Source: a phage. From it: 64,000 bases of DNA. This document shows, piece by piece, positions 1-64,000 of the stretch. Location: sequence record PZ445429.1; one strand, written 5' to 3'. How positions within the stretch are numbered: the first letter of the stretch is position 1; the number at the start of each line of letters is the position of its first letter. The position numbers and the translations under genes are program-made. The notes beneath the pieces were generated by a model. The model saw nothing but the letters and a program-made list of their open reading frames with translations. It did not search any database and was not told the origin of the DNA.

Positions 1-1317
1 ATGAAAGTCTCTAGAGACTATATTAACACCACAGATGTTATTGACTTTGGTATTGACAAACGATTTTTCCGTCTGCCAGTCTCTAGCATTCTAGCTCAAG
101 AGGGAATTACACCTAATGCTCCTCAGATTGCAATCATTAATGCGCTGGAAGACCCAAGACACCGTTTCGTAACTGCGTGTGTATCACGTCGTGTAGGTAA
201 GTCATTCATCGCATATACACTTGGGTTCTTAAAACTTCTGGAACCCAATGTGAAGGTGCTGGTAGTTGCACCTAACTACTCACTGGCTAACATCGGTTGG
301 TCACAGATTCGTGGTCTTATTAAGAAATATGGATTACAGACTGAACGTGAGAACGCCAAAGATAAAGAGATTGAACTAGCGAATGGTTCTCTCTTTAAGC
401 TGGCTTCCGCGGCGCAGGCTGACTCCGCGGTTGGTCGTTCATATGACTTCATCATTTTTGACGAAGCAGCGATTTCCGACGTTGGTGGTGCAGCTTTCGA
501 TATTCAGTTGCGTCCTACTCTAGATAAGCCAAACTCTAAAGCTCTGTTTATTTCCACACCTCGTGGTGGTAACTGGTTTAAAGAGTTCTACGAGAAAGGA
601 TTTAATGAAACGCTACCTAACTGGGTATCTATTCATGGTACATACCGTGATAACCCACGTGCTGACCTGAACGATATCGAGGAAGCGCGTCGTACTGTTA
701 GTAAAAACTATTTTCGTCAAGAATATGAGGCTGATTTCTCCGTATTCGAAGGTCAGATCTTTGATACCTTCAATGCTATCGAGCACGTTAAAGACCTCAA
801 AGGTATGCGTCACTTCTTTAAAGATGATGAGGCTTTCGAAACATTACTTGGTATCGACGTTGGTTATCGTGACCCTACAGCAGTTCTTACTATCAAGTAT
901 CACTATGATACTGATGTTTATTACGTATTAGAAGAGTATCAGCAGGCTGAAAAGACTACAGCTCAACACGCTGCTTACATACAGCACTGTATAGATCGTT
1001 ATAACGTTGATCGTATATTTGTAGACTCCGCTGCTGCTCAGTTCCGTCAGGACTTAGCATATGAACATGAAATCGCTTCTGCTCCTGCTAAGAAATCTGT
1101 CCTAGATGGTCTGGCATGCCTACAAGCACTGTTCCAGCAAGGTAAGATCATCGTAGATGCTTCATGTACCTCACTGATCCACGCCCTAGCGAACTACAAG
1201 TGGGACTTCCAGGAGGGCGAAGAGAAATTATCACGTGAAAAACCACGTCATGATGCGAACTCTCACCTTTGTGACGCACTACGTTATGGAATTTACTCAA
1301 TTTCCCGTGGGAAATAA
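1..1317 (+). CDS. terL: Terminase large subunit (T5 TerL-like, 438 aa)
   Basis: Full-length ORF from window base 1; Walker B-like DFIIFDEAA; C-terminal nuclease-like region; position immediately upstream of portal gene. Confidence 0.85.
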   Translation: MKVSRDYINTTDVIDFGIDKRFFRLPVSSILAQEGITPNAPQIAIINALEDPRHRFVTACVSRRVGKSFIAYTLGFLKLLEPNVKVLVVAPNYSLANIGWSQIRGLIKKYGLQTERENAKDKEIELANGSLFKLASAAQADSAVGRSYDFIIFDEAAISDVGGAAFDIQLRPTLDKPNSKALFISTPRGGNWFKEFYEKGFNETLPNWVSIHGTYRDNPRADLNDIEEARRTVSKNYFRQEYEADFSVFEGQIFDTFNAIEHVKDLKGMRHFFKDDEAFETLLGIDVGYRDPTAVLTIKYHYDTDVYYVLEEYQQAEKTTAQHAAYIQHCIDRYNVDRIFVDSAAAQFRQDLAYEHEIASAPAKKSVLDGLACLQALFQQGKIIVDASCTSLIHALANYKWDFQEGEEKLSREKPRHDANSHLCDALRYGIYSISRGK

Positions 1318-1431
1318 ATAAGTATAGGATGGGATACTACTCAGTTGGTATCCCATTCCTGCATTTTAAAATCCCCTTTACAAATTCGACATGATTATGT
1401 ATACTATATTCATACAGTTGAGGAGAATACT

Positions 1432-1869
1432 GTGGCAGGAAATGTAAAATATAAACGTGATGCTATATCACTCATGCGAGACGGTATAAAAAGTCAATAT
1501 AAAAAAGCCGATCGCTGCGAAATCTGTGGTTGTGGTGAAGAATTAGAGCTTCATCATTACCATACAGTGTCTCTACTAGTTAAAAAATTTGCTAAAGAAC
1601 TCCAATTGGATTTCACTGACGAAGAAACAGTCCTCTCAAATAGGACGGCATTCTATGAAAGATATAGGCATGAGCTAGTAGATGACACTGTTACCCTTTG
1701 TGTCCACCATCACCAACTATTACATAAGGTGTACACTAAAGAACCTCCCCTTTTCTCTGCTAATAAGCAGAAGGCATGGGTTCTTAAACAAAAGGAAAAG
1801 CTACAGAATCCTCAAGAAAAGACACAAGTCAAGACTGAAACTAAATCAGGATTCGCAAGGTTCTTATAA
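1432..1869 (+). CDS. HNH endonuclease (free-standing, between terminase and portal)
   Basis: CEICGCG...HHYH...CVHHHQLLH zinc/HNH motifs; GAGGAG RBS at 1420-1425 followed by in-frame GTG at 1432 (ORF track begins at 1345 with upstream ATG; true start uncertain). Confidence 0.7.
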   Translation: MAGNVKYKRDAISLMRDGIKSQYKKADRCEICGCGEELELHHYHTVSLLVKKFAKELQLDFTDEETVLSNRTAFYERYRHELVDDTVTLCVHHHQLLHKVYTKEPPLFSANKQKAWVLKQKEKLQNPQEKTQVKTETKSGFARFL

Positions 1870-3086
1870 TGGGTTTAAAAAGCTGGATTACTGAAAAGCT
1901 AAATCCGGGTCAACGTATTATAAGAGACATGGAACCAGTTAGTCATCGCACTAACCGTAAGCCATTTACCACTGGACAAGCCTACAGTAAGATTGAGATT
2001 CTCAACCGAACTGCTAACATGGTTATCGATAGTGCGGCGGAGTGTTCTTATACTGTCGGAGATAAATATAATATTGTCACGTACGCTAATGGCGTCAAGG
2101 CAAAGACTCTAGACACTCTCTTAAATGTACGACCTAATCCATTCATGGATATAAGCACATTCCGTAGACTTGTAGTCACTGACCTACTTTTTGAGGGTTG
2201 TGCATACATCTATTGGGATGGCACAGCACTTTACCATGTCCCTGCTGCACTAATGCAAGTAGAGGCAGATGCCAATAAGTTTATCAAAAAATTCATATTT
2301 AATAACCAGATAGACTATCGCGTAGATGAGATTATCTTTATAAAGGATAACAGTTACGTGTGTGGCACAAACTCCCAAATTTCTGGACAATCTCGTGTTG
2401 CTACAGTTATTGACTCTCTTGAGAAGCGTTCTAAAATGCTTAACTTTAAAGAGAAGTTCCTCGATAACGGCACTGTGATTGGTCTTATTCTTGAGACGGA
2501 TGAAATCCTGAACAAGAAATTGCGTGAGCGTAAACAAGAAGAATTACAACTCGATTATAATCCTAGTACGGGTCAGTCTACTGTCCTGATTCTAGATGGT
2601 GGTATGAAAGCAAAACCGTACTCCCAAATATCCTCTTTTAAAGATCTAGACTTCAAGGAAGATATCGAAGGATTTAATAAATCCATCTGTCTTGCCTTTG
2701 GTGTTCCGCAAGTGTTACTTGATGGTGGTAATAATGCTAACATTCGACCAAACATCGAATTGTTCTATTACATGACTATCATTCCTATGCTGAACAAGCT
2801 GACTAGTTCTCTTACTTTCTTCTTTGGCTACAAGGTTACTCCTAATACTAAGGAAGTAGCTGCACTGACGCCAGATAAAGAAGCTGAGGCTAAACATTTA
2901 ACCTCTTTGGTTAATAACGGTATCATGACTGGTAACGAGGCTCGTGAAGAGCTTAACCTTGAACCTTTAGATGATGAGCAGATGAATAAGATTCGTATTC
3001 CTGCTAACGTTGCTGGTTCTGCAACAGGTGTATCTGGTCAAGAAGGTGGTAGACCGCAAGGCACTGCCGATGGGGATAAAGAATGA
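1869..3086 (+). CDS. Portal protein (T5 pb7-like, 405 aa)
   Basis: Size and position after terminase; start overlaps stop of upstream ORF; conserved order portal-decoration-protease-capsid. Confidence 0.8.
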   Translation: MGLKSWITEKLNPGQRIIRDMEPVSHRTNRKPFTTGQAYSKIEILNRTANMVIDSAAECSYTVGDKYNIVTYANGVKAKTLDTLLNVRPNPFMDISTFRRLVVTDLLFEGCAYIYWDGTALYHVPAALMQVEADANKFIKKFIFNNQIDYRVDEIIFIKDNSYVCGTNSQISGQSRVATVIDSLEKRSKMLNFKEKFLDNGTVIGLILETDEILNKKLRERKQEELQLDYNPSTGQSTVLILDGGMKAKPYSQISSFKDLDFKEDIEGFNKSICLAFGVPQVLLDGGNNANIRPNIELFYYMTIIPMLNKLTSSLTFFFGYKVTPNTKEVAALTPDKEAEAKHLTSLVNNGIMTGNEAREELNLEPLDDEQMNKIRIPANVAGSATGVSGQEGGRPQGTADGDKE

Positions 3087-3673
3087 TTGATTATGATGGT
3101 CTAAAGGCCATTTTTGGTGAAAAGCTGCCAGAATCTCATATCTTCTTTGCTACGGTTGCAGCACACAAGTTCGTTCCAAACTATGCTACTCTACGTAAAG
3201 AGTTTGGAATGACCACTGCACATACCAACCGCAAGGTTTGGAATAAGTTCAAAGAAGCATACGAAGTTACTGCTCCGGTTGTTCCAAACTATGCTACTCT
3301 ACGTAAAGAGTTTGGAATGACCACTGCACATACCAACCGCAAGGTTTGGAATAAGTTCAAAGAAGCATACGAAGTTACTGCTCCGGTTGTTCCGGCTATA
3401 GCTTTCACGAAGAATCTGGCTAAAACTCTAGCTGTTGATACTGGTGCAGCAATTAATCTGGGCGTAACAGTTACTGGTGGTACTGCACCATATACTTATG
3501 CTTGGACTAAAGACGGTTCTCCACTTAGTGGTGTTACTGGCCCTAATTTCAACAAAGCTACAGCTGCTGCAGAAGATGCTGGTACTTACAAAGTTGTTGT
3601 AACGGATAGCAAATCTACTTCCATTACTTCTAATGAGTGTGTAACAACTATCAACCCTGCGCTGGGGGCTTAA
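3083..3673 (+). CDS. Capsid decoration protein with C-terminal Ig-like domain (T5 pb10-like), carrying an internal 36-aa tandem duplication
   Basis: C-terminal Ig-like signature (TVTGGTAPYTYAWTKDGSPLSGVTGPNF...AGTYKVVVTD); position between portal and protease; 196 aa, which is 160 aa without the duplicated unit. Confidence 0.7.
   Translation: MIDYDGLKAIFGEKLPESHIFFATVAAHKFVPNYATLRKEFGMTTAHTNRKVWNKFKEAYEVTAPVVPNYATLRKEFGMTTAHTNRKVWNKFKEAYEVTAPVVPAIAFTKNLAKTLAVDTGAAINLGVTVTGGTAPYTYAWTKDGSPLSGVTGPNFNKATAAAEDAGTYKVVVTDSKSTSITSNECVTTINPALGA
3173..3388. repeat. Perfect 2 x 108-bp tandem direct repeat inside the decoration-protein CDS
   Basis: Unit gttccaaactatgctactctacgtaaagag...gctccggtt at 3173-3280 is repeated identically at 3281-3388; in frame (36 codons: VPNYATLRKEFGMTTAHTNRKVWNKFKEAYEVTAPV x2). 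Confidence 0.95.
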
Positions 3674-3676
3674 TAA

Positions 3677-4309
3677 ATGACAAATGCTGCTATTGACTAT
3701 AACAAGTTAAAATCAGCACCGGTTCATTTAGACGCTTACATTAAGTCTATTGATAGCGAATCCAAAGAGGGTGTTGTAAAAATCCGTGGATTCGCTAATA
3801 CAATTAGTAAAGATCGCGCTGGTGACGTAATTCCTGCTTCGGCATGGAAAACGTCTAATGCACTTGCTAACTACATGAAAAACCCGATTATTCTTTTCGG
3901 CCACGACCATCGTCGTCCAATCGGCAAGTGTATTGATCTTAACCCTACTGAAATGGGTCTCGAAATTGAATGCGAGATTTATGAAAGTTCTGATCCAGCT
4001 ATCTTCTCACTAATTAAAAACGGTGTACTGAAAACCTTCAGTATCGGATTCCGCTGCCTAGACGCAGAATGGGATGAAGCTACTGACATATTTATTATTA
4101 AAGATTTAGAACTATACGAAGTTTCGGTAGTTTCTGTACCTTGTAATCAGGACTCAACGTTCAACCTCGCTAAGAGTATGAATGGCCACGATTACACTGA
4201 ATGGCGCAAATCTTTTACTGCAACAAGTTCTAAGGCTGTCCCAGCTCAAGAACGTAATCTTTCTGAACTAGAAAAACTTGCGATAGCTTTAGGCTACGTT
4301 AAAGAATAA
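3677..4309 (+). CDS. Prohead maturation protease (T5 pb11-like, 210 aa)
   Basis: Size identical to T5 pb11; sits directly upstream of major capsid gene. Confidence 0.75.
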   Translation: MTNAAIDYNKLKSAPVHLDAYIKSIDSESKEGVVKIRGFANTISKDRAGDVIPASAWKTSNALANYMKNPIILFGHDHRRPIGKCIDLNPTEMGLEIECEIYESSDPAIFSLIKNGVLKTFSIGFRCLDAEWDEATDIFIIKDLELYEVSVVSVPCNQDSTFNLAKSMNGHDYTEWRKSFTATSSKAVPAQERNLSELEKLAIALGYVKE

Positions 4310-4326
4310 CGGAGAATTATTTAAAA

Positions 4327-5703
4327 ATGACTATTGATATTAATAAGCTGAAGGAAGAACTTGGTCTGGGTGATCTGGCTAAATCTCTGGAAGGTCTGAC
4401 TGCTGCTCAGAAAGCTGCGGAAGCTAAGCGTCTGCGTGAAGAGCAGGAAGAAAAAGAATTGGCTCGTATGAACGACCTAGTATCTAAAGCTGTTGGTGAA
4501 GACCGTAAGCGTCTGGAAGAAGCTCTGGATCTGGTTAAGAACCTGGATGAGAAGTCTAAGAAGAGCGCAGAACTGTTTGCACAGACTGTAGAAAAGCAAC
4601 AGGAAACCATCGTTGGTCTTCAGGACGAAATCAAGTCTCTGTTGGCAGCTCGTGAAGGTCGTTCCTTCGTTGGTGATAGCGTAGCTAAAGCTCTTTATGG
4701 CACTCAGGATGTTTTCGAAGATGAAGTTGAGAAACTGGTTCTTCTGTCTTATATGATGGAGAAAGACGTATTCGAAACTGAACATGGTAAGGCTCACGTT
4801 AAAGCTGTTAACGGTTCTTCTTCCGTTTCCATGTCTAGCGAAGCATACGAAACTATCTTCTCTACCCGTATTATCCGTGACCTGCAGAAGGAACTGGTAG
4901 TTGGCGCACTGTTCGATGAACTGCCAATGTCCAGCAAAATCCTTACTATGCTCGTTGAACCAGAAGCTGGTCGTGCTACTTGGGTAGATGCTTCCAAATT
5001 CGGTACTGACGAAACTGTTGGTGACGAAGTTAAAGGTCAACTGACTGAAATCAGCTTCAAAACTTACAAGCTGGCTGCTAAATCCTTCATCACTGATGAA
5101 ACTGAAGAAGATGCAATCTTCTCCCTGCTGCCTCTGCTGCGTAAGCGTCTGATCGAAGCACACGCTGTTTCTATCGAAGAAGCTTTCATGTCTGGTAATG
5201 GTACTGGTCAGCCTAAGGGTCTGCTGAAACTGGCTGCTGATGATGGTGCTAAGGTTGTTACCGAAGCTAAAGCTGACGGTTCTGTTCTGGTAACTGCTAA
5301 GACTATCTCCAAGCTGCGTCGTAAACTGGGCCGTCACGGTCTGAAACTGAGCAAACTGGTACTGATCGTATCTATGGATGCTTACTACGATCTGCTGGAA
5401 GATGAAGAATGGCAGGATGTTGCCCAGGTTGGTAACGATGCTGTTAAACTGCAGGGTCAGGTTGGTCGTATTTACGGTCTGCCGGTTGTAGTTTCTGAGT
5501 ACTTCCCAGCTAAAGCTGCTTCCGCTGAATTCGCAGTTATTGTTTATAAAGATAACTTCGTAATGCCGCGTCAGCGTGCCGTTACTGTTGAACGTGAGCG
5601 CCAAGCTGGCAAACAGCGTGACGCATACTACGTTACCCAGCGTGTTAACCTGCAACGTTACTTCGAAAACGGCGTTGTATCTGGTGCTTACGCTGCATCT
5701 TAA
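4327..5703 (+). CDS. Major capsid protein precursor (T5 pb8-like, 458 aa) with N-terminal coiled-coil scaffold (delta) domain
   Basis: 458 aa; N-terminal about 150 aa charged coiled-coil (scaffolding-like), HK97-fold-like remainder; strongly host-optimised codon usage (ctg/cgt/ggt) suggesting very high expression; followed by terminator. Confidence 0.85.
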   Translation: MTIDINKLKEELGLGDLAKSLEGLTAAQKAAEAKRLREEQEEKELARMNDLVSKAVGEDRKRLEEALDLVKNLDEKSKKSAELFAQTVEKQQETIVGLQDEIKSLLAAREGRSFVGDSVAKALYGTQDVFEDEVEKLVLLSYMMEKDVFETEHGKAHVKAVNGSSSVSMSSEAYETIFSTRIIRDLQKELVVGALFDELPMSSKILTMLVEPEAGRATWVDASKFGTDETVGDEVKGQLTEISFKTYKLAAKSFITDETEEDAIFSLLPLLRKRLIEAHAVSIEEAFMSGNGTGQPKGLLKLAADDGAKVVTEAKADGSVLVTAKTISKLRRKLGRHGLKLSKLVLIVSMDAYYDLLEDEEWQDVAQVGNDAVKLQGQVGRIYGLPVVVSEYFPAKAASAEFAVIVYKDNFVMPRQRAVTVERERQAGKQRDAYYVTQRVNLQRYFENGVVSGAYAAS

Positions 5704-5724
5704 TACAGGCTTTTCAGCCGATAA

Positions 5725-5750
5725 GGAGAGCTTCGGCTCTCCTTTTTTAT
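5725..5750 (+). terminator. Rho-independent terminator after major capsid gene
   Basis: GC hairpin ggagagc-ttcg-gctctcc followed by TTTTTT. Confidence 0.75.
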
Positions 5751-5762
5751 TGGGAAAAACAA

Positions 5763-6275
5763 ATGCAAATCATCACTGTTGAAGACTACAGACTATATGC
5801 TAATGCAAAGCGACCTGATATGGAAACTCAGGTTGAGATGATGATTAAAGCTGCCAATACGCTGATTACAAGCCTTCTAGGTATGGATGATGCAGATGCG
5901 GTAGATCAATTAATCACTACAAAACCTAGCCGTAGGAAATATTTCCTGAGTTCTCCCTCAGCCACATCTATTACAAAGATGACTATTAACGAGAATGAAA
6001 TAGACCCGGAACAGTTTAAACTGTATCCTGATGGTGTTATTCTCCTTAAGTTTAATCCTCCTGAAGGATATATGGATGTAGAGTATACTCAAGGTGGTTT
6101 CAATCCAATGCCTGAAGATCTTAAACTGGCAGCATGTCTGTTAGTAGATCACTGGCATAAGCAAGATTATCGTCAAGCCAAGACTATTGGTGGTGAGACA
6201 GTTACGTTTAACAATACTAAGTCTGGTATTCCAGAGCATATTCGTACAATCATCGAAGTCTACAGGAGAGTATAA
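5763..6275 (+). CDS. Head completion / head-tail connector protein (T5 p144-like, 170 aa)
   Basis: Position after capsid gene; size; start ATG embedded in conserved ttattgggaaaaacaaATG element. Confidence 0.55.
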   Translation: MQIITVEDYRLYANAKRPDMETQVEMMIKAANTLITSLLGMDDADAVDQLITTKPSRRKYFLSSPSATSITKMTINENEIDPEQFKLYPDGVILLKFNPPEGYMDVEYTQGGFNPMPEDLKLAACLLVDHWHKQDYRQAKTIGGETVTFNNTKSGIPEHIRTIIEVYRRV

Positions 6276-7042
6276 TGGCTCTTTCTAATCTAGCTAGACA
6301 AATTATTAAAGAGCAGCTAGATACTGCAGGACGATCTGAGAATAATAAGAATACTGTTGTGTATACAGTTGAGACAGGTTTGAAAGATCCTACAAGAGAT
6401 GGTACAGTTGCACAGGTATCTTTCAAATTCTCGAAACCAGTATCACAAGACTTATTAAATGTTAGGACAGCATCTATACTGAAGGCTGTTTCTTATAACT
6501 TAGATCTTTCTGGTGATTTAGGTGCTCTAGAGAATCTAATTCAAGCAACCGCAGGTAAACGTTCCGCCGTTGGTAAAAAACGTTCTACCGGTAGAGTTCA
6601 GGTAAACTTTGGAGATCCTAGAGATACTGAAGATGGCTATTCTGGTGCAGTAACAGGTGCTTCCGGTCGTTTCGTATCGAATAGTAACATGCGTGCTATT
6701 CTTGAGATAGTAGCTAAGGAATACTTAATCAAGGATATGAAAAAAGCAGGGGCACCCTTGAAGTTCAGAACTGGTCGCTTTGCTAACTCCTTAAAGATTA
6801 AAGACGTTATGCTACGTGACGCAGAAACTAGTAAAGGTGCTCCAGAGCTGAATGTGACGTATAACTATATGGTTCGTCCTTACTCTGTGTTCAACCCCGC
6901 AGTTTCTACATATCGAAGACTTTCTCTACGACCTTACCCTGGCGCTCGAAACCCTCAAAAACTTATTGGGGAAGCAATCGCAAAAGCTGCAAGAGACCTG
7001 ATTCACTCTAGATATAAAATCAAGGTTAATCAAGGAACCTAA
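6275..7042 (+). CDS. Tail completion protein (T5 p143-like, 255 aa)
   Basis: Position between head completion and tail terminator genes; translationally coupled to upstream gene (overlapping stop and start). Confidence 0.5.
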   Translation: MALSNLARQIIKEQLDTAGRSENNKNTVVYTVETGLKDPTRDGTVAQVSFKFSKPVSQDLLNVRTASILKAVSYNLDLSGDLGALENLIQATAGKRSAVGKKRSTGRVQVNFGDPRDTEDGYSGAVTGASGRFVSNSNMRAILEIVAKEYLIKDMKKAGAPLKFRTGRFANSLKIKDVMLRDAETSKGAPELNVTYNYMVRPYSVFNPAVSTYRRLSLRPYPGARNPQKLIGEAIAKAARDLIHSRYKIKVNQGT

Positions 7043-7045
7043 TAA

Positions 7046-7531
7046 ATGGATCACAGAACAAGTATTGCACAAGCAGTGGTTGACCGAATCACCACACAAA
7101 TGGATGGTTCACAACCTGACGAGTATTTCAATAACCTTTATGGAAACGTTTCTCGTCAAACTTATAAATTCGAGGAAATCCGAGAATTTCCTTATGTGGC
7201 AGTCCATATCGGAACTGAAACTGGGCAGTATCTTCCCTCAGGCCAACAGTGGATGTTTTTAGAACTTCCAATCCTCGTGTATGACAAAGAGAAAACAGAT
7301 ATTCAAGAGCAACTTGAAAAACTCGTAGCTGACATAAAAACCGTCATTGACACAGGTGGAAATTTAGAATATACTGTTAGTAAACCTAATGGATCGACCT
7401 TCCCATGTAAGGCAACTTATATGAGCATTACCTCAGTAGCTACAGATGAGGGTCTACTGGCCCCATATGGTTTAGCGGAAATAAATGTAACAGTGAGGTA
7501 TCAGCCACCTCGTAGGGCACTTCGCAGATAA
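7046..7531 (+). CDS. Tail terminator protein (T5 p142-like, 161 aa)
   Basis: Size and position immediately upstream of tail tube gene. Confidence 0.55.
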   Translation: MDHRTSIAQAVVDRITTQMDGSQPDEYFNNLYGNVSRQTYKFEEIREFPYVAVHIGTETGQYLPSGQQWMFLELPILVYDKEKTDIQEQLEKLVADIKTVIDTGGNLEYTVSKPNGSTFPCKATYMSITSVATDEGLLAPYGLAEINVTVRYQPPRRALRR

Positions 7532-7557
7532 GTTACAGATTAGGAGAATATAAATAA

Positions 7558-8967
7558 ATGTCTTTACAACTATTACGTAATACTCGAATCTTCGTGTCTA
7601 CGGTTAAGACTGGTCACGATAAGACCAACACGCAAGAGATTCTAGTTCAAGATGATATTTCTTGGGGTCAGGACAGTAACTCAACCGATATTACTGTTAA
7701 CGAAGCTGGTCCGCGTCCAACTCGTGGTTCAAAACGTTTCAACGACTCCCTGAACGCAGCTGAGTGGAGTTTCTCTACTTACATCCTGCCTTACTTAGAT
7801 AAGACTACTAGTAAGCAGATCGTTCCGGACTACATGCTGTGGCATGCTCTTTCTAGTGGTAAGCCTATCAACCTAGATGGCGATACAGGTGCTCACACTA
7901 ACGAAACTAACTTCATGGTTAACTTTAAGGATAACGCATACCACGAGCTGGCAATGCTACATATTTACATCCTTACTGATAAAGCATGGAGCTACATCGA
8001 TTCCTGTCAGATCAACCAGGCTGAAGTAAACGTTGATATCGAAGATATCGGTCGTGTAACTTGGTCAGGTAATGGTAACCAGCTGATCCCTCTGGACGCT
8101 GCTCCATTTGATCCTGATACTGTGGGTATTGATGATGAAACTTACATGACTATCCAGGGTTCTTACATCAAGAACAAACTAACTATCCTCAAAATTAAGG
8201 ATATGGATACTGGTAAGGCATATGACATTCCGATCACTGGTGGTAGCTTTACAATTAACAACAACATCACCTATCTGACTCCAAATATTATGTCCCGTGT
8301 AAACATTCCAATCGGTTCCTTTACTGGTGCATTCGAATTAACTGGTTCTCTGACTGCTTATCTGAACGATAAAGCTCTAGGCTCTATGGATCTGTACAAA
8401 GATCTGATTAAGACCCTGAAAGTAGTTAACCGTTTCGAAATCGCTCTAGTACTTGGCGGTGAATATGATGATGAGCGCCCAGCCGCTGTTCTAGTTGCTA
8501 AGCAAGCCCACGTTAACATCCCAACTATTGAGACTGACGATGTACTTGGTACTTCTGTAGAGTTCAAAGCAATTCCTACTGATCTGGATACTGGTGATGA
8601 AGGTTATCTTGGTTTCTCTAATAAGTACACCAAAACTACTATTGCAAATCTGATTGCAACTGGTGACGGTGGTAAAGCAGCTCCGGTTAAGGTAACAGGT
8701 ATTACTGTTAAATCTGCGGGTGATGCAACTTCCGTCGAGAATAGTGCAACTCTTCAGATGACTGTAGATGTTTTACCTGCCGAAGCTACTAATAAGGAAG
8801 TAACTTGGTCTATTTCCTCTGGTACTGCTGCCACTATTGATGCAACTTCTGGGTTACTAACCGCTGATGCTTCTAAGACTGGTGCAGTTACTGTGAAAGC
8901 TGTAGCTAAAGATGGTTCTGGTGTAGAAGGTACTAAGAGCATTACAGTTACTGCTTCTGGTGGCTAA
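7558..8967 (+). CDS. Major tail tube protein (T5 pb6-like, 469 aa) with C-terminal Ig-like (Big_2) domain
   Basis: Size; C-terminal bacterial Ig-like signature (VTGITVKSAGD...TVDVLPAEATNKEVTWSISSG...VTVKAVAKDGSG); host-optimised codons. Confidence 0.8.
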   Translation: MSLQLLRNTRIFVSTVKTGHDKTNTQEILVQDDISWGQDSNSTDITVNEAGPRPTRGSKRFNDSLNAAEWSFSTYILPYLDKTTSKQIVPDYMLWHALSSGKPINLDGDTGAHTNETNFMVNFKDNAYHELAMLHIYILTDKAWSYIDSCQINQAEVNVDIEDIGRVTWSGNGNQLIPLDAAPFDPDTVGIDDETYMTIQGSYIKNKLTILKIKDMDTGKAYDIPITGGSFTINNNITYLTPNIMSRVNIPIGSFTGAFELTGSLTAYLNDKALGSMDLYKDLIKTLKVVNRFEIALVLGGEYDDERPAAVLVAKQAHVNIPTIETDDVLGTSVEFKAIPTDLDTGDEGYLGFSNKYTKTTIANLIATGDGGKAAPVKVTGITVKSAGDATSVENSATLQMTVDVLPAEATNKEVTWSISSGTAATIDATSGLLTADASKTGAVTVKAVAKDGSGVEGTKSITVTASGG

Positions 8968-8971
8968 TTAA

Positions 8972-9871
8972 ATGTACTACTCTCTAATGAGGGAGTCAAA
9001 AGTTATAGTTGAGTATGATGGCAGGGCTTATCATTTTGATGCCCTGTCAAATTACGATATCAATACGTCCTATGAGGAATTTAAAACTCTTCGTAGGACT
9101 ATCCATCGTAGAACCAACTATGCTGACTCTATTATTAATGCACAAACTCCATCTTCAATATCGCTGGCTATAAATTTTAGTAATACCCTTACTGAAGCTA
9201 ACTTCTTTGAATGGATGGGCTTTGACCGAGAGGGTAACACATTCTTACTACCACTTTATAGTACAAATATTGAGCCAACAATGTTTAATATATACATAGT
9301 TAATAAAGATAATAACTGTGTGTACTTTGAGAATTGCTATGTATCTACTGTAGACTTTTCTCTAGACAAAAGCGTTCCTATCCTAAACGTAGGAATTGAA
9401 TCTGGTAAGTTCTCTGAGGTGTCTACTTTTACTCCTGCTGGTTCTATTGTTCAGGGTGAAGTTATGTCATATAGTCCTCCTAGAGTATCTACCAACAGTA
9501 ATGTTTTACCAGCTCTTTTATCCGCTTCTATGTCATTCCAGCAACAATGTTCTTGGAGAGAAGATAAAAGCGTATTTGACATAAACAAAATATATAATAA
9601 TAAGAGAGCTTATGTTAATGAAATGAATGCTTCGGCAACAATTGCATTTTACTATACTAAGCGATTTGCTGGTGATATGTTTTATAATATTGAACCCGAA
9701 ACTGACATACCATTAACCATCCGAAATGAACATATTTCGATTGACTTTCCTTCAGCACGTATAACAAAACGCCTACAATTCTCGGATATATACAGAGTTG
9801 AATGGGATGTAATCCCTACTGCAGACTCTGATCCGGTAAGAATCGACTTCTTTGGAGAAATAAAGAAATGA
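8972..9871 (+). CDS. Tail protein (T5 p140-like collar/tail-tip protein, 299 aa)
   Basis: Size and position between tail tube and chaperone/tape-measure genes; AT-rich, N/Y-rich. Confidence 0.5.
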   Translation: MYYSLMRESKVIVEYDGRAYHFDALSNYDINTSYEEFKTLRRTIHRRTNYADSIINAQTPSSISLAINFSNTLTEANFFEWMGFDREGNTFLLPLYSTNIEPTMFNIYIVNKDNNCVYFENCYVSTVDFSLDKSVPILNVGIESGKFSEVSTFTPAGSIVQGEVMSYSPPRVSTNSNVLPALLSASMSFQQQCSWREDKSVFDINKIYNNKRAYVNEMNASATIAFYYTKRFAGDMFYNIEPETDIPLTIRNEHISIDFPSARITKRLQFSDIYRVEWDVIPTADSDPVRIDFFGEIKK

Positions 9872-10272
9872 TCAATTTAAAAGATATTACCCTTGAAACT
9901 CGTACTATTGAGCTGGCTTACCCAGGTATGCCTAACTTCAAGCTGCAACTGAACTACATGTCTCGTGCTGCATCTAAGCGTGTTATCTCTTCCGCTAAGC
10001 GTGACGAGTGGGTTAACGGTACTATGATTCAAGTTCAGGACGATGATAAGTTTATTGAAGCTTTCGTTGATACTGCAATTGCTGGCTGGACTGGCTTGAC
10101 GATTGGAGATGTTGAGAAGCTGATGCTTATCGAAACTGAAGCTGATCCTACTACTGAAGTTCCATTTAGTCGCGATAATGCTATCATGCTTATGCAGAAC
10201 TCTGCTGCGTTTGATTCTTGGATCAACCAGACAGTGTTCCACTTAGACACTTTTCGTAGCTCAAAAGCGTAA
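9868..10272 (+). CDS. Putative tail assembly chaperone (134 aa)
   Basis: Acidic small protein upstream of tape-measure gene; the downstream ORF frame is open from 10247, overlapping this stop. Confidence 0.45.
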   Translation: MINLKDITLETRTIELAYPGMPNFKLQLNYMSRAASKRVISSAKRDEWVNGTMIQVQDDDKFIEAFVDTAIAGWTGLTIGDVEKLMLIETEADPTTEVPFSRDNAIMLMQNSAAFDSWINQTVFHLDTFRSSKA

Positions 10273-10333
10273 GCAGTTACTAGATGCTGTTGCCGATTTT
10301 GCTGATAAATGCATTAAATCATCAGCATCTAAA

Positions 10334-10702
10334 ATGACAAAACAACAATATTTAATGCTTTGTGAGTCGCTAGGTATTGAACCTGATCCTAAGGCAATGC
10401 CTGTTGAACTCGAAGATTTTCCACCTATTGTATCTACTAGTATGAATATTTATAACAGTCTTATTGACTGTTTCATACCAGGTGACTTTCCTATTTTTAT
10501 AGGAAAAGACAAAAGTGCACTAGGTGTTTTATTTGATATCTATGGGATTACTGATCCTATAGAGAAAGAGTTTGTTCTACACATCATCAATATATTTGAT
10601 TCGAAAGCTGTAGATGCAGCTCGTAAGAGAGCCGAGAAGCATGGTAAACAAAATGGTCGCACTCCGAACATTAAACCGCATGCTAGATCTCGAGCTCAGT
10701 AA
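10334..10702 (+). CDS. Putative tail assembly chaperone, second part, or hypothetical protein (122 aa)
   Basis: Position immediately upstream of tape-measure gene; reading frame open upstream to 10247. Confidence 0.4.
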   Translation: MTKQQYLMLCESLGIEPDPKAMPVELEDFPPIVSTSMNIYNSLIDCFIPGDFPIFIGKDKSALGVLFDIYGITDPIEKEFVLHIINIFDSKAVDAARKRAEKHGKQNGRTPNIKPHARSRAQ

Positions 10703-10737
10703 AAGTTTCCTCCAATGGGCGTTCCACGATGAGGCTT

Positions 10738-10770
10738 GGCTCTGGGTGATTTGCCCAGAGCCTTTTTTAT
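10738..10770 (+). terminator. Rho-independent terminator before tape-measure gene
   Basis: Hairpin ggctctggg-tgatttg-cccagagcc followed by TTTTTT. Confidence 0.7.
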
Positions 10771-10782
10771 TGGGAAAAATAA

Positions 10783-13700
10783 ATGACTGATAAGCTAATA
10801 CGAGAACTACTTATAGATGTAAAGCAGAAAGGGGCAACCCGTACTGCAAAATCTATTGAGAACGTTTCCGATGCGTTAGAAAATGCTGCTGCCGCTTCCG
10901 AACTGACTAATGAGCAGTTAGGAAAAATGCCCAAAACTCTTTACTCCATTGAGAGGGCGGCGGATAGAGCAGCTAAAAGTCTAACTAAAATGCAGGCTAG
11001 TAGAGGCATGACTGGTATCACCAAATCTATGGATAGTATTGGTGCTAAGTTAGATGACCTTGCTATTGCTATGATCGAGGTATCCGATAAGCTAGAGTCT
11101 GGATTTACACACGTTGGGAAATCTGTTAAGGCGATGGGTAACGATGTAGCTGCTGCAACTGAAAAAGTTCAAGATAGATTATATGATACTAACCGAGCAC
11201 TAGGTAATACTGCTAGAGGCTTTAATGATACAACTACCGCTGCAGGACGTGCTAGTCGTGCAATTGGTAATACTTCTGGTTCAGCACGTGGTGCAACTCG
11301 TGACTTTGCAGCTATGGCTAAAGTGGGTGGTGGTTTACCTCTTATGTACGCTGCTATCGCATCTAACGTGTTCGTTCTACAATCTGCATTCGAACAACTT
11401 AAGATGGGTGACCAGTTAAACCGTCTTGAGAAGTTTGGTACTATTGTTGGTACTCAAACAGGTACTCCGGTACAAACTCTAGCTAGATCTCTACAAGAGG
11501 CTGCTGGTTATGCAATCTCCTTCGAAGAAGCAATGAGACAAGCATCCTCTGCTTCCGCATATGGATTTGATGCTGAACAACTTAATAAATTTGGTCTAGT
11601 AGCTCGTCGTGCTGCTGCTGTTCTTGGTGTTGATATGACTGATGCACTTAACCGTGTAATCAAGGGTGTATCCAAACAAGAAATCGAACTTCTGGACGAA
11701 CTTGGTGTTACTATTCGTCTTAATGATGCTTACGCTGACTACGTTAAACAGTTAAATGCTGCTAACACAGGTATTACGTATAACGTCAATAGTCTTTCCA
11801 CTTTCCAAAAGCAACAAGCATATGCTAACGCAGTAATCGCTGAATCTACTAAACGTTTCGGCTACTTGGATGACGTACTTCGTGCAACTCCATGGGAACA
11901 GTTTGCTGCTAATGCTGATGCTGCCCTGAGAAAGGTTCAACAGGCTGCTGCTAAGTATTTAGGGCCGGTAATTGATTCTATTAACGCAGTATTCTATACT
12001 TCTCAAGCATCTATCTCAGCTTCTGCTGCTAGAGCACAGGAAGAAACTAACCGTCAGATTGACCCAACTAACGTTGGTGCTGTAGCTTTAAGTCTTTCCG
12101 CTTCTGAGGAAGGATATAATAAAGCTCTTGATATGTATAAAGAATCTCTAGAAAAGCGTAATAAGTTAAAAGCTGATCTAGACAAGCGTATGGAACAGGC
12201 TGACTTCTTTACCGCAGGTGCAATTCGTTCTGTGGCTCAAGGTGTTCCGGTAAGTGCTGCGGCTCTTGGTGCTTCGGAGGAAAACAAGAAGTTCGTAGCT
12301 GAAACTGCGGCTATGGCACTCCAAGTAGAACGTTTGGATAAGGAAGTTACTGATTCAACCGATAACTTAGGTGCATGGAAATCTGCATATCAAGCTGCTG
12401 GTGCTGCGGCTGCTAAGGCTAATCCAGAATTTCAGAAGCAGATTAATCTGCAGAAGGATATGAATGACCCTGATGCGGTTTATGACTTTAACTCCGCAAC
12501 TCTGAAAGGACTGACAGAACAGCAGAAAGCATATGATCAGGCTAAGAAAACTGCTAGTGATTTAGCTAACGATATCCAGAACATTGCTCAGAATACTAAT
12601 ACTGCGGCTAAAACTAGTGCATCCCTATCAGATACGATTAAGACTATTGAGTCTCTTTCTGCTGGTACTGGTAAAAATGCTGATGAGTATGTTAAGAGCC
12701 TGAACTTAGGATATAATACCCTTAGTGAGATGAAGACTGCTTCACAAGCTCTTGCTGGTTATGTAAAACTAACCGGTAATGAAACTAAGAATCAGTTAGA
12801 AGTTCAGCAGAAGATTGCCGAAGTGTATAACCAGACTAAGGACAAAGAGAAAGCACAGGAAGCTGGTAGACGTCTGGAAATCCAACAGTTAGAAGAACAG
12901 GAAGCAGCTCTTAAGCGTGTCCTAGAAACTAACAAGGGTAACAAAGCAATCGAAGGTGAGATAGCTAAGATTCAGTTAGAACGTATCAAGATCACTAACC
13001 AGGGTATGGAAGCTCAGAAGAAGGTTAAGGATTATACCGATAAGATTCTTGGTGTTAATCGTGAAATTGCTCTCCTGAATAACCGTACTATGACAGATAC
13101 TCAATATCGTTTAGCTCAGTTGAACCTTGAACTGACTGTCGAGAAAGAAAAGTATGAATGGTACTCCAAACAGGTTGATAAGCATAAGGAAGCTGAACAA
13201 TCAAGACGTGCTCAGGCACAAATTGAACGTGAAATATGGAAGTTCCGTCAGGATCAGCAGATGGAAATGGCTTCTGGACGTGAAAGAGCTCTTAATATTT
13301 CACAGATTAGCAGAAACGTTACGGGGGAATCTCAGAGACTAACCGAACAGCAAGCTCTGTACCAAAGTTTACTGGAAATTACAAAAGGAAATGCACAAGC
13401 TCAGGAAGAGTATAAGCGTAAAATCCAAGAAACTTCGGCAGCTCTAGCACAGCTTAAGATGCAACGTGATGCTCAGATGCAGCAGCAAGTCACTTCTTCT
13501 GTTGGTGGTGTTTACACTCCAACAACTGGACTGGAAGGAGATGATAAAGCAAATATGGATATGCAGAATAGAATGGCATCCTATGACCAGGCTATTTCTA
13601 AGCTGTCTGAACTGAACTCCGAAGCAACTGCTGTAGCACAAAGCATGGGTAACTTAACTAATGCTATGATCCAGTTCTCCCAAGGATCTCTGGATACTAC

Positions 13701-14463
13701 CTCTCTAGTAGCGGCTGGTATGCAAACTGTATCTTCAATGATTCAGTATAGTGTTGGTCAGCAGGTAAGTGCTATTGATGCGGCTATTGCAGCAGAACAG
13801 AAGCGGGATGGTAAATCTGAGCAATCTAAAGCTAAGATCAAGAAGTTAGAGGCTGAAAAGCTCAAGATCCAGCAAGATGCGGCTAAGAAGCAAATCATTA
13901 TCCAGACGGCAGTAGCAGTGATGCAGGCAGCAACAGCTGTTCCGTATCCATTCTCTATTCCTCTGATGGTTGCGGCTGGTTTAGCAGGTGCTATGGCTCT
14001 TGCTCAAGCATCCTCTGCATCTGGTATGTCTTCTATTGGGGACTCTGGTGCTGAGACAGCTGGTTACTTAACTCTTGGAGAGCGCCAGAAGAACGTAGAC
14101 GTTTCTATGTCGGCTAACGCAGGAGAACTTTCTTATATTCGAGGTGATCAAGGGATTGGTAATGCTAACTCTTTCGTACCTCGTGCAGAAGGTGGTAATA
14201 TGTATCCTGGAGTTAGTTACCAGATGGGTGAGCATGGTACCGAAGTAATCACTCCTATGGTTCCGATGAAGGCTACTCCTACTGATGAACTCAAAGGATC
14301 TTCAAAAGGTACATCGGGTAGACCTATTGTGCTGAACATCAGTACAATGGATGCGGCTAGCTTCCGAGACTTTGCTTCGAGCAACAGTGCTGCTTTCAGG
14401 GATGCCGTGGAACAGGCTCTTAATGAGAATGGAACCACCCTGAAATCACTTGGTAATTCTTAA
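10783..14463 (+). CDS. Tape measure protein (T5 pb2-like, 1226 aa)
   Basis: Very long Ala/Gln-rich coiled-coil protein; hydrophobic segment near C-terminus (IPLMVAAGLAGAMALAQA); position upstream of distal tail protein. Confidence 0.85.
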   Translation: MTDKLIRELLIDVKQKGATRTAKSIENVSDALENAAAASELTNEQLGKMPKTLYSIERAADRAAKSLTKMQASRGMTGITKSMDSIGAKLDDLAIAMIEVSDKLESGFTHVGKSVKAMGNDVAAATEKVQDRLYDTNRALGNTARGFNDTTTAAGRASRAIGNTSGSARGATRDFAAMAKVGGGLPLMYAAIASNVFVLQSAFEQLKMGDQLNRLEKFGTIVGTQTGTPVQTLARSLQEAAGYAISFEEAMRQASSASAYGFDAEQLNKFGLVARRAAAVLGVDMTDALNRVIKGVSKQEIELLDELGVTIRLNDAYADYVKQLNAANTGITYNVNSLSTFQKQQAYANAVIAESTKRFGYLDDVLRATPWEQFAANADAALRKVQQAAAKYLGPVIDSINAVFYTSQASISASAARAQEETNRQIDPTNVGAVALSLSASEEGYNKALDMYKESLEKRNKLKADLDKRMEQADFFTAGAIRSVAQGVPVSAAALGASEENKKFVAETAAMALQVERLDKEVTDSTDNLGAWKSAYQAAGAAAAKANPEFQKQINLQKDMNDPDAVYDFNSATLKGLTEQQKAYDQAKKTASDLANDIQNIAQNTNTAAKTSASLSDTIKTIESLSAGTGKNADEYVKSLNLGYNTLSEMKTASQALAGYVKLTGNETKNQLEVQQKIAEVYNQTKDKEKAQEAGRRLEIQQLEEQEAALKRVLETNKGNKAIEGEIAKIQLERIKITNQGMEAQKKVKDYTDKILGVNREIALLNNRTMTDTQYRLAQLNLELTVEKEKYEWYSKQVDKHKEAEQSRRAQAQIEREIWKFRQDQQMEMASGRERALNISQISRNVTGESQRLTEQQALYQSLLEITKGNAQAQEEYKRKIQETSAALAQLKMQRDAQMQQQVTSSVGGVYTPTTGLEGDDKANMDMQNRMASYDQAISKLSELNSEATAVAQSMGNLTNAMIQFSQGSLDTTSLVAAGMQTVSSMIQYSVGQQVSAIDAAIAAEQKRDGKSEQSKAKIKKLEAEKLKIQQDAAKKQIIIQTAVAVMQAATAVPYPFSIPLMVAAGLAGAMALAQASSASGMSSIGDSGAETAGYLTLGERQKNVDVSMSANAGELSYIRGDQGIGNANSFVPRAEGGNMYPGVSYQMGEHGTEVITPMVPMKATPTDELKGSSKGTSGRPIVLNISTMDAASFRDFASSNSAAFRDAVEQALNENGTTLKSLGNS

Positions 14464-14467
14464 TACT

Positions 14468-14497
14468 GGAGGAGGACTTTATGTCCTCCTTTTCTTT
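14468..14497 (+). terminator. Rho-independent terminator after tape-measure gene
   Basis: Hairpin ggaggac-tttat-gtcctcc followed by T-rich run. Confidence 0.65.
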
Positions 14498-14571
14498 ATG
14501 GAAAAATAAAAATTTCTTGATAAAATTTTCCAATCCTATTATAATATTGTTATTAAGAGGAGAAATTAACT

Positions 14572-15186
14572 ATGAGACTACCAGACCCATACACGAACCC
14601 AGAGCTATCAGGGTTAGGTTTTGAAAGCGTTAACTTAGTAGACAATGACCCTATGATTCGTGATGAATTACCTAATGGTAAAGTTAGGGAGGTTAAGGTG
14701 TCTGCTCAATATTGGGGTATTAATATCTCTTATCCAGAATTATTCCCAGATGAATTTGCTAAATTAGACTCATTCATTCTAGATTATAAAAGAACAGGTA
14801 GCTATATTGATGTGTTATTACCACAATATGAAGCTTTTCGAGTTCGTGGTGATACTAGTGCTGTAAATATTCCTGCTGGACAAAAAGGTTCAACAGTTAT
14901 TATGGACACTAAAGGTACACTTCGTGGACTGCCTAAACCAGGCGATTTATTTAAATTGTCCAACCATCCAAAAGTGTACAAAATCACTTCTATCAACATA
15001 GCAGGAAATACTTGGAATATAAGTGTTTATCCTGATCTATTCATTACTACTACGGGTAGTGAGAAACCGGTATTTAATGGTATTCTGTTTAGAACTAAAT
15101 TAATGAACGGAGACAGTTTTGGCTCTACGTTAAATAGTAATGGTACATATACTGGTATTTCACTTTCCTTGAGGGAAAGTCTATGA
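14572..15186 (+). CDS. Distal tail protein Dit (T5 pb9-like, 204 aa)
   Basis: Size identical to T5 pb9; position between tape measure and baseplate hub. Confidence 0.75.
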   Translation: MRLPDPYTNPELSGLGFESVNLVDNDPMIRDELPNGKVREVKVSAQYWGINISYPELFPDEFAKLDSFILDYKRTGSYIDVLLPQYEAFRVRGDTSAVNIPAGQKGSTVIMDTKGTLRGLPKPGDLFKLSNHPKVYKITSINIAGNTWNISVYPDLFITTTGSEKPVFNGILFRTKLMNGDSFGSTLNSNGTYTGISLSLRESL

Positions 15187-18032
15187 AGAAAATTCTTGAC
15201 AGTGCAAGAGAGTATTTAAGAACCAATAATAAAATAAAAACTGCATGCCTTATTACTCTTGAATTGCCAAGCTCTACCGGATCAAGTTCTGCGTACATTT
15301 ATCTTACAGACTATTTTAGGGATGTAATTTATAATGGTATTCTTTACACATCTGGTAAAGTTAAGTCTATAACAACACATAAACAAAATAGAAAACTTTC
15401 CATTGGTAGCCTTTCTTTTACTATCACAGGTACTGCTGAAGATGAAGTATTAAAACTAGTCCAAAATGGTGTATCCTTCCTAGATAGATCCATCTCAATC
15501 CATCAAGCGGTTATTGATGAAGAAGGTAACATTCTTCCTGTAGATCCAGACACTAATGGTCCTTTACTCTACTTCCGTGGTAAAATCACTGGTGGTGGTA
15601 TTAAGGATAACATTGGTACTTCTGGAGTTAGTACATCTGTTATTACATGGAACTGTTCAAACCAATTCTATGACTTTGATAGAGTAAACGGACGTTTCAC
15701 AGATGATGCTGACCATAGGGGACTTGAGATTGTTGCTGGCCAATTAGTTCCATCTAATGGTGCTAAACGACCTGAATATCAAGAGGACTACGGATTCTTC
15801 CACGCTAACAAGAGTATTTCTATTCTTGCTAAGTATCAGGTTCAGGAAGAACGTTATAAGTTACAATCTAAGAAAAAGTTATTTGGTCTTTCTAGAAGCT
15901 ATAGCCTAAAGAAATACTATGAGACTGTAACTAAGGAAGTCGATCTTGATTTTAACTTAGCAGCTAAATTCCTTCCAGTAGTATACGGAGTTCAGAAAAT
16001 TCCTGGAATCCCAGTATTTGCAGATACTGAACTGCATAACCCTAATATCGTATATGTAGTATACGCTTTCTGCGAGGGTGAGATTGATGGATTTCTAGAT
16101 TTCTACTTTGGTGATGTACCAATGATCTGTATTGATCCTAATGATAGTAAGTCTCGTACTTGTTTTGGTACTAAGAAAGTAGCTGGTGATACCATGCAAC
16201 GTATTGCTTCTGGTCAACCAAGCTCTGAACCTTCTGTTCATGGACAGGAATATAAGTATAATGATGGTAATGGCGATATCCGTATCTGGACTTATCATGG
16301 TAAGGCTGATCAATCTGCTGCTGATGTTCTAGTTAACATTGCAAAAGAGAAAGGTTTCTATCTACAGAACATGAATGAGAATGGACCGGAATACTGGGAC
16401 TCTCGTTATAAACTGTTAGATACTGCTTATGCTATCGTTCGCTTTACTATTAATGAAAACAGAACAGAAATTCCAGAAGTTAGTGCTGAAGTTCAAGGTA
16501 AGAAGATTAAGATCTATCATTCAGATGGTAGAGTAACTGCTGATAAGACCAGCTTAAATGGTATATGGCAAACTCTGGACTACCTAACCTCTGATCGCTA
16601 CGGTGCTAATATCACTATCGATCAGTTCCCACTCCAGCAACTTATTCAAGAAGCAGCTATTTTGGATATCATTGATGAATCCTATCAGGTTTCTTGGCAA
16701 CCCTATTGGAGATACGTTGGATGGACTGATGCTGTAGGAGAGAATAGACAAATAGTTCAAATGAACACTATTCTCGATACCTCTGAGTCAGTATTTAAAA
16801 ACGTGCAGGGATTAATAGAGTCTTATGGTGGTGCTATCAACAACTTATCTGGTCAATATAGAATAACTGTTGAGAAGTTCTCAAACACCCCATTAGAGAT
16901 TGACTTCTTAGATACCTATGGTGATCTGGAATTGTCAGATACTACTGGTAGAAATAAATTCAACTCAGTACAAGCCTCTATACTAGATCCTGCATTAAGC
17001 TGGAAAACTAACTCCATTACATTCTTTAACTCTATATTTAAGGAACAAGATAAAGGGTTAGATAAAAAACTTCAACTTTCTTTTGCAAATATCACTAACT
17101 ACTATACTGCGCGTAGCTTTGCAGATAGAGAACTGAAAAAGTCTCGTTACTCACGAACTCTTACTTTCTCGTTACCATATCATTTCATAGGTATTGAGCC
17201 TAACGATCCGATTGCTTTTACATATGGTCGTTATGGTTGGGATAAGAAATACTTCCTAGTTGATGAAGTTGAAAACTCTAGAGAAGGTAAGATTAATATT
17301 ACACTGCAAGAGTATGGTGAGGATGTATTCATTAACTCCGAGCAGGTTGATAATAGTGGTAACGATATCCCTGATGTTAGTAATAACGTACTGCCTCCTA
17401 GAGACTTTATGTATACACCAACACCGGGTGGACAAGTAGGATCTATTGGTAAGAATGGTGAGTTATCTTGGCTTCCTAGCTTAACTAATAACGTTGTTTA
17501 CTACTCCATTGTTCATTCTGGACATGCTGATCCTTACATCGTACAGCAATTAGAAACTAATCCAAATCTACGAATGATCCAAGAAATTATTGGAGAACCT
17601 GCTGGTTTAGCAGTCTTTGAGATTAGAGCTGTAGATATTAATGGTAGACGAAGTTCTCCTGTAACACTATCGGTAGAACTTAACTCTGCTAAAAACTTAA
17701 GCGTCGTTAGTAATTTCAGGGTTACTAATACAGCTTCAGGAGATGCATCGGAGTTTGTAGGACCAGACGTTAAGTTGGCCTGGGATAGAATTCCAGAAGA
17801 AGATATCATTGATGGAATCTTCTACACTCTCGAAATCTACGATAACCTAGATCGTTTATTAAGAAGTGTACGAATTGAAGATCAGTATGTCTACGATTAT
17901 CTACTGATATACAATAAGGCAGACTATGCTCTTCATAACGAGGATGCTCTAGGTATTAATAGGAAGTTACGCTTCCGTATAAGAGCAGAAGGTGATAATG
18001 GCGAGCAATCTGTGGATTGGGCATCTATTTAA
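15183..18032 (+). CDS. Baseplate hub / tail-associated lysin-like protein (T5 pb3-like, 949 aa)
   Basis: Size identical to T5 pb3; start overlaps the Dit stop; conserved order. Confidence 0.75.
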   Translation: MKKILDSAREYLRTNNKIKTACLITLELPSSTGSSSAYIYLTDYFRDVIYNGILYTSGKVKSITTHKQNRKLSIGSLSFTITGTAEDEVLKLVQNGVSFLDRSISIHQAVIDEEGNILPVDPDTNGPLLYFRGKITGGGIKDNIGTSGVSTSVITWNCSNQFYDFDRVNGRFTDDADHRGLEIVAGQLVPSNGAKRPEYQEDYGFFHANKSISILAKYQVQEERYKLQSKKKLFGLSRSYSLKKYYETVTKEVDLDFNLAAKFLPVVYGVQKIPGIPVFADTELHNPNIVYVVYAFCEGEIDGFLDFYFGDVPMICIDPNDSKSRTCFGTKKVAGDTMQRIASGQPSSEPSVHGQEYKYNDGNGDIRIWTYHGKADQSAADVLVNIAKEKGFYLQNMNENGPEYWDSRYKLLDTAYAIVRFTINENRTEIPEVSAEVQGKKIKIYHSDGRVTADKTSLNGIWQTLDYLTSDRYGANITIDQFPLQQLIQEAAILDIIDESYQVSWQPYWRYVGWTDAVGENRQIVQMNTILDTSESVFKNVQGLIESYGGAINNLSGQYRITVEKFSNTPLEIDFLDTYGDLELSDTTGRNKFNSVQASILDPALSWKTNSITFFNSIFKEQDKGLDKKLQLSFANITNYYTARSFADRELKKSRYSRTLTFSLPYHFIGIEPNDPIAFTYGRYGWDKKYFLVDEVENSREGKINITLQEYGEDVFINSEQVDNSGNDIPDVSNNVLPPRDFMYTPTPGGQVGSIGKNGELSWLPSLTNNVVYYSIVHSGHADPYIVQQLETNPNLRMIQEIIGEPAGLAVFEIRAVDINGRRSSPVTLSVELNSAKNLSVVSNFRVTNTASGDASEFVGPDVKLAWDRIPEEDIIDGIFYTLEIYDNLDRLLRSVRIEDQYVYDYLLIYNKADYALHNEDALGINRKLRFRIRAEGDNGEQSVDWASI

Positions 18033-20090
18033 ATGATTTCGAATAATGCACCAGCCAAGATGGTCTTAAATAGTATTATGACTGGATATACTATGGCGTA
18101 TATCCAGCATTCTATCTATACCGACTACGATGTTATCGGTAGATCATTCTGGCTTAAACTTGGCGAAGAAGTGGATAGAAGAGATTTCACTGGAATCGAC
18201 ACTTTCTTTGTTATGATCAATAACTTAACTCCCTCAACTACCTATCAGGTTCAGGGAGCTTTTTATGACTCAATTATTGACTCAGAACTTTTAAATGCAA
18301 AAATTGGTATTAACCTCTCTAATGAAACTAACTTTAAAACAAAAGAGAAGCCAATAATTGTTGCAGCAAGATCTGAGTCAGAACCTGTGGATGTTGGGGT
18401 GGGCGCACCAATAGTTGTTGTGGAAACAACTGGTGAAGCAAGCTACTGTACTATTGAGTTAAAAAGTACAGCCACTGAAGACAGTCCATGGACTAAATAT
18501 TATATTGGGGCTTTAGGTTCTACTATTAAATTTGGTGGAGTTCCTATCGGAGATTATAAGATCAGAATATCTGGTCAAGTAACTATGCCTGATGGTGTTA
18601 CAGTTGATTCTTCTGGGTACTATGAGTTCCCTAATATTCTAACTGTAGCTTATAATTTTGTTCCTCCTACTGCACCTATCGATATTGTTTTTAAAGCTGC
18701 ACGAATTGCTGATGGTAAAGAACGATATGATGTTAGAATTGAGTGGGACTGGGAACGTGGTGCTGGTGCTAACGTTCGTGAATTCTTGGTTACTTACATA
18801 AACTCCGAGGAATATGCTAAAACCGGATGGGCTAAAGCTCAAAAGATAAACGTGGGTGCTGCCAGAGCTGCAACAATTATATCATTCCCATGGAAAGTTG
18901 AACATACTTTTAAGGTATCATCAATTGCCTGGGGACCAAGTAAACAAGATATAACAGAGTCAGCTCCTGTAACGTTTATTCTGAATGAAGATACTCCTCT
19001 AGATAATAGTTTTGTCAATGAGACGGGTATTGATGTTAACTATGCCTTTATTAAAGGCAGCATGAAAGATGGGGAAATCTGGAGACAAACATTCCTAATT
19101 GATGCAGCTACTGGTGCTATTAACATTGGTCTGCTAGATGAAGAAGGTAAAGCACCTATTTCTTTTGACCCTATAAACCGTGTTGTTAACGTTGATGGTA
19201 AAGTAATTACTAGAGATATTAATGCTGCGAACTTTATCATGACTAACTTGTCTGGTAAAGATAACCCAGCAATTTACACTCAAGGTAAATCCTGGGGGGA
19301 TAATAACTCTGGTATTTGGATGGGTATGGATAATACCTCTGCCAAAGCTAAGTTAGACATTGGTAATGCTACACAATGGATACGTTATGATGGTACTACT
19401 CTGCGTATTTCTAGTGGTGTAGTGATTGGAACACCAAATGGTGACGTAGATATTGGAACTGGTTTACAAGGTAAGCAAACAGTATTTGTTTATAAGTTAG
19501 CAACATCTTTACCGGCCAAACCGCTAGAACAAGATTATCCACCTCCTGGTTGGTCAAAAACTCCACCTAACCGTACAGATATGACACAAAATATCTATGC
19601 GACTACAGGTACACTTGACCCAGTTACTAACAAACTTCTTGAAGGTACTAGCTGGTCTGATGTAGTTCAATGGAGTGGTACTGAAGGTACTATAGGACAT
19701 GATGGACAGCGTGGTCCTGGGATGTACTCCATGGGTATTCCTGGATTAGGCGGTTGGGATGATGGACAAGCTAACGCATTCTTTCAAAATAACTTTGGAA
19801 AACCTCCGGTTAAATACGATGTTCTAACACAATTTAACAGTAATGCTCCACAAACAGCATTTACCCGTCAGTGGAACGGAGCTGGATGGATTAACCCTGC
19901 AATGGTTCTTCATGGCAATATGATTGTTAATGGAACTGTTACTGCGGATAAGATTGTGGCAGGAAATGCCTTCTTATCACAAATCGGTGTTAATATAATC
20001 TACGATAGAAATGCTGCGTTATCAGGGAACCCTGAAGCATACTACAAGATGAAGATAGACCTAAATAGTGGGTATATCCATATAAGGTAA
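18033..20090 (+). CDS. Central straight fibre protein (T5 pb4-like, 685 aa)
   Basis: Size and position after baseplate hub; Gly/Thr-rich beta-like repeats. Confidence 0.7.
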
Positions 20091-20095
20091 TTATA

Positions 20096-20518
20096 ATGAG
20101 TACAGAAAACCGAGTTATTGATATTGTTGTTGATGAGAAAGTACCTTATGGTCTTATCATGCAGTTTATGGATGTTGATGACAGTGTATATCCACCAACA
20201 GAAGTTCCTGTTAACTTAACCGGATATTCACTCCGAGGAACTATTAAATCTAGTTTAGATGAGAACGCCGAGGTTCTAGCTAACTTTAAAACTCGTGTTA
20301 TTGATGCTGCTCAAGGTGCTGCTGCAATTAGTCTTTCCGTTGCAGACGTTACTAATATTGGTGAAAAAGCATCTAAAGAACGTGATAAGTATAACCCAAG
20401 ACAACGTTTTGCTGGTTATTATGATATCCTAATGACTCGTGATGTAATTGGCTCTGAAGTCAGTTCTTTCCGTATTATGGAAGGTAAAGTATACATCAGC
20501 GATGGAGTAACTCAATAA
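20096..20518 (+). CDS. Tail collar protein (T5 p132-like, 140 aa)
   Basis: Size identical to T5 p132; immediately upstream of lateral fibre gene. Confidence 0.65.
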
Positions 20519-22557
20519 TGGCACTTAAAACTAAAATTATTGTACAGCAGATTCTGAACATAGATGACACTACAACTACTGCTAGTAAGTATCCTAAATA
20601 TACAGTAGTTTTAGGTAACTCTATCAGTTCTATTACTGCGGGTGAACTGACTGCGGCTGTGGAATCATCCGCAGCTTCAGCTGCTGCTGCAAAAGATTCT
20701 GAAATTGCAGCAAAATTATCTGAAACTAACGCTAGAGACTCAGAAAATAGAGCTGCTATTTACGCTGATTCTTCTGAAGCTTCTGCTACTCAAGCAGCTA
20801 CTTCTGCTACGGAATCTGAGAGACAAGCTGGATTATCTAAGGCTAGCGCTGAAGAATCCGCTGCATCTGCTACAGAAGCCGGCACACACAAAGATGCGGC
20901 TCAGTTAGCTGCTCAAAATGCTGAAAGAAGTAGAGAACTAGCCGAACAAGCTAAAACTGCTGCTCAACAAGCTCAAGTAGCCGCTGAAACTGCACAAACT
21001 GGTGCAGAAACTGCTAAAGAAGGAGCCGATGCTGCTGCAACAACTGCTGGTGAGCATGCTGCTGCTGCTAAGCAATCAGAACTAAACGCTAAGATTTCTG
21101 AAACTAATGCTGCTGGTTCTGCTACTGAAGCTGGCGATAAAGCTATCGATGCTACTACTGAGGCAGATCGTGCTAAAGCTGAGGCAGATCGTGCTACTCA
21201 GGTTGTTGATGGTAAACTTGATAAAGTAGATATTTCTGGTTTTATCAAAGTTTATAAGACGAAAGCAGAAGCTGATGCTGATGTTGCAAACCGTGTTCTA
21301 GACGAAAAGGTTCTAGTCTGGAATCAAACTGATTCAAAGTACGGTTGGTATAAAGTTGCTGGTACTGCTGAAGCTCCTGTCCTAGAGTTAGTAGAAACCG
21401 AGCAAAAACTCGTATCAATCAACAACGTTCATGCAGATGATGCAGGTAACGTACAGATTACACTTCCGGGTGGTAACCCTTCTCTATGGTTGGGTGAAGT
21501 TACTTGGTTCCCTTATAACAAGGATTCAGGTGTTGGTTACCCTGGTGTTCTACCTGCTGATGGCCGTGAAGTTCTTCGTGTAGACTATCCAGATACTTGG
21601 GAAGCTATTGAAGCTGGTCTGATTCCTTCTGTTTCAGAAGCTGAATGGCAAGCCGGTGCAACTCTCTACTTCTCCACTGGTGACGGTTCTACCACATTCC
21701 GCCTACCAGATATGATGCAAGGACAGGCATTCCGTGCACCAACTAAAGGCGAAGAAGATGCTGGTGCTATCAAGGAACAGATCCCCTATATCACTACTGT
21801 TAACGGAATCAGTCCTGCTGATGATACTGGTGCTATTAAGCTTCCTTACGTGGCAATGGTTAATGGTACTATTGTACCAGATGAGAATGGAAACCTTGCA
21901 TTAGGTAACGTTGTTACCAAAAATATATGGGATGGGGTTAATGGGGAAGTTCTGCTACGTGGTGCCTTTGGTTTGGGTGGTGCAGGTATTGCGCTAAATG
22001 AACCTAATTTAGTATCCTTCTTCAAGGCTATGCGTGCCTTTGGTTCTGGTTATTATCGTAATGATACAGGTACTGAGGGCCTACCATCATACTCCGCTGG
22101 ATTCTACTCTAAGACTGGTGATACGCACTCCTTTATCTGTCCACAGTACTCAAGTGGTATTGTTTTTGTTGGTACTATTAATGATAATGTACTTGATGGT
22201 GAATCACCTGTGGTACATACTAATATTCTTTATGGTACTGCAAATAAGCCTGATTTAAATAATGATACTCAAGGAATTCTTGGTATTAGTAAAGGTGGTA
22301 CAGGGGCGACGAATGCAGCAGGTGCAAGGGCTAACATAGAATTAGGAGAAACTAATACACCTAGCTTTGCCGAAGTTGCTGCTAGCTTATATAATGGATT
22401 CAATTCTGGTCTGTTATATATGAGGAATCACGATGCTTCTAGAAACTTAATTTCTTATTCCTCTATTTACAACGAACTTCAATCTGGTGTAGCGAAAACA
22501 ACAATAAGGACTACAAACTCAACCACCGATAAAACAGCCTTCTACCAGTTTGACTAA
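20518..22557 (+). CDS. Lateral (L-shaped) tail fibre protein, N-terminal part (LtfA-like), ending at an in-frame TAA
   Basis: Ala-rich heptad coiled-coil N-terminus typical of T5 pb1-type fibres; ends at TAA 22555-22557; the same frame continues open into the next ORF. Confidence 0.7.
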   Translation: MALKTKIIVQQILNIDDTTTTASKYPKYTVVLGNSISSITAGELTAAVESSAASAAAAKDSEIAAKLSETNARDSENRAAIYADSSEASATQAATSATESERQAGLSKASAEESAASATEAGTHKDAAQLAAQNAERSRELAEQAKTAAQQAQVAAETAQTGAETAKEGADAAATTAGEHAAAAKQSELNAKISETNAAGSATEAGDKAIDATTEADRAKAEADRATQVVDGKLDKVDISGFIKVYKTKAEADADVANRVLDEKVLVWNQTDSKYGWYKVAGTAEAPVLELVETEQKLVSINNVHADDAGNVQITLPGGNPSLWLGEVTWFPYNKDSGVGYPGVLPADGREVLRVDYPDTWEAIEAGLIPSVSEAEWQAGATLYFSTGDGSTTFRLPDMMQGQAFRAPTKGEEDAGAIKEQIPYITTVNGISPADDTGAIKLPYVAMVNGTIVPDENGNLALGNVVTKNIWDGVNGEVLLRGAFGLGGAGIALNEPNLVSFFKAMRAFGSGYYRNDTGTEGLPSYSAGFYSKTGDTHSFICPQYSSGIVFVGTINDNVLDGESPVVHTNILYGTANKPDLNNDTQGILGISKGGTGATNAAGARANIELGETNTPSFAEVAASLYNGFNSGLLYMRNHDASRNLISYSSIYNELQSGVAKTTIRTTNSTTDKTAFYQFD

Positions 22558-22611
22558 AATGGTCAATTTAGTGCTCAGAAAATAAAAATTGGTGCTAACT
22601 ACGCTTTTACA

Positions 22612-23580
22612 ATGGAAGGAGGTGAGCGAAACAATCTTGAGCTTTATGCCGGGGCTAGTGTTCCTTTGGATGATTGGGCTAACTTTACTAGGTATAACTG
22701 GTATAATGATATGTCAATATCCGGTGCTGTTAGATCTGGTTCAGACAAGATTAAATGTCATCGTTTAAGAGTTTATAGTCCTAGTATTGATGGGGCGGAC
22801 TTTGATTTCTATCCAACAGGCTACCATAAAGCGCGTGCATTTAATGCTGGCACTGTGGGTAACATTCATGGTTGGGGTATTGAGCAGTACGATAGTGGTA
22901 ATGGAATTCCATTCAATTCAGTGAGTACAACTAACAATAACGCATCATTCAGTCCGGTAGTCGCGGGAGGCACTTCAACTCCAAACGGTTATAACATACG
23001 TTTCGCAATTGGTATGTTGTCCCCGGGCGCCGCTGGATGGTCCAGGACAATACTCAAGCTGCTAGGTGATAACGATAAACATAGAGGATTTGAATTTAAC
23101 GTAGATGGTAGTTTAGGAACATGGGCAAACGCGCCCGGGGATATGTGGGGAGTTGGTTATGATTTTGCAAAAAACCCAACTTCAGACCGTGACTTAAAGA
23201 AAGAAATTATTTACACAGATGGAAAGGAAAGTTATGACCGTGTTATGCAGTGGTTGCCTACTATGTTTAAATATAAGTGGGGCGATACTCAACGTTATGG
23301 TCTTATAGCCCAGGATCTTGCAAAAATAGATCTTCAATATGTAAAAATCGTACCTGGCTCTCCAGTTTTTGAAGACGTAATTGGAGTTGACACGGATGGT
23401 AACGAATATGTGGATCGTCAAATTGAAACCGATAGAGCTGATGACACACTTGCTCTTGATAGTAACGTTATTCTAACGGATATGGCTTGTGCTATGGTGT
23501 ACATGGGTAATAAAATGAATACTTTAGAACAAGAGTTAGAACAACTCAAACAAGTTGTAGCTGCCTTAACTCCAGTATAA
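22612..23580 (+). CDS. Lateral tail fibre C-terminal part with intramolecular chaperone (peptidase S74-like) domain; same frame as upstream fibre ORF
   Basis: C-terminal chaperone signature (DRDLKKEIIY...YGLIAQDL...coiled coil QELEQLKQVVAALT); frame open from 22558; the annotated ATG at 22612 may not be the true start. Confidence 0.6.
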   Translation: MEGGERNNLELYAGASVPLDDWANFTRYNWYNDMSISGAVRSGSDKIKCHRLRVYSPSIDGADFDFYPTGYHKARAFNAGTVGNIHGWGIEQYDSGNGIPFNSVSTTNNNASFSPVVAGGTSTPNGYNIRFAIGMLSPGAAGWSRTILKLLGDNDKHRGFEFNVDGSLGTWANAPGDMWGVGYDFAKNPTSDRDLKKEIIYTDGKESYDRVMQWLPTMFKYKWGDTQRYGLIAQDLAKIDLQYVKIVPGSPVFEDVIGVDTDGNEYVDRQIETDRADDTLALDSNVILTDMACAMVYMGNKMNTLEQELEQLKQVVAALTPV

Positions 23581-23627
23581 AAAAAGTATAATAGGGGGCT
23601 TATGAAAGCCCCTATAAAGGTAATAAA

Positions 23628-25394
23628 ATGTCTAGACAATTAATGCCAAAAAGTGGGGCTATGGCCCCCTATGTTGTTGTTAACAGAGATGCGGCGGTTG
23701 CTGGTGTTTTCTCTGTTGATGGGGAGGCTGGTGCTGTTGTACTAACCTCTAAATATCTACAGCTTACAAAATATACTACTGATAAGACTGCTACTGACGC
23801 ATCTATTAATAGTATTAACGAATCAATAGGTAATATCAATACTGCTATTGGCGGTATTAACACTAACCTAGGTACGAAGGCGGCAAAAGGTGCTAATAAC
23901 GATATTACAGAATTAAACGCACTGACTAAGGCTATTACTATTGCTCAGGGTGGTACAGGTGCTAGCACCTTATTAGAGGCAAAAACAGCTTTACAAATAG
24001 ATCGTTTAAGACAGCAGGATAATGGTACCTTTATTACGTCTCCTGATGGAAAATATTCTTTATTCGTTTATAATAGCGGAGACTTTGGATTAATCAATAG
24101 TTCTACCGCTGCCGTCCAGGCCATGAAAGTGCAGTTCGGTGGAACAGGGGCTTCTGATGCTAAAACAGCAAGAAAAAATCTAGATGTTCCTGTAGGGGCT
24201 ACTGCTGTACCTATTCCTCCTAACAGTAATGTTCTTGGTTTTATTGGTGCTACCGGGCAAAGTGGTTACTACTCTTCAGGTAACCTAATTACCTTTGGTC
24301 CTCCAGTAGACGAGGATTGGTGGACTTTTAATTTTCACTGTCATAGTACAGATATTGATGGCTTCGCCCAATACGGTATATTGAAGGCGGTAGGAAAATC
24401 TGGAAGCTCATGGCTTACTATACTAAACGGTACTGGTAACTGGTTGCCGTGGCAAAAACAATTTAACGGTCAGTCTACCGTTCCTATTACAAATGGAGGG
24501 ACAGGAGCTACTACAGTGGCTAAGGCAAGAGAGAATCTCTTAGTAGACCAGGTAGATAGAGCGGGGGAACAATCAATGCTTTGGGCTCCGGATAAAGATA
24601 CCTATTTCTTTGTATATGCTGCAGGAGATTGGGGTGTCTACGATAAGTCTGCTGCTATTAGAAAACCTCTACCTATTGCTTCGGGAGGTACAGGAGGTAC
24701 AGATGTTAATACTGCCCGTAATAACTTATCTCTTGGCACACGTCAGCAAGTAATTTTCGACTCAGTATACCTGCCTGACTATAAAGGAGGGGATTGGTCG
24801 TATGGTTATGGTTGTAAAATTAATGGGGGTGCTCTATCTAGTTGGTCTTCTAGGCCTGTAGCTGTTAGCGTAGATGGTAACACTACTGATGTAGCTGTAG
24901 GTATTGCCAAAGTAACTATTCCTGGAAAGGGATACGCTTGTAACGTTGATGGTATCCTATGGGGGGATGGCACTTCTGAACTGGATATAATGACAGGTGC
25001 TTCCAGATTCTATTTCCATAGTGATGGGGGAGCTAGAGCATCTAACTGGATTAACGTTTCTGATATTAGAACTAAGTCTAATCTTACTAAGATCGAAGAT
25101 TCTCTAAGTAAGGTTAAGCTGTTATGCGGCTATACTTACCAGAAACGAACTAATATTGATGACCCTGAAAGCAAAGATTATTCTATGGAAGCAGGTATTA
25201 TTGCTCAGGATCTCCAGAAAGTATTACCTGAAGCTGTATACCAAGTAAGCCAAGACGGTTATCTTGGTGTTAGTTATGGTGGTGTTTCTGCTCTTCTAGT
25301 TAGCGCTGTTAACGAACTTAATGGGATTGTTGAGCAACAGAGGCAAGAAATTGATGAACTCAAGGAATTAGTAAAACAACTACTCACTAAGTAA
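23628..25394 (+). CDS. Second lateral tail fibre protein (LtfB-like, 588 aa) with C-terminal intramolecular chaperone domain
   Basis: Repeated GGTGA(T/S) fibre motifs; C-terminal chaperone signature (IRTKSNLTKIED...YSMEAGIIAQDL...EIDELKELVKQLL). Confidence 0.7.
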   Translation: MSRQLMPKSGAMAPYVVVNRDAAVAGVFSVDGEAGAVVLTSKYLQLTKYTTDKTATDASINSINESIGNINTAIGGINTNLGTKAAKGANNDITELNALTKAITIAQGGTGASTLLEAKTALQIDRLRQQDNGTFITSPDGKYSLFVYNSGDFGLINSSTAAVQAMKVQFGGTGASDAKTARKNLDVPVGATAVPIPPNSNVLGFIGATGQSGYYSSGNLITFGPPVDEDWWTFNFHCHSTDIDGFAQYGILKAVGKSGSSWLTILNGTGNWLPWQKQFNGQSTVPITNGGTGATTVAKARENLLVDQVDRAGEQSMLWAPDKDTYFFVYAAGDWGVYDKSAAIRKPLPIASGGTGGTDVNTARNNLSLGTRQQVIFDSVYLPDYKGGDWSYGYGCKINGGALSSWSSRPVAVSVDGNTTDVAVGIAKVTIPGKGYACNVDGILWGDGTSELDIMTGASRFYFHSDGGARASNWINVSDIRTKSNLTKIEDSLSKVKLLCGYTYQKRTNIDDPESKDYSMEAGIIAQDLQKVLPEAVYQVSQDGYLGVSYGGVSALLVSAVNELNGIVEQQRQEIDELKELVKQLLTK

Positions 25395-25395
25395 A

Positions 25396-25432
25396 AGAAA
25401 ACCCCAGTGGATTGTCCACTGGGGTTTATTAT
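25396..25432. terminator. Bidirectional terminator at the convergent junction of late (+) and early (-) blocks
   Basis: Perfect 10-bp stem ccccagtgga/tccactgggg with 2-nt loop, A-run on the left and T-run on the right. Confidence 0.8.
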
Positions 25433-25695
25433 TATCTACTTCCGGCAATAACACCTAAATTAAATACTGCTAACATAGCTCTGAGTGTAGGATCTTCAGA
25501 CTTACTACACAATTCGACAAAAGCGTCTTCATCCCAATGGATTACATTACCTTCACGGTCTACTTTAAGAACCACGTTATTCAGATTAGGTTCAGCAACT
25601 GCTACATGATAAGTATTTGACTGCTCAAAATTACCTACCATATTAAGATCTGAATAATTATTTACTTCCTGAGCTTCCAAAGCCGCCTTCTCCAC
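25432..25695 (-). CDS. Hypothetical protein (87 aa; possibly 70 aa from internal Met)
   Basis: ORF downstream of dut; overlaps the dut stop by 38 nt if the longest start is used. Confidence 0.4.
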   Translation of the reverse strand: MEKAALEAQEVNNYSDLNMVGNFEQSNTYHVAVAEPNLNNVVLKVDREGNVIHWDEDAFVELCSKSEDPTLRAMLAVFNLGVIAGSR

Positions 25696-26104
25696 GATCA
25701 GTCTCCTCTAGTTCGTCAACGATTTCAAAATGATGAGTTGAGTAGTGTGGTAGTACTACTAGCTGACAAAGTCTCTCGAAATTCTCCAGAGTTTGCATTT
25801 CAGAACCGTAGTTAAACAGGTTCATCTTAATAGTACCACGGTAGTCTGAGTCGATCACTCCTGCGGTATTTGCGATCATTAGTTTACGCTTACCTAAAGA
25901 GCTGCGAGGAACTACCAGACCAAACCAACCTCGCGGAATTTCCACCGCGACACCGGTGTCGATCATAAGGGATTTGCCTGGTGCAATAGCACGTAAATCT
26001 GCTGCAAGGTTAGTACCAAAGAATGCACGCAGATCCATACCTGCGGCATCATCAGAACCAATCTTCGGCATGCAATCTGGATGAGTTAGTTTAATTTTAA
26101 TCAT
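25658..26104 (-). CDS. dut: dUTP diphosphatase
   Basis: dUTPase motifs (AAGMDLRA, RSSLG, ANTAGVIDSDYRG, C-terminal GGFGSSG). Confidence 0.85.
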   Translation of the reverse strand: MIKIKLTHPDCMPKIGSDDAAGMDLRAFFGTNLAADLRAIAPGKSLMIDTGVAVEIPRGWFGLVVPRSSLGKRKLMIANTAGVIDSDYRGTIKMNLFNYGSEMQTLENFERLCQLVVLPHYSTHHFEIVDELEETDRGEGGFGSSGSK

Positions 26105-26976
26105 TGTCCTGCGATCTCCAAAATATCTTTCGTAAACTTATCTAATACGTCTTGACCCACAGCAGCAATAGCATCTACACAATAGGTCGGCAAATCAACC
26201 AGAATCAAGTTTCGGAAAAGCAACTCCTCCGATGCGTTCAGATTCTGTATATACTTCTGTTTTCCAGGCAGAGGGAGTTGATCAATAATATCCAGAACAT
26301 TACCAAATTCACGGATAATGTTATAACCACGTTTTGCACCAATGCCCTCAACACCACGGATGTTATCACCGAGATCTCCCATAATTGCTTTCAGAGAGAT
26401 AAATTGGTCAACATCATCAACGTTATGGTGTTCATACATATCACGAAGATGGTACTCACGACGTGTGGTGAAGGAGAAGCGAGAAACTCGATCAGTTAAT
26501 AGAGTATCCCAGTCACCATCAGTAGAGATCAGCCAAACGTGATCATATAAATGACCAATGAGCTTAACAATATAAGCTGCCATATCGTCTGCTTCTACAC
26601 CACGAATAGTGAAAGTTGGGAATGTGGTTTCACACAACTCGAAAGCATCACGAAGATACTCGAAGAACTGTTCATCTAGTGCTTTCTCTTCTTCTGTACG
26701 TTGAGCATACTTTTCATCACGGTTCCCTTTGTAATCAGGAAGATGCTCTAAACGGAATACAGACTTTCCTTTATCACCGAGAACGATTGTGGTTCTAGCT
26801 GAATAGGATTTTGCGAGAGATTGAATTGTAGAAACATAACTTGATGCGAATGGTTTCTTACTATTATTATGTTTGAAGCGGAAGCCCAAGTTAGTTCCAT
26901 CAACAATCATTAGGTTGCGACGAGAAGCCAGCTCAGCTTCTTCCTCTTCAATAAATTTTCCCCAGGATTTACTCAT
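26101..26976 (-). CDS. Flap endonuclease / 5'-3' exonuclease (T5 D15-like, 291 aa)
   Basis: N-terminal LMIVDGTNLGFR and acidic metal-binding clusters typical of FEN/5'-nuclease; 291 aa as in the T5 exonuclease. Confidence 0.85.
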   Translation of the reverse strand: MSKSWGKFIEEEEAELASRRNLMIVDGTNLGFRFKHNNSKKPFASSYVSTIQSLAKSYSARTTIVLGDKGKSVFRLEHLPDYKGNRDEKYAQRTEEEKALDEQFFEYLRDAFELCETTFPTFTIRGVEADDMAAYIVKLIGHLYDHVWLISTDGDWDTLLTDRVSRFSFTTRREYHLRDMYEHHNVDDVDQFISLKAIMGDLGDNIRGVEGIGAKRGYNIIREFGNVLDIIDQLPLPGKQKYIQNLNASEELLFRNLILVDLPTYCVDAIAAVGQDVLDKFTKDILEIAGQ

Positions 26977-27458
26977 TATTTAATTAAGTCCTCAACAGAT
27001 GCGTGATGTAACCACGGTTCGAATAACCCGATTACGATTTCCATGTCTTTCTTATTTAACACCATATGGGTGCGACTCATTAAGTTGTCAACCATCGGGT
27101 CTGAGCTATCCAAAGCAATTAACCACTGTCCTCTGTCTTTCTTGAATATTAAGGCTGGTTTGGAGTTCATCTGTTCACCTTCACGGGAACACTGCTGCCA
27201 CCACTTCTCTAGAGTGGATTCACCAACGTTAAATAAATTACTTGATATGTTATCATCTTTATACCACTTAACTTCGAAGCAGTATTTACTAATGTGTCCG
27301 CTTTGTGGTGGAAGGTAGATGTCACCCTTCAGTCCATGGCTCTGGCCAAAAGCACCAGAGCCTGGAACACGTTCCCACTCAAGACCTGTACGTTCACGCA
27401 GTATATCTCTTACCTGATATTCACCACGTTTACCTTTCTCTCTACTATCTACGGCCAT
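26976..27458 (-). CDS. PD-(D/E)xK nuclease-like protein (Holliday-junction-resolvase-like)
   Basis: Ordered E...D...EVK motif (GEYQV, GDIYL, FEVKW) reminiscent of Hjc-type resolvases; sits beside SbcCD-like genes. Confidence 0.45.
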   Translation of the reverse strand: MAVDSREKGKRGEYQVRDILRERTGLEWERVPGSGAFGQSHGLKGDIYLPPQSGHISKYCFEVKWYKDDNISSNLFNVGESTLEKWWQQCSREGEQMNSKPALIFKKDRGQWLIALDSSDPMVDNLMSRTHMVLNKKDMEIVIGLFEPWLHHASVEDLIK

Positions 27459-27461
27459 GTT

Positions 27462-29300
27462 TTATTCTAAGTAGGAAAATCCTTCTGCATCTTTTTTGAC
27501 AGTAATCTTATGGGCTAATGGATGCGTATGCCCATGAGAAACAATGATAGAGTTCAGACTATCTTCCTCATTTAATAGTTCAACAAGAGTATCAAGTCCT
27601 TTCGTATCAATAAAGCTAATAACTTCGTCAAGGAATAGAAGATTAATATTAACTTTGCTGATAGATGTTAACAGCATTCGAATTGCCAACAGAGTTGCTA
27701 GGTTAATTCTACTCTGCTGACCAGTAGAGCAGTTCTCCATACTGGTACGGTTTCCATCATTGAAGATTACTACTTGTAATTTAGTTTCATCAAGCTCAAA
27801 TCCAAGTGCGAACTTACCACCAGTCATAATAGAAAGATATTTATTAATCAATTCCTCAAATACTTTCACACTATGCTCTAGTTTATATCCTACCAGATTT
27901 TTCAATGCAGCTATCAGAATATCAAGATCAGCGACAGCTTCTGATACTCCATCCAGTTTGGACGTTATCTCAGACATTTCTGCCTCAGCTTTCTCAATCT
28001 GTTCTAGTTTCGCTTTATACTTTGCATTGGCTAACTCGACATTTGCATTATGCTCTTTGGCAATTGCAACTTTAGAACGTCCATCTGCGATTTCCTGTTC
28101 TAATTGTCGGATTTGCACCTGTAGGATTTGCACATTGAGTTCTTCAAAAGAAGCATCACTCATTGAATTTTTGAACTCGCCCCTAGCTGCTATTGCCTTA
28201 TCCAAAGCATCCTTAGCTCTAGTATACGCAGTGTACTCGACTTGTTCTTTCTTCAACTGCTCCAATGTAGCTTCAAGAGATTGTTTCTCTTTAAACAGAG
28301 GATCATATTCTGTTCTAGCCATATCCATTGCTTTTTGAGCAGCAGTTGTATCAAGATGCGTACCACAAGTAGGACATTCAGTATTTGAAGCCTCTTGCTT
28401 AAACTTCTGATAACGTTTCTTGACTTCTCCCGCACGTGAGGTAACAATCGTTAAGTCACGCGTAACACTTGAGATCTCTTCAGATTGGTCAGTGGGCGCA
28501 GGGAAATTTTTGAAAGGCTCGAAAGATTGTTCGGCAACTTGTACAGCTTTGTCCAAATTACGGAGTTTAGTAATATTAGCCTCTTGTGACTTGGCTAATG
28601 CCGCCTTAATTTTCGATTCAGTAAGTTCTTGTGCTAACGGTTCTTCATCAAATTCTGGAACTTCAACTGGCTCCTGTAAACTTCCGAGATTACCTTTTCC
28701 ATTGAGGATCTTCGTAATTACGGCCATCTGGCCTTGCAAGTTACTTAACGTACTTGCCACTTCTTTACGATCAGCCTTAATAGTTTCTGACATCTCTTTA
28801 TACTGTTCCTGATTGAACAGATTAACAAGAAAAGCTTTACGTGTTGCATCAGTTGCTTTGAGGAAGTCTAGATTGGAACCAACAGATTGATAGATTAGTT
28901 TAGTGAATGTTTGGAAGTCACCACCCATAATCTCTTCAATCATCTTGTACGTTTGAGTTGCTGTGTGTCCACTGATATCTTCTCCATTCTTAATCAGTGT
29001 AACCTTAGCAGTTGATTTAACTACTTTATGCAATTCATACTCATCTTCATCTTTCGAGAAGTAAGCATGCATATCATACTCTTTCTTCGGAGAACCCCAA
29101 GAGAATAGGGCGTCCTTCTTGATACCACGTGAGTTCTTGTTATAAAACAATTCCTCAATAACAGTAGCAATAGTAGACTTCCCTAGACCGTTTCCTCCGA
29201 TTAACTGAGTAACTGGATTCTTATCGAAATGAATTACGATATCCTTACCGTAAGACATAACGTTGCTGAATTTTAGTGTCTTAATTATAATCTTTGACAT
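27462..29300 (-). CDS. SbcC/Rad50-like recombination ATPase (T5 D13-like)
   Basis: Walker A GGNGLGKST; long coiled coil with CPTCGT zinc hook; C-terminal LLFLDEVISFIDT Walker B/D-loop. Start placed at ATG 29300 (MSKIIIK) rather than ORF-track 29375 to avoid a 95-nt overlap. Confidence 0.8.
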   Translation of the reverse strand: MSKIIIKTLKFSNVMSYGKDIVIHFDKNPVTQLIGGNGLGKSTIATVIEELFYNKNSRGIKKDALFSWGSPKKEYDMHAYFSKDEDEYELHKVVKSTAKVTLIKNGEDISGHTATQTYKMIEEIMGGDFQTFTKLIYQSVGSNLDFLKATDATRKAFLVNLFNQEQYKEMSETIKADRKEVASTLSNLQGQMAVITKILNGKGNLGSLQEPVEVPEFDEEPLAQELTESKIKAALAKSQEANITKLRNLDKAVQVAEQSFEPFKNFPAPTDQSEEISSVTRDLTIVTSRAGEVKKRYQKFKQEASNTECPTCGTHLDTTAAQKAMDMARTEYDPLFKEKQSLEATLEQLKKEQVEYTAYTRAKDALDKAIAARGEFKNSMSDASFEELNVQILQVQIRQLEQEIADGRSKVAIAKEHNANVELANAKYKAKLEQIEKAEAEMSEITSKLDGVSEAVADLDILIAALKNLVGYKLEHSVKVFEELINKYLSIMTGGKFALGFELDETKLQVVIFNDGNRTSMENCSTGQQSRINLATLLAIRMLLTSISKVNINLLFLDEVISFIDTKGLDTLVELLNEEDSLNSIIVSHGHTHPLAHKITVKKDAEGFSYLE

Positions 29301-30258
29301 ATTTAGCAGCTCTAGCCAAGATTCTATCAATGTCGTCTTGAGACAGCTTTTCAACTTCACGGAAGTAAAGCTCAAGCTCGCCTAACATATCAAGATCAAC
29401 AAGATTTAACTTAGCATCTTTAGTAACTCGATGGTTAATCTTTTTATCTAAGAGATCAGAATCTTTAATAGACTTTAACTGAACGACGTCACCAGTGACT
29501 TCATAAATTACACGGTCATAGTCACTAGGCTCCATTTCCTCACCAACTCCGATTGTTTTACGAATCAGTTGTGGTAAGTCACCAAGTTCAATCCATTCTA
29601 CTTTTAATGTGTCGGTATCAATGATAAAACAACCATTTGTACCTTTTGTTCGTTCTCTATGGAACGATGTAGTTAATGGAGATCCTGGATAAAGAAGTCT
29701 AGTAGAACCAACAGTTTGACTATTAGTATAAGAATGTAAATCGCCAGCAATTACAGTGTCATAACAGTTATACCTCGTTAGATCAATCTCTGGTTTTACA
29801 TGTGGAGGGATTTCACCACGAACATGCGTGAAACATAGTTTTGACTCAGATGGTTTCCACTTTGGTTTGTGGATTTCATCATAAGGGATAATATCAAATT
29901 CAGGAGAACGATATGGTTTAGTAATGACTTCCCAATTTCCGTTTGTTACTTTATTAATAACTCCTGCATAATGATACAGACATGAAATAGTTTTAGTTAA
30001 CATTTCATGGTTCCCAGTGAAGATCTTGCCTGAATGGTCAAGTCTTGACATGAACTGTTCAAGAAGTTCTATTTCTTCCGACGATGGGTCGGCAACATCA
30101 AGAATATCACCACCAGCAATATGCAGATCACAGTTATGATTATGGAATATGTCATTTAACCGTTCTCCTAGCATCAGGAAGCGACGTTTCTGCCATTCCT
30201 TTGGAACTTTATCTTGTCCTAATTTGATATGATGATCAGCACTAAATAGTATTCTCAT
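29281..30258 (-). CDS. SbcD/Mre11-like nuclease (T5 D12-like)
   Basis: Calcineurin-like phosphoesterase motifs (FSADHH, GDILD, GNHE); partner of SbcC-like gene. Confidence 0.8.
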   Translation of the reverse strand: MRILFSADHHIKLGQDKVPKEWQKRRFLMLGERLNDIFHNHNCDLHIAGGDILDVADPSSEEIELLEQFMSRLDHSGKIFTGNHEMLTKTISCLYHYAGVINKVTNGNWEVITKPYRSPEFDIIPYDEIHKPKWKPSESKLCFTHVRGEIPPHVKPEIDLTRYNCYDTVIAGDLHSYTNSQTVGSTRLLYPGSPLTTSFHRERTKGTNGCFIIDTDTLKVEWIELGDLPQLIRKTIGVGEEMEPSDYDRVIYEVTGDVVQLKSIKDSDLLDKKINHRVTKDAKLNLVDLDMLGELELYFREVEKLSQDDIDRILARAAKYVKDYN

Positions 30259-30297
30259 AAGTTAAAAAGAAAGGGAGCCGTAGCTCCCCTTGGTTTA

Positions 30298-31071
30298 TTA
30301 GTCGTCCAGATCGCTAGCAGCTTCAGCGTCGATGCCTTTCTGAGAACCAGCATCTCCACCAGACTTAGCGTCACCGCCGTCTTGCTTCTCACGACCTTCC
30401 ATGAAGGCGAGAATAGCTTCTTTCTGCTCTTCATAGGACGGAACCGGGTAGGTTTCTTCCAGAGAAGGAACTTTTTCGAACTTGATGAACTCACCAGTAT
30501 CATCACACATAGCTTCACCAAGGATATCAACATCAGCGGCGTGCAGTTTAGACTCAGCACTGGTAGGATCTTTCAGTTTCATCTGGAACTGCATTGCTGC
30601 GATCTGCTGTACATCGTACTCAGTATCGAAGCCTTTACCTTTCTTCTCGATAGAAATATCGATATCGAATGGATCTGCCAGTTCAAGCTGCTTCATGATA
30701 GACTGGATGCCTTTCAGGATAGTAGCTTTAACTTCCATAACTTTCAGTTTGTTATCGGAACGGTCGATAACGAAAGCAATGTAGTTTTTCTTCGGTTTCA
30801 GCGGAACACGATTACCATCTTTGTCCAGCTCTTTCTCGAAGAAGCCCATTTCGTGAATCGGGTCAGCTTTACCGCGAACGAAGCTCTCTTTAGTACGGTT
30901 GAAACGCAGGCACTCAAACGGAGCTGCATTACCATCTTTGTTAGTCAGCCAGTAGACATAACGTGGAAGAACACCAGAAACGATACGAACACGAGTTACA
31001 CCGTTGTTGAATTTCAGGAAGTCGATTTTATCGTTAGAACCGCCAGTAGTTTCGCCCCAAGACTTAGCCAT
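30298..31071 (-). CDS. Hypothetical protein with acidic C-terminal tail (possible ssDNA-binding protein)
   Basis: 257 aa; C-terminus DAGSQKGIDAEAASDLDD resembles acidic tails of SSBs; host-optimised codons; an overlapping 101-aa ORF (30255-30560) is disregarded. Confidence 0.45.
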   Translation of the reverse strand: MAKSWGETTGGSNDKIDFLKFNNGVTRVRIVSGVLPRYVYWLTNKDGNAAPFECLRFNRTKESFVRGKADPIHEMGFFEKELDKDGNRVPLKPKKNYIAFVIDRSDNKLKVMEVKATILKGIQSIMKQLELADPFDIDISIEKKGKGFDTEYDVQQIAAMQFQMKLKDPTSAESKLHAADVDILGEAMCDDTGEFIKFEKVPSLEETYPVPSYEEQKEAILAFMEGREKQDGGDAKSGGDAGSQKGIDAEAASDLDD

Positions 31072-31426
31072 ATTTTATTTCCTCTTTAAAGATTATCTTC
31101 GATTTATTGATTGCAATAAGTGGGTTAGTGTCGATTACAGAACGTGGTATCCATATGGGGACATATTGCATGTCCAAACTCGGATCGTTTGTAAACTTAT
31201 ATTCGGCATAATTTCGTAGACTTAGAATTCCTAGATATTCTGCCAGTTGTCTATTAGACAATTTGTAAGGGTTATCAACAATAGTTGATTCATTCAAGAT
31301 GAATGAAGAACCGACCAGTAACTGGTGAGCATCAGGCTCTGCAAGCATTCTATTAAATAGCTTGACAATCAGGTCGGAGTTTCCTCTAGCTAAGAGGTAA
31401 ATTCTCTCGTAATCAAAGAATTTCAT
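31064..31426 (-). CDS. Hypothetical protein (120 aa)
   Basis: ORF preceded by two tandem promoter-like elements and a gagaga RBS-containing leader. Confidence 0.5.
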   Translation of the reverse strand: MKFFDYERIYLLARGNSDLIVKLFNRMLAEPDAHQLLVGSSFILNESTIVDNPYKLSNRQLAEYLGILSLRNYAEYKFTNDPSLDMQYVPIWIPRSVIDTNPLIAINKSKIIFKEEIKYG

Positions 31427-31446
31427 TTTTGTCTCTCATCAATTTA

Positions 31447-31495
31447 TGTATATATTATACATTAAATCGGGAGGATTTGACAAGTACAATTTTTA
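31447..31495 (-). promoter_or_regulatory. sigma70-type promoter (TTGTCA, 18 nt, TATAAT) for gene 31064-31426
   Basis: On - strand: -35 at 31478-31483, -10 at 31454-31459; A-tract upstream. Confidence 0.55.
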
Positions 31496-31547
31496 TTTTT
31501 CTGCTTCGGACTTTCTTATCAATCCGAAACTTTCTCTCTCAAATTTA

Positions 31548-31595
31548 TGTGTATATTATACAATAATTATGAGCAGTTGCCAAATGCAATTTTAC
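31548..31595 (-). promoter_or_regulatory. Second tandem sigma70-type promoter (TTGGCA, 17 nt, TATAAT) immediately downstream of the HNH gene
   Basis: On - strand: -35 at 31578-31583, -10 at 31555-31560; downstream leader near-duplicate of the one at 31427-31460. Confidence 0.5.
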
Positions 31596-32122
31596 TTATC
31601 TAAGTCCTCACGTCGGCAAATATATCCTTTGAATAGTTCTTGCCTGGAATCCATACCTAGATGCTGTGCTCTAAGTTCGTTAGCTTTATTTATAGCTAAC
31701 TCTAATTCTTCATAAGGGAATAACCCACCATATATTTTAACACCTATACAGTTAGTTATTTCTACTTTCCATTTAGAAGAGTTAGTATCCCAGTGTATAC
31801 CTAAGTATCCCGAAGTACTTCTAGTGTTTCTGTTTCTGCAGTTTTGCTGATGTGTGATCTCTCGCAAGTTATTCCATCTATTATCCCATCTTATACGATT
31901 AATATGGTCTATCTCTTCAGGAAACCTGCCTTCCATGTATAGGAAGGCTAGCCTATGCGCAGGATAAGATATTTTATCTATTTTTATATAGACATAACCA
32001 TTAGAATTACGAGACCCCGCAATACTTCCTTTCGCAGCTCTACCTTTAGCTACTCTACGAGTAAAATCACCTGTATCTGGATTATACTCGAAAAGTTCTT
32101 TGAGCTTATCTTGTGTTATCAT
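31592..32122 (-). CDS. HNH homing endonuclease with AP2-like DNA-binding domain
   Basis: HNH region (YPAHRLAFLY...IDHINRIRWDNRWNNLREITHQQN) plus AP2-like segment (GYLGIHWDTNSSKWKVEI...YGGLFPYEELELAINKANE). Confidence 0.75.
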   Translation of the reverse strand: MITQDKLKELFEYNPDTGDFTRRVAKGRAAKGSIAGSRNSNGYVYIKIDKISYPAHRLAFLYMEGRFPEEIDHINRIRWDNRWNNLREITHQQNCRNRNTRSTSGYLGIHWDTNSSKWKVEITNCIGVKIYGGLFPYEELELAINKANELRAQHLGMDSRQELFKGYICRREDLDK

Positions 32123-32123
32123 T

Positions 32124-33470
32124 TTATGCCTTAAATACTTCCTGGGCTAATCTAACTGCTTTCTCCGGAGTCATAGTAATAGTTTTCCACGCATTATTGC
32201 GATACACGGCCATACGTCCAGAAGCCTGTCTTAAACCAGTACCTCCTTTCATAATTAAATCTACAACAATCGGATCTAGTTTTCCGTCAACAATACGTTG
32301 AACGCGACCTGCTAGCTGTTCTATGAGAGATTCATTATTAATGAGACTTCCCATTATTAAACAAGACAGCTCGTTAAGAGAGATACCTTCTGAGAAGATA
32401 CTCTGAGCTGCTGCAAGTACACATGGTCCGCCCTCCGCTACATCTTTCTGGATCCTTAATCGATCATCTAAAGGAGTTGCACCTATAATCTCATGGGTTG
32501 TAACACCACGTTGTGCGAGAGCTTCTAGTATTGTTTGAATTAATTCTGTTCTATCACTTACAAAGAGAACCTTATGCCCCATAGACACATATAAATGAGC
32601 TAGATTTATAATAGTTTCCCGATATTCAGGATGATTATATACATCGTTAGCCCGTAGTGCCCACGGTACGTTCTGGTTTCCTGATAACTCAACAGGCACG
32701 GAGTACCTATGGATTGTGGGTGGAACAGTGTTATTAACAGGTGGGCTAAAGATCTTATATCCAAAGAAATCTTTGAACATAACTTGTAAGCCATCTTTAC
32801 GTTTTAACGTGCCTGATAGACCGATCTTGTAGCGAGCACACGAGATCTCTAGGAAATTAGTGAAAGTTGTAGCCACACAGTGGTGAACTTCATCAACTAT
32901 AACAGTACCGAACACCTTAGAAAGATTATTCGCATGTTTGTTCACTGTTTGTATATTACTGACCACGATTGGTGGATCAATATTATACTTCCCAGAACCT
33001 ATAATACCAGGCTCGAACCCAAACCATTTACGAACTTCTGCAGCCCACATTTCACGAATGGATGTGTTAGTGCAGATTACCAGAGTTTTCTGACCAAACT
33101 TATACGCAAGAGCTAGAGCTAAGATAGTTTTACCAAATCCAGGCTTACCATTGATAATACAAGTATCATCACACTCTTCATATATAGGAAGCTGATCTTC
33201 TTCACGTAGCTTGAACTGAGGTTCTGGTATTTCTACCGGAGCTAACGTGCGTTTATCAACTAATTCGTATTTTACTCCCTTAGCCTCTAGTAAATCCAGA
33301 CGCGTAACGGGAATCCACTTAATCTCTTTAGCAACAACACCACTATTCTTATACATAATAGGGTATTTACTAGTCATTGTCTCGATGTGATAAGTGGTTT
33401 GTTTACTACAGTAATCCCAGAGTTCATCATCGGGCTTGAAATAGGCTTTATTAGATATAACAACCTTCAT
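32124..33470 (-). CDS. SF2 ATP-dependent DNA helicase (T5 D10-like, 448 aa)
   Basis: Walker A GKPGFGKT, DEVH box (VIVDEVHH), helicase C-terminal motifs. Confidence 0.8.
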   Translation of the reverse strand: MKVVISNKAYFKPDDELWDYCSKQTTYHIETMTSKYPIMYKNSGVVAKEIKWIPVTRLDLLEAKGVKYELVDKRTLAPVEIPEPQFKLREEDQLPIYEECDDTCIINGKPGFGKTILALALAYKFGQKTLVICTNTSIREMWAAEVRKWFGFEPGIIGSGKYNIDPPIVVSNIQTVNKHANNLSKVFGTVIVDEVHHCVATTFTNFLEISCARYKIGLSGTLKRKDGLQVMFKDFFGYKIFSPPVNNTVPPTIHRYSVPVELSGNQNVPWALRANDVYNHPEYRETIINLAHLYVSMGHKVLFVSDRTELIQTILEALAQRGVTTHEIIGATPLDDRLRIQKDVAEGGPCVLAAAQSIFSEGISLNELSCLIMGSLINNESLIEQLAGRVQRIVDGKLDPIVVDLIMKGGTGLRQASGRMAVYRNNAWKTITMTPEKAVRLAQEVFKA

Positions 33471-33964
33471 AATTTTATTCTAAGTCTAGGAATTTCAGGC
33501 TCCTCTTGATGGACTTGGTAAATAACAGGGCTATTATTTACCAGAATATAGCTTATATAAGCTGGAACATAGGATAGTACGAATGGATATGGAACTTTGG
33601 CCACATAACATTGATACTTTCCATTATAAATTCTTGCAGAATGCAGAACTTTAGACGTGATAACATCATAGAACGTAGTTTTCTTCCAATTAATAAGATT
33701 TCCATCAGAATCTATGAACTGGCTACGCTTTGACCCAACTAATTGGGACAACATTGATATTCTACCACGAATAGGATAGAGCTTATAAGGTAATTCTTTC
33801 CGCTTCTCGAATAGGTCTAACCTACGTTGAGAGAATGTGCCAGGCAACTTCCTGTTATCTAGCACATATTTATTATATCTTGTTGTAATTACGGAATAAT
33901 CACCTTCCTGCTCAATTGATACAAACGCCCGTAAAGCATATACGGGCAATTTGAAATCAAGCAC
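33467..33964 (-). CDS. Hypothetical protein (165 aa)
   Basis: ORF between DNA polymerase and helicase genes, overlapping stop/start. Confidence 0.5.
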   Translation of the reverse strand: MLDFKLPVYALRAFVSIEQEGDYSVITTRYNKYVLDNRKLPGTFSQRRLDLFEKRKELPYKLYPIRGRISMLSQLVGSKRSQFIDSDGNLINWKKTTFYDVITSKVLHSARIYNGKYQCYVAKVPYPFVLSYVPAYISYILVNNSPVIYQVHQEEPEIPRLRIKL

Positions 33965-36524
33965 CTAAAATCCTTTTCACATTATCCAGATCTTTACATA
34001 CAGCAATAAACTTATCATCCTTGTACTTGCTGTGGTCTGGGTGCTCTTTATCCATTGCAACTAACTTCTTATACTCGAAATCTGCATCGAGTAATACACC
34101 CTTAACATAACGAGTATATTCATCATCATCAATACAAGCGATTGATGGGTGCTGTTTCTTCATCTTACCACAAGAGTAGTCGCGAGAACCACCTTTCTCA
34201 GAATCAGAATCAATACCGATTGGGCAGCCAGGGATACTAATACCACGATCCTTCTGGATGTTACGAATCAGAATCTCGTTATACTGATCGATCAGATCTT
34301 CACGTACAATGGCAACCACGGAGTCGTGAACCAACATGACGATCTTCATCTCTTTTCCTAGACCCAGTGACAGGATTTCTTCATCAGCATCAATAGCACC
34401 TAACAACAGGCTATCAGAAGATGCAGACTGAATGATTGCGTTAAATCCAGAACGGATTTCTTCACCCTGAACACCACGATCTTCGGAATGGATGTTGTGC
34501 AGACGACGCTTACGACCAAAGTGACTATAGATGAATCCAAAGTTCTTGATCTGATCGTGGCACTTATCAATCCAACGCTTAAGCTGAGGGAACTGACCGA
34601 AGTAAGTTTCGATATAGTCCTTAGCATCTGCAACGGTACATTCAACAAACGGTTCGCCTGTCTTAGCAGCCTGTTCCAGAAGAGCTTCGTTAACAGAATG
34701 AGCTACTTTCGCTGGGCCAGAACCATACAGAATACCGAAGGTAATTGCCTTAGCAGCCTGACGCAGAGCTGGGAACAGCTTTTTAACATCACGTGGTTCA
34801 CAGGTCAGTTTAAATACCATGTGTGCGATGTTTGAGTGGAAGTCAGGGTATTTATCCGGCTCATTCTTCATGTTGATAAATACTTGTTGCATGTTTCTGT
34901 CACCAGACAGTACAGCAGCGTAATAAACTTCCGCAGTTGTTAAGTCCCATGCGATTACACGATATCCAGGGGGAGCTACTACACAACCCTTGATAATAGA
35001 TTCATCACGTGGTAACTGTTGCAGGTTTAGCTTACCAGAAGAACTCAGACGACCAGAAGTAGTCATGTGTTCGTGGAAACCGGTACGAATGCAACCATCT
35101 GCATCGATGCTCAGAAGAATCTTCTCAACATAAGTAGAGATCAGCTTAGTCAGCTTACGAATCTCTAGCAGAGTTTTAGCAATCGGGTGCTGAGTAGCCA
35201 GTTCATTCAGAGCTTCTGCATTTGTAGAATCTGCACCTGTATCCGTCAGTTTACCAGTTGGAGTCAAACCAACATAATCAAACAGAAGAACACGGAGTTG
35301 CTTAACAGAGTTCGGGTTAAACGCTTCGTTCTGATTCTTCTCCAGCTGAACGACTTCTGGATAAGTATACAGCTTCTCACGAGCCATATTTAATCGATGT
35401 GTCAACTGATACTGAGCTTCTTTCAAGCGATCAACGGAAATCGGTACACCACGATCTTCAACACGTTGCAGGAATACACAACCAGGCATCAGAACTTCGT
35501 AGTATAGACTGCAAAGCTTTTCGTTCTTCTCAATTTTTGGTAAGAAGAAGTTATGCAGACGCAGAGTAGCATCGGTATCTTTTGCAGCATATGGCCACAT
35601 AATATCAAAAGGAATCAGATCATAGCTGAAATCCTCTTTTTTGATCTTATGTGCCTTGCAATAATCATCCTTGAACTTATCCAGTTCAAAGTCATAATCG
35701 CCCATGTCAGTATACTTCATAGCCAGAGATTTCAAGCCGTGAGTACCACGACGTTCATCAAGAACATAGTGTTGCAACATGGTATCATGAAGTCTACGCT
35801 CTTTATGTGCTTTCTCGAAGGAAAGTCCTAGATGATAGGAGTAAAAGTGCATATCGAACTTCAAGTTATGAAAAACGATCTGATGATTCTTGCTATCCAG
35901 AATTTTCTGGAGATAATGTACAGCTACTTCGGTAATGCTGTCAGAGTCAATATAGACACCCTGATACTCTTGGTGAGACATAGAAACACCAAGAAGATAA
36001 CCATCACGAGCATACAGAGCTGAGGTTTCGGAGTCGAATGCGATAGGTCCGATAACCATATTATACACCATCTTGATGTATTCTTCAGCTTCATCTGGAT
36101 CAGTAATAGGACGATAATCACCAGCTTTTGCAATCTTCTCACGACCATTAATAATGTCATGAATACTTTCAACAGTTGCATCGAAAACTGGTTTCATTTC
36201 AGGTTTAAAGTGTAGCTGAGCTGGACTAATACTTGCAATCCAGTTGGCATAGCCTCCATGCTCTACACGTTTACCAGTATAATCACCGATACCTTTCTTA
36301 CCTGCGAAATACAGGAAAGGTTCAGCACCAACTAGTACAACAAAATCGTAATCGTTCGGATCGAACGGGTTATCTGGAGTTCCGATTGTAATATGCTTTT
36401 TCAGCAAACGGCCAGATAACTTCTCGTTACACATATGGAATACATCAACTTCCTCACCATAAAGCTGGAAGTGTTTATCATAACGAGTGTTATTTAGAGC
36501 TTTATCAACTACTGCAATTTTCAA
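33957..36524 (-). CDS. DNA polymerase, family A (T5 DNA polymerase-like, 855 aa)
   Basis: 855 aa; 3'-5' exonuclease motifs (FDSETSAL) and family A polymerase motifs (YGSGP, finger/palm region); same size as T5 polymerase. Confidence 0.9.
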   Translation of the reverse strand: MKIAVVDKALNNTRYDKHFQLYGEEVDVFHMCNEKLSGRLLKKHITIGTPDNPFDPNDYDFVVLVGAEPFLYFAGKKGIGDYTGKRVEHGGYANWIASISPAQLHFKPEMKPVFDATVESIHDIINGREKIAKAGDYRPITDPDEAEEYIKMVYNMVIGPIAFDSETSALYARDGYLLGVSMSHQEYQGVYIDSDSITEVAVHYLQKILDSKNHQIVFHNLKFDMHFYSYHLGLSFEKAHKERRLHDTMLQHYVLDERRGTHGLKSLAMKYTDMGDYDFELDKFKDDYCKAHKIKKEDFSYDLIPFDIMWPYAAKDTDATLRLHNFFLPKIEKNEKLCSLYYEVLMPGCVFLQRVEDRGVPISVDRLKEAQYQLTHRLNMAREKLYTYPEVVQLEKNQNEAFNPNSVKQLRVLLFDYVGLTPTGKLTDTGADSTNAEALNELATQHPIAKTLLEIRKLTKLISTYVEKILLSIDADGCIRTGFHEHMTTSGRLSSSGKLNLQQLPRDESIIKGCVVAPPGYRVIAWDLTTAEVYYAAVLSGDRNMQQVFINMKNEPDKYPDFHSNIAHMVFKLTCEPRDVKKLFPALRQAAKAITFGILYGSGPAKVAHSVNEALLEQAAKTGEPFVECTVADAKDYIETYFGQFPQLKRWIDKCHDQIKNFGFIYSHFGRKRRLHNIHSEDRGVQGEEIRSGFNAIIQSASSDSLLLGAIDADEEILSLGLGKEMKIVMLVHDSVVAIVREDLIDQYNEILIRNIQKDRGISIPGCPIGIDSDSEKGGSRDYSCGKMKKQHPSIACIDDDEYTRYVKGVLLDADFEYKKLVAMDKEHPDHSKYKDDKFIAVCKDLDNVKRILGA

Positions 36525-36586
36525 ATTTAGTCTCCTTTTGGTAAGTAAGTATAACTTCAGTGTTTCTTCTCTAACTTACCAATATA

Positions 36587-37477
36587 TTATACCAAATCTT
36601 TGAGCGATTCGGCAACTAAAATTTCAATACGTTGAGCCAACATATCGATCTCTTCTTTATTTAAGTCACCTGGGTCTTTGCCTTCTGGAAGAAGGAAGTT
36701 ACCAACTACAGGTGTTAAACGTGTTTTTGTACGAATTAGCTTCGCTAGTGCTTGGGCAGCTTTATTACCAGAGGCATCATTATCTAGCAAGATAACAACT
36801 ACTCTTACTCCAGCAATAATGTAAGGACTAAACTTATCCGCAATGTTATCAGATGTAAACTGATGTGTACCAAAGCAGCAAGAAGCATAATCTACACCAT
36901 TGTCTTCTAGATTTAACATATCAAAGATACCTTCAACTAGAACAAGAACTGGTGTATTATATCGTACAGGGAAAATCGGTGGTGAAACTTGTTTTGGTTT
37001 TACTAAGTATTTAGGAGGGGCAGAACTGTTTATAGAACGTCCCAGGAATAGGATATTGCGTCCAACAGCATCTGTTATTGGGAATACAATTCTGCCTTCC
37101 CAGTCTGCTTGATGTTGGAAAGCAAAATATTTCTTCAAGGTCTTAGAACTGATACCTCGGAAATCACCTTCGAAAAGGTAAGCAGATTCAGGAATTGCAA
37201 GATTCGTAGATCCATTCCTAATCTCTGAAATCTTTTTACGTACTTGTGACAATCTTGGGGACTGTCTGTACTGAGTCTCATTAAAATAATGGTAAATGCT
37301 CGGTATTCCTCTACCGAAGCCACAGCTCAAGCAATGCATAATACCTGATTCAGGATCAATACGCAAGCTTGGGTGTTTATCATCATGATCTGGATTGAGA
37401 CAACAGATGAGGATGTCCCCACCTGTGTCTTTGTATTCAATGCCTTTCAGATCAAGTAGTTCTGTTATTCTACTCAT
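36587..37477 (-). CDS. DNA primase (DnaG-like; zinc-binding plus Toprim)
   Basis: CxxC..HxxC zinc motif (CCLNPDHDDKHPS...CLSCGF); Toprim-like acidic motifs (LVLVEGIFD, LLDNDASG). Confidence 0.7.
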   Translation of the reverse strand: MSRITELLDLKGIEYKDTGGDILICCLNPDHDDKHPSLRIDPESGIMHCLSCGFGRGIPSIYHYFNETQYRQSPRLSQVRKKISEIRNGSTNLAIPESAYLFEGDFRGISSKTLKKYFAFQHQADWEGRIVFPITDAVGRNILFLGRSINSSAPPKYLVKPKQVSPPIFPVRYNTPVLVLVEGIFDMLNLEDNGVDYASCCFGTHQFTSDNIADKFSPYIIAGVRVVVILLDNDASGNKAAQALAKLIRTKTRLTPVVGNFLLPEGKDPGDLNKEEIDMLAQRIEILVAESLKDLV

Positions 37478-38997
37478 ATATCGCTGGCCTGTTCACCTGT
37501 TGAATTTTCAGCTTTGTCTTTCTTAGCACGTTTAGGTTGAGCTGGTTTATCCTTTTCAATAGGAATAACGAACTCAGCTTCCATTTGCGCAATATCTTCC
37601 ATTGCTAGGTTGGTAGTGTTATCCATTCGCAGAGTTTCCCAGTTCATCTTAGGCATAAACTTCACACTATCAGAGGAACGAGTCTTAACGAAGTCAAACA
37701 TAATAGCACCTTGACCATTATCAGCTTTTGCAGCATTAAGATTAGCAGCCATATCTGCGGAATCAAGAATCCCTTTAGACATACGCGTTCTACCATCTTG
37801 GTCAATCTGGTAAGGAGCAACACCAGCCACGTTATGTTTCTGGCAGATAGATTTGAAAGACGAACTAACGACCATCTGTTCTTTCCAGTCATACATGTCA
37901 ATGGTCTTTGAATCTGGAAGTCTTGTTTGGTTAATATAGTCTAGAAGAGCTACAGTAACCTTATCACCATATTTAGCAACTAGTTTATTTAATTCTACGT
38001 CAACCGTCGTAATAGACAGTTCAGGATCGTAAACGATGATCATAGGAGTGTGAAGCTCATAGCCTTCAAGGAGTTTACTTTCCATATCATAGAAGTCACT
38101 CATTTTAGCCATAGTGTATTGCTTAACGAAGTTATCGAAAAGCTCTTCACCCCCATTAAACATCCTAGCCCTAGTTCTGGCTAATCTCAACAGAGCAGCA
38201 CCTTCAAGAGTGTTATTACGCATTGCTAATGCAGATACTCCAGCTAACATAGCCAGATTACGTCTAAACACTTCGTGCTCTTTCATCTCAATTGAGAAGT
38301 ATGGAGCAATGTCTCCATTCAAATATTGCTGAACCTGTATGTTTGAACAGATAATGGATTTACCAGTACCACGCCAACCACCAAGCAGTAACGTTTCTGT
38401 GCGAGCTAAACCAATTTGAGCGTCGAACTCATTACAAATACCAAGAGCGATCAAGTTCAGTTTGGTATCTTCTTCTCTCTGGAAAATACGCATTGTGTCT
38501 GCGTTGAATACCTTTCCAGTATTCGTTACTTTCTCTTCTAATTTTAAGTGAAGGGAGGCAACTCGGTTGAGAATTTCTCCCTGATCCAGCATTGTTAAAT
38601 CTTGAAGCACGTCTGTTTCTAGAAGTTTCAGGAATAGATCCTGTGTATATTCGGCTTCTAGGACTTCAAGCGCCTGTTCCATGCTCACTTCTGGAATTTG
38701 AGTGTTAGCTAAGACGACAAGAGCTTGAGAAAGGCGGGCGTTCCTATTGGCCTCAAGCATCAGTGCGTCAATGGACGGCATTGCGTTATATTTCTTATAA
38801 TAATTCTGGACGGCTTGGTAAATTGAGGAGAAAGCGTCATTAAAATGATCTTTATGCAGTTTTGAGAATGTTTCCAATGCTATTTGCTTCTGTTCAGAAG
38901 CGAGAAGCATCTTCAACACTACAGCTTGCACGTTAAACAAGGTCATTCTCCTTTGCACGCTTTCGTGCCTTCTAAATGCAAAAAGGGGAAGGAGCAT
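37474..38997 (-). CDS. Replicative DNA helicase (DnaB-like)
   Basis: RecA-like core with Walker A LLGGWRGTGKS; 507 aa; coupled to primase gene. Confidence 0.65.
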   Translation of the reverse strand: MLLPLFAFRRHESVQRRMTLFNVQAVVLKMLLASEQKQIALETFSKLHKDHFNDAFSSIYQAVQNYYKKYNAMPSIDALMLEANRNARLSQALVVLANTQIPEVSMEQALEVLEAEYTQDLFLKLLETDVLQDLTMLDQGEILNRVASLHLKLEEKVTNTGKVFNADTMRIFQREEDTKLNLIALGICNEFDAQIGLARTETLLLGGWRGTGKSIICSNIQVQQYLNGDIAPYFSIEMKEHEVFRRNLAMLAGVSALAMRNNTLEGAALLRLARTRARMFNGGEELFDNFVKQYTMAKMSDFYDMESKLLEGYELHTPMIIVYDPELSITTVDVELNKLVAKYGDKVTVALLDYINQTRLPDSKTIDMYDWKEQMVVSSSFKSICQKHNVAGVAPYQIDQDGRTRMSKGILDSADMAANLNAAKADNGQGAIMFDFVKTRSSDSVKFMPKMNWETLRMDNTTNLAMEDIAQMEAEFVIPIEKDKPAQPKRAKKDKAENSTGEQASDI

Positions 38998-39012
38998 AGC
39001 CCCCTCCCCTTA
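38978..39012 (-). terminator. Rho-independent terminator downstream of D5-like gene
   Basis: GC-rich hairpin aagggga...tcccctt with A-run on + strand (U-run on - strand transcript). Confidence 0.55.
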
Positions 39013-39028
39013 GGTTTAATTTACCAGA

Positions 39029-39796
39029 TTATTCAGCAGCCGCAGCTTTTGCATCCAGTTTAGCACGCTTAGCAGCACCATCATAGTCCTTAGCAACCAG
39101 ACCACGACGAGACAGCATAGATTTAACACCGCGCTCAGACTTACCAGTTTTCTCAGCAACTTCTGCAACAGTCATAGAAGCCAGATCCAGACCTTCTAAC
39201 AGATCTTCACGAGTCTTAGCACTTGATGTTTCCTGTACCGGCATAGCAGCGATACGACCTTCACGAAGCAGGCTCAGAGCTTTACCACGGATCTGCTTAA
39301 TATTACGACCGAAGTGAGCAGCGATAGCTTCAATAGTAGCACCAGCAACAACCTGATTAACGAAATCAGTTTCTTCGTCAGGAGTGAAGGAACGAACAGC
39401 AGCAGCTTTTTCAGTTGGCTTAACAGAAGCGGTCATTTCCAGACTCAGGATCTTACCCTGTACCTGCTTAGCACCGAACTGACCACCAGCTACAGCAGCA
39501 GCGATTTCAGCGTAAGTATACTGACCAGCATGAGCGTTCAGGAAATCAACTAGTTCAGCTTCCTGCTCAGGAGTCCACGGGGATTTCTGTACTTCGTTAG
39601 CTTTCTGTACTTCGAAACCTTCTTTACGCAGCTTAGAGCCAACAGAGCGAGCGGTAACGTCTTTGCCAGTCTCGGTAGCCAGTTCAGCAGCGATAGCAGC
39701 TACTTGTTCTTGAGAGATTACAGCAACACCCAGAGCAGTGGCTTTTGCTTTCAGAGACTCGGTTACACCTTCTACGTTCCAGTTCAGTTTAGACAT
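39029..39796 (-). CDS. DNA-binding protein with four tandem HTH-like repeats (T5 D5-like)
   Basis: 255 aa, Ala-rich, four repeats of roughly 35-aa modules; host-optimised codons. Confidence 0.5.
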   Translation of the reverse strand: MSKLNWNVEGVTESLKAKATALGVAVISQEQVAAIAAELATETGKDVTARSVGSKLRKEGFEVQKANEVQKSPWTPEQEAELVDFLNAHAGQYTYAEIAAAVAGGQFGAKQVQGKILSLEMTASVKPTEKAAAVRSFTPDEETDFVNQVVAGATIEAIAAHFGRNIKQIRGKALSLLREGRIAAMPVQETSSAKTREDLLEGLDLASMTVAEVAEKTGKSERGVKSMLSRRGLVAKDYDGAAKRAKLDAKAAAAE

Positions 39797-40571
39797 TATT
39801 ATTTTTCTCCAATAGTTCTTTAATCGACAGGATTTCTATCCCATTCGTTTCGGCTTTCTTATAAGATGAGGAAGAACGTTTTGATTCATCCTCACAGATT
39901 AGGTATTTGACGTCTTTGGTAACGGACTTCTTGACCGTATATCCTAGACTTTCTAAATAGTTTGTTGCATCCGTTCGATTTGCAAAGTCTTGCAAAGATC
40001 CGGTAATACAGACCGTGATTCCATTTGGCTGGGCAACTAAATCATCTGTAATGATGATATCAGCTTTAGCACCTCGAATACCAGTTGAGAATTTCCACGG
40101 TAGTTCAATAACATCCTTGCCTTGTGGGGAATTTAGCCAGGTTTTGTAATTTTCTCCAGCCTTGCCGTCAGCCTTCACATCGTGGAAGCTAGTGCAATTT
40201 TGGGACAGTTTCTTTGCTGCAACCTCTCCAATAAGAGGAATTCCTAAAGAACCGAGAACTGAACCAAAGTCAATGTCTCCGCGAACCTTAGTATTTAACT
40301 CGCTAATCAACTTAGCGGCAACCTTGCTACCCACAGCTCCTACCAAATCTTCTTCGGTCAGGTAAAACAGTTCTGAGATCTTAGTCAGCTCCAGCTTCTC
40401 AATAGTTTTCGGGCCAAAGCCCTTTAACTTCATTTTTGTGCAGAAGTTCTCGATTAACTTACTTGATTGCGCTGGACAGTTGGACTTATTCCTACAGAAT
40501 AATTGCCCGTTGACAAGATCTAGCTTAGAACCACAAGAGGGACATTGTGTTGGAATTTCGATTTTCATCAA
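39789..40571 (-). CDS. ligB: NAD-dependent DNA ligase, subunit B (zinc finger / HhH / BRCT part)
   Basis: N-terminal C4 zinc finger (CPSCGS...CRNKSNC), HhH region (KLKGFGPKT), C-terminal BRCT-like segment (ITGSL...YLICED). Confidence 0.75.
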   Translation of the reverse strand: MMKIEIPTQCPSCGSKLDLVNGQLFCRNKSNCPAQSSKLIENFCTKMKLKGFGPKTIEKLELTKISELFYLTEEDLVGAVGSKVAAKLISELNTKVRGDIDFGSVLGSLGIPLIGEVAAKKLSQNCTSFHDVKADGKAGENYKTWLNSPQGKDVIELPWKFSTGIRGAKADIIITDDLVAQPNGITVCITGSLQDFANRTDATNYLESLGYTVKKSVTKDVKYLICEDESKRSSSSYKKAETNGIEILSIKELLEKNNNV

Positions 40572-40591
40572 ATTTCTTCCTTATCAATTTA

Positions 40592-40632
40592 TATAAATAT
40601 TATAGCAAGTATTTAAGCATTTAGCAACTACA
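40592..40632 (-). promoter_or_regulatory. sigma70-type promoter (TTGCTA, 17 nt, TATAAT) for ligB-side operon
   Basis: On - strand: -35 at 40622-40627, -10 at 40599-40604; A-tract upstream. Confidence 0.6.
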
Positions 40633-40770
40633 ATTTTAACTAACTTTGCTTACCCTCGCCATAACTTTCTATCCCTCAACTGAATGATAATAGTATATAC
40701 CTAAGCGGCGAAAATGTCAATAACCACTTTATAATTCCGACATGGTAAACGGGTAGCAAAGGGTTACGAA

Positions 40771-41745
40771 TTAGTCGTATACTCGCTCTACTATACAAGG
40801 GATTACACCACCAGCACGAATCACTCGAATCTGGCAACCGATCTCTAAATCGAGAGCGTTAATATAATCAACGTTATTAAGAGTTGCTTTAACGATTGTG
40901 GCATCATCAATAATCACCGGTTCGAAATAACCAACTGGAGTTACTTTACCAGAAGCCCCTACTTGCCATTCAACTTTAACAAGTGTGGTAATTTCGCCTT
41001 CTTCATCCTCTTTAATAGCAAATGCACCACGAGGAAATTTATTAGTCCAACCTTCACGGAAGAATTTGTTGTTATCATTAATACGAACAACTTTACCATC
41101 TGTCGGAATCCATTTAAAGAAGGAACGAACATTAATAACTGTCAAGAAGTTCTCATTCTCTAGCCAAAGCATATCTTTTAAATAGGCTTCTGTAATACCG
41201 ACTGTTTCCGCTGAACACTGGATACCATATGCAACGAAGATTAAACCACCTTCACCAATACGTTGCATGAAATCATCACTATCTTTTAGGTTAATAGCAC
41301 CAGAAGCATAGTTACGTTTGTTCTCTACTTCTTTAGTAATGAGAACTTCACCAGTGATTTGAGTTGGTACTTTTTGGGAAATAGTTTTGGGGATGTTCAG
41401 CATTTTAACATTATGCGTTACATCATTCCCTAGAATACCGTTACCACGAGTTAACGCTTGAACAAACTCACCATTAATATATAATAGAGAAATCGCACAA
41501 CCATCTAACTTATCAGTTTCAACCTGACCAAGTGGGTTGAATGGAGCTTTATCACCACGATCGTAATAGACTTTCTGCAAAGAATACATACGATACAAAT
41601 GAGGGATATCACCTTTCGGTCCGATTTCTTCCTCTAGTGGGAATCTTTTAATCAGACGATCATATTCTTCATCGGAAATAAGACTCATTCCCTGGTAGTA
41701 CGCTTCTTGACAACGTTTAATAAAGTCTTTTACATTATTCATCAT
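40771..41745 (-). CDS. ligA: NAD-dependent DNA ligase, subunit A (adenylation / OB part)
   Basis: Adenylation-domain KxDG motif (KLDGCAISL), NAD-ligase N-terminal helix (EYDRLIKRF). Confidence 0.75.
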   Translation of the reverse strand: MMNNVKDFIKRCQEAYYQGMSLISDEEYDRLIKRFPLEEEIGPKGDIPHLYRMYSLQKVYYDRGDKAPFNPLGQVETDKLDGCAISLLYINGEFVQALTRGNGILGNDVTHNVKMLNIPKTISQKVPTQITGEVLITKEVENKRNYASGAINLKDSDDFMQRIGEGGLIFVAYGIQCSAETVGITEAYLKDMLWLENENFLTVINVRSFFKWIPTDGKVVRINDNNKFFREGWTNKFPRGAFAIKEDEEGEITTLVKVEWQVGASGKVTPVGYFEPVIIDDATIVKATLNNVDYINALDLEIGCQIRVIRAGGVIPCIVERVYD

Positions 41746-41953
41746 CTGCGATTTCCATTTTGAGTTCTTTACTATACTGTGCAGCCATACCAGCTAAATC
41801 AGCAGCTTCTTTCAACCACGCATCTTTGTACGCTTTCTGGTTTGGAGTGCCGATACTATCCTGGTAATTGATTCTTGCTATGGAGAGCAAATTAAGTTTT
41901 GCTTGAATCTTTGGAAGTGTTATTGTCATTGCCATAATTGATCCTCTCATCAA
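41735..41953 (-). CDS. Hypothetical protein (72 aa)
   Basis: Small ORF with RBS-containing leader downstream of promoter. Confidence 0.45.
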   Translation of the reverse strand: MMRGSIMAMTITLPKIQAKLNLLSIARINYQDSIGTPNQKAYKDAWLKEAADLAGMAAQYSKELKMEIADDE

Positions 41954-41957
41954 TTTA

Positions 41958-41998
41958 TATAAATATTATATATGAAAACTGAGTCGAAAGCAAGTACA
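41958..41998 (-). promoter_or_regulatory. sigma70-type promoter (TTGCTT, 17 nt, TATAAT)
   Basis: On - strand: -35 at 41988-41993, -10 at 41965-41970; conserved leader with GAGAGGA-type RBS. Confidence 0.6.
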
Positions 41999-42020
41999 TT
42001 TATAAAGAAAAAGCCAAGAA

Positions 42021-42329
42021 CTAGACATTCTTGGCTTTGAGTTCTTCAGCTCGTTTCTGTACTTCATGCAAGACCTCTGATTCACTGAGGATTTGCGTAA
42101 AAGCGTAGAATAGCTGTGATGTAGTTTCTAGGGTATAAGGAAAAGAGAAGCCGGATTTCGTTGGAAACCACTCTCCAGTAATATCTTGGAGCCAGTAACG
42201 AATTCCCATGTATAGATTCCCACGAAATTCAGATACGGTTAGTCTTACTTGTTCCCCCTCCTTCTCCCAAAGCATGATGGACTGGTCGTCAACGTGTCCT
42301 TCATAGTTTTGATTTACCTGATCGCTCAT
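42021..42329 (-). CDS. Hypothetical protein (102 aa)
   Basis: ORF with flanking hairpin; no recognisable motifs. Confidence 0.45.
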   Translation of the reverse strand: MSDQVNQNYEGHVDDQSIMLWEKEGEQVRLTVSEFRGNLYMGIRYWLQDITGEWFPTKSGFSFPYTLETTSQLFYAFTQILSESEVLHEVQKRAEELKAKNV

Positions 42330-42344
42330 TTACATATCCCAAAT

Positions 42345-42370
42345 ACACAAAAAGCCCCATATAGGGGCTA
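42345..42370 (-). terminator. Rho-independent terminator
   Basis: Hairpin agcccc-atata-ggggct with A-run on + strand (U-run on - strand). Confidence 0.6.
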
Positions 42371-42379
42371 ATTGGTTTC

Positions 42380-42676
42380 TTATCGGCCTACTGGAGAAGC
42401 ACGATCTAACTCTGACTGGAGGCTCGTCACACGGCGAACTTTCGCAACAGGAATGAAACGGAAGCTATCATTAGTACGAGAGAAAACGAGGATTTCATCT
42501 TCTTTCGGCTTACGGATGCGCTCACGTTTAATACGCTCAGCCAGGTATTTATCCTGAGCTGGATCAAATTCCATCGTACCCTGAAGGTACGTGGTTCCTT
42601 TCTGACGAAGTTTTTCGTAATGAAGATAAAACTCACCAAATTTTTCGCATTGAGCAATAATTTCAGCTTTATTCAT
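42380..42676 (-). CDS. Hypothetical protein (98 aa)
   Basis: ORF between terminator and upstream gene. Confidence 0.45.
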   Translation of the reverse strand: MNKAEIIAQCEKFGEFYLHYEKLRQKGTTYLQGTMEFDPAQDKYLAERIKRERIRKPKEDEILVFSRTNDSFRFIPVAKVRRVTSLQSELDRASPVGR

Positions 42677-42712
42677 AACTGTATTCCTTGTGTTGGTGGA
42701 TTTATCTAAGAA

Positions 42713-43123
42713 TTACTTAGTGATAGCTCGGATAGCTTCTGCCAGATGAGCAGCTGCTTTACCGGTCAGCTTGTCGATGATTGCGTCGTCCAGGAAGTCC
42801 GGGGCTAAGCCAGCATCAGAGAATGCAGAGCGAAGATCGGAGTGAGCCTGAGCTTTGGAAGTACGAGAACCACCAGAAGCTTTTTCTCCAGTAGATGCGC
42901 TTGATTTAGAAGTAGAGCCAGCAGCTTTCTTGATATACAGACCTGCTTTGGTCAGCTTCATACGGAAACCGTTCGGAGTTACACCATTTTCCTGAGCAAT
43001 TTCGCTAACAATTTCCATGCTAACGCCCGGACGCTCATCTTCTGGGAATTGCTCCATACGAGCAACGTAGTCGGAAGACATTTTTTCGAACAGTTCATCA
43101 GTCCACTGAGTTGGAGTAGTCAT
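42713..43123 (-). CDS. Hypothetical protein with HTH-like module resembling D5-like repeats (136 aa)
   Basis: Segment VSMEIVSEIAQENGVTPNGFRMKLTKAGL resembles the repeats of the 39029-39796 protein; Ser/Ala-rich linker. Confidence 0.45.
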   Translation of the reverse strand: MTTPTQWTDELFEKMSSDYVARMEQFPEDERPGVSMEIVSEIAQENGVTPNGFRMKLTKAGLYIKKAAGSTSKSSASTGEKASGGSRTSKAQAHSDLRSAFSDAGLAPDFLDDAIIDKLTGKAAAHLAEAIRAITK

Positions 43124-43230
43124 ATTTTTCGATTTCCTTAATTAAGAATTAAACAGAATAGTTCTTTCAAACTATGAGAATATTATATCAAGAATTACAG
43201 GATTAAGCAACTGAAATTTTTCAGTAACTG

Positions 43231-43485
43231 CTACACATCTAGTTCAACGATCTCCCAATCGTCGGCCAGAGCTTCGTCTAGAGTTAGCTCAGTGGTTTTC
43301 CACGATGCATCGTCTAGCGTGAGTTTAGTACGCCCATCTTTAGACCACCACCAAGTAAATTCTATAATGTCGTTATTATCAACATCTACTTTGATGATAG
43401 TGGTAGAATAAGTATTATTTTCCCAGCTATCTCGCTGGAGATATTTTACGTCTCCAGCTTTTAACAGATCAGTTAGTTTACTCAC
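43231..43485 (-). CDS. Hypothetical protein (84 aa)
   Basis: Small acidic ORF. Confidence 0.4.
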   Translation of the reverse strand: MSKLTDLLKAGDVKYLQRDSWENNTYSTTIIKVDVDNNDIIEFTWWWSKDGRTKLTLDDASWKTTELTLDEALADDWEIVELDV

Positions 43486-44182
43486 GGCGTTTTCCTTTCT
43501 CTTTATCGAGTTTCAGTGCAGCTTTAACAGCTTCATTAACCAACGTGATAACTTCTTCACGGCTCCATTTAAAGCCAAGAGCTTTAACATCAACTCCCAG
43601 CTTTTCCAGATGTTTAACAGAAGCTAATTCGTAGTGCATATAGTGAACGTTCTGTTGTTTACCTTCTGATAACAACCAAACACGATAGCAACCAACTGGG
43701 TTAGTCATTGCTTTCTTGATTTCACCAATACACTGATAGCCAGGAACCCAAACAAGTTCACCAACTTCAAATTCCTCTGCCATTGCATCATCAGGAATCA
43801 ATGGAGGATTCAATGGATCAACAATATCATTTAAACGAAGCAGAGCACCGTAACGTTCTAGAACAGATTTAATCATCGCTACAGAACGATAATTACGATC
43901 AGCGATTTCTTCAAAAGAATCACCAGAAAGATACTGTTCAATTACGTTTGCAAGCTCAACACCTTCAATCAGTGTTCCGCGCTTCTTCTTTTTCATTTCC
44001 GCAACTTGAACCTGACGATCTCTCCATTCCTCGATCATTCGTTCCATAGTTGGGTTAGAAGAAACGCCGAGCATTTCACATGCTGCTTTCTTAGTACCAC
44101 CATTCTCTAGATGTTCAATAACCTTTTTAAAGGTTTCATCAGGGATTTCATGGATAAGTTTCTTTCTACGAGAACCAGCCAT
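43478..44182 (-). CDS. Hypothetical protein with HTH-like segments (234 aa)
   Basis: HTH-like GGTKKAACEMLGVS near N-terminus; basic C-terminus. Confidence 0.45.
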   Translation of the reverse strand: MAGSRRKKLIHEIPDETFKKVIEHLENGGTKKAACEMLGVSSNPTMERMIEEWRDRQVQVAEMKKKKRGTLIEGVELANVIEQYLSGDSFEEIADRNYRSVAMIKSVLERYGALLRLNDIVDPLNPPLIPDDAMAEEFEVGELVWVPGYQCIGEIKKAMTNPVGCYRVWLLSEGKQQNVHYMHYELASVKHLEKLGVDVKALGFKWSREEVITLVNEAVKAALKLDKEKGKRRE

Positions 44183-44206
44183 ATTTAAACTCCTCTCTCA
44201 AATTTA

Positions 44207-44247
44207 TGAATCTATTATACAGAAAAATTTTTCTGAAAGCAAATAAA
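44207..44247 (-). promoter_or_regulatory. sigma70-type promoter (TTGCTT, 17 nt, TATAAT)
   Basis: On - strand: -35 at 44237-44242, -10 at 44214-44219; leader with GAGAGAGGAG RBS before ATG 44182. Confidence 0.6.
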
Positions 44248-44250
44248 TTT

Positions 44251-44484
44251 TTACGATTCTTTGAGCAAAGAAGCAAGTTCAGCATAGACTTTATCTAACT
44301 CAAAGCCAATGCGAAGAGACACACGAGTCTTCCGTTGTTTAAGTAACCATATGGAGACGTTAGGGATGCCAGCGAGACGAGGTGGTACAACCCTACATAG
44401 TTTCTCCGCAGTATCGTAAACAGAAGTTTTACGTTCTTTTACGGGAAACTTCCTTGTTTCCCACTTTTTATTCTTCGCTGTCAT
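44251..44484 (-). CDS. Hypothetical basic protein (about 77 aa from internal Met)
   Basis: ORF overlapping the 3' end of the large helicase gene; start placed at MTAKNKK. Confidence 0.35.
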   Translation of the reverse strand: MTAKNKKWETRKFPVKERKTSVYDTAEKLCRVVPPRLAGIPNVSIWLLKQRKTRVSLRIGFELDKVYAELASLLKES

Positions 44485-47380
44485 TTCTAGCCCCCAATTC
44501 AGCAAGAGCTTCCTCATGCATCTGACGTTCTTCATCTGTCATAAACTTAACTGGAATCGGCATACATTCGATCTTACAGTAAGTTCTGTACCAGTCCACA
44601 ATCTTTTCCGTATCCAGATCTTTACCGATACCCATCATGCCAAGATACATACGAGCATATTTTGGGTTAGCGCTCTGACCTGTCTTAAGGAAGAAATCCT
44701 TCTTCTTATTCTTAAGAGCTTCGATAAACGGTTTGATTGTTACGTTTGAACACTTTTTAATATCTTCCCAGAACATGTCGTGCATCTTATGGAAGAATGC
44801 AGCTCTATCGTTTGGTTTATCCTTAATATACTGTTCAACGTGTTCCACTATTACATCTTTAATAGAATCCAGATGATAATAGCGAACCAGAAGTAACTTG
44901 GCTTCATAGGCATCTGCATGACGTGGTGCGCAATATTCAGGAGTTGAGTGCAAAATAGCTTTGATTCGCTCTTCTATATACTCTTTGCCTGCACCTTCGA
45001 TAGTTCCCCAGCTTTCGCTGAAAATATCGATAGTTGCACCCTGATCAAGCAGATAATAACGCAAAGTACTAGTATAGTTTCTAGATTCCAGCTCACGACG
45101 ACGTGCGTACAGTTGTTGGGCTAACTCAATCCAACCTTCGTCAATATTATATTGCTCGGAACCCGCAGAAAATCCACTCGTAGATTTATCAATAAAATAA
45201 TAAATGTTCTGAGCACCACGGTCGCGCCTGATTGCTTGGAAACGCATGTTTGGCGCTTGGTTTGAGGTTCTAGTGATTACGAATACGTTATCAAAATAGT
45301 TAAAGTCAACACCACTAGTTACAGATGGACTACATAACAAACAATCAATCTGTTGATCAATTAGCTCATTAGTTGTATAATCCAGAATACGTCGGATATC
45401 TATATCAGACGTAGAGTTTGAGTGAATTTCTTTAACCAACGCACCAGTATTACGACGTAACGCCATTCCCTTTTCATTCAGTTCATCTGGTCCACAGTCA
45501 GATACTAGGATTGACTTCTCACCCATCTCTAGAGATGTTTGAAGTGCAACCCAAATACTGGATTCGTCAGGGAATTCATAAGCGTGAGCTTTCGCCAGCA
45601 TTTTACGGTGATGATTATAGAATGCAACTGGTTTATCAAAATCAATCAAAGAACCATAGGCTTCAATCGTTTCTGCACTGATATCACCATCAGATAAGAT
45701 AACAGTTTTAGCAGTAATAAGGATATCACGAAGAACCTGAATACATTCACGACGGTTTTTAACAACCGGAGCGAATAACAGATCATTCATTACTGCGTCA
45801 CATTCATCAATAAAGATCGTATCAATCTGACCCACAAAGCTCTTGAACTTATGGATAGAGTGAATAGTTGAAGACATACGATCAATAGCACCACGTTTGA
45901 AGTTCAGCATATCAACTGACTTATCATACTGGCCAGCACCGAATTTCTTCGCGTTAGAAGATACAAGTGCCCTAGTATTTGTGATTGCAATAAAGTTTCC
46001 TGGAAGAACACCTGCATCTAGCCACTTAGTTACTGCTGTAGTTTTACCCGTACCAAGACTTGCCTTAACAAATGTTAAATGTCCTTTTGGGGGTACAATG
46101 TTAATTTTCAGGTACGGAACTTCTGGTGGAGAATCTGTGTCTAGACGTTTTAATGGTACACCTTTTAAGTTTGGTGGAATCTCACGTTTGGAGTTATTTA
46201 CAAAGGCTTTGAGAGCCTGCTTACGACCATTATTAAAGTAATCTTGAATATTACGACTATTATCTTTAGTCGCAATATACTCAGATAAAGCTGGTTTAAT
46301 CTCACGTTCTAACCACGTAAAGTCAACACCATCTTCTAACGCTCTGTGATAAAGTTTTGGGATAATACGCAGGTACACTCCATCCTCAGCTTCTTCTAGT
46401 TCGCTGATGGTTTCTTCCACTTTATCAGATGCAGCCTTCTTGCCTTTAATTTGATCAAGTAAGGAGTAGAACTCTTCTTTAAACTCACCTCTAGTTGTTT
46501 CAAAGTCAACTAGGTTATTAGGTAGATTCACCTTCGAACCCTTAACATATACAAGACGTGGTTTATTCTCCGCTTTAAACGGATCGACTATATCATCATC
46601 AAATAAGGGATCTGCGAAATAGTGAAGCTGAACAGAAGAATAATAAGCTAAGTCAGCAATATCAAAACCATACTTTTGCTTACTACTGTCATTGATAGAT
46701 GTAAATAAGAACTTTAACTGTCCCTGCGTTACCTTGACATTAGATTCTAGCATTAAGTGCATTCGGATACCTGGTTTTAATCCAGCCGAAGACGATGCAT
46801 GGGCAATAAACCCTGCATCAAGAGGAAACATATCCTCACTAATACTATTCAACATCTTAATAATATGACGTGCCATGCCAACAAGATTAAACTTGTCATA
46901 GCCACCAGTATCTACAATACCATCCACGTCCATAGCAATAATATGACTAGGATTGGATACATTAAAGTTTCCTCTGGTACGACGCACATTATCTTTTGGA
47001 GCTAAACATTTACCACGAATAGCTACAATATGCGGGTCTTTGGTAAGACGACGCATGATAGGTAACATTTCAGCAAGGTTTTGCGGGTCAAGTTCTTCAA
47101 GTACATCAAATTTGAAGGGCATGGAAGCTGGTTTACCTTCTGGATGCTCTTTAGAGAATCGCTTTGCAAAGGTGTAATCTTCCACTTTGATCTCTTTCCA
47201 GATGCCAGTGGCTTTATCTCTGGAAAATCCTGCGTGACCTTGTAGGATTGAGAACACAACAATACTCCTATGTTGGTTATTCGGATATCTTTCTTTAGGA
47301 CTATTCAAAAGAATAGAACAACTATTACTACCATTTACACAAACATTAATCATCATCAAGCAGTATGAATAAGTTATCAT
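44468..47380 (-). CDS. Large SF2 helicase-like protein, origin-binding-protein-like (970 aa; true start uncertain)
   Basis: Walker A SLGTGKTT and DExD-like FIDECD in the central region; N-terminal about 50 aa Cys-rich and atypical, so the real start may lie downstream. Confidence 0.6.
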   Translation of the reverse strand: MITYSYCLMMINVCVNGSNSCSILLNSPKERYPNNQHRSIVVFSILQGHAGFSRDKATGIWKEIKVEDYTFAKRFSKEHPEGKPASMPFKFDVLEELDPQNLAEMLPIMRRLTKDPHIVAIRGKCLAPKDNVRRTRGNFNVSNPSHIIAMDVDGIVDTGGYDKFNLVGMARHIIKMLNSISEDMFPLDAGFIAHASSSAGLKPGIRMHLMLESNVKVTQGQLKFLFTSINDSSKQKYGFDIADLAYYSSVQLHYFADPLFDDDIVDPFKAENKPRLVYVKGSKVNLPNNLVDFETTRGEFKEEFYSLLDQIKGKKAASDKVEETISELEEAEDGVYLRIIPKLYHRALEDGVDFTWLEREIKPALSEYIATKDNSRNIQDYFNNGRKQALKAFVNNSKREIPPNLKGVPLKRLDTDSPPEVPYLKINIVPPKGHLTFVKASLGTGKTTAVTKWLDAGVLPGNFIAITNTRALVSSNAKKFGAGQYDKSVDMLNFKRGAIDRMSSTIHSIHKFKSFVGQIDTIFIDECDAVMNDLLFAPVVKNRRECIQVLRDILITAKTVILSDGDISAETIEAYGSLIDFDKPVAFYNHHRKMLAKAHAYEFPDESSIWVALQTSLEMGEKSILVSDCGPDELNEKGMALRRNTGALVKEIHSNSTSDIDIRRILDYTTNELIDQQIDCLLCSPSVTSGVDFNYFDNVFVITRTSNQAPNMRFQAIRRDRGAQNIYYFIDKSTSGFSAGSEQYNIDEGWIELAQQLYARRRELESRNYTSTLRYYLLDQGATIDIFSESWGTIEGAGKEYIEERIKAILHSTPEYCAPRHADAYEAKLLLVRYYHLDSIKDVIVEHVEQYIKDKPNDRAAFFHKMHDMFWEDIKKCSNVTIKPFIEALKNKKKDFFLKTGQSANPKYARMYLGMMGIGKDLDTEKIVDWYRTYCKIECMPIPVKFMTDEERQMHEEALAELGARNDSEE

Positions 47381-47746
47381 ACCTCAGTGCTGCGCTCTCT
47401 TAACTCTTATCCAGATCAGAACCTAGGTCATTGGCCGCTAAGCCGATTCTGATTGCCCTCACTATCCTATTGGTAGGTGGCTACTGGACGTGTCACCATT
47501 CGCTGCTCTTTTCGTTCGCACCCCCATATAAAACTCTGCCTATATAACGAGCTAAATATGCACGGTTTGGATTTACCTTTCCGAATTCAGGGTACGCAGA
47601 TCACTTAATTGATAATTAACTAATGCAGTATAAACACTAGTAATAGTTAAAACAACCCTTAATGGGGCAGCCTAACTGTTCCGTATTGCGGATTGTAAAC
47701 AAGAAAAATTAGCAAAATCAATTTTTACTAATGTCTCTCAATTCAA

Positions 47747-47787
47747 TATAAATATTATATCAAGATTTTGAGCATCCTGCAAGTAAA
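47747..47787 (-). promoter_or_regulatory. sigma70-type promoter (TTGCAG, 17 nt, TATAAT) about 370 nt upstream of the helicase-like gene
   Basis: On - strand: -35 at 47777-47782, -10 at 47754-47759; A-tract upstream. Confidence 0.5.
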
Positions 47788-47873
47788 ATTTTTCCGAAGG
47801 TGCTATCAGTGTCTTTGAGCACAGAGAAAACCGAGCCAAAATGACTCGGTAATCAGGATTGGACTAATGAAAA

Positions 47874-48269
47874 TCAATCATCATTTAGGCCTGGAACATA
47901 GATCCCAATGCGATTTAATTTACCTTTAGCTTCTTCGAGAATATCTTCGGTGTACTCCCAAATATCATCTTCTACTTGCAAAAGATAAGGGGATTCACCA
48001 GTTTCGGGGTCACGTGTAATGGCTAAGCCACGTGGATGGAATATAGAGAAGTTGAGGGCAACAATCAAGCCCATACTGGACAATTCATTCCAGTCAGCTT
48101 CCCAACCATCATCTTCATCTTCGTCCACAAAGACACCTACACTAGGGTCTGTTACAGAAGTAAACGGAAATGTTACACTAACCTTGTCAACCCCCAACCA
48201 ACGTGCAAGGAGCCCTTCAGCACGCTCTACCAAACTAGGATCTATCTGACGCCAAAATACTTGTTCCAT
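47874..48269 (-). CDS. Hypothetical acidic protein, paralog B of tandem pair (131 aa)
   Basis: Shares motifs with adjacent ORF (WNELSSMGLIVALN, ETGESPYLLQV, IGIYVPGL). Confidence 0.55.
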   Translation of the reverse strand: MEQVFWRQIDPSLVERAEGLLARWLGVDKVSVTFPFTSVTDPSVGVFVDEDEDDGWEADWNELSSMGLIVALNFSIFHPRGLAITRDPETGESPYLLQVEDDIWEYTEDILEEAKGKLNRIGIYVPGLNDD

Positions 48270-48278
48270 TCTGCCTCC

Positions 48279-48707
48279 TTAAGCAGTTAAACCTGGGATC
48301 ATATACCCTAAACGACGAAGTTTCTGAATCCCCTCATTTACTTCTTCGGGCGAATATGACCAGCCCTCACGTTCATTTACCTGGAAAGCAGGAGCTTCAC
48401 CAGTGCGATAGTTTACAATAAGACGGTGATTTGCAGGCATAAACAGCTTATGGTTCAAGGCAAAAACCAGACCCATTTCATCGAGTTCTTTCCAGTCTAC
48501 AATTTCTTCTACTCCCTCACCTAAATCCACGCTAACTCCAATACATGGAGCTTCCTCTAGTGGGCCTTTAAAGGATAGGAAGATATCGTTATTCTCACAC
48601 CAAATCTTAAGCAGATTGATGGTTTCATTATACATACCATTAGGGAGAGAACGCCAGAAGTTGAGGAGCATAGGGTTTACCTCTTTCATGAAAAGATTAT
48701 CGAACAT
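48279..48707 (-). CDS. Hypothetical acidic protein, paralog A of tandem pair (142 aa)
   Basis: Shares motifs with adjacent ORF (WKELDEMGLVFALN, RTGEAPAFQV, LGYMIPGL). Confidence 0.55.
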   Translation of the reverse strand: MFDNLFMKEVNPMLLNFWRSLPNGMYNETINLLKIWCENNDIFLSFKGPLEEAPCIGVSVDLGEGVEEIVDWKELDEMGLVFALNHKLFMPANHRLIVNYRTGEAPAFQVNEREGWSYSPEEVNEGIQKLRRLGYMIPGLTA

Positions 48708-48709
48708 AT

Positions 48710-49249
48710 TTACACCTTAAGTTTCTGAAGAGCCTTACACATTTCAAGATCTGGACTAAACTCCAGCATATAGCTGATAGCATTTAAATCTTGAAGGTTT
48801 ATTCCAGTCCTGCCATTTACAATAACAGTAGGGAATTGGTACATCATAGCACCAGCATCATCTAGGACACACCAATGCTTGAGCTTATATTTTTCGACGA
48901 AACGTAAAACAGAATTACCCCGAGATAAACCACCTCCAGTAAAATCTGTTGTACCAAGGAAACGATCGATCAAACCGAGTCCGGTCATAATCTGAACGTT
49001 CTCCATTTCATTTCGTACAGAAAACCATGAAGAGACCCCAACAATCATTATTGGGGAGGGTTTAAGAAAGTTCTGAAAAGCCTGGAGTAATGGCTTATAA
49101 ACCCAATCACTGCCAAAGAACAGCTTTTCACTGTCTGGAGCATGATGGTGAGAGATGCTCGAATTGAGCACCCCATCAATATCCAGGAAAATCACAGGAG
49201 TATTACTTATTTCCACTAGTAGCATCCCACGTCCAGACTTTAACTTCAT
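48710..49249 (-). CDS. HAD-superfamily phosphatase-like protein (possible nucleotidase)
   Basis: HAD motif I FLDIDGVL near N-terminus; alternative start at Met 49225. Confidence 0.55.
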   Translation of the reverse strand: MKLKSGRGMLLVEISNTPVIFLDIDGVLNSSISHHHAPDSEKLFFGSDWVYKPLLQAFQNFLKPSPIMIVGVSSWFSVRNEMENVQIMTGLGLIDRFLGTTDFTGGGLSRGNSVLRFVEKYKLKHWCVLDDAGAMMYQFPTVIVNGRTGINLQDLNAISYMLEFSPDLEMCKALQKLKV

Positions 49250-49388
49250 CAGTAAAAGGAACCGGAACCTTCAATTCACCTTTACCCCACATAACAGATA
49301 GGAACAGAGAATAAATGGTAATCATACCGATTAGGTTGACAAACCATACTAGACCTTTCCAGATACCCTTAAAAATCTTCTTCACCAT
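49203..49388 (-). CDS. Small membrane protein (about 61 aa from internal Met)
   Basis: Single predicted transmembrane helix (GLVWFVNLIGMITIYSLFLSVMW). Confidence 0.4.
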   Translation of the reverse strand: MVKKIFKGIWKGLVWFVNLIGMITIYSLFLSVMWGKGELKVPVPFTDEVKVWTWDATSGNK

Positions 49389-49551
49389 ATTCTCCCTCCT
49401 TAATAAGGAACTCTTTCCATTCTGCTGTATCCTCATAGATAACGCAGAAATCATCACTCTTCCATGAGAAGTCATCGGTAGCAAATTCGAAACGGTAGCA
49501 CCAACTACCGTCCGGCCATACTAAAAGATCACACATGCTCTTGCGGTGCAT
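49369..49551 (-). CDS. Hypothetical small acidic protein (60 aa)
   Basis: ORF overlapping the end of the SIR2-like gene and the start of the membrane-protein ORF. Confidence 0.35.
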   Translation of the reverse strand: MHRKSMCDLLVWPDGSWCYRFEFATDDFSWKSDDFCVIYEDTAEWKEFLIKEGEYGEEDF

Positions 49552-50380
49552 AAATAGTTCCTTCCATAAAGGCTTCTACTTGACCAATGAAATGCTTGTT
49601 ACCAAAAACTTCGGCAGCTCCAGCACGCCATACAGTAACACCACGTTTCTCATACTCAAGCTGTTCATCATAACGAACTTGAGGATTAACAACCATCATC
49701 TTAGTTCCACGACATACAGCAGGAAATAATTCCCAGTTGAAGTTGATAACTTGGTTGCTACAACCCACCACAATAACCATGTCATTGCTAGTAAGAGTAT
49801 CAAACAGGTTGATTTGACCCATGTACCACGGAGCCGTCTCACCAAAGAATGTTACGTTTGGTTTTACCCATTCGTAATCCTCAGGGGCAATCGCAGTATA
49901 CCCAACATCTTCGATGATTTGGTTGCGACCCTGACGATAGATCACCTCTTTCAAGTACCCGTGAGCGTGAATGATTTCATCACGAGGGATACCAGCACGT
50001 TCCAGAAGGTCATCAACGTTAGTAGTGAAGTTCTTCACGCTATCCGCACCATAACGCTGGAACCATTCTGCAATTCGCAGATGGGCAATGTTAGGCTCAA
50101 CAGTCTGTAATTCCTGACGACGCATGTTGTAGAACTCATGAGTCTTGAGATATAGATCGTTACCATCTTCATCAATGCCAGGGAAACGAGCACTGAAGTA
50201 GTTAGGATCATCTTCACCACAGAAGCGACGGAAGCCAGCTTCAAAGTTAGGCAAGCTACATACTTCCTCTAGATCGTACTCATCCCACAAGGATTTCCCA
50301 CTAGCAGTATCAGTACGGAATGCACGGATACCACTATCAACACTTAAACCAGCACCACTAACAACGATTAGTCTACGCAT
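49529..50380 (-). CDS. SIR2 (sirtuin)-family protein lacking the zinc-ribbon cysteines (283 aa)
   Basis: Sirtuin Rossmann motifs GAGLSVDSGIRAFR and NVDDL...HAHG plus VVVGCS...VVNPQ; no CxxC...CxxC zinc module detected. Confidence 0.65.
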   Translation of the reverse strand: MRRLIVVSGAGLSVDSGIRAFRTDTASGKSLWDEYDLEEVCSLPNFEAGFRRFCGEDDPNYFSARFPGIDEDGNDLYLKTHEFYNMRRQELQTVEPNIAHLRIAEWFQRYGADSVKNFTTNVDDLLERAGIPRDEIIHAHGYLKEVIYRQGRNQIIEDVGYTAIAPEDYEWVKPNVTFFGETAPWYMGQINLFDTLTSNDMVIVVGCSNQVINFNWELFPAVCRGTKMMVVNPQVRYDEQLEYEKRGVTVWRAGAAEVFGNKHFIGQVEAFMEGTIYAPQEHV

Positions 50381-50574
50381 TATACGATTCCTTGCTTGAA
50401 TCCTTCGATGATATTTTGGAGCAGAATTGCTTCTTCTGGGCGAACCTTCTCTTGCTTAATAAGCATATCCAAACCAGCAATACAGGTAGCTACTCCAGCA
50501 TTATACCCAGCATTCCACTGCTCCATGAGCATATTTTCTAAATTACTTTTTAGATTCTGATTCAAGAAGTCCAT
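50380..50574 (-). CDS. Hypothetical small protein (about 64 aa)
   Basis: ORF upstream of SIR2-like gene; start placed at MDFLNQN. Confidence 0.35.
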   Translation of the reverse strand: MDFLNQNLKSNLENMLMEQWNAGYNAGVATCIAGLDMLIKQEKVRPEEAILLQNIIEGFKQGIV

Positions 50575-50746
50575 AAAGTTTTTCCTCCAATTCCATAATA
50601 CGATTTTCGTAAGAAGCACGCAGCTTCTCGATGGACAAAGCACGAACTGTAACTTCATCTGAATTGATCGCTAGCTGAGCTAGATCTTCTGTTTCCATAC
50701 GTCCGTTGTAAATTAAGCGATATTTGAGATGTTTTACGTTTTTCAT
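50543..50746 (-). CDS. Hypothetical small protein (67 aa)
   Basis: Charged coiled-coil-like ORF. Confidence 0.35.
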   Translation of the reverse strand: MKNVKHLKYRLIYNGRMETEDLAQLAINSDEVTVRALSIEKLRASYENRIMELEEKLYGLLESESKK

Positions 50747-50755
50747 TCTTGTTCC

Positions 50756-51037
50756 TTAGTTCTGTACTGTAAACTCATTCTTATCACAGTGAGCATAATA
50801 ATACCCATACATACGATAAATTTTCACAGCCTTAGTAGACCCCTTCGATTCTTCATAATCGATCCAGAGCCACTTGTCTTTACCTACATAATGTACCCGA
50901 AACTTCTTAACTTTCTTATCATTCCATGTTGCAACAACACGACGATAATCAAATCCGCCCAACCAATCTAGAGCCTTACGTTCTTCACTAGGCTCTCCAA
51001 GATGGGAAACATCTACTTTAGGAAGCAATTCGCTCAT
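50756..51037 (-). CDS. Hypothetical protein (93 aa)
   Basis: First ORF after promoter at 51060-51096; leader with GAGAGGAG RBS. Confidence 0.5.
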   Translation of the reverse strand: MSELLPKVDVSHLGEPSEERKALDWLGGFDYRRVVATWNDKKVKKFRVHYVGKDKWLWIDYEESKGSTKAVKIYRMYGYYYAHCDKNEFTVQN

Positions 51038-51059
51038 AGCTTTCTCCTCTCAAATTTAT

Positions 51060-51096
51060 AAATCAATTATACATAAGTTTTAGCTAGAAAGCAAAT
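51060..51096 (-). promoter_or_regulatory. sigma70-type promoter (TTGCTT, 17 nt, TATAAT)
   Basis: On - strand: -35 at 51089-51094, -10 at 51066-51071. Confidence 0.6.
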
Positions 51097-51097
51097 A

Positions 51098-51130
51098 AAA
51101 TAAAAGCCAGGTCGACTAGCAACCTGGCTG
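51098..51130 (-). terminator. Rho-independent terminator downstream of nrdD
   Basis: Hairpin agccaggt...acctggct with A-rich run on + strand (U-run on - strand). Confidence 0.6.
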
Positions 51131-51135
51131 ATTCA

Positions 51136-53010
51136 TTATTTAGCGCGAATGTCCTGATGTTTCACTCGACCCATAACCTCATGTTGTTTACCTGGGTTAA
51201 ACGGACGAGCACCTGGATTTCCAAGATAGCCACAAACTCGACGAGTTACCTCAAGAGTCTCAGGATCATGGTTGCCACAAATAGGGCATTTGAAACCATC
51301 CTCAGAAGCTATAGTTTCACCCAAGAACCCACATTCCCCACAAGAGTCTACTGGAGTATTAATACCGAAGTAATGAACTTTACTTGCAGCATAGTTAATA
51401 ACCCATTCCAGTGCATCAGGGAATCGTTTCATATCCGGTAATTCCACATAGGAAATGCACCCACCAGAAGCAATAGGAGTAAAGTTAGACTCATAATCAA
51501 ACTTCACATTTGGAGCAACCTTACGTTCTACATCAAGGTGATGGGAATTAGTGTAATATCCTTTAGCCAGAATATCTTCATGCTCTGGGAAATACTCACG
51601 GTCTAGGCGACAGAAGCGATCACATAGAGATTCAGATGGTGTAGCATACAGACTATACCCTAATTGAGTCTCTTCCTTCTTCTGATCAGCACGATCACGC
51701 ATGTATTGTAGCACACGTTGAACGAACTTGATACAAGACTCAGACATTGTATCTACATCTTTACCAAACATGAGTTGCAACATTTCGTGGCAGCCAATAT
51801 ATCCTAGGGATACAGAAGCACGCTTGTAGAAATGATCAAATACATATTCATCTGGCCCCAGACGTAATCCAAAGGCTCCTGACATATAGAGGATGGGCGC
51901 AGCTTTAGCTTGAATGTATTTTAAGCGATCAACTCTCCACTCCAATGCTTTTAACGCGGTATCCACACGCAGCTCAAGCAGATCGAAGAATAGATCAATA
52001 TTTCCTTCCGCTTCGATAGCGATTCGAGGAAGGTTTACGGAAACAACGCCTAAGTTGTTACGACCAGAAGTTTCACCATCTTCCGCAGCAGCCAGGAATG
52101 AACGACAGCCCATAGAGACTTTGTAGCCCCCCGTAACTTCTACAACCTTATCATAACTGATGTAGTCAGGATACATACGTTCAGCAGTACATTTCATAGC
52201 TAACTTCTTGATATCATAGTTAACATCACCAGGTTTCATGTTTACGCCCTCACGCAAAACAAATACCAGTTTAGGGAAGATAGCTGTACGTTTATTGATA
52301 CCCAAACCATCCATACGTACTTCTAGTATTGCTTTCTGTACAAGACGTGCTTCCCAAGAAGTTCCTAGACCAAAACCAAAGGTAATAAACGGACTTTGAC
52401 CATTAGAGTTGAACATCGTATTGATTTCATACTCCAGGCCCTGACAGGCATCGTAAACTTCTTTCTCAGTCATTTCCGTAGCCATTACAGATGCTTTAGC
52501 TTCATCCTTAGTCCAGCGCTTTGCAAACGCATGATTCTTATCATAAGACTTACGAACATAAGGAGCCAATACTTCATCTAATCGGTCCACAGAAGTACCC
52601 CCATATTGATGTGAACTAACCTGAGTGATAATCTGAGCTGTGATAGCAGCCGCAGTAGTAATAGAGTTTGGTGTACTGATTTCAGCATTACCAACCTTCA
52701 TACCATTCTTCAACATATCTTCCAAAGCAACCAGGCAACAGTTAGTCATACCTAACGCAGCGTAATCAGCATCATGGAAGTGAATATCACCAATCATGTG
52801 AGCATTTCGAATCTGGATTGGCATTTCTTCCAGAATCAGATATTTACTCAATTCCCCTGCAAGCATATCCCTTTGTGTAGGGAAACGTTCTGAGGGCTTA
52901 TTGGCATTATTAAACAGCAGCTCTTCATCTGCTGAACCTTCGATAATTTCTTTGCAGTTTCGAATCAAGGACTGCATTCCTTTATACTTTAGTTCTTCAT
53001 TGCGATTCAT
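51136..53010 (-). CDS. nrdD: Anaerobic ribonucleoside-triphosphate reductase
   Basis: C-terminal zinc ribbon (CGECGF...CPICGN) and glycyl-radical motif (RVCGYLG); 624 aa. Confidence 0.85.
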   Translation of the reverse strand: MNRNEELKYKGMQSLIRNCKEIIEGSADEELLFNNANKPSERFPTQRDMLAGELSKYLILEEMPIQIRNAHMIGDIHFHDADYAALGMTNCCLVALEDMLKNGMKVGNAEISTPNSITTAAAITAQIITQVSSHQYGGTSVDRLDEVLAPYVRKSYDKNHAFAKRWTKDEAKASVMATEMTEKEVYDACQGLEYEINTMFNSNGQSPFITFGFGLGTSWEARLVQKAILEVRMDGLGINKRTAIFPKLVFVLREGVNMKPGDVNYDIKKLAMKCTAERMYPDYISYDKVVEVTGGYKVSMGCRSFLAAAEDGETSGRNNLGVVSVNLPRIAIEAEGNIDLFFDLLELRVDTALKALEWRVDRLKYIQAKAAPILYMSGAFGLRLGPDEYVFDHFYKRASVSLGYIGCHEMLQLMFGKDVDTMSESCIKFVQRVLQYMRDRADQKKEETQLGYSLYATPSESLCDRFCRLDREYFPEHEDILAKGYYTNSHHLDVERKVAPNVKFDYESNFTPIASGGCISYVELPDMKRFPDALEWVINYAASKVHYFGINTPVDSCGECGFLGETIASEDGFKCPICGNHDPETLEVTRRVCGYLGNPGARPFNPGKQHEVMGRVKHQDIRAK

Positions 53011-53032
53011 TATACCCTCCTTCTCTAACTAA

Positions 53033-53072
53033 GACTACTATTATAACTCATTCGAAGGCGGATGTCAACAAT
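53033..53072 (-). promoter_or_regulatory. Consensus sigma70 promoter (TTGACA, 17 nt, TATAAT) for nrdD
   Basis: On - strand: -35 at 53063-53068, -10 at 53040-53045. Confidence 0.65.
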
Positions 53073-53112
53073 ATTTTACTATAAAGTTCTGTAACATGAT
53101 CTGAGTCAAAAA

Positions 53113-53150
53113 ATTTTATTTGCCAACCTCTACTAAAAATAGTATAATCA
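53113..53150 (+). promoter_or_regulatory. sigma70-type promoter (TTGCCA, 17 nt, TATAAT)
   Basis: -35 at 53120-53125, -10 at 53143-53148; A/T-rich upstream. Confidence 0.55.
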
Positions 53151-53253
53151 CGCATCCGTGTACGCGATATAAAATGATTATCTAGTACCATACATCTCCC
53201 AATAAAAGCAAGCAAATTTTTTATTTAAATGCAATATCATAGGCTTATTTAAA

Positions 53254-53291
53254 ATTGTAGTTGCTTTCTCCCGTATATATTGGTATAATAT
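53254..53291 (+). promoter_or_regulatory. sigma70-type promoter (TTGCTT, 17 nt, TATAAT) for phoH block
   Basis: -35 at 53261-53266, -10 at 53284-53289; aaaatt upstream element. Confidence 0.6.
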
Positions 53292-53362
53292 ATTTGTAAG
53301 TTGATAAACAAGATCTTTTTGTTGATCCTCTGTTAGCGAAGTACACTATAGGAGTGTTATTT

Positions 53363-54115
53363 ATGGGAAAAGCACGTCAAAAAAGAGAGAACCGCAATGG
53401 TTCAAGAAAGCGTGGCAACAAGTATGAGAGTAACGTAATTCAAGCAGATTTCTCTGGTGATTACGCCAATCCAGTTGCTAAATCCCTAGTTGGTAAAAAC
53501 CGTGAGCAAAAATCATATATCAATATGATCAAGAACAACACAGTGACTGTGGGTATTGGTGAACCAGGTACTGGTAAAACCTTTATTCCGTCCGTTCTTG
53601 CAGCTCAGGAACTCGTAGACATTCACTCAGATATTGAGCAAGTGATCCTCGTGCGTCCGAACGAACCTCTAGGTAAATCTCTTGGTATGCTCCCAGGTGA
53701 TCTGGCAGAAAAGCTAGAGCCTTGGTTGGAACCAATAGCCGATGGCATGAAATGGGCAATCGGTGATCACGCCTACAAAGGATATGTCGAACGTCAGAAA
53801 ATTAAATTCCTGGCTATCGAACATGCCCGTGGCCGAACTTTCAACAACTCCTATGTAATTGTCGATGAAGCTCAGAATATCTCCGTTGAAGCAATGATCT
53901 GTCTTTTGACCCGTGTAGGACAAGATTGTCGTTTAATTATCTGTGGAGATATAGCTCAGAAAGACATCAAGGGTGATTCAGGTCTAGCACTTCTTATGGA
54001 AGTCTATGAGAAGTACGAAAACTCTCCTTTCTCTATGATCGAACTGATCGACAACGTTCGCTCACCAGAGTCTAAAGCATTCTACGATATCTTTAAGGAT
54101 ATGGGGAAGGTGTAA
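53363..54115 (+). CDS. phoH: PhoH-like ATPase
   Basis: Walker A GEPGTGKTF; Walker B VIVDEAQN; RBS taggag then ATG 53363 (ORF track starts at GTG 53354). Confidence 0.85.
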   Translation: MGKARQKRENRNGSRKRGNKYESNVIQADFSGDYANPVAKSLVGKNREQKSYINMIKNNTVTVGIGEPGTGKTFIPSVLAAQELVDIHSDIEQVILVRPNEPLGKSLGMLPGDLAEKLEPWLEPIADGMKWAIGDHAYKGYVERQKIKFLAIEHARGRTFNNSYVIVDEAQNISVEAMICLLTRVGQDCRLIICGDIAQKDIKGDSGLALLMEVYEKYENSPFSMIELIDNVRSPESKAFYDIFKDMGKV

Positions 54116-54116
54116 T

Positions 54117-54359
54117 ATGGGAAACGTCGTACATCTGCACCGCAAAACTAAGATCCACCGTACTTCATTGAGTGCTGCTAATATGATTACACGTAAGGAA
54201 GGGGAAGAAAGTCCTAAGACTACCCTAGCGTGGAAAATTGTAGCCTCTAATCCAAATCGGCCTTTCAACTATAATGAACTGAGTACTTCTATAGACATTC
54301 TTATGGCTAAGGAAATACGACAGAAACTAACTGATATGACCGATAAACTTAAATGGTAA
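54117..54359 (+). CDS. Hypothetical protein (80 aa)
   Basis: Small basic ORF followed by an imperfect hairpin and T-run. Confidence 0.45.
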   Translation: MGNVVHLHRKTKIHRTSLSAANMITRKEGEESPKTTLAWKIVASNPNRPFNYNELSTSIDILMAKEIRQKLTDMTDKLKW

Positions 54360-54482
54360 GACAGACGAGCCTGGGTATGAAAATATCCGGGCTCTTTTTA
54401 TCTGTAAAATTGTACTTGCTAAATGACTGAGAATAAAGTAAACTATTTCCTAAATCCTGATAACTACAAAAAGGAAAGCCAA

Positions 54483-56813
54483 ATGAGCCATCGCATCGAA
54501 AAAGTAATTAAACGTGACGGTACTGTTCAGGACTTTGCTCCTGAAAAACTCAATGATTGGGCTGCATGGGCATGTAAAGATACTGACGTAAGTTGGTCTG
54601 CCGTAGTTATGGCTGCCCTGAAAAATCTACCCAAAGGTGTTGTAGATTCCGATACACTCCAAGATGTGTTAATTAAAGCTGCTGAAGGTCTTATCAAAGA
54701 CAATCCAGCATATGATACTGTAGCAAAGGAATTACGTCTTGCGCAGATGCGTAAACGCCTCTATGATTCCTTCGAACCACCTTCTCTACGTTTCTTCCAC
54801 GATCATATGGTTCGTGTCGGCGCTTGGGAAGACATGAGTGCATGGATTAGCGATGATCAGTTTGACGCTCTGAACCAAGTTATTGATCATGATCGCGATC
54901 GTTTATTCACCAGTGGTGGACTGAAACAGTTCTTCGACAAGTATTCCCGTCGTAATATTGCAACTGGTGAAATTTATGAAACCCCGCAGTTTGCCTACAT
55001 GGGTATGGCAATGGCGATGCTATCTCAACCTAACTGGACAATTCTCGATGCAATCGACCTCTACAACGCAATGTCACTCCATAAAATCAACGTGCCGACT
55101 CCACCTCTCGTGGGTCTTAGGAGCAGCGACCGCGGTTTTGCTTCTTGTTGTCTTGTTGATAGTACTGATACCCTCGATTCAATCGACACAGCCGAGCACA
55201 TCGTCTTCAAAATGGTCGCAGCCAGAGCGGGAATCGGGTATCATCTTGAAAGCCGATCAATTGCTGATCCGGTGCGAAATGGGGCATTCCCGCATTCCGG
55301 AAAACTGCCATATTATCGACACATTGACCGATCAGTAAAAGCTAACACTCAGCAAACCCGTGGTGGTTCTGCTACTGTGTCTTACCCATACTTCGATCCT
55401 GAAATCATTCAGTTGATGCAGGTTAAGCAGCAACGTGCTACAGACGAGAATAAAATCGATAAGATGGATTACTCTCTGAGCTTTAACAACCTTCTGTTAA
55501 AACGTTACCTGAAAAATGAAGATATTACGCTAATGTCCTACTTCTACGCACCAGAAGTTCATGAAGCGTTTTATGGCGAAGATGAGGCTAAGTTTGAAGA
55601 AATCTACGTGGCAGCGGAGAAACGTGTGGCATCTCTTACAAAGATCGACCACGAAGGAAAAACAATTCCAGCAGCTCCTAGAATCTCTGCAAAAGAAATC
55701 CTAGATACTTGGTTACGTATCCGTATGGAAACAGGGCGTATGTATGCTCATCACATTGGTGAATCTAACCGTCATGGTAACTTCCTTGACCCGATTCGTA
55801 TGACCAACCTTTGTGTTGAAATTACTCAGCCAACCCGTCCATTCCATCACATTACGGAGCTGTATAAGACCCAAGATCAGTTAGACGATATGCGTCCAGA
55901 AGATATTGGTGAAGTATCTCTGTGTAACTTAGGTGGTGTTGTACTAGGTCGTATGGAATCTCTGGCTGAATGGGAGAAAACTTGCTACATTCTTCTGAAA
56001 TTCGTTGATACAATCATCGAGATTCAGGATTACCCATTCCCAACTATGGAGTACACGGCTAAGAAACGTCGTAACGTTGGTATTGGTCTGATGAACGCAG
56101 CAGGTGCAATGGCAGCAGAAGGTTTGGCTTACGAAGGTGTTGAAGCCCGTAACTGGATTCACCGTGAAGCTGAAAAGCTGTCCTACTTCCTACATAAAGC
56201 CTCTGTACGTCTGGCTAAAGAACAAGGTGCATGTGACTGGTTTAATCGTACTAAGCCTTCGCAAGGAACTCTGGTAATCGACACGTACAAGAAAACTGTT
56301 GATGAACTGGTAACTGTAGGTCTAGAAATGGATTGGGAATCTCTGCGTGCAGATATTCTGAAATATGGTATGCGCAACTCTGTTCTGACTGCTCAGATGC
56401 CAGGTGAAAGTTCCTCTGTACTGCTAGGTGTTACTAACTCTATCGAACCGCCCCGTAAGATCGTATCTATCAAGGGTAGTGCAGTGAATAAAGTAATTGC
56501 AATTGCTCCAGGTGCAACTGATTGGGATACATTAATGAGCTATAAACTGGCTTATGATGTAGATCGTATCGAGTGGATCAAATGGGTAGCAACCATGCAG
56601 AAATTCTTCAGCCAGTCTATCAGTACGAATATGTACTATGACTACACCAAGTTCGAGAATGAAATCATTCCCGGCCCAGTAGTAGTTCGTGACTTTATGA
56701 CTGCTGTTAAGTACGGTTGGAAAACTTGGTACTACGCTAACTTCAACACTGAAAATGGTGGTGGAGCTGGTGAAGAAGCAGCAGGTTGTGCATCAGGTGG
56801 TTGTAACCTATAA
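54483..56813 (+). CDS. nrdA: Ribonucleoside-diphosphate reductase, alpha subunit
   Basis: N-terminal ATP-cone (VIKRDGTVQDF...LNDWAAWA); class I RNR large-subunit active-site region; start chosen at MSHRIEK after AAAGGA RBS (ORF track starts 54423). Confidence 0.9.
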   Translation: MSHRIEKVIKRDGTVQDFAPEKLNDWAAWACKDTDVSWSAVVMAALKNLPKGVVDSDTLQDVLIKAAEGLIKDNPAYDTVAKELRLAQMRKRLYDSFEPPSLRFFHDHMVRVGAWEDMSAWISDDQFDALNQVIDHDRDRLFTSGGLKQFFDKYSRRNIATGEIYETPQFAYMGMAMAMLSQPNWTILDAIDLYNAMSLHKINVPTPPLVGLRSSDRGFASCCLVDSTDTLDSIDTAEHIVFKMVAARAGIGYHLESRSIADPVRNGAFPHSGKLPYYRHIDRSVKANTQQTRGGSATVSYPYFDPEIIQLMQVKQQRATDENKIDKMDYSLSFNNLLLKRYLKNEDITLMSYFYAPEVHEAFYGEDEAKFEEIYVAAEKRVASLTKIDHEGKTIPAAPRISAKEILDTWLRIRMETGRMYAHHIGESNRHGNFLDPIRMTNLCVEITQPTRPFHHITELYKTQDQLDDMRPEDIGEVSLCNLGGVVLGRMESLAEWEKTCYILLKFVDTIIEIQDYPFPTMEYTAKKRRNVGIGLMNAAGAMAAEGLAYEGVEARNWIHREAEKLSYFLHKASVRLAKEQGACDWFNRTKPSQGTLVIDTYKKTVDELVTVGLEMDWESLRADILKYGMRNSVLTAQMPGESSSVLLGVTNSIEPPRKIVSIKGSAVNKVIAIAPGATDWDTLMSYKLAYDVDRIEWIKWVATMQKFFSQSISTNMYYDYTKFENEIIPGPVVVRDFMTAVKYGWKTWYYANFNTENGGGAGEEAAGCASGGCNL

Positions 56814-56822
56814 TAAAAACAA

Positions 56823-56850
56823 GGAGATCTTCGGGTCTCCTTTTTTCTTT
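56823..56850 (+). terminator. Rho-independent terminator after nrdA
   Basis: Hairpin ggagatc-ttcg-ggtctcc followed by TTTTTTCTTT. Confidence 0.75.
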
Positions 56851-56854
56851 GAAA

Positions 56855-56891
56855 TTTTACTTGCTAATCGCTACCAGATTTGCTATAATAT
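56855..56891 (+). promoter_or_regulatory. sigma70-type promoter (TTGCTA, 17 nt, TATAAT) upstream of HNH and nrdB
   Basis: -35 at 56861-56866, -10 at 56884-56889; aaatttt upstream. Confidence 0.65.
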
Positions 56892-56913
56892 CTCTATATT
56901 AAGGAGATATACT

Positions 56914-57432
56914 GTGAAACCTCAACTAACAAAAGAATTTCTAGAGAAATATCTAGAACTCAGAGAAGATACTCTCTATTGGAAGCCAAGAGAGACTAAT
57001 AAAGGTGGATTTAATACTAGATTTGCTGGAAAACCTGTAGGAGCCGTCAATGGAAATGGCTACCTATGCTTCCGACTTAACGTGGAAGGTTATAGATGGG
57101 AATTAAGAAATCATGTAGTAATCTTCTGTCTCTATTATGGATATTACCCAACTAAGACAGTAGACCATAAAGATACAAATAAACTTAATAACCATCCTTT
57201 AAATCTACGAGAATCAACCGATGCTGGTAATGCCCAAAATAGGGGAGCCGGTAAAAACAATACCCATGGACATAAAAACCTAGAGCCTCTTAGTTCAGGA
57301 AACTGGAGGGTTAGGATAACACACAACGGTACTGTTTACAGATCTTCCGCAATGCCTCTAGAAAAAGCTCTAGAACATAGAGATATTAAACTTAAAGAAT
57401 TTCATGGCGAATACGCTAATAATGGAGAATAA
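56914..57432 (+). CDS. HNH homing endonuclease with AP2-like domain, inserted between nrdA and nrdB
   Basis: HNH region (VDHKDTNKLNNHPLNLRESTDAGNAQN) plus AP2-like (GNWRVRITHNGTVYRS...LEKALEHRD); AAGGAG RBS then GTG at 56914. The ORF-track ATG at 56755 lies inside nrdA and the terminator and is rejected. Confidence 0.7.
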   Translation: MKPQLTKEFLEKYLELREDTLYWKPRETNKGGFNTRFAGKPVGAVNGNGYLCFRLNVEGYRWELRNHVVIFCLYYGYYPTKTVDHKDTNKLNNHPLNLRESTDAGNAQNRGAGKNNTHGHKNLEPLSSGNWRVRITHNGTVYRSSAMPLEKALEHRDIKLKEFHGEYANNGE

Positions 57433-57435
57433 TTA

Positions 57436-58581
57436 ATGACAACCTTACTAAATCTGAACTGGAATCCTGATTCTGAAGAGCTATTTCTCGGAGATGCCCT
57501 GGGAGTAGCAGACTATGTTCGTGTTGCTCATCCAGAGCTAGAACGACTCGCACTATTACAGAGGAGCCAGTTTTGGACTGAAACTGAAATCAGTCTAGAA
57601 AGTGACAAAAAGCAATGGCCTAATCTTCCAAGAGAAATACAAGAAATCACTCTGCTGAACTTAGCTTGGCAGGTTCAAACAGATTCTTTCATTAGCCGTG
57701 CTCCTGAAGCAGCTATTATGCCGCTTGTAAGCCGTCCTGAATTGGAGGGTATGCTCAAGCAGTGGAGCTACTTCGAAGATCTGCACAGCCGTGCGTATAG
57801 TAATATTATTCGTAACGTTCTGACTGATCCAGCAGAATTTATTGATTCTGTAACTAAAAACCAAGAAGCATTTGCACGTATCGCAGATTCTGTTGAACTG
57901 TTTGATGAATTGTATCTGTTAGGTCAGTATTTCCTTGCAGTACGTGATCATCGTGGTGATAATACTTATCCAGAAACTGAGTTCCCTGAAGTTAAACGTG
58001 AAACTCAGGCTAAGCTGTTAGATGCTTACTTTGCAATCTACGGTCTGGAAGCAATGCAGTTCTACGCATCCTTTGCATGTACCTTTGCTCTAGCAGAGAA
58101 CGATATTCTGCAAGGTATTGCTAAGAACCTGCAATTAATCGCTAAAGATGAAGCTCTACATACTCAAATGTCTAAAGCTATCATCCAGATTATGTTTCAG
58201 CAATTTGATAAAGATCTGGTAGATGAAGCATTAGCTAAAGCACCAACACAACTCCTAAAAACTCTGAAAACTGAGATTGAATGGGGTCATTTTATCTTTA
58301 AAGGCCGTAGTCTGATTGGTTTGAACGCAGAACTGCTTGAAGAATACCTTTACTTTGTAGGACGTAACGCATTTATGCACATTGGTGTAGAATGGCCAAG
58401 CCACTTACCTGTAATTACTAAGAACCCTATTCCGTGGATCATGAACTGGTTGGATACTACATCTTTACAACCTGCTCCGCAAGAGATTCAGATTGGCGCA
58501 GCATATCGTGTAGGTCAAGTCACAGAAACATCTATGGATACTCTGAAAGATCTTGGCAACGAATTTGAGGGTATGTTCTAA
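57436..58581 (+). CDS. nrdB: Ribonucleoside-diphosphate reductase, beta subunit
   Basis: Ferritin-like di-iron / tyrosyl-radical protein; 381 aa; follows nrdA. Confidence 0.85.
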   Translation: MTTLLNLNWNPDSEELFLGDALGVADYVRVAHPELERLALLQRSQFWTETEISLESDKKQWPNLPREIQEITLLNLAWQVQTDSFISRAPEAAIMPLVSRPELEGMLKQWSYFEDLHSRAYSNIIRNVLTDPAEFIDSVTKNQEAFARIADSVELFDELYLLGQYFLAVRDHRGDNTYPETEFPEVKRETQAKLLDAYFAIYGLEAMQFYASFACTFALAENDILQGIAKNLQLIAKDEALHTQMSKAIIQIMFQQFDKDLVDEALAKAPTQLLKTLKTEIEWGHFIFKGRSLIGLNAELLEEYLYFVGRNAFMHIGVEWPSHLPVITKNPIPWIMNWLDTTSLQPAPQEIQIGAAYRVGQVTETSMDTLKDLGNEFEGMF

Positions 58582-59111
58582 TGATAGCAGCAATCTATGC
58601 AACTGGGCCGAATGGGGAGTTCGGCCTCAATGGTAAACTCCCTTGGGGTTCTTTCAAAGAAGAACTAGATATCTTCTATGCTACTTTGGATTCTCTAGCA
58701 CCTGACAATATTATTGTAGGAGCAGGAACTTGGTTAGCATTCCCTGAGACTCTGCAAAAAAGAATACTAGGAGATTCTGACCTATTTATTTATGCAAATA
58801 GACCACTACCTAACTCTGTAGGATCAGCCACACGCATAAGTAATATTGGATATAGTCTGCCTGATTTCCTCAAGGAAGAAGTAACTGTAGTATTAGGAGG
58901 AGCAACTCTGCTTCTTGAAATGTACGTCAATAATCATCTAGATATGGCGTATGTATCTACTATTACTTCAGCCACACCATTATCTGCTGATGTACATCTG
59001 CATCATCATATTACTTTAACTAATTCAATGGCAACTAGAATGGACTATGTGGCAGGACAGAATGCAGATAAAACGCTTTCATTCTTACAAGAATTGGTGA
59101 TATTTAAATGA
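58581..59111 (+). CDS. Dihydrofolate reductase
   Basis: N-terminal [21 protein letters not shown] and VVLGGATLL motifs; 176 aa; coupled to thymidylate synthase. Confidence 0.8.
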
Positions 59112-59962
59112 AGCAATATATTGAAACTGGAAAACGTATTCTTGAAGAGGGTGTATGGGTAACGAATCCTAGAACAGGGGTTCGTTGCCTAACCATTATT
59201 GATGCAGACTTTACCTTTAACGTAGGAGCAGGAGAACTGCCGCTAGTAACTACTCGTAAAGCATTTGCTAAACAAGCAATAATGGAAATGATCGGATATC
59301 TCCGTGGGTACGACTCAGCAGCACAATTCCGCGCTATTGGTGTTAATACATGGAATGCTAATGCAAATGAAAATATTGCCTGGCTAGGTAATCCATTCCG
59401 TAAAGGCGAGGATGATATGGGACGAGTCTATGGTGTTCAAGGACGTCATTGGACTAATTCTGATGGTATGGTATTTGATCAGTTAGCCAAAGTCTATCAT
59501 AATTTGAAAAGAGGGATTGACGATCGTGGAGAAATTTTAACTTTTTGGAACCCTGGGGAATTTCGTAAAGGATGCCTACGTCCGTGTATGCATACCCATC
59601 AATTCTCTATTTTAGGTGATACACTATACCTAAACTCTTTCCAGAGGTCTAATGATTTCTTGCTGGGCCAAGTATTTAATATGGTGCAATGCTATGCACT
59701 TCTAGCTATTATGGCACAGATTACAGGTCTTAAGCCAGGTATTGCTCGTCAAAAGATTATTAATCTTCATATCTATGAAGATCAGTATAATGTTCTGATG
59801 GAGCACAAGCAATTCGATCGTGAACCTTTTGCACCTCCTACTTTAGAAATCAATCCAAATATTAGAACTTTGGATGATGTATTAACGTGGGTAAGTAAGG
59901 ATGATTTTACTGTTCGTGGCTATGAACACCATCCTGCTATTGCATATCCATTTACGGTGTAA
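59108..59962 (+). CDS. thyA: Thymidylate synthase
   Basis: Active-site Cys region ([12 protein letters not shown]), folate-binding motifs; 284 aa. Confidence 0.85.
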
Positions 59963-59965
59963 CAT

Positions 59966-60319
59966 ATGTTAATTATACTATTATTTGTCATATTCTTTCT
60001 AAAACATTTTATGGCCGATTATCCACTCCAAACACCATATATGCTAAGAAAGACGCATAAAATAGGGTGGAAACTTCCATTATTAACCCATTCGCTAGTA
60101 CATGCTGGATTAACATTTGCAATTCTAATCCTATTCACATCACCAGGAATGTCTATAGCTTTAGCTATTATGGAATTAATTCTACACTTTATTATAGATT
60201 ATTGGAAAGCACAACGCTGTAAATACGCTATAAGCGATGCTAAGTTTTGGATAGCTTTAGGATTTGATCAGTTACTGCATTATCTGACATACGCCCTAAT
60301 AATCTTGATTATAATCTAA
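59966..60319 (+). CDS. Hypothetical integral membrane protein (117 aa)
   Basis: Three to four hydrophobic helices (LIILLFVIFFL, LTFAILILF, IALAIMELILHFII, ALIILIII). Confidence 0.5.
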   Translation: MLIILLFVIFFLKHFMADYPLQTPYMLRKTHKIGWKLPLLTHSLVHAGLTFAILILFTSPGMSIALAIMELILHFIIDYWKAQRCKYAISDAKFWIALGFDQLLHYLTYALIILIII

Positions 60320-60323
60320 TTCA

Positions 60324-60350
60324 AATAGCCCTTCGGGGCTATTATATTTA
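60324..60350 (+). terminator. Rho-independent terminator
   Basis: Hairpin atagccc-ttcg-gggctat followed by T-rich run. Confidence 0.6.
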
Positions 60351-60352
60351 AA

Positions 60353-60389
60353 TTTCATTTGCTTACTGAGTGAAATTCAAATATAATAT
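60353..60389 (+). promoter_or_regulatory. sigma70-type promoter (TTGCTT, 17 nt, TATAAT)
   Basis: -35 at 60359-60364, -10 at 60382-60387. Confidence 0.6.
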
Positions 60390-60417
60390 ACTTCTAATTT
60401 GACAGAAGGATTTAATA

Positions 60418-60996
60418 ATGACAGCCATAGTAGCATTTAAATATAAAGATAAAGTATACTTAGCTGGTGATCGTATGGGTTCTAATGGCTATACGAAACT
60501 GCTGGTTAAAAATCCGAAAGTATTCAAAATCTCTGATGATTTGTACTTCGGATACACTAGTTCCTTCTACATGGGACAATTACTAGAGCATAGCTTTACT
60601 GTACCACCACGTTTAGCAGATATTTCTGATGATAAATATTTATATACGGAAATAGTACCTAAATTACGTGATATGTTTAACCAGAAAGATTTTGGCGAAA
60701 AGAAAAATGAAAAATATGCTGAACCTAATCTGGGACAATTTATTATGCTCTACAAAGGAAGAATCTTTATTTTCCAATCTAATGCTTCTATTCTAGAAGT
60801 TGAATATGCCGGTGTAGGCTGTGGAGGAGAAGATGTACTTTCCAGTATTCGTACAGGTTTAGCTATTGCGGATTGTCGAGCCACAGATTTAGATGTAGAT
60901 GATATATTTGAAATCATTGATCTGGCTTTTACGCATTGTGCAGATTATATGTGTGGTGTATCTTCTCAACATGATGTTTTAGTAATTGGAGAATAA
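60418..60996 (+). CDS. HslV/proteasome-beta-like Ntn-hydrolase (192 aa)
   Basis: N-terminus MTAIVAFKYKDKVYLAGDRMGSNG parallels HslV [23 protein letters not shown] (Thr directly after initiator Met); later GVGCGGEDV aligns with the HslV GSGG segment. Confidence 0.55.
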   Translation: MTAIVAFKYKDKVYLAGDRMGSNGYTKLLVKNPKVFKISDDLYFGYTSSFYMGQLLEHSFTVPPRLADISDDKYLYTEIVPKLRDMFNQKDFGEKKNEKYAEPNLGQFIMLYKGRIFIFQSNASILEVEYAGVGCGGEDVLSSIRTGLAIADCRATDLDVDDIFEIIDLAFTHCADYMCGVSSQHDVLVIGE

Positions 60997-60998
60997 AT

Positions 60999-61268
60999 AT
61001 GTCTATTCTTTTATCTGCTTTAGAAGCAAAACAAAATACTATTGCTAGCATTAAAAAGGAAGTAATTGACCTAGAATCACTTATTGCCGTAGAGATTGAC
61101 AAAGCTATTAAAGATAAAGAATTTAATTGTCACATCCAGGGATTAACTGAATACTCAGAAAACGCTAGAAATAGCGTCATGCAAAAACTTAGCAAACTAG
61201 GTTATGTTGTAGAAGCTAAGTATGAACAGCGTGAAGGTTTTTGGCTTGAAATTGATTGGAGCAAATAA
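60999..61268 (+). CDS. Hypothetical protein (89 aa)
   Basis: Small coiled-coil-like ORF, overlaps start of RNase H gene. Confidence 0.45.
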   Translation: MSILLSALEAKQNTIASIKKEVIDLESLIAVEIDKAIKDKEFNCHIQGLTEYSENARNSVMQKLSKLGYVVEAKYEQREGFWLEIDWSK

Positions 61269-61744
61269 TGTCGGTTTTCCACATATATACAGATGGTGCA
61301 TGTAAAGGCAATCCTGGTTTAGGTGCGTGGGGATTCGTTGTCTATAATGATAATGATGATCGTATTGGCTCTAAATCTGGCTTCAGCCCTAAAACTACTA
61401 ATAACGAAATGGAACTTACTGCAATTGTAGAAGTTCTTCGTTGGTCTACTAAGAAAGATAATCGTCCAGTAATTATCTACACTGATTCTGCTTACTGCAA
61501 AAATGGTATGGAAAGCTGGATGTGGTCTTGGCAGAAGAAAGGCTGGAAGAAGGGAGATGGTGAAACTCCTCTTAATCTAGAACTCTGGCAAGAAGCATTT
61601 AAACTAACTCAACAGTATATTAACTTCCATGATACCAATCCAACCTTTGTTAAGGTTAAAGGTCACTCAGGTATTCGTGGTAATGAAGAAGTTGATGCTC
61701 TATGCAATACTGTAATTACTGAGCAAGAACTTGCTGAGATGTAA
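61256..61744 (+). CDS. rnhA: Ribonuclease H
   Basis: RNase HI motifs (IYTDGACKGNPG, EMELTAI, YTDSAY, HSGIRGNEEVDAL). Confidence 0.85.
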   Translation: MEQIMSVFHIYTDGACKGNPGLGAWGFVVYNDNDDRIGSKSGFSPKTTNNEMELTAIVEVLRWSTKKDNRPVIIYTDSAYCKNGMESWMWSWQKKGWKKGDGETPLNLELWQEAFKLTQQYINFHDTNPTFVKVKGHSGIRGNEEVDALCNTVITEQELAEM

Positions 61745-61758
61745 TAAATAATTTAAAA

Positions 61759-61795
61759 ATTCACTTGCTTAAAGCCCTCGAATTTAGTATAATAT
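61759..61795 (+). promoter_or_regulatory. sigma70-type promoter (TTGCTT, 17 nt, TATAAT)
   Basis: -35 at 61765-61770, -10 at 61788-61793; aaaaattcac upstream; GAGGAGG RBS downstream. Confidence 0.65.
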
Positions 61796-61820
61796 TCGTA
61801 TTGAAAGTGAGGAGGGCTTT

Positions 61821-62099
61821 ATGCGAATTTACAACTCAAATTCATTAGGATTTAAACCTTTGAGAAAACGCGCACAATCTCCGCGTCAGATCAGAAAGGC
61901 AAATATTGGTGAGCCAGAAACTAGGCTTCCACCACCTCCGGAGCAGCGTCTAGTTTATCTAGATGAAGAATTAGCCGAAAGGGAACGCAAAGCTCAAGAA
62001 GAAATTGAGCGCAAGAAACTGTGTACTGCTCCTGCATATAACAAGGGTGGTTATCAGTACGTTTCCAGTGAGGAACAAGCTAAGATGATCGGCAGATAA
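61821..62099 (+). CDS. Hypothetical protein (92 aa)
   Basis: Basic, Pro-rich central PPPPEQR; own promoter and RBS. Confidence 0.5.
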   Translation: MRIYNSNSLGFKPLRKRAQSPRQIRKANIGEPETRLPPPPEQRLVYLDEELAERERKAQEEIERKKLCTAPAYNKGGYQYVSSEEQAKMIGR

Positions 62100-62109
62100 T
62101 TTTTAAAAA

Positions 62110-62146
62110 ATTCATTTGCTAAACGCTTCAAAATTTCGTATAATAT
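62110..62146 (+). promoter_or_regulatory. sigma70-type promoter (TTGCTA, 17 nt, TATAAT)
   Basis: -35 at 62116-62121, -10 at 62139-62144; aaaaaattca upstream. Confidence 0.65.
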
Positions 62147-62182
62147 ATCTCATAAATTGATCAACAAAAAGGAAAACAAATA

Positions 62183-62698
62183 ATGGCTAAGCAGAAAAAC
62201 GCAAAAACTCAGGCAGCTCCGGCAGTTAAAACTTTCGCTCAGACCGAAGCCAATCGTAAGGCTCGTCTGGAACGTCATCTGCGTAAGCATCCTACTGATG
62301 CTCAGGCTCAGACTGCCCTGAAGTCTGCGGCTCCGGTTCGCCAGAAGCCGAAGGCCAAGAACTCTACTCGCGCAACTGCTAAGCAGGTTGTGTTCATCAA
62401 GGGTGAAGGTCATAAGTCTGTACCGGTAACTCTGAGCTTTAACGGCGGTGCTGAGATGTTCGCCCGCAACGGTATGGCTCTGAAAGACTACGAAAAAGCA
62501 GTCAATCAGAAGCGTAAGCCAATGGCTGACGTAATGCGTGAATCCCGTGGACAGTTTGGCTCCGTTAAACCGAATATTTTCGGTGTAGAGTATAGCCGTG
62601 ACAACGTTCGCGCTCTGTGCTACGGTATCGGTATTAAGTTTACTGGTGCTTCTGATCGTAAATCCGCTAAACCTACTCGTAAGCGTAAAGCGAAGTAA
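62183..62698 (+). CDS. Hypothetical highly basic protein with host-optimised codon usage (171 aa)
   Basis: Lys/Arg/Ala-rich; codon usage biased to ctg/cgt/ccg/gct, unlike AT-rich neighbours. Confidence 0.55.
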   Translation: MAKQKNAKTQAAPAVKTFAQTEANRKARLERHLRKHPTDAQAQTALKSAAPVRQKPKAKNSTRATAKQVVFIKGEGHKSVPVTLSFNGGAEMFARNGMALKDYEKAVNQKRKPMADVMRESRGQFGSVKPNIFGVEYSRDNVRALCYGIGIKFTGASDRKSAKPTRKRKAK

Positions 62699-62759
62699 TG
62701 ATTGATGGGGCGAAAGCCCCATATACTAACTCTTTCTCTGACTAATTAAGGATATTTTT

Positions 62760-62975
62760 ATGTTCTCTAAGAAACCACGTTCCGTTACTGAAATCGTTGC
62801 TTCCTTTACCACTATTACTGATGAACTTCAAGCTCGTATTGAAGCTGACCAGAAAACTGCTGCTGATATTCAGAAACAGCAGGAAGAACTCGCTCTGAAA
62901 CTGGCTGAAACCAATAAGAGTGAAAAATCTGCTCAAACTATTAAGGAAAATATCCTTAAACTGCTGGGCAAGTAA
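62760..62975 (+). CDS. Hypothetical protein (71 aa)
   Basis: Charged coiled-coil-like ORF between two GNRA-type hairpins. Confidence 0.45.
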   Translation: MFSKKPRSVTEIVASFTTITDELQARIEADQKTAADIQKQQEELALKLAETNKSEKSAQTIKENILKLLGK

Positions 62976-62984
62976 TTTAAATCA

Positions 62985-63008
62985 GGGGGCGAAAGCCCCT
63001 CTTATTTG
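62985..63008 (+). terminator. Putative terminator or structured hairpin
   Basis: Hairpin aggggc-gaaa-gcccct followed by cttatttgg; near-identical hairpin ggggc-gaaa-gcccc at 62706-62722. Confidence 0.45.
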
Positions 63009-63016
63009 GAGAAACT

Positions 63017-63229
63017 ATGCGTAACTTCGTTGCAAAGAATGATTTTAACCGTGCTAGCACTCACAAGTCTGCTAGAGACTACACTCGTCTTTCTAAACAT
63101 GAGCTTCTAGAAGAAATCATGGAAGAAAACTGGGATGTTAGTGAAAATGGAACAGACCTGTTTGAAGAAGAGGAACTTCCTCTGAAAGACCCCAAACAGT
63201 GGGAGTCTATTAAAGAGACAGCTCTTTAA
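63017..63229 (+). CDS. Hypothetical acidic protein (70 aa)
   Basis: ORF with RBS ggagaaact before ATG. Confidence 0.45.
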   Translation: MRNFVAKNDFNRASTHKSARDYTRLSKHELLEEIMEENWDVSENGTDLFEEEELPLKDPKQWESIKETAL

Positions 63230-63259
63230 TAGTTTTCTACAACAATAAAGGACATAATT

Positions 63260-63961
63260 ATGAAATTCAAGCCCTTTGGTATGCTGGACATTGAATCTCT
63301 AGGTACTCCAGGAAATTGCGGTACTACTCATATTGCAATGCCTTCTTTCGCTTTTGTAGCGATGCACGGAATTGATAAAGATCCTGATCTGGTATTCGTT
63401 ACTCTAGACGTTCAAGATCAGCTTAATGCGGGTGCTAAGGTAACTGCCTCTACTATTGCATTCTGGATGGATCAAGCTAAAAACAGTCCATCTGCGCTCC
63501 ATATTATGGAGGCTCTAAATGGTCGTAATCCTAAACTGATTGCCTTCCGTGATGGTAAGCATCACTGCACTAATGACGTAGGCTCTAATTATGCTGCCTT
63601 CTCTATGGCTCAGAACATTATGGAATTGTCTCTAGGAGATAATGCTCTGTATTACGGCAATGGCCCAGAGTTTGATATGACAATCTACTCTGCAAATACG
63701 TTCCATGCCGGAACCCATGAAGAAATAGTTCCGTGGAAATTCTGGAACTTAGGTAACGTTCGATCTTTCCGTAATCAGTGGATGCAAGCTGGTTATAGCT
63801 ATAAAGATCTAGAAGCCGAAGGTGCTAGCTGGGCAAAAGCTAAAATGGAAAAGATGGACACCATTCGTTATGGAATCTATCCTGTGAAGCATGATCCAGC
63901 ATTCGATGCTTTAGTTGAAAGTTATTGTGTAGCCGTCATGATCGAAAAAATCAAAATTTGA
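63260..63961 (+). CDS. Hypothetical protein, possible DEDD-type exonuclease-like (233 aa)
   Basis: N-terminal LDIESLGT resembles DEDD motif I and C-terminal HDPAFDA resembles motif III; motif II is not clear, so the assignment is weak. Confidence 0.35.
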   Translation: MKFKPFGMLDIESLGTPGNCGTTHIAMPSFAFVAMHGIDKDPDLVFVTLDVQDQLNAGAKVTASTIAFWMDQAKNSPSALHIMEALNGRNPKLIAFRDGKHHCTNDVGSNYAAFSMAQNIMELSLGDNALYYGNGPEFDMTIYSANTFHAGTHEEIVPWKFWNLGNVRSFRNQWMQAGYSYKDLEAEGASWAKAKMEKMDTIRYGIYPVKHDPAFDALVESYCVAVMIEKIKI

Positions 63962-63993
63962 TTTGCTTTCAGCTCCAAAATTCTGTATAATAT
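63957..63993 (+). promoter_or_regulatory. sigma70-type promoter (TTGCTT, 17 nt, TATAAT)
   Basis: -35 at 63963-63968, -10 at 63986-63991; at the window edge. Confidence 0.55.
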
Positions 63994-64000
63994 ATTCATA

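What the first reader, a model, noticed from the sequence alone, without database searches (positions are those of the whole stretch)
48710..50746. Co-directional module of SIR2-like protein, small overlapping ORFs, a membrane peptide and a HAD phosphatase
From 50746 down to 48710 on the - strand lie a coiled-coil peptide, a small protein, the SIR2-like gene, a 60-aa acidic ORF, a single-pass membrane peptide and a HAD-fold phosphatase with FLDIDGVL, all tightly packed with overlapping stop/start codons. That packing suggests translational coupling and a shared function. An NAD-utilising enzyme together with a phosphatase and a membrane peptide could form a nucleotide or NAD-derived-metabolite processing system, or an anti-defence unit.
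Basis: inference. Interest (0 to 1): 0.55.

Follow-up and report, generated by a model that had tools for sequence, protein, structure and literature searches.

The report
Phage sirtuin–phosphatase early operon
This is a real, tightly packed early operon of a T5-like phage whose conserved core, a zinc-less CobB-like sirtuin next to a small HAD phosphatase, was already described in 2022 as a predicted NAD-dependent RNA-repair pair, while the small peptides between them are variable extras.

Summary
All six ORFs lie on the minus strand at the stated coordinates, they overlap, and all are under purifying selection.

The block is only the inner part of a nine-gene early transcription unit. That unit runs from a promoter at 51094-51066 to a terminator at 47850-47830. 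It also contains orf93 and two DUF7415 genes.

The window is an Epseptimavirus, 99.5% identical to Salmonella phage bux, and the genes are annotated in hundreds of records.

Sirtuin–HAD adjacency is conserved in every Markadamsvirinae locus examined. It survives a reversed gene order in Pantoea phage AAS21. It recurs in one distant contig.

The small ORFs and the membrane peptide come and go. Sugarland-like phages lack the HAD. Phage DT57C has deleted both enzymes and is viable.

Iyer et al. (2022) already described this "SP15-type" neighbourhood and proposed a KptA/Tpt1-like RNA 2'-phosphate removal role. I confirmed that the same sirtuin clade sits in operons with RNA ligase, cREC, a kinase and a phosphoesterase in Vequintavirinae-like phages.

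Against that reading, the sirtuin's fold and motifs are closest to the deacylase CobB.

One new side observation: a HAD homologue sits inside a NARP1-like NAD+ reconstitution operon.

No experiment has tested any function.

The parts
51105..51129 (-). Terminator-like hairpin ending the upstream nrdD unit.
   Evidence: One search found a 10-bp stem with a T-run. It aligns with the rho-independent terminator annotated in T5.
51066..51094 (-). Early promoter of the unit, TTGCTT-17 nt-TATAAT.
   Evidence: One search gives the coordinates. The sequence is nearly identical to the T5 stretch annotated as putative early promoter T5P31.
50756..51037 (-). orf93, the first gene of the unit (phrog_7953, function unknown). 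In other T5-like phages it alternates with the ORF094/phrog_11748 family.
   Evidence: dN/dS is 0.0-0.06.
It is conserved at 85-100% identity across T5-like phages.
   Evidence: dN/dS is 0.02-0.04.
50380..50574 (-). orf64 (phrog_5827), a small protein. Its stop overlaps the SIR2 start (TAATG). It exists as two alleles among T5-like phages (89-100% versus about 35% identity).
49529..50380 (-). Sirtuin of the phage-specific clade, 283 aa. It has a CobB-like fold and intact NAD and catalytic motifs (GAGxS, YxxR, TNVD, HG, FGE, GxS, N), but no Zn-binding cysteines.
   Evidence: Pfam. Closest solved relative is CobB 1s5p, E=1e-16. Clade alignment. AF2 model with pLDDT 83.7. Foldseek hit to CobB with target-normalised TM-score (TMt) 0.80-0.84. 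No PADLOC hit. Far below NCBIfam CobB cut-offs.
49369..49551 (-). orf60, a small acidic protein (phrog_5116; alternative start at 49536). It follows SIR2 in many T5-like phages and in Sugarland, and is absent in some.
49203..49388 (-). TM61, a single-pass membrane peptide (phrog_11166). It is present only in Epseptimavirus and AKFV33-type genomes.
   Evidence: pI 9.7 and GRAVY +0.41.
48710..49249 (-). Capless (C0) HAD phosphatase of family HAD_SAK_2. The likely true start is the GTG at 49216. Motifs present: DxD (FLDIDGVL), GVSSWF, TGGG..RG and LDD.
   Evidence: Pfam. Alignment. AF2 model with pLDDT 93.4. Best structural neighbour is MDP-1, with T4 and mammalian PNKP phosphatase domains lower down. 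No solved relative by sequence.
48279..48707 (-). First DUF7415 paralogue.
47874..48269 (-). Second DUF7415 paralogue and the last gene of the unit.
47830..47850 (-). Terminator-like hairpin ending the unit. The next promoter, TTGCAG-17 nt-TATAAT, lies at 47782-47754.
   Evidence: T5 has a terminator and promoter T5P32 at the equivalent place.

Best explanation
The block is the core of an early-expressed, dispensable accessory operon of a T5-like phage (Epseptimavirus). The only two parts that consistently travel together are a phage-clade sirtuin and a capless HAD_SAK_2 phosphatase.

The most likely mechanism is the one proposed by Iyer et al. (2022). I could test it only through gene context.
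- The sirtuin uses NAD+ as an ADP-ribosyl donor to remove a 2'-phosphate from RNA ends damaged by metal-independent host RNases. This is KptA/Tpt1-like chemistry: a phosphate oxygen, rather than an acyl oxygen, attacks C1'' of NAD+, and the histidine-activated 2''-OH then resolves the adduct.
- The HAD phosphatase either removes the remaining terminal 2'/3'-phosphate or dephosphorylates the ADP-ribose-phosphate by-product.
- No ligase or kinase is encoded, so sealing would have to rely on host enzymes.

What is shown: gene content, operon structure, conservation of the pairing, catalytic motifs and folds.

What is inferred: the substrates, the KptA-like chemistry, and any role in countering host RNases.

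The small ORFs (orf67, orf64, orf60, TM61) are real genes but lineage-variable passengers, not obligatory parts.
For: 1. Adjacency is conserved. SIR2 lies within 1.2 kb of HAD in 23/23 HAD-centred Demerecviridae loci. HAD follows SIR2 in 28 T5-like loci of a SIR2-centred sample.
2. The order is inverted (HAD-orfX-SIR2) in AAS21 and contig L003, so the linkage outlived a rearrangement.
3. An independent pairing occurs in L164, where a SIR2 38% identical to the window's lies 3 kb from a HAD_SAK_2 gene.
4. The same sirtuin clade (45-57% identity) sits inside the gene string Metallophos - RNA_lig_T4_1 - cREC - AAA_33 kinase - SIR2 in 13 Vequintavirinae-like loci. The full Pfam domain string was confirmed on one locus, L123; the other loci were grouped by tblastn matches to the APECc02 genes, and two of them (L115, L125) show only two marker genes each.
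5. This matches the published description, in which the T5-like phage SP15 is named as the prototype of the sirtuin plus SAK-like HAD neighbourhood. SP15 itself carries both genes 344 bp apart (H70 and H139).
6. The HAD belongs to Pfam HAD_SAK_2, has all four HAD motifs and is capless.
7. HAD-family relatives occur fused to a calcineurin-like phosphoesterase. Two IMG/VR contigs, L035 and L036, carry a HAD within about 2.5 kb of a kinase-Rnl1-phosphoesterase cluster.
8. The sirtuin keeps the catalytic His and the anion-binding YxxR motif across the clade, under strong purifying selection.
Against: - No RNA ligase, polynucleotide kinase or cREC homologue was found in the window or in 20-114 kb of the near-identical TrudiRoth genome. 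'Repair' would therefore be incomplete.
- By sequence and by fold the sirtuin is closest to the protein deacylase CobB and to Sirt5. It keeps the FGE peptide-binding loop.
- No sirtuin has been shown to act on RNA. This rests on my own knowledge, and no report turned up.
- Sugarland-like phages keep SIR2 without HAD.
- More than 500 phage records carry this sirtuin without this HAD: 977 records against 463.
- Most distant HAD_SAK_2 loci have neither RNA-repair nor NAD genes nearby.
- All the linkage evidence comes from related virulent enterobacterial phages, so shared ancestry inflates the counts.
Confidence: 0.4

Rival explanations
1. The sirtuin is simply a CobB-like NAD+-dependent protein lysine deacylase (deacetylase or desuccinylase). 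It resets the acylation state of host or phage proteins early in infection. The HAD is an unrelated sugar- or nucleotide-phosphate phosphatase of the nucleotide-metabolism region. The two are neighbours only because they share an early operon.
For: - The closest solved relative by sequence is E. coli CobB (E=1e-16). It is also the closest by fold (target-normalised TM-score, TMt, 0.80-0.84), followed by Sir2-Af1 and Sirt5. No defence-type NADase appears in the top 50.
- The catalytic His, the class III YxxR motif and the FGE loop are conserved.
- NCBIfam matches are all deacylase models.
- The unit lies between nrdD and the replication genes.
- In T4-like Aeromonas phage PX29 the HAD homologue sits between td and nrdA.1.
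- The best structural neighbour of the HAD is MDP-1. From memory, MDP-1 is a sugar-phosphate phosphatase.
- Sugarland keeps SIR2 without HAD.
Against: - The whole phage clade lacks the four Zn-binding cysteines. From memory, all characterised deacylase sirtuins have them.
- Scores fall far below every CobB equivalog cut-off: 88 bits against 243 or more.
- The SIR2-HAD pairing persists through a gene-order inversion and recurs in a distant lineage.
- The clade is embedded in RNA ligase/kinase/cREC operons in other phages. A protein deacylase would have no obvious reason to be there.
Confidence: 0.3
2. The pair handles small NAD-derived molecules as counter-defence. The HAD would be an ADP-ribose-phosphate phosphatase, a non-homologous analogue of the Macro-domain Adpp of NARP1-AP. 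It would return ADPR-1''-P or Appr>p-derived products to ADPR for NAD+ rebuilding. The sirtuin would convert or destroy NAD-derived immune signals, or adjust the NAD pool.
For: - HAD homologues (38-41% identity) lie directly upstream of, and co-directional with, Prs-like and NAPRTase-like genes. That is the NARP1 gene pair. The arrangement occurs in Serratia phage ChuuTotoro, with a 4-nt overlap, and in a 152-kb JGI contig.
- 15% of NARP1 operons are known to carry an accessory ADPR-1P phosphatase, of the Macro fold.
- NARP1-like genes lie divergently within 8 kb of the SIR2 operon in 8 of 13 Vequintavirinae-like loci, and also in L163.
- T5-like phages carry the NARP3 NAD+ salvage pair elsewhere in the genome.
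Against: - The window contains no Prs, NAPRTase or Macro gene, and NARP3 lies about 20 kb away.
- A sirtuin consumes NAD+, which is counter-productive against NAD-depleting defence.
- The HAD-NARP1 arrangement was seen in only two sequences. About three GenBank records carry that HAD type, and none was found in IMG/VR.
- The adjacency could be a side effect of an accessory-gene hotspot next to the tRNA cluster.
- No block protein matches any PADLOC model.
Confidence: 0.15
3. There is no functional module at all. The unit is a mosaic of independently exchangeable early accessory genes. The SIR2-HAD adjacency is inherited from a common ancestor of Markadamsvirinae rather than maintained by selection for joint function.
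For: - The mosaic is extensive. SIR2, NrdD, orf64 and orf60 each occur as divergent alleles in otherwise near-identical neighbourhoods. orf93 alternates with ORF094. TM61 and orf60 are present or absent.
- HAD is absent in Sugarland-like phages.
- Both genes are lost in DT57C without loss of viability.
- Overlapping junctions are common throughout the genome.
- HAD and DUF7415 homologues occur separately in T4-like phages.
Against: - Adjacency is retained after inversion of gene order.
- A distant lineage pairs the same two families.
- In other phages the sirtuin is paired with different phosphoesterases: Metallophos, and 2H or Nudix in jumbo phages (from the literature only). This suggests a recurring need for a phosphoesterase partner.
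Confidence: 0.15

Closest known systems
Phage sirtuin 'RNA-repair' neighbourhood, type 3 (Escherichia phage SP15 type), predicted by Iyer, Burroughs, Anantharaman and Aravind, Viruses 2022 (PMC9503650)
   Same: [quoted passage not shown] It occurs in the same kind of phage: SP15 is a T5-like phage carrying both genes 344 bp apart. The window is one more example of exactly this arrangement.
   Different: Nothing essential differs. The published description is computational only. It does not mention the small ORFs, the DUF7415 pair, the operon boundaries, the allelic mosaic or the loss of HAD in Sugarland-like phages.
Sirtuin operons of Vequintavirinae-like phages (rV5/Mydo type): Metallophos - T4-type RNA ligase 1 - cREC - kinase - SIR2 - MazG
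   Same: The sirtuin belongs to the same clade (45-57% identity), and each operon also encodes a phosphoesterase partner.
   Different: The window has no ligase, kinase, cREC or MazG. Its phosphoesterase is a HAD rather than a calcineurin-like enzyme.
E. coli CobB and class III sirtuins (Sirt5)
   Same: The fold matches, with a target-normalised TM-score (TMt) of 0.80-0.84 and 27% identity. The NAD-binding motifs, catalytic His, YxxR and FGE loop are all present.
   Different: There are no Zn-binding cysteines. Scores are far below the equivalog cut-offs. The protein has a 27-residue insertion in the helical module. It is phage-specific, and its gene contexts point away from protein deacylation.
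KptA/Tpt1 RNA 2'-phosphotransferase with Poa1p/Macro ADPR-1''-P phosphatase
   Same: The proposed chemistry is the same: NAD+-dependent removal of an RNA 2'-phosphate, followed by dephosphorylation of the ADP-ribose-phosphate by-product. That is the pairing of an NAD-consuming transferase with a phosphatase.
   Different: There is no homology. KptA has the ART fold and Poa1p the Macro fold. Here the two proteins are a Rossmann-fold sirtuin and a HAD. The activity has not been shown.
NARP1-AP (Adps + Namat + Macro phosphatase Adpp), Osterman et al., bioRxiv 2026
   Same: A phage phosphatase is genetically coupled to NAD chemistry. A homologue of the window's HAD occupies the accessory position of a NARP1-like operon in phage ChuuTotoro.
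   Different: The window has no Adps or Namat. The known accessory phosphatase is a Macro domain, not a HAD. In the window the partner is an NAD consumer, not an NAD builder.
T4 polynucleotide kinase-phosphatase (Pnkp) phosphatase domain

Membership tests
Sir2 family (Pfam PF02146) | Profile score above the curated gathering threshold. | tested here: met
   78.9 bits against a cut-off of 24, E=6e-22.
Sir2 family (Pfam PF02146) | NAD-binding Rossmann motifs (GAGxS, TxNxD, GxS, N) and the catalytic HG histidine. | tested here: met
   These positions are invariant across 27 clade members. The residues are aligned to CobB.
Sir2 family (Pfam PF02146) | Sirtuin fold. | tested here: met
   AF2 model with pLDDT 83.7. 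Foldseek hit to CobB, E=5e-17, target-normalised TM-score (TMt) 0.80-0.84.
CobB / class III protein deacylase (NCBIfam equivalogs) | Score above the curated equivalog cut-off. | tested here: not met
   The best match scores 88 bits against a cut-off of 243. Other models score 36-73 bits against cut-offs of 221-395.
CobB / class III protein deacylase (NCBIfam equivalogs) | Cys4 zinc-binding module. | tested here: not met
   There are no cysteines in the segment between HG and KPNV in any clade member. The CobB cysteines align to non-Cys residues or to gaps. The model shows a beta-hairpin there.
CobB / class III protein deacylase (NCBIfam equivalogs) | YxxR acyl-carboxylate pocket. | tested here: met
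   Y84 and R87 are invariant (FYNxRR), aligned to FYNARR of CobB.
CobB / class III protein deacylase (NCBIfam equivalogs) | Lysine deacylase activity. | not testable with these tools
   This needs an enzyme assay.
Defence-type SIR2 NADases (ThsA, DSR1/2, SIR2-HerA, pAgo-associated) | Match to defence-system SIR2 profiles, or closest fold among them. | tested here: not met
   No PADLOC family matched at E<=0.01. No such structure appears among the top 50 Foldseek hits.
HAD superfamily phosphatase, family HAD_SAK_2 (Pfam PF18143) | Profile score above the gathering threshold. | tested here: met
   65.6 bits against a cut-off of 27.5.
HAD superfamily phosphatase, family HAD_SAK_2 (Pfam PF18143) | Four catalytic motifs: DxD nucleophile, Ser/Thr, Lys/Arg, and acidic DD. 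| tested here: met
   D23 and D25 (FLDIDGVL), S73/S74 (GVSSWF), R110, and D130/D131 are invariant or nearly invariant in 23 homologues.
HAD superfamily phosphatase, family HAD_SAK_2 (Pfam PF18143) | HAD Rossmannoid fold. | tested here: met
HAD superfamily phosphatase, family HAD_SAK_2 (Pfam PF18143) | Activity on RNA terminal phosphates. | not testable with these tools
   This is implied only by the family's name and gene contexts. It needs an assay.
Phage sirtuin-HAD neighbourhood (SP15 type, Iyer et al. 2022) | A phage-clade sirtuin gene in a conserved neighbourhood with a SAK-like HAD phosphatase gene. | tested here: met
   In the window the two genes are 280 bp apart on one strand. The same arrangement is present in SP15 (H70, H139). 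Description.
Complete heal-and-seal RNA repair system (T4 Pnkp + Rnl type) | Presence of a polynucleotide kinase and an RNA ligase. | tested here: not met
   tblastn with two Rnl1-type ligases, an Rnl2-type ligase, the kinase-like ATPase and the phosphoesterase found nothing in the window or in TrudiRoth 20-114 kb. None is annotated there.
KptA/Tpt1 family | ADP-ribosyltransferase (ART) fold. | tested here: not met
   The protein has a sirtuin fold. Only the proposed chemistry is analogous.
NARP1 / NARP1-AP | Adps (Prs-like) and Namat (NAPRTase-like) genes in the operon. | tested here: not met
   The window has no Prs-like or NAPRTase-like sequence. They are present next to a HAD homologue only in ChuuTotoro and one JGI contig.

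The most novel reading that the evidence does not exclude
The phage sirtuin would be the first sirtuin to act on a phosphate rather than an acyl group. It would remove RNA 2'-phosphates (or phosphorolyse NAD+) and produce an ADP-ribose-phosphate.

The HAD_SAK_2 enzyme would be a new, non-Macro ADP-ribose-phosphate phosphatase. Such an enzyme both completes RNA healing in T5-like phages and, in ChuuTotoro-like phages, feeds ADPR into NARP1.

On this reading, RNA repair and NAD+ reconstitution form one coupled phage counter-defence economy. The divergent NARP1/sirtuin-repair gene pairs in Vequintavirinae-like phages would be its fullest form.
Probability: 0.25. Interest if true: 0.75.

Novelty: already known. 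Interest (0 to 1): 0.33.

Why it matters
Sirtuins of this clade occur in at least 977 sequenced phage genomes. No experimental work on their function turned up in my literature searches.

If they perform KptA-like chemistry on RNA, that would extend the substrate range of the sirtuin superfamily. It would also add an NAD-consuming step to phage RNA repair, tying it to the NAD+ arms race now being mapped (NARP1, NARP1-AP, NARP3).

The T5-like version is the simplest form, with just two enzymes in a dispensable early operon. It occurs in genetically tractable BASEL phages such as TrudiRoth (Bas30). Natural controls already exist: DT57C lacks both enzymes and Sugarland lacks the HAD.

The window itself adds nothing new. 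The genes are annotated in hundreds of records, and the pairing has been published as a prediction.

Tried and rejected
- Defence-like SIR2: no PADLOC match for any of the nine proteins.
- Solved relatives of the HAD by sequence: none, only His-tag artefacts.
- An RNA ligase, kinase, phosphoesterase or MazG hidden in the T5-like genome: none found by tblastn.
- Whether DUF7415, ORF094, orf60, orf93, orf67 or orf64 are cryptic cREC domains: hhalign probabilities were all 0.9% or lower.
- Pfam on the small ORFs and on neighbours in AAS21, Rgz1, ESCO5 and Sugarland: nothing beyond DUF7415 and other DUFs.
- The N-terminal Cys-rich extension of the 305-aa HAD homologue P0021: no domain match and an uninformative context.
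- Close relatives of the ChuuTotoro-type HAD in IMG/VR: none. The HAD-NARP1 link therefore rests on two sequences.
- tRNA genes in the window: none.
- Rfam families in 47000-53500: none.
- Papers on an experimentally studied T5 sirtuin: none found.
- Contexts of distant HAD_SAK_2 genes: heterogeneous, including a prophage or island next to a PTS operon, a plasmid-like contig, and phage contigs of unknown genes.
It was redone with alignment A3.


Full report
WHAT THE WINDOW IS

The 3-kb stretch around the finding is 99.5% identical to Salmonella phage bux and E. coli phage Shin27. It matches 467 phage records in all, nearly all of them T5-like Demerecviridae. Window coordinates are offset by only 30 bases from those of Escherichia phage TrudiRoth (Bas30), an Epseptimavirus.

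THE OBSERVATION

Each is annotated in related genomes.
- orf67, 50543-50746.
- orf64, 50380-50574. Its ATG with a GGAGGA ribosome-binding site is at 50574.
- A sirtuin, 49529-50380 (Pfam SIR2, 78.9 bits).
- An acidic orf60, 49369-49551.
- A single-pass membrane peptide, 49203-49388.
- A HAD phosphatase, 48710-49249 (Pfam HAD_SAK_2, 65.6 bits).

The start conserved among HAD homologues is probably the GTG at 49216.

Five of the eight junctions in the transcription unit overlap. Every ORF, including the small ones, has third-position-dominated substitutions and dN/dS of 0.02-0.3, so these are genes and not chance ORFs.

The packing is tighter than elsewhere in the genome. All junctions are 10 nt or less, against 50% elsewhere (p=0.016). 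Overlapping junctions are nonetheless normal for this genome, at 34% elsewhere. Packing alone says little about shared function.

THE REAL UNIT

The block is the inner part of a nine-gene early operon.
- A hairpin terminator follows nrdD at 51129-51105.
- A TTGCTT-17-TATAAT promoter lies at 51094-51066. It aligns almost base for base with the T5 stretch annotated as early promoter T5P31.
- A second terminator lies at 47850-47830, followed by the next promoter.

WHICH PARTS TRAVEL TOGETHER

In 23 HAD-centred Demerecviridae loci, the sirtuin is always within 1.2 kb.

In a sirtuin-centred sample of 59 IMG/VR loci:
- 28 T5-like loci have SIR2-(orf60)-HAD-DUF7415x2.
- 3 Sugarland or DU_PP_V-like loci have SIR2 followed by the DUF7415 pair (with orf60 between them in the two Sugarland-type loci) and no HAD. 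The Sugarland annotation agrees.
- 8 Phapecoctavirus-like loci pair the sirtuin with two unknown proteins.
- 13 Vequintavirinae-like loci place it among RNA-repair-type genes. They were grouped by tblastn matches to the APECc02 genes, and two short or partial loci (L115, L125) show only two markers each.
- 7 are miscellaneous.

In Pantoea phage AAS21 and a Logan contig the order is inverted to HAD-orfX-SIR2. A distant contig, L164, whose sirtuin is 38% identical, has a HAD_SAK_2 gene 3 kb downstream. The enzyme pair is therefore a recurrent association.

The small genes are not.
- TM61 exists only in Epseptimavirus and AKFV33-type genomes.
- orf60 is missing where SIR2 abuts HAD directly.
- orf64 and orf60 occur as divergent alleles.
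- orf93 alternates with the ORF094/phrog_11748 family.

The sirtuin itself occurs as two alleles, 96-99% and about 51% identical to the window's. It sits next to a HAD that stays about 90% identical.

Phage DT57C carries a single deletion that fuses the C-terminal end of SIR2 to the C-terminal end of HAD. Both enzymes are therefore dispensable in the laboratory.

THE TWO ENZYMES

The sirtuin clade is highly conserved, with 63% mean column identity. It retains GAGxS, FYNxRR (the class III YxxR pocket), TNVD, the catalytic HG, FFGE, GxS and N. It has none of the zinc-binding cysteines.

Its AlphaFold model (pLDDT 83.7) is closest to E. coli CobB (E=5e-17, target-normalised TM-score (TMt) 0.80-0.84), then Sir2-Af1 and Sirt5. 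It matches no defence-system SIR2 profile and falls far below the NCBIfam CobB cut-offs.

The HAD family is large, with 13,542 representatives, mostly stand-alone. Occasional fusions occur to a calcineurin-like phosphoesterase or to a second HAD.

WHAT IS KNOWN

Iyer, Burroughs, Anantharaman and Aravind (Viruses 2022) described exactly this arrangement. They report a distinct phage sirtuin clade found in three neighbourhoods. [quoted passage not shown] They proposed that the sirtuin acts like KptA to remove RNA 2'-phosphates. SP15 is a T5-like phage carrying both genes.

I reproduced their second neighbourhood. In APECc02, SIR2 sits among a phosphoesterase, an RNA ligase, a cREC protein, a kinase-like ATPase and MazG, with the kinase and phosphoesterase genes on the opposite strand there. 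In IMG/VR locus L123 the genes form one co-directional string, Metallophos - RNA_lig_T4_1 - cREC - AAA_33 kinase - SIR2, with MazG about 2 kb further downstream.

I found no experimental study of any phage sirtuin of this clade.

MECHANISM

The RNA-repair reading has the strongest contextual support. I hold it at 0.40. Against it:
- T5-like phages encode no ligase, kinase or cREC.
- The enzyme looks like a deacylase in fold and motifs.

The plain deacylase reading stands at 0.30. Against it:
- The clade has lost the zinc module.
- A phosphoesterase partner keeps recurring.

A third reading comes from something I noticed. Homologues of the window's HAD (38-41% identity) sit directly upstream of Prs-like and NAPRTase-like genes, the NARP1 pair, in Serratia phage ChuuTotoro and in a JGI contig. 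Osterman et al. (2026 preprint) showed that some NARP1 operons carry a Macro-domain ADPR-1''-P phosphatase that lets them overcome the aRES defence. A HAD in that position could be a non-homologous analogue.

NARP1-like genes also lie divergently within 8 kb of the sirtuin repair operon in 8 of 13 Vequintavirinae-like loci, plus L163. The NARP1 intermediate decays to ADPR-cyclic-phosphate, which from memory is also the product of KptA/Tpt1. So an ADP-ribose-phosphate phosphatase would fit both contexts.

This link rests on very few sequences. It may simply reflect an accessory-gene hotspot beside the tRNA cluster. I give it 0.15.

The null view, that the unit is an inherited mosaic with no joint function, also gets 0.15.

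VERDICT

The thing itself is already known, both as annotated genes and as a published prediction. Interest is modest. What remains open, and testable in BASEL phages, is what this widespread sirtuin actually does.

Noticed in passing
window 48710-49249; NC_027356.1 (L095 2468-2740): The C-terminal half of the HAD matches phrog_18062, which is labelled 'Sir2 (NAD-dependent deacetylase)'. Many RefSeq T5-like records accordingly annotate two 'Sir2' genes. My inference is that the label derives from the defective SIR2-HAD fusion ORF of phage DT57C, so the HAD is widely mis-named.
   Followed up: partly
L004 8001-11217 (Serratia phage ChuuTotoro ON287369); L005 8001-11569 (JGI contig): A HAD_SAK_2 homologue (38-41% identical to the window's HAD) lies directly upstream of Prs-like and NAPRTase-like genes, which is the NARP1-type pair. 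It is co-directional with them and, in ChuuTotoro, overlaps the next gene by 4 nt. It may be a HAD-type accessory phosphatase analogous to the Macro-domain Adpp of NARP1-AP. I did not find this arrangement described in the papers I read.
   Followed up: partly
L123, L126, L127, L149, L153, L159, L160, L162, L163 (IMG/VR contigs): In Vequintavirinae-like phages the NARP1-like genes (NAPRTase and Prs, on the minus strand) lie divergently within 8 kb of the Metallophos-Rnl1-cREC-kinase-SIR2 operon. An NAD-rebuilding pathway therefore sits next to an NAD-consuming sirtuin cluster.
   Followed up: partly
window 49529-50380 and 51136-53010, compared with L002 and L009-L027: Among T5-like phages whose flanking genes are about 90% identical or more, the sirtuin occurs as two deeply divergent alleles (96-99% versus about 51% identity). 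They differ by a 27-residue indel and a 12-residue indel. NrdD likewise has two alleles (about 98% versus about 60%). The window's sirtuin allele is closer to those of Sugarland, AAS21 and Phapecoctavirus (60-68%) than to that of T5.
   Followed up: partly
window 47874-48707; L008 7347-7586; hits H235-H248: The C-terminal half of DUF7415 occurs in many T4-like phages. In Aeromonas phage PX29 it lies immediately after rnlA. In several Klebsiella phages it lies beside the anaerobic ribonucleotide reductase genes (nrdG/nrdD). In T5-like phages the unit follows nrdD. The function is unknown.
   Followed up: partly
L002 2199-2579 (T5 ORF094); L006 5506-5862 (AAS21 gp052); L003 8079-8441: The ORF094/phrog_11748 family travels with SIR2 and HAD. 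It lies between HAD and SIR2 in AAS21-like phages. It is the first gene of the operon in T5, and it alternates with orf93 at that position among T5-like phages. It has no Pfam match.
   Followed up: partly
TrudiRoth MZ501109 69803-71537 (outside the window): The NARP3 pair (a NadR-like enzyme and a PnuC-like transporter, Bas30_86/87) lies inside the tRNA region, about 20 kb from the sirtuin operon. The same genome therefore encodes an NAD+ consumer, an NAD-dependent DNA ligase and an NAD+ salvage route.
   Followed up: no
GenBank records behind H223, H226, H228, H234, P0048, P0119: DUF7415 genes and some sirtuin genes are annotated in several phage records as 'tail tube protein' or 'tail assembly protein'. 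These look like propagated annotation errors.
   Followed up: no
L093 3834-5010 (Escherichia phage ESCO5): In Phapecoctavirus-like phages the sirtuin is preceded by two conserved proteins of unknown function, of 205 aa and 166 aa. The 166-aa protein is very acidic and overlaps the sirtuin start. Neither has a Pfam match. They may be a fourth kind of partner for this sirtuin clade.
   Followed up: partly

Follow-up and report, generated by a model that had tools for sequence, protein, structure and literature searches.

The minus-strand gene at positions 49529-50380 of the window (the whole analysed stretch of 64,000 nucleotides) encodes a true sirtuin of 283 amino acids that has kept the NAD-binding and catalytic residues of the family and has lost the cysteines of the zinc module. 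Following Iyer et al. (2022), it is tentatively regarded here as a non-homologous analogue of the RNA 2'-phosphotransferase Tpt1/KptA, a reading to which we give a probability of roughly 0.4. The finding as such is already known, as the gene is annotated as Sir2-like in hundreds of genomes (about 960 phage records), the loss of the zinc ligands was described in 2016 (PMC5107563) and the clade, its neighbourhood and the functional hypothesis were published in 2022 (PMC9503650); the novelty implied by the sequence-only reading is thus not upheld. New here are the covariation of zinc loss with the change from TQN to TTN and the presence of two roughly 52% identical sirtuin alleles on near-identical T5-like backbones. 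To the account of Iyer et al. (2022) we add the acidic charge of the clade, the absence of ligase, cREC and kinase in T5-like phages and the position of HAD homologues beside NARP1-like genes. The literature searched contained no experiments on sirtuins of the TTNVD clade encoded by phages.

A phage sirtuin without zinc ligands

The open reading frame starts with ATG and is real as first delineated. It is carried by a T5-like Epseptimavirus that is 99.5% identical to Salmonella phage bux. Profile searches assign the product to the SIR2 family far beyond chance, with 78.9 bits for Pfam SIR2 (PF02146, cutoff 24 bits, E=6e-22) and E=2e-107 for PHROG 2162, and phmmer aligns it with CobB (1S5P, E=1e-16) at about 27% identity. 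The sirtuin Rossmann signatures that had been quoted from the letters alone were all recovered, i.e., SGAGLSVDSGIRAFR at residues 8-22, TTNVDDL...IHAHG at residues 119-141, VIVVGCS at residues 202-208 and MMVVNPQ at residues 228-234. The Rossmann NAD-binding motif GAGxSxxSGIPxFR is present as GAGLSVDSGIRAFR, with R in place of P. Invariant in 38 diverse homologues are G9, A10, G11, S13, S16, G17, F21 and R22, furthermore P96, N97, H100, N121, D123, H140 and G141, and K173, P174, F178, F179, E181, G206, S208 and N232; the catalytic His140 is found in 140 of 140 representatives. The Gln of the TQNxD motif is replaced by an invariant Thr (T120) in the phage clade. The AlphaFold (AF2) model shows a two-domain sirtuin fold (pLDDT 87.6, pTM 0.86) with an intact NAD-binding Rossmann site and the catalytic His in place, as had been expected. 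Its best Foldseek match is CobB (E=1e-16, target-normalised TM 0.83), followed by Sir2Af1 and SIRT5, and all of the 50 top fold matches are deacylase sirtuins. Judged by its sequence, the NAD-dependent enzyme apparently is catalytically competent. In class III sirtuins a Y-x-x-R pair binds the anionic group of acidic acyl-lysines, and the FY84NMR87R motif of the phage protein, which aligns with FY92NAR95R of CobB, is invariant in the family. As part of the tentative best explanation, the lineage would be phage-specific and derived from class III (CobB/SIRT5-like) enzymes. The protein is acidic (pI 4.81, net charge -16), as is the whole clade (group medians 4.9-5.4).

Cysteines occur at positions 41, 54, 207 and 223 only, no CxxC is present anywhere in the protein and residues 142-172, the usual site of the zinc ligands, are free of Cys. 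This confirms the absence of the CxxC...CxxC ligands that had been claimed before; the further claim that the zinc-ribbon module is missing applies to the cysteines and not to the beta-ribbon of the small domain, which is retained. The segment from HG to KPNVTFFGE has about the length of that of CobB (31 aa), and codons 142-172 (49865..49957, minus strand) encode a Cys-free beta-hairpin with a conserved D[IV]GY motif, modelled as strands E141-150 and E153-158 with a pLDDT of about 95, so a deletion of the zinc ribbon was rejected. All T5-like, Vequintavirinae and phAPEC8-type members have 0 or 1 Cys at the zinc module, and the loss of zinc ligands tracks the change of TQN to TTN. For the Sir2/CobB of Vibrio phages, loss of the zinc ligands with retention of the catalytic His was noted in 2016 (PMC5107563), and the Sir2La preprint contains no precedent for a zinc-less active sirtuin. 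A second variable element, encoded by codons 48-76 (50153..50239, minus strand), is an insert in the helical small domain with the lowest model confidence and patchy presence across the family.

The HAD partner and the neighbourhoods of related sirtuins

The gene lies within a minus-strand replication and nucleotide block that shares synteny with the early 'D' genes of T5, in agreement with the early location proposed from the sequence. The small ORFs noted there as neighbours were confirmed (PHROGs 5827, 7953, 5116 and 11166); the informative neighbour, a HAD_SAK_2 phosphatase, and the hypothesis that was built on it (PMC9503650) had been missed. All elements that follow are located on the minus strand. 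Upstream of the sirtuin, a small ORF of PHROG 5827 (50380..50658; 64 aa in the bux annotation) overlaps the sirtuin ATG with its TAA stop codon (TAATG) and is preceded by a 67-aa ORF (50543..50746) and a 93-aa ORF of PHROG 7953 (50756..51037), the first gene past the NrdD terminator. Downstream, a 60-aa ORF of PHROG 5116 (49369..49551) overlaps the 3' end of the sirtuin gene by 23 nt, and a 61-aa ORF of PHROG 11166 (49203..49388) separates the two from the HAD gene; the PHROG 5827, 67-aa, PHROG 7953, PHROG 5116 and PHROG 11166 products are of unknown function. The HAD_SAK_2 gene (48710..49249; PF18143, E=8e-18; DIDGV and VLDD motifs) thus is situated two small ORFs downstream of the sirtuin; in the bux annotation it starts at 49225, which yields 171 aa. 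Two tandem DUF7415 paralogues of 142 and 131 aa (47874..48707) form the end of the unit. The boundaries are set by terminator-like hairpins after NrdD (51105..51129; 10-bp stem and T run) and after the second DUF7415 gene (47830..47850; 9-bp stem), and the nearest strong promoter upstream is a perfect sigma-70 consensus (12/12) in front of NrdD (53040..53068). Sirtuin and HAD hence share one hairpin-bounded segment (51105-47830) with overlapping genes, and their co-transcription is part of the tentatively favoured explanation. The structural model of the HAD protein is excellent and its Foldseek matches are too weak to point to a substrate, the best being MDP-1 (E=4e-3), with phosphatase domains of PNKP at E values of at least 0.1; a search with the HAD_SAK_2 sequence against the PDB returned no match.

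Sirtuin loci of other phages, sampled from a handful of backbones, were grouped by their neighbourhoods using average linkage. HAD_SAK_2 accompanies the sirtuin in 29 of the 32 T5-like loci, and in three T5-like lineages the sirtuin stands without it. Pantoea phage AAS21 has the pair with the gene order inverted, and it recurs on an unrelated backbone, where the sirtuin is 38% identical. The sirtuins of BIS47 (Mydovirus) and EmilHeitz (Vequintavirus) are 47-55% identical and of the same type (TTNVD, C41, no Cys at the zinc module). In BIS47, a calcineurin-like phosphoesterase is followed by Rnl1 (PF09511, 3e-13), cREC (PF20274, 2e-17), an AAA_33 kinase, one small ORF and the sirtuin, and in EmilHeitz Rnl1 (1e-14) and cREC (9e-14) precede the sirtuin; these observations are not fully independent because both genera belong to the same subfamily. 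EmilHeitz additionally encodes a divergent kinase and phosphoesterase, and a tRNA cluster lies 5 kb off. In the window, in the T5 segment and in bux at 69-112 kb, neither tblastn nor the annotations revealed any such partner, be it an RNA ligase, cREC, AAA_33 kinase or calcineurin-type protein; the idea that the T5-like genome hides an Rnl1, cREC, kinase, Adps or Namat was likewise rejected, as tblastn detected none. On the phAPEC8-type backbone no repair cassette is located near the sirtuin, and its neighbours (DUF7275/7277 and others), considered as divergent ligase, cREC or kinase, had no such match in Pfam, PHROGs or BLASTP. All sirtuin neighbourhoods are also rich in genes of DNA replication and nucleotide metabolism, such as NrdD and DNA ligases. 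In ChuuTotoro-type phages, HAD_SAK_2 homologues are encoded directly upstream of a PRPP-synthetase-like and a NAPRTase-family gene, a pair with NARP1-like Adps/Namat architecture, and in BIS47 such a pair lies 5 kb from the sirtuin.

Candidate substrates

In the preferred reading as Tpt1/KptA analogue, damaged RNA would react through a phosphate oxygen at an end or junction, which would attack C1'' of NAD+ under release of nicotinamide, and the HAD phosphatase would clean up what is left phosphorylated, either an RNA end or an ADP-ribose product. We infer the RNA 2'-phosphate as substrate of the sirtuin, the substrate of the HAD enzyme and every biochemical step, and the same prediction of RNA 2'-phosphate removal was published earlier (PMC9503650, section 3.7.3). 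Sirtuins and Tpt1 are named together as the two enzyme types that ADP-ribosylate an oxygen of the substrate, followed by a second attack by O2'' (PMC11417386), and in fungi the logic of Trl1 and Tpt1 (PMC10946426) unites ligase, cyclic phosphodiesterase and kinase with an NAD-dependent enzyme. Established by the analysis are the sirtuin fold and family, the invariant NAD-binding and catalytic residues, the missing zinc ligands, the sirtuin-HAD unit and, in related phages, the siting of the sirtuin next to RNA ligase, cREC and kinase. The invariant Y84/R87 pair, anion-binding in class III sirtuins, is counted for the analogy as well. To our knowledge, no sirtuin has been shown to act via a phosphate nucleophile or on an RNA phosphate. 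The RNA-repair pathway would be incomplete in the T5-like phages, since ligase, cREC, kinase and calcineurin-type partner were not detected there, and the three HAD-less lineages, the phAPEC8-type loci without cassette, the neighbourhoods rich in DNA genes and the acidity of the clade, unusual for a stand-alone RNA enzyme, speak against action on RNA too. If RNA 2'-phosphate removal is true, sirtuin chemistry would be extended from acyl-lysine to nucleic-acid phosphate, and enterobacterial phages would gain a Tpt1 analogue tied to tRNA repair and NAD economy.

A possible alternative, only slightly less favoured, is that the protein is a CobB-like NAD+-dependent lysine deacylase, with acetyl and acidic acyl groups (succinyl, malonyl) as probable substrates and zinc loss as mere structural simplification. 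Its early production would serve to reset how host or phage proteins are acylated, for instance metabolic enzymes or components of replication and transcription. The nearest relatives of the phage protein by sequence and fold are all deacylases, and all required residues, including FYNMRR (Y84, R87, R88) and FGE, are invariant. The acyl-pocket positions of CobB are kept or conservatively changed in the phmmer alignment (A76 to C41, Y92 to Y84, R95 to R87, I131 to V122, V187 to V176), which suggests an intact narrow tunnel for acyl-lysine and argues against the RNA reading. The acidic pI would fit a protein-modifying enzyme, the T5-like phages have no RNA-healing partners and some no HAD, and an in-silico study of a Vibrio phage Sir2/CobB came to the same conclusion (PMC5107563). 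However, deacylation leaves the repeated operonic siting beside Rnl1, cREC, kinase and SAK-type HAD unexplained, the clade invariants T120 (not Q), C41 and NQVINFNWELFP after GxS show that the clade has moved away from the CobB type under constraint, and every NCBIfam CobB/deacylase model scores far under its cutoff (best 88.3 bits versus 243; prot_deacyl_CobB 72 versus 320). Because the T5-like phages are without partners and the pocket looks CobB-like, RNA 2'-phosphate removal and deacylation both stay in contention. A deacylase would mean that T5-like phages reprogram the host acylome early in infection. The substrate question is directly testable, given a small protein of one domain and the genetic tractability of T5 and the BASEL phages.

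A rather unlikely extension of RNA 2'-phosphate removal links it to NAD+ resynthesis. HAD_SAK_2 would convert phosphorylated ADP-ribose to ADP-ribose, which in BIS47 and ChuuTotoro might feed the adjacent NARP1-like Adps/Namat, so that the NAD+ spent on RNA repair would be rebuilt in a closed cycle, and the T5-like phages would possess a minimal version of sirtuin and HAD leaning on host enzymes. Less probable still is an action of the sirtuin-HAD pair on small-molecule NAD/ADP-ribose metabolites, with the HAD enzyme as ADP-ribose-phosphate, NADP or NMN phosphatase, by which the phage would manage the NAD pool or immune molecules derived from NAD, a counter-defence role. The NARP1-like pairs next to HAD_SAK_2 homologues in ChuuTotoro-type phages and near the BIS47 sirtuin would suit such a role, and bux carries a NadR-like NMNAT and PnuC (NARP3 type, PMC13464706) and an NAD-dependent DNA ligase; sirtuin chemistry, however, implies only NAD+ consumption, which works against NAD reconstitution, and tblastn detects no Adps or Namat in the T5-like phages. 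NARP1 operons recruit an ADPR-1''P phosphatase, although this Adpp enzyme is a Macro-domain protein (preprint 10.64898/2026.01.28.702374), and the capless HAD fold, judged by its weak fold matches only, more often acts on macromolecules. A locus driven by conflict would account for the deep divergence of the two sirtuin alleles, which are carried by near-identical backbones, but NrdD is equally mosaic and the replacement may reflect a plain recombination hotspot. Neither the NARP3 paper nor the aRES/phosphatase preprint holds data on a phage sirtuin or HAD, and the analysis provided nothing specific for the host-takeover or counter-defence factor envisaged by the sequence-only reading.

An NADase or protein ADP-ribosyltransferase for host shut-off, resembling defence SIR2 effectors or SirTM, is very improbable, as its single argument is that such activities are known in general for some SIR2 domains (PMC9503650), no PADLOC defence model matched at E<=0.1, the sequence and fold neighbours are deacylase sirtuins and not ThsA, DSR or HerA-type SIR2, no macrodomain or toxin-system partner was found among the scanned neighbours, and bulk NAD destruction would be self-defeating because the phage DNA ligase needs NAD+ and the phage carries NAD-supply genes. 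On the PADLOC and fold results a defence-type SIR2 was rejected in favour of a canonical class III (CobB/SIRT5-like) sirtuin, which corrects the earlier interpretation. SirTM, assessed by the top sequence and fold matches, from which SirTM structures are absent, and by the macrodomain partner (0 of 8 neighbouring products match a Macro domain), was rejected as well.

Relation to known systems

The phage sirtuin belongs to the family described by Iyer, Burroughs, Anantharaman and Aravind (2022; PMC9503650, section 3.7.3), where the clade and its HAD neighbour were described and a Tpt1/KptA-like removal of RNA 2'-phosphates was predicted. The window is a member of their type 3 (Escherichia phage SP15/T5-like), defined by a sirtuin with a 'Swiss-army-knife' HAD, without essential difference: the unit contains a SAK-type HAD and no macrodomain is encoded among the neighbours. 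The context of their type 2 (tRNA ligase, cREC, kinase, calcineurin-like phosphoesterase, MazG) is reproduced in BIS47 and EmilHeitz.

Defence SIR2 proteins (ThsA, DSR1/2, SIR2-HerA, SIR2-pAgo) and SirTM are NAD+ users of the same broad superfamily, whereas the phage sirtuin is single-domain, lacks a sensor domain and a HerA, pAgo or macrodomain partner, and has no PADLOC match. The Sir2/CobB of Vibrio phages KVP40, phiSt2 and phiGrn1 is likewise a phage CobB-like protein that has lost the zinc ligands and kept the catalytic His, but it is only about 32-35% identical to the T5-like sirtuin; its function was put as deacetylation of Acs by modelling only, and T5 is named among the carriers in the same study (PMC5107563). 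The best matches by sequence and fold are CobB of E. coli/Salmonella and human SIRT5 (PDB 1S5P, 6RXJ, 3RIY), with which the NAD-binding motifs, catalytic His, FGE, GxS and Y-x-x-R pair are shared. The phage protein differs from these by the missing zinc Cys, TTNVD instead of TQNID, the invariant Cys at the position of CobB A76, the long invariant segment after GxS and the variable 29-aa insert.

Tpt1/KptA, the proposed analogue, has an ART superfamily fold unrelated to the Rossmann fold of sirtuins, and Pfam gives no match to it and only SIR2 for the phage protein, which therefore is at most a functional analogue. The likeness lies in a chemistry that depends on NAD+ and runs in two steps, in which C1'' is attacked first and O2'' attacks thereafter (PMC11417386), and in the genomic company, as Tpt1/KptA partners a ligase/kinase/CPD enzyme in fungi and the phage sirtuin is found in similar company in the Vequintavirinae.

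Fold, conserved residues and genomic setting

The minus-strand ORF at 49529-50380 encodes a protein of 283 aa that the sequence-only reading had assigned to the SIR2 family, and this assignment was confirmed by profile searches with matches far above chance (Pfam SIR2 PF02146, 78.9 bits at a cutoff of 24, E=6e-22; PHROG 2162 'Sir2', E=2e-107). The Rossmann and catalytic motifs it quoted were all found in the product, and the absence of CxxC zinc ligands also holds, as the only cysteines are C41, C54, C207 and C223 and the whole protein is devoid of a CxxC motif. Among solved structures, E. coli CobB is the nearest in sequence (1S5P, E=1e-16); the NCBIfam CobB-type models all score far under their cutoffs on the protein. 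Structure prediction and fold comparison likewise returned a confident sirtuin: the AlphaFold2 model, built from an alignment of 38 homologues, has a pLDDT of 87.6 and a pTM of 0.86, and its best Foldseek matches are CobB at the top (target-normalised TM 0.83), Sir2Af1 and SIRT5.

Homologues of 56-86% identity show no variation at the NAD-binding and catalytic residues (GAGxSxxSG..FR, PNxxH, N121/D123, H140-G141, KPNVxFFGE, GxS and N232) or at the class III pair Y84-x-x-R87. CobB residue numbers were mapped onto the sequence alignment, with the offset validated on H147, C155, Y92 and R95. Three positions altered in CobB variants engineered for acyl selectivity, according to PDB titles, were compared: A76, I131 and V187 of CobB correspond to C41, which is the sole invariant cysteine, V122 and V176, so that by sequence the acyl pocket appears to be essentially of the CobB type. 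Deletion of the zinc module was considered and rejected, as the 31 residues between HG and KPNV are modelled as a confident beta-hairpin that is Cys-free; a conserved D[IV]GY motif is located within it.

The upstream gene NrdD (51136-53010) is preceded by a perfect sigma-70 consensus promoter (12/12; 53068-53040, minus strand) and followed by a strong terminator-like hairpin at 51129-51105. The divergent intergenic region 53040-53148 carries back-to-back near-perfect sigma-70 consensus promoters, the plus-strand one (11/12) pointing to PhoH and the minus-strand one (12/12) to NrdD. Between the hairpin after NrdD and the next one at 47850-47830, some ten minus-strand genes follow one another closely, in the order three small ORFs, the sirtuin, two small ORFs, a HAD_SAK_2 phosphatase (48710-49249, minus strand; PF18143, E=8e-18) and, as last genes of the unit, two tandem DUF7415 paralogues (142 and 131 aa; 47874-48707, minus strand). 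The sirtuin starts at a TAATG stop/start overlap with an AAGGA Shine-Dalgarno sequence. The sirtuin-HAD block shares synteny with the 'D' replication genes of T5, which are early genes by established T5 genetics. The DUF7415 paralogues are kept in 32/32 T5-like loci and are only 68-75% identical between phages that are otherwise 90-98% identical.

Salmonella phage bux (Demerecviridae, Epseptimavirus) shares 99.5% identity with the 3 kb around the sirtuin, which match 466 phage records by megablast; the counterpart gene in bux, bux_70, is annotated 'putative Sir2-like protein'. Phages of this type encode several NAD-linked functions beside the sirtuin: a NadR-like NMNAT with PnuC (bux_101/102, outside the window) and a split NAD-dependent DNA ligase, whose B and A subunits have separate genes in the bux annotation (39789-40571 and 40771-41745, both on the minus strand). 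The T5-like genome also carries about 28 tRNAs.

A zinc-less phage subfamily with two diverged alleles

An exhaustive search over 1.84 billion representatives yielded 18 matches at E<=1e-30, 326 at E<=1e-10 and 1632 at E<=1e-3. In the 140 alignable representatives, a ribbon free of Cys is associated with Thr120 (TTNVD), and one with at least three cysteines with Gln at this position (TQNxD) (28 and 74 concordant, 7 and 7 discordant; odds ratio 42, Fisher p=4e-14, uncorrected for relatedness). In the viral loci, TTN[VI]D, C41 and the Y/R pair recur in every T5-like, Vequintavirinae and phAPEC8-type member, and the ribbon never has more than two cysteines (0-1 in nearly every case). Two relatives from jumbo phages, 33-37% identical, are of the canonical TQNxD type and have 4-6 cysteines. 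An acidic character is common to the whole clade (pI 4.81 and net charge -16 for the window sirtuin). The zinc-less TTN phage sirtuins are a distinct subfamily. By tblastn, 964 of 50,697 phage records contain a relative, and the existing label is almost always Sir2 or NAD-dependent deacetylase; the carriers include T5-like, Vequintavirinae, phAPEC8-like, KVP40-like and several jumbo phages.

A Vibrio phage Sir2/CobB was modelled earlier, with the zinc ligand noted as absent and T5 listed as carrier (PMC5107563, 2016), and later a separate clade of viral sirtuins, with neighbourhoods of three types, was defined and proposed to remove RNA 2'-phosphates like KptA/Tpt1 (PMC9503650, 2022). The gene, the loss of the zinc ligands and a specific functional hypothesis are thus already known from databases and literature. 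Literature searches returned no experimental work on any clade member, and the remaining interest of this sirtuin is its biochemistry.

In 27 T5-like loci with flanks (PhoH, HAD, helicase, NrdA) 89-100% identical to the window, the sirtuin is bimodal, with 96-99% identity in 4 (L005-L008) and 50-52% in 23 (L024-L044 and L035, the last being T5 itself). The window allele shares 60-66% identity with sirtuins of phAPEC8-like and other phages, more than with the T5 allele. As NrdD is also bimodal (about 98%, 89-100% overall, vs 60-61%), independently of the sirtuin allele, the sequences imply a recombination hotspot in which the sirtuin has been replaced as a cassette.

Linkage to a HAD phosphatase

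Neighbourhoods were compared in 59 IMG/VR loci with 10-kb flanks, whose clustered ORFs define about eight backbones. The HAD gene accompanies the sirtuin in 29/32 T5-like loci and on one unrelated backbone (L060); in three distant T5-like lineages the sirtuin occurs without it. Starting in reverse from distant HAD homologues, the pair was found inverted in Pantoea phage AAS21 (HAD, a 118-aa ORF, SIR2), evidence that the linkage is real. The HAD gene of ChuuTotoro-type phages directly precedes a PRPP-synthetase-like and a NAPRTase-family gene, a NARP1-like Adps/Namat architecture (L065, Serratia phage ChuuTotoro ON287369, 6001-9217; L066, 6001-9569; NAPRTase-family product of 595 aa). A Macro-domain ADPR-1''P phosphatase occupies the matching operon position (Osterman et al. 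2026, 10.64898/2026.01.28.702374), so that the HAD protein beside Adps/Namat could be its non-homologous analogue. On one 175-kb contig an RNA ligase lies 3 kb from the HAD gene.

The HAD motifs DIDGV and VLDD are intact in the window and invariant across the HAD family. The model is highly confident (pLDDT 95.5), and its structural neighbours are all weak: MDP-1, a HAD phosphatase of the capless type, has E=4e-3, and the phosphatase domains of PNKP come no better than E=0.1. The substrate cannot be read from the predicted fold. PHROG 18062, labelled 'Sir2 (NAD-dependent deacetylase)', matches only the C-terminal 92 aa and seems to be the source of the 'Sir2 (x2)' listed at the locus in RefSeq re-annotations; as the protein is a HAD_SAK_2 phosphatase, the label is probably a propagated mis-annotation.

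RNA-repair neighbourhoods and candidate reactions

In Mydovirus BIS47 the genes are ordered calcineurin-like phosphoesterase, two small ORFs, Rnl1 RNA ligase (PF09511, 3e-13), cREC (PF20274, 2e-17), AAA_33 kinase, one small ORF, sirtuin and ATP-dependent DNA ligase, with a MazG-like gene farther along and, 5 kb away, a divergent Adps/Namat-like pair. Vequintavirus EmilHeitz has Rnl1 (1e-14), cREC (9e-14) and sirtuin in a row, a divergent kinase and phosphoesterase and a tRNA cluster nearby. No RNA-repair cassette was found among the sirtuin neighbours of the phAPEC8-type backbone, and Rnl1, cREC, kinase, Adps and Namat were not detectable in the T5-like genome.

The phAPEC8-type locus L003 carries, about 4 kb upstream of the sirtuin on the same strand, an Acb2/Tad1-hairpin domain gene (3942-4211; PF24729, by its Pfam name a domain of anti-CBASS/anti-Thoeris proteins), accompanied by a calcineurin-like phosphoesterase. 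On a 279-kb jumbo contig (L063) a canonical zinc-containing sirtuin is directly followed by a nucleoside 2-deoxyribosyltransferase-like gene (10713-11198; PF15891, E=1e-33), and on jumbo contig L062 the sirtuin comes after genes for an RNA ligase of the T4 Rnl1 type and an arginase-family protein.

The fold, conserved residues and gene linkages are observed; substrates and reactions we infer in every model. We give a probability of roughly 0.4 to the published model in which the sirtuin would act on RNA 2'-phosphate as an analogue of Tpt1/KptA, and this and the deacylase reading remain close. That the enzyme is a CobB-like deacylase is a tentative reading, consistent with the apparently intact acyl-lysine pocket, the Y/R pair, the acidic surface and the lack of the other repair enzymes in T5-like phages. 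A role on small-molecule NAD/ADPR or in counter-defence appears improbable, and host shut-off by NADase or ADP-ribosyltransferase activity highly so; defence SIR2 structures are absent from the top 50 Foldseek matches of the model and no PADLOC defence model matches the protein. The genomic context speaks for the Tpt1-analogue model: ligase, cyclic phosphodiesterase, kinase and NAD-dependent enzyme form a combination that corresponds to the logic of Trl1 plus Tpt1 (PMC10946426), and attack on C1'' followed by attack of O2'' is chemistry common to sirtuins and Tpt1 (PMC11417386).

What the first reader, a model, noticed from the sequence alone, without database searches (positions are those of the whole stretch)
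56823..57432. HNH-AP2 homing endonuclease inserted between nrdA and nrdB with its own terminator and promoter
nrdA and nrdB are normally adjacent or coupled. Here a 172-aa HNH-AP2 ORF with a GTG start and AAGGAG RBS, preceded by a terminator and a consensus promoter, sits between them. This is a classic free-standing homing endonuclease targeting a conserved nucleotide-metabolism locus, and likely mediates marker exclusion in mixed infections.
Basis: partly seen in the sequence, partly recalled or inferred. Interest (0 to 1): 0.5.

Follow-up and report, generated by a model that had tools for sequence, protein, structure and literature searches.

The report
Homing endonuclease between phage nrdA/nrdB
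A selfish, mobile HNH-AP2 nuclease gene sits between the two ribonucleotide-reductase genes of a T5-like Salmonella phage, borrowing the resident nrdB promoter; it is a well-supported but ordinary, already annotated kind of phage homing endonuclease.

Summary
The window is a T5-like phage (Epseptimavirus, 99.3% to Salmonella phage rokbiter). The ORF is real: GTG 56914 to stop 57432, 172 aa, AAGGAG RBS. It has an intact I-HmuI-like HNH_3 domain and a C-terminal AP2 fold, which Pfam misses on this protein but the predicted structure and its homologs show.

It is a free-standing homing endonuclease gene. It occurs in 32 of 444 related phage records, and about 255 have an empty spacer. The HEG plus the first 240 nt of nrdB (783 nt) is identical between backbones whose flanks differ by about 3%. 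Against a near-isogenic empty phage (nrdA 99.9% identical), that nrdB tract is only 73% identical. dN/dS is about 0.02.

Both are backbone elements, present unchanged in empty phages and in T5. The cassette replaced nrdB's 29-nt leader and supplies a new nrdB RBS.

Three further HNH-AP2 lineages use the same 107-nt spacer, including T5 hegH/P-TflVIII and AKFV33 orf096. This hotspot, and its parallel to T4 mobE, was published in 2012. Cleavage and target site remain inferred. Low novelty.

The parts
54423..56813 (+). nrdA (class Ia RNR large subunit), upstream neighbour
   Evidence: Pfam ATP-cone, Ribonuc_red_lgN and Ribonuc_red_lgC. It is 99.9% identical over 54500-56813 to the insert-free phage beppo.
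56821..56848 (+). Intrinsic terminator of nrdA (hairpin 56821-56842 plus T-run). This is a backbone element, not part of the insert.
   Evidence: It is present in insert-free phages and in T5.
56861..56889 (+). Resident sigma-70-type promoter of nrdB (TTGCTA, 17 nt, TGcTATAAT). A backbone element, now driving HEG plus nrdB.
   Evidence: It is identical in empty phages. The 86-nt promoter/leader query is at least 95% identical in 384 of 391 matching records. T5 RefSeq annotates a 'promoter' at this place.
56892..57435 (+). The inserted cassette (544 nt). It replaces the 29-nt native nrdB leader TCCTGAAATAGTGAGAAAGAGGAAAATCA.
   Evidence: Junction alignment with empty phages. The spacer is 622 nt here versus 107 nt when empty.
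56901..56906 (+). RBS AAGGAG of the HEG, 7 nt before the GTG start
   Evidence: The RBS and GTG are conserved in rokbiter, TrudiGerster, HZ_ZJUN2 and EH7.
56914..57432 (+). HNH-AP2 homing endonuclease gene (172 aa, GTG start). The N-terminal beta-hairpin region is followed by HNH_3 (aa 67-107, nt 57112-57234) and an AP2-like domain (aa ~121-167, nt ~57274-57414).
   Evidence: PHROG 99, 2e-40; I-HmuI; H85, N97, N106, N109 near-invariant.
57424..57427 (+). Replacement RBS (GGAG) for nrdB. It lies inside the last codons of the HEG, and the HEG stop is 3 nt before the nrdB ATG.
   Evidence: The B and C lineages also supply an nrdB RBS in their 3' ends.
57436..57675 (+). Co-converted 5' tract of nrdB (nt 1-240) that travels with the HEG. 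It is the probable location of the target/immunity determinants.
   Evidence: There are 64 differences in nt 1-240 against beppo (73% identity), then 3 differences in the next 446 nt. The tract is 100% identical in 28 HEG-A records and detectable in only 41 of 444 records.
57436..58581 (+). nrdB (RNR small subunit), downstream neighbour and probable target gene
   Evidence: Pfam Ribonuc_red_sm.

Best explanation
This is a free-standing homing endonuclease gene of the HNH_3 + AP2 family ('lineage A').

**Architecture (shown).**
- A 544-nt cassette sits immediately after the -10 box of the resident nrdB promoter. It replaces nrdB's 29-nt leader.
- The HEG is therefore the first cistron of the nrdB transcript. 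It has a weak GTG start, and it provides a new GGAG RBS for nrdB in its own last codons.

**Mechanism (inferred).**
- In a cell co-infected with a T5-like phage that lacks this cassette, the enzyme binds a site in or next to the first ~240 nt of nrdB. Binding would be through its AP2 domain and N-terminal hairpins.
- It nicks or cuts there with its I-HmuI-like His-Me finger.
- Recombinational repair then copies the HEG and the adjoining nrdB 5' tract from the donor.
- The donor is immune because its own nrdB 5' tract is heavily recoded and its leader is disrupted.

The shown steps are domain architecture, intact catalytic residues, insertion anatomy, sporadic distribution, the linked tract, a cassette younger than its backbone, and purifying selection. 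The inferred steps are cleavage, nick versus double-strand break, exact target, and inheritance bias.
For: **1. Nuclease.**
- Pfam HNH_3 at 1.1e-10.
- D84/H85/N97/N106 align with I-HmuI D74/H75/N87/N96 and are invariant or nearly so in 44 homologs.

**2. DNA-binding module.** The model shows an AP2 fold, and 22 of 44 homologs hit Pfam AP2.

**3. Sporadic distribution.**
- The region occurs in 444 phage records, and lineage A in 32 of them.
- The native junction is intact in 298.
- Other lineages: B 75, C 29, D 43 records.

**4. Co-conversion.**
- Against beppo, nrdA is 99.9% identical. nrdB nt 1-240 is 73%. nrdB from nt 241 to nt 990 is 93-100% per 60-nt window.

**5. Cassette younger than backbone.**
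- There are 0 differences in 783 nt against SH9 and phiST45, whose flanks differ by about 3% (P about 1e-10).
- HEG dS is 0.12-0.23, against 0.67-0.86 for distal nrdB, in HZ_ZJUN2 and TrudiGerster.

**6. Linkage.** All 32 lineage-A records carry the A-type tract. Only 9 other records do.

**7. Selection.** dN/dS is 0.01-0.04, for example 63 synonymous versus 10 non-synonymous changes against EH7.

**8. Precedent.** T4 MobE sits between nrdA and nrdB and nicks T2 nrdB at nt 122-126, with recombination points in the first 189 nt (PMC2790892). That position aligns with codons 40-41 of this nrdB. It lies beside the densest synonymous recoding cluster, nt 120-135.
Against: - No biochemical or genetic data exist for this or any T5-like nrdA-nrdB HEG in the literature I could search.
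- The target could not be pinned. Differences fixed between A-bearing and empty genomes are scattered over nt 45-231.
- Two phages (mar003J3, 1-23) carry the A-type nrdB tract without HEG A. So the tract is not strictly dependent on the HEG.
- HZ_ZJUN2 carries HEG A with a different nt 1-135.
- T5-like phages are generally mosaic, so ordinary homologous recombination contributes to the pattern.
- Selection as strong as on a core gene is also what a domesticated gene would show.
Confidence: 0.8

Rival explanations
1. Stagnant passenger. The gene is a once-mobile HEG that no longer cuts any extant target. Its patchy distribution and linked tract would reflect ordinary homologous recombination among mosaic T5-like phages, using the highly conserved spacer and nrdB as crossover points.
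For: - T5-like genomes are visibly mosaic in this region.
- The upstream spacer is nearly invariant and would serve as a recombination anchor.
- The A-type tract exists without HEG A in mar003J3 and 1-23.
- A B-lineage copy (bastian) is frameshifted, so decay does occur at this locus.
Against: - All five lineage-A copies examined are intact, with dN/dS about 0.02 over dS up to 1.1.
- The catalytic residues are conserved.
- The 783-nt block is identical across backbones that differ by about 3% on both sides, with coincident right-hand boundaries at nrdB nt ~240. That is hard to obtain by untargeted recombination.
Confidence: 0.1
2. Domesticated gene. The HNH-AP2 protein now serves the phage. 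It could act as an AP2-type DNA-binding regulator of nrdB or early genes, or as a weapon or anti-defence nuclease. It would be kept by selection on the phage rather than by homing.
For: - Purifying selection equals that on nrdB.
- It is the first cistron of the nrdB operon and supplies nrdB's RBS, so loss is constrained.
- HEG-derived DNA-binding domains have been co-opted elsewhere (PMC10448857). SegB has been shown to aid immune evasion (PMC13096335 abstract).
Against: - It is absent from 93% of related records, and about 57% have nothing in the spacer.
- Four non-orthologous lineages alternate at the site. That is what selfish elements do, and is not expected of a conserved phage function.
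- No function-specific evidence was found.
Confidence: 0.08
3. Not a homing enzyme at all. It would be a packaging-associated or genome-nicking HNH, like HK97 gp74-type terminase cofactors or the enzyme that makes the T5 genomic nicks.
For: HNH proteins can have such roles, and T5-like genomes carry site-specific nicks (PMC10644984 abstract).
Against: - It is located in the early nucleotide-metabolism cluster, not next to terminase.
- It is absent from most T5-like phages, all of which package DNA.
- Its closest structural and sequence relative is the intron homing nickase I-HmuI.
Confidence: 0.02

Closest known systems
T5 hegH (T5.095, 'putative H-N-H-endonuclease P-TflVIII'), my lineage B
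   Same: - Same phage family and same spacer.
- Same insertion point after TATAATAT of the same promoter, and a homologous 5' leader.
- Abuts nrdB and has the same HNH_3 + AP2-type architecture.
- It also travels with its own nrdB 5' tract: nt 1-135 is 99% identical between T5 and bastian.
   Different: - Only 31% amino-acid identity to the window protein.
- TTG rather than GTG start.
- Linked to a different nrdB allele.
- Present in 75 records versus 32.
- Never characterised experimentally, as far as I could find.
AKFV33 orf096 / Sds2 HNH, my lineage C (Niu et al. 2012, PMC3326045)
   Same: Same site and same family. The paper explicitly notes an HNH between nrdA and nrdB in T5-like phages, calls the region a hotspot, and compares it with mobE.
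   Different: - 35% identity to the window protein.
- Its ATG lies 7 nt after the -10 box, so a leaderless mRNA is predicted.
- It overlaps the nrdB start (ATGA).
Phage T4 MobE (Wilson & Edgell 2009, PMC2790892)
   Same: - A free-standing HNH HEG in the nrdA-nrdB spacer.
- It has no promoter of its own and depends on resident transcription.
- It targets the 5' end of nrdB (nick at nt 122-126), with co-conversion of nrdB 5' sequence.
   Different: - No detectable sequence homology (BLASTP E 0.04 over 19 aa). MobE is a different HNH subfamily without AP2.
[quoted passage not shown] Here the HEG lies downstream of the nrdB promoter, after the nrdA terminator.
- Unrelated phage family.
I-HmuI (PDB 1U3E), SPO1 intron-encoded HNH nickase
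   Same: - Best sequence and fold match for the catalytic core plus N-terminal hairpins.
- Same D-H...N...N catalytic motif.
   Different: - I-HmuI is intron-encoded.
- It uses a C-terminal helix-turn-helix rather than AP2.
- It targets DNA polymerase.
HNH + AP2 homing endonucleases (Magnani et al. 2004, as cited in PMC10448857; 'IPA-HNH' of ICP1-like phages)
   Same: N-terminal HNH plus C-terminal AP2 architecture, free-standing, clustering next to essential genes including RNR.
   Different: The IPA-HNH domains are too divergent for the Pfam HNH_3 model. Here HNH_3 is detected and AP2 is the cryptic half.
Hef of phage U5 (Sandegren et al. 2005, as cited in PMC2988022)
   Same: A different endonuclease that occupies the mobE position and also cuts nrdB. 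This is precedent for alternative HEGs competing at one nrd site.
   Different: T-even background and an unrelated protein.

Membership tests
Free-standing homing endonuclease gene | Encodes a nuclease domain with intact catalytic residues | tested here: met
Free-standing homing endonuclease gene | Separate ORF in an intergenic position, not inside an intron or intein | tested here: met
   The ORF lies wholly in the nrdA-nrdB spacer. nrdA and nrdB are uninterrupted.
Free-standing homing endonuclease gene | Presence/absence polymorphism at the same locus among close relatives | tested here: met
   32 of 444 records carry it, and 298 keep the native junction. beppo, 99.9% identical in nrdA, is empty.
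Free-standing homing endonuclease gene | Co-conversion of flanking markers, with a cassette whose history differs from the backbone's | tested here: met
   The 240-nt nrdB tract is 73% identical against an otherwise identical backbone. The 783-nt block is identical across backbones about 3% apart. HEG dS is 3-6 times lower than that of distal nrdB.
Free-standing homing endonuclease gene | Site-specific cleavage or nicking of the HEG-less allele | not testable with these tools
   Needs enzyme assay or in vivo break mapping.
Free-standing homing endonuclease gene | Super-Mendelian inheritance in mixed infection, dependent on the catalytic motif | not testable with these tools
   Needs phage crosses.
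AP2 domain (PF00847) | Pfam AP2 model matches the protein | tested here: not met
   No AP2 hit even at E<=10. HHalign against the AtERF1 domain gives probability 2%, E 0.022, though in the expected register.
AP2 domain (PF00847) | Homology through family members, and the three-stranded sheet plus helix fold | tested here: met
T4 MobE family | Sequence homology to MobE | tested here: not met
   BLASTP best E is 0.04 over 19 residues. It works like MobE and sits like MobE, but it is not a member.
T5 hegH / P-TflVIII orthologue group | Same insertion site and orthologous protein | tested here: inconclusive
   Same site and a homologous leader, but only 31% identity. It is either a deeply diverged allele of one ancestral insertion or a replacement.

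The most novel reading that the evidence does not exclude
Lineages A, B and C all sit at exactly the same nucleotide position, and each is locked to its own recoded nrdB 5' allele. They may form an allelic competition system in which each enzyme cuts the nrdB alleles linked to the others as well as empty sites, so that HEGs displace one another. One observation suggests this. Bastian's nrdB carries a B-type tract (nt 1-~135) laid over the distal remnant of an A-type tract (nt ~162-231). If so, the locus offers a natural matrix of HNH-AP2 specificities and matching immunity alleles.
Probability: 0.25. Interest if true: 0.5.

Novelty: already known. Interest (0 to 1): 0.25.

Why it matters
As a finding it mainly confirms textbook behaviour. 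Free-standing HEGs home to conserved nucleotide-metabolism genes and drag flanking sequence with them.

Two points have practical value. First, several GenBank records mis-call this ORF: 'hypothetical protein', or a 220-aa ORF that starts inside nrdA and runs through the terminator and promoter. Second, the promoter and terminator belong to the phage, not to the element.

The comparative data narrow the probable target to about 270 nt, the native leader plus nrdB nt 1-240. They also provide natural donor/recipient pairs that are near-isogenic (beppo or 118970_sal2 versus rokbiter or the window phage). That would make a homing and marker-exclusion experiment in a T5-like phage straightforward. 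No T5-like nrd HEG has been characterised.

Tried and rejected
- **Pfam AP2 on the protein itself.** No hit. HHalign of a 7-sequence profile against the AtERF1 AP2 domain gave probability 2%. Both were superseded by the structure prediction and the homolog scan.
- **First word-indexed protein search.** It returned only 3 homologs, so a profile search was needed.
- **Homology to T4 MobE.** None found.
- **Pinning the target by fixed differences between A-bearing and empty genomes.** The 17-25 fixed sites are spread over nt 32-231 with no single cluster. The nt 120-135 recoding cluster next to the MobE-equivalent position is suggestive only. HZ_ZJUN2 and the metagenomic relative carry other sequences there.
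- **An RBS-sequestering hairpin (ATATCTC/GAGATAT).** Rejected on reading the sequence. Its 5' arm overlaps the -10 box and would lie upstream of the predicted transcription start.
- **An internal terminator like mobE's.** None was found on the + strand between 56843 and 58581.
- **Promoter and terminator pattern counts.** They are not enriched over shuffles, so these were not used as evidence on their own.
- **The frd/thyA divergence figure for HZ_ZJUN2 (51%).** This is an alignment artefact and was ignored.

Full report
**What the window is.** The 2.3 kb around the finding matches 444 phage records, all T5-like (Demerecviridae). The best match is 99.3% to Salmonella phage rokbiter, genus Epseptimavirus. 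The local gene order is nrdD(-), phoH, nrdA (54423-56813), the ORF, nrdB (57436-58581), frd, thyA.

- The ORF runs from GTG 56914 to TAA 57430-57432 (172 aa). AAGGAG lies at 56901-56906, 7 nt upstream.
- Upstream is a 9-bp hairpin with a UUCG loop and T-run at 56821-56848 (-12.5 kcal/mol, z -2.6).
- A promoter-like site, TTGCTA-17-TATAAT with TG, lies at 56861-56889.
- The longer ATG-started ORF (56755) used in the rokbiter and misterkot annotations would run through the nrdA stop, the terminator and the promoter. TrudiGerster, SH9, HZ_ZJUN2 and phiST45 annotate the 519-nt version.

**Domain architecture.**
- Pfam finds HNH_3 (1.1e-10, residues 67-107) and nothing else, even at E<=10. PHROGs gives phrog_99 'HNH endonuclease' at 2e-40.
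- The only solved relative by sequence is the homing nickase I-HmuI (E 0.01 for the single sequence, 5.6e-7 for a profile).
- D84, H85, N97 and N106 align with I-HmuI D74, H75, N87 and N96. H85, N106 and N109 are invariant, and D84 and N97 nearly so, among 44 homologs. That these I-HmuI residues are the catalytic ones is from my own knowledge of that structure.
HHalign against AtERF1 gives probability 2%.
- Two other lines support AP2. 22 of 44 end-to-end homologs match Pfam AP2 (best 1e-10). A confident AlphaFold model (pLDDT 93.6, pTM 0.83) ends in three strands plus a long helix.
- HNH + AP2 is a described HEG family (PMC10448857, citing Magnani et al. 2004).

**The terminator and promoter are not the element's own.** Insert-free relatives have a 106-107-nt nrdA-nrdB spacer. 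These are 118970_sal2, beppo and GreteKellenberger, plus DaisyDussoix from the sister genus Tequintavirus. Their spacer contains the same terminator and the same promoter, followed by a 29-nt leader (TCCTGAAATAGTGAGAAAGAGGAAAATCA) and the nrdB ATG.
- In the window everything up to TATAAT-AT is identical to these phages. From 56892 a 544-nt cassette replaces the 29-nt leader.
- The upstream 79 nt is more conserved than the coding flanks. HZ_ZJUN2 shows 1 difference in 79 nt, against 10.7% divergence in nrdA.
- The T5 RefSeq record annotates a promoter at this place.
- So the HEG is promoterless. It has captured the nrdB promoter, become the first cistron, and carries a replacement nrdB RBS (GGAG 57424-57427) in its last codons, with its stop 3 nt before the nrdB ATG.
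- There is no terminator-like site between HEG and nrdB.
- Even without the insert, nrdA and nrdB are separate units here, not 'coupled'.

**Distribution.** Of 444 records with the region:
- 32 carry this gene at >=95% amino-acid identity, and nothing lies between 60% and 95%.
- 298 keep the native promoter-leader-nrdB junction.
- 75 carry a different HNH at the very same nucleotide position. This is lineage B, which is T5's own hegH / P-TflVIII.
- 29 carry a third, lineage C, which is AKFV33 orf096.
- 43 carry a fourth, lineage D ('F-TflVI' in one annotation). It is inserted at a second site directly after the nrdA stop, upstream of the resident promoter.
- A, B, C and D are 30-44% identical to each other.
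- Roughly 255 records (57%) have nothing in the spacer.
- A more distant metagenomic T5-like phage (NrdA 70% identical) has a 74%-identical lineage-A gene at the same position.

**Signature of mobility.**
- *Against a near-isogenic empty phage.* Compared with beppo, the window's nrdA stretch from 54500 to the stop is 99.9% identical and the spacer is identical up to the insertion point. The first 240 nt of nrdB carry 64 differences (73% identity, 11 amino-acid changes). Only 3 differences follow in the next 446 nt.
- *Among A-bearing backbones.* The HEG cassette plus nrdB nt 1-240 (783 nt) shows 0 differences against SH9 and phiST45. Their flanks differ by 0.9-4.2% (pooled about 3%; P about 1e-10). 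Against SH9 the identical block ends at nrdB nt ~260, matching the edge of the divergent tract.
- *Synonymous divergence.* For TrudiGerster and HZ_ZJUN2, dS of the HEG (0.23, 0.12) is 3-6 times lower than that of distal nrdB (0.86, 0.67).
- *Linkage.* The A-type tract is detectable in only 41 of 444 records, and these include all 32 A-bearers.
- *Lineage B behaves alike.* nrdB nt 1-135 is 99% identical between T5 and bastian, which belong to different genera, but 86% just beyond.
- Together this is the expected footprint of homing with co-conversion. It places the recognition or immunity determinants within the leader plus nrdB nt 1-240.

**Selection.** All five lineage-A copies examined are intact. 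dN/dS is 0.01-0.04, for example 63 synonymous versus 10 non-synonymous changes against EH7. This is the same as for nrdB itself (0.024-0.027). It argues for a working protein. On its own it does not distinguish an active HEG from a domesticated gene, but the patchy distribution does.

**Comparison with what is known.**
- T4 MobE is a free-standing, promoterless HNH HEG between nrdA and nrdB. It nicks T2 nrdB at nt 122-126, and recombination points fall in the first 189 nt (PMC2790892).
- That position aligns with codons 40-41 here. It lies next to a cluster where six consecutive codons (L-L-Q-R-S-Q) are synonymously recoded between A-type and empty alleles.
- MobE is not a sequence homolog, so the resemblance is convergent.
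- I could not pin the target. Fixed A-versus-empty differences are dispersed over nt 45-231, and HZ_ZJUN2 has a different nt 1-135.
- Hef of phage U5 is precedent for alternative HEGs hitting nrdB from the mobE position (PMC2988022).
- For T5-like phages, Niu et al. 2012 already reported an HNH between nrdA and nrdB in AKFV33. They described it as a counterpart of T5 P-TflVIII, called the region a hotspot, and drew the mobE analogy (PMC3326045).
- Several GenBank records already label this exact gene 'homing endonuclease' (S116, SE24, TrudiGerster, BSP22A).
- Only three T5 HNH enzymes, all in the tRNA region, are reported as characterised. None is at nrd.

**Verdict.** The regulatory interpretation is wrong in an instructive way: the element parasitises the resident nrdB promoter. 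Activity, target and marker exclusion remain inferences. The kind of element, its family, its location and even this gene's annotation are already in the public record. Novelty is therefore low and interest modest.

The least ordinary aspect is that three deeply diverged lineages share one insertion point, each with its own nrdB 5' allele. There is also one apparent overwrite: bastian has a B-type tract at nt 1-~135 over an A-type remnant at nt ~162-231. This hints at HEG-versus-HEG competition and would be straightforward to test.

Noticed in passing
window 31592-32122 (-): A second member of the same HNH_3 + AP2 family (176 aa). It scores 2e-61 against the family profile and is about 25-27% identical to the nrd HEG. 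It is another probable free-standing HEG in the window.
   Followed up: partly
L002 (bastian) 2416-2945 vs L019 (T5 hegH): Bastian's lineage-B HEG is 97% identical to T5 hegH for 136 aa, then shifts frame inside the AP2-like domain. The T5-type C-terminus (KEYVKTLPTLEEAIEYRD...) is readable in the +1 frame. This is either a decaying copy or a sequencing error.
   Followed up: partly
L002 (bastian) nrdB nt 1-240, compared: Bastian's nrdB is T5/B-type for nt 1-~135, A-type for nt ~162-231, then common backbone. It looks like a B cassette written over an older A-type conversion tract.
   Followed up: partly
L004 (Sds2) 2380-2400; also AKFV33 orf096: The lineage-C HEG has its ATG only 7 nt after the TATAAT box and no RBS. 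That predicts translation from a leaderless mRNA. Its stop overlaps the nrdB start (ATGA).
   Followed up: no
L005 (mar003J3) 4068-4580: Yet another HNH ('P-TflX', 170 aa) sits between nrdB and frd in mar003J3. In the window nrdB and frd overlap at 58581 with no insert. The nucleotide-metabolism cluster therefore has several HEG slots.
   Followed up: no
L006 (SB6) 2373-3153: A partial tandem duplication of the lineage-D HEG: a truncated 108-aa copy followed by a full 160-aa copy.
   Followed up: no
L020 (metagenomic contig) 117-605 and 688-3924: A distant T5-like phage has a 304-aa intein-like insertion in NrdA (begins CYSADTEIL, ends ...VCGN|S). It also has a further HNH_3 ORF upstream of nrdA, in addition to the lineage-A HEG before nrdB. 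That makes three mobile elements around one RNR operon.
   Followed up: partly
window 57463-57480 (NrdB residues 10-15): A hypervariable patch in NrdB differs between alleles: NPDSEE (A-type), DHTNAD (empty), DHTNKD (B-type), DPATKD (HZ_ZJUN2). The surrounding residues are conserved.
   Followed up: no
L005 (mar003J3) and L015 (1-23), nrdB nt 1-240: Two phages carry the A-type nrdB 5' tract (95-97% identical) with the native leader intact and no HEG A. Both carry the lineage-D HEG at the other site. They may be resistant empties or the ancestral background of lineage A.
   Followed up: partly
window 53040-53148: Back-to-back promoter-like sites lie between nrdD and phoH. One is a perfect TTGACA-17-TATAAT on the - strand and the other an 11/12 match on the + strand. 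T5 RefSeq annotates promoters in the corresponding region.
   Followed up: no
L003 (rokbiter) 2271-2933; P0001: rokbiter and misterkot annotate the HEG as a 220-aa 'hypothetical protein' starting inside nrdA and spanning the terminator and promoter. This is probably a wrong start call.
   Followed up: yes
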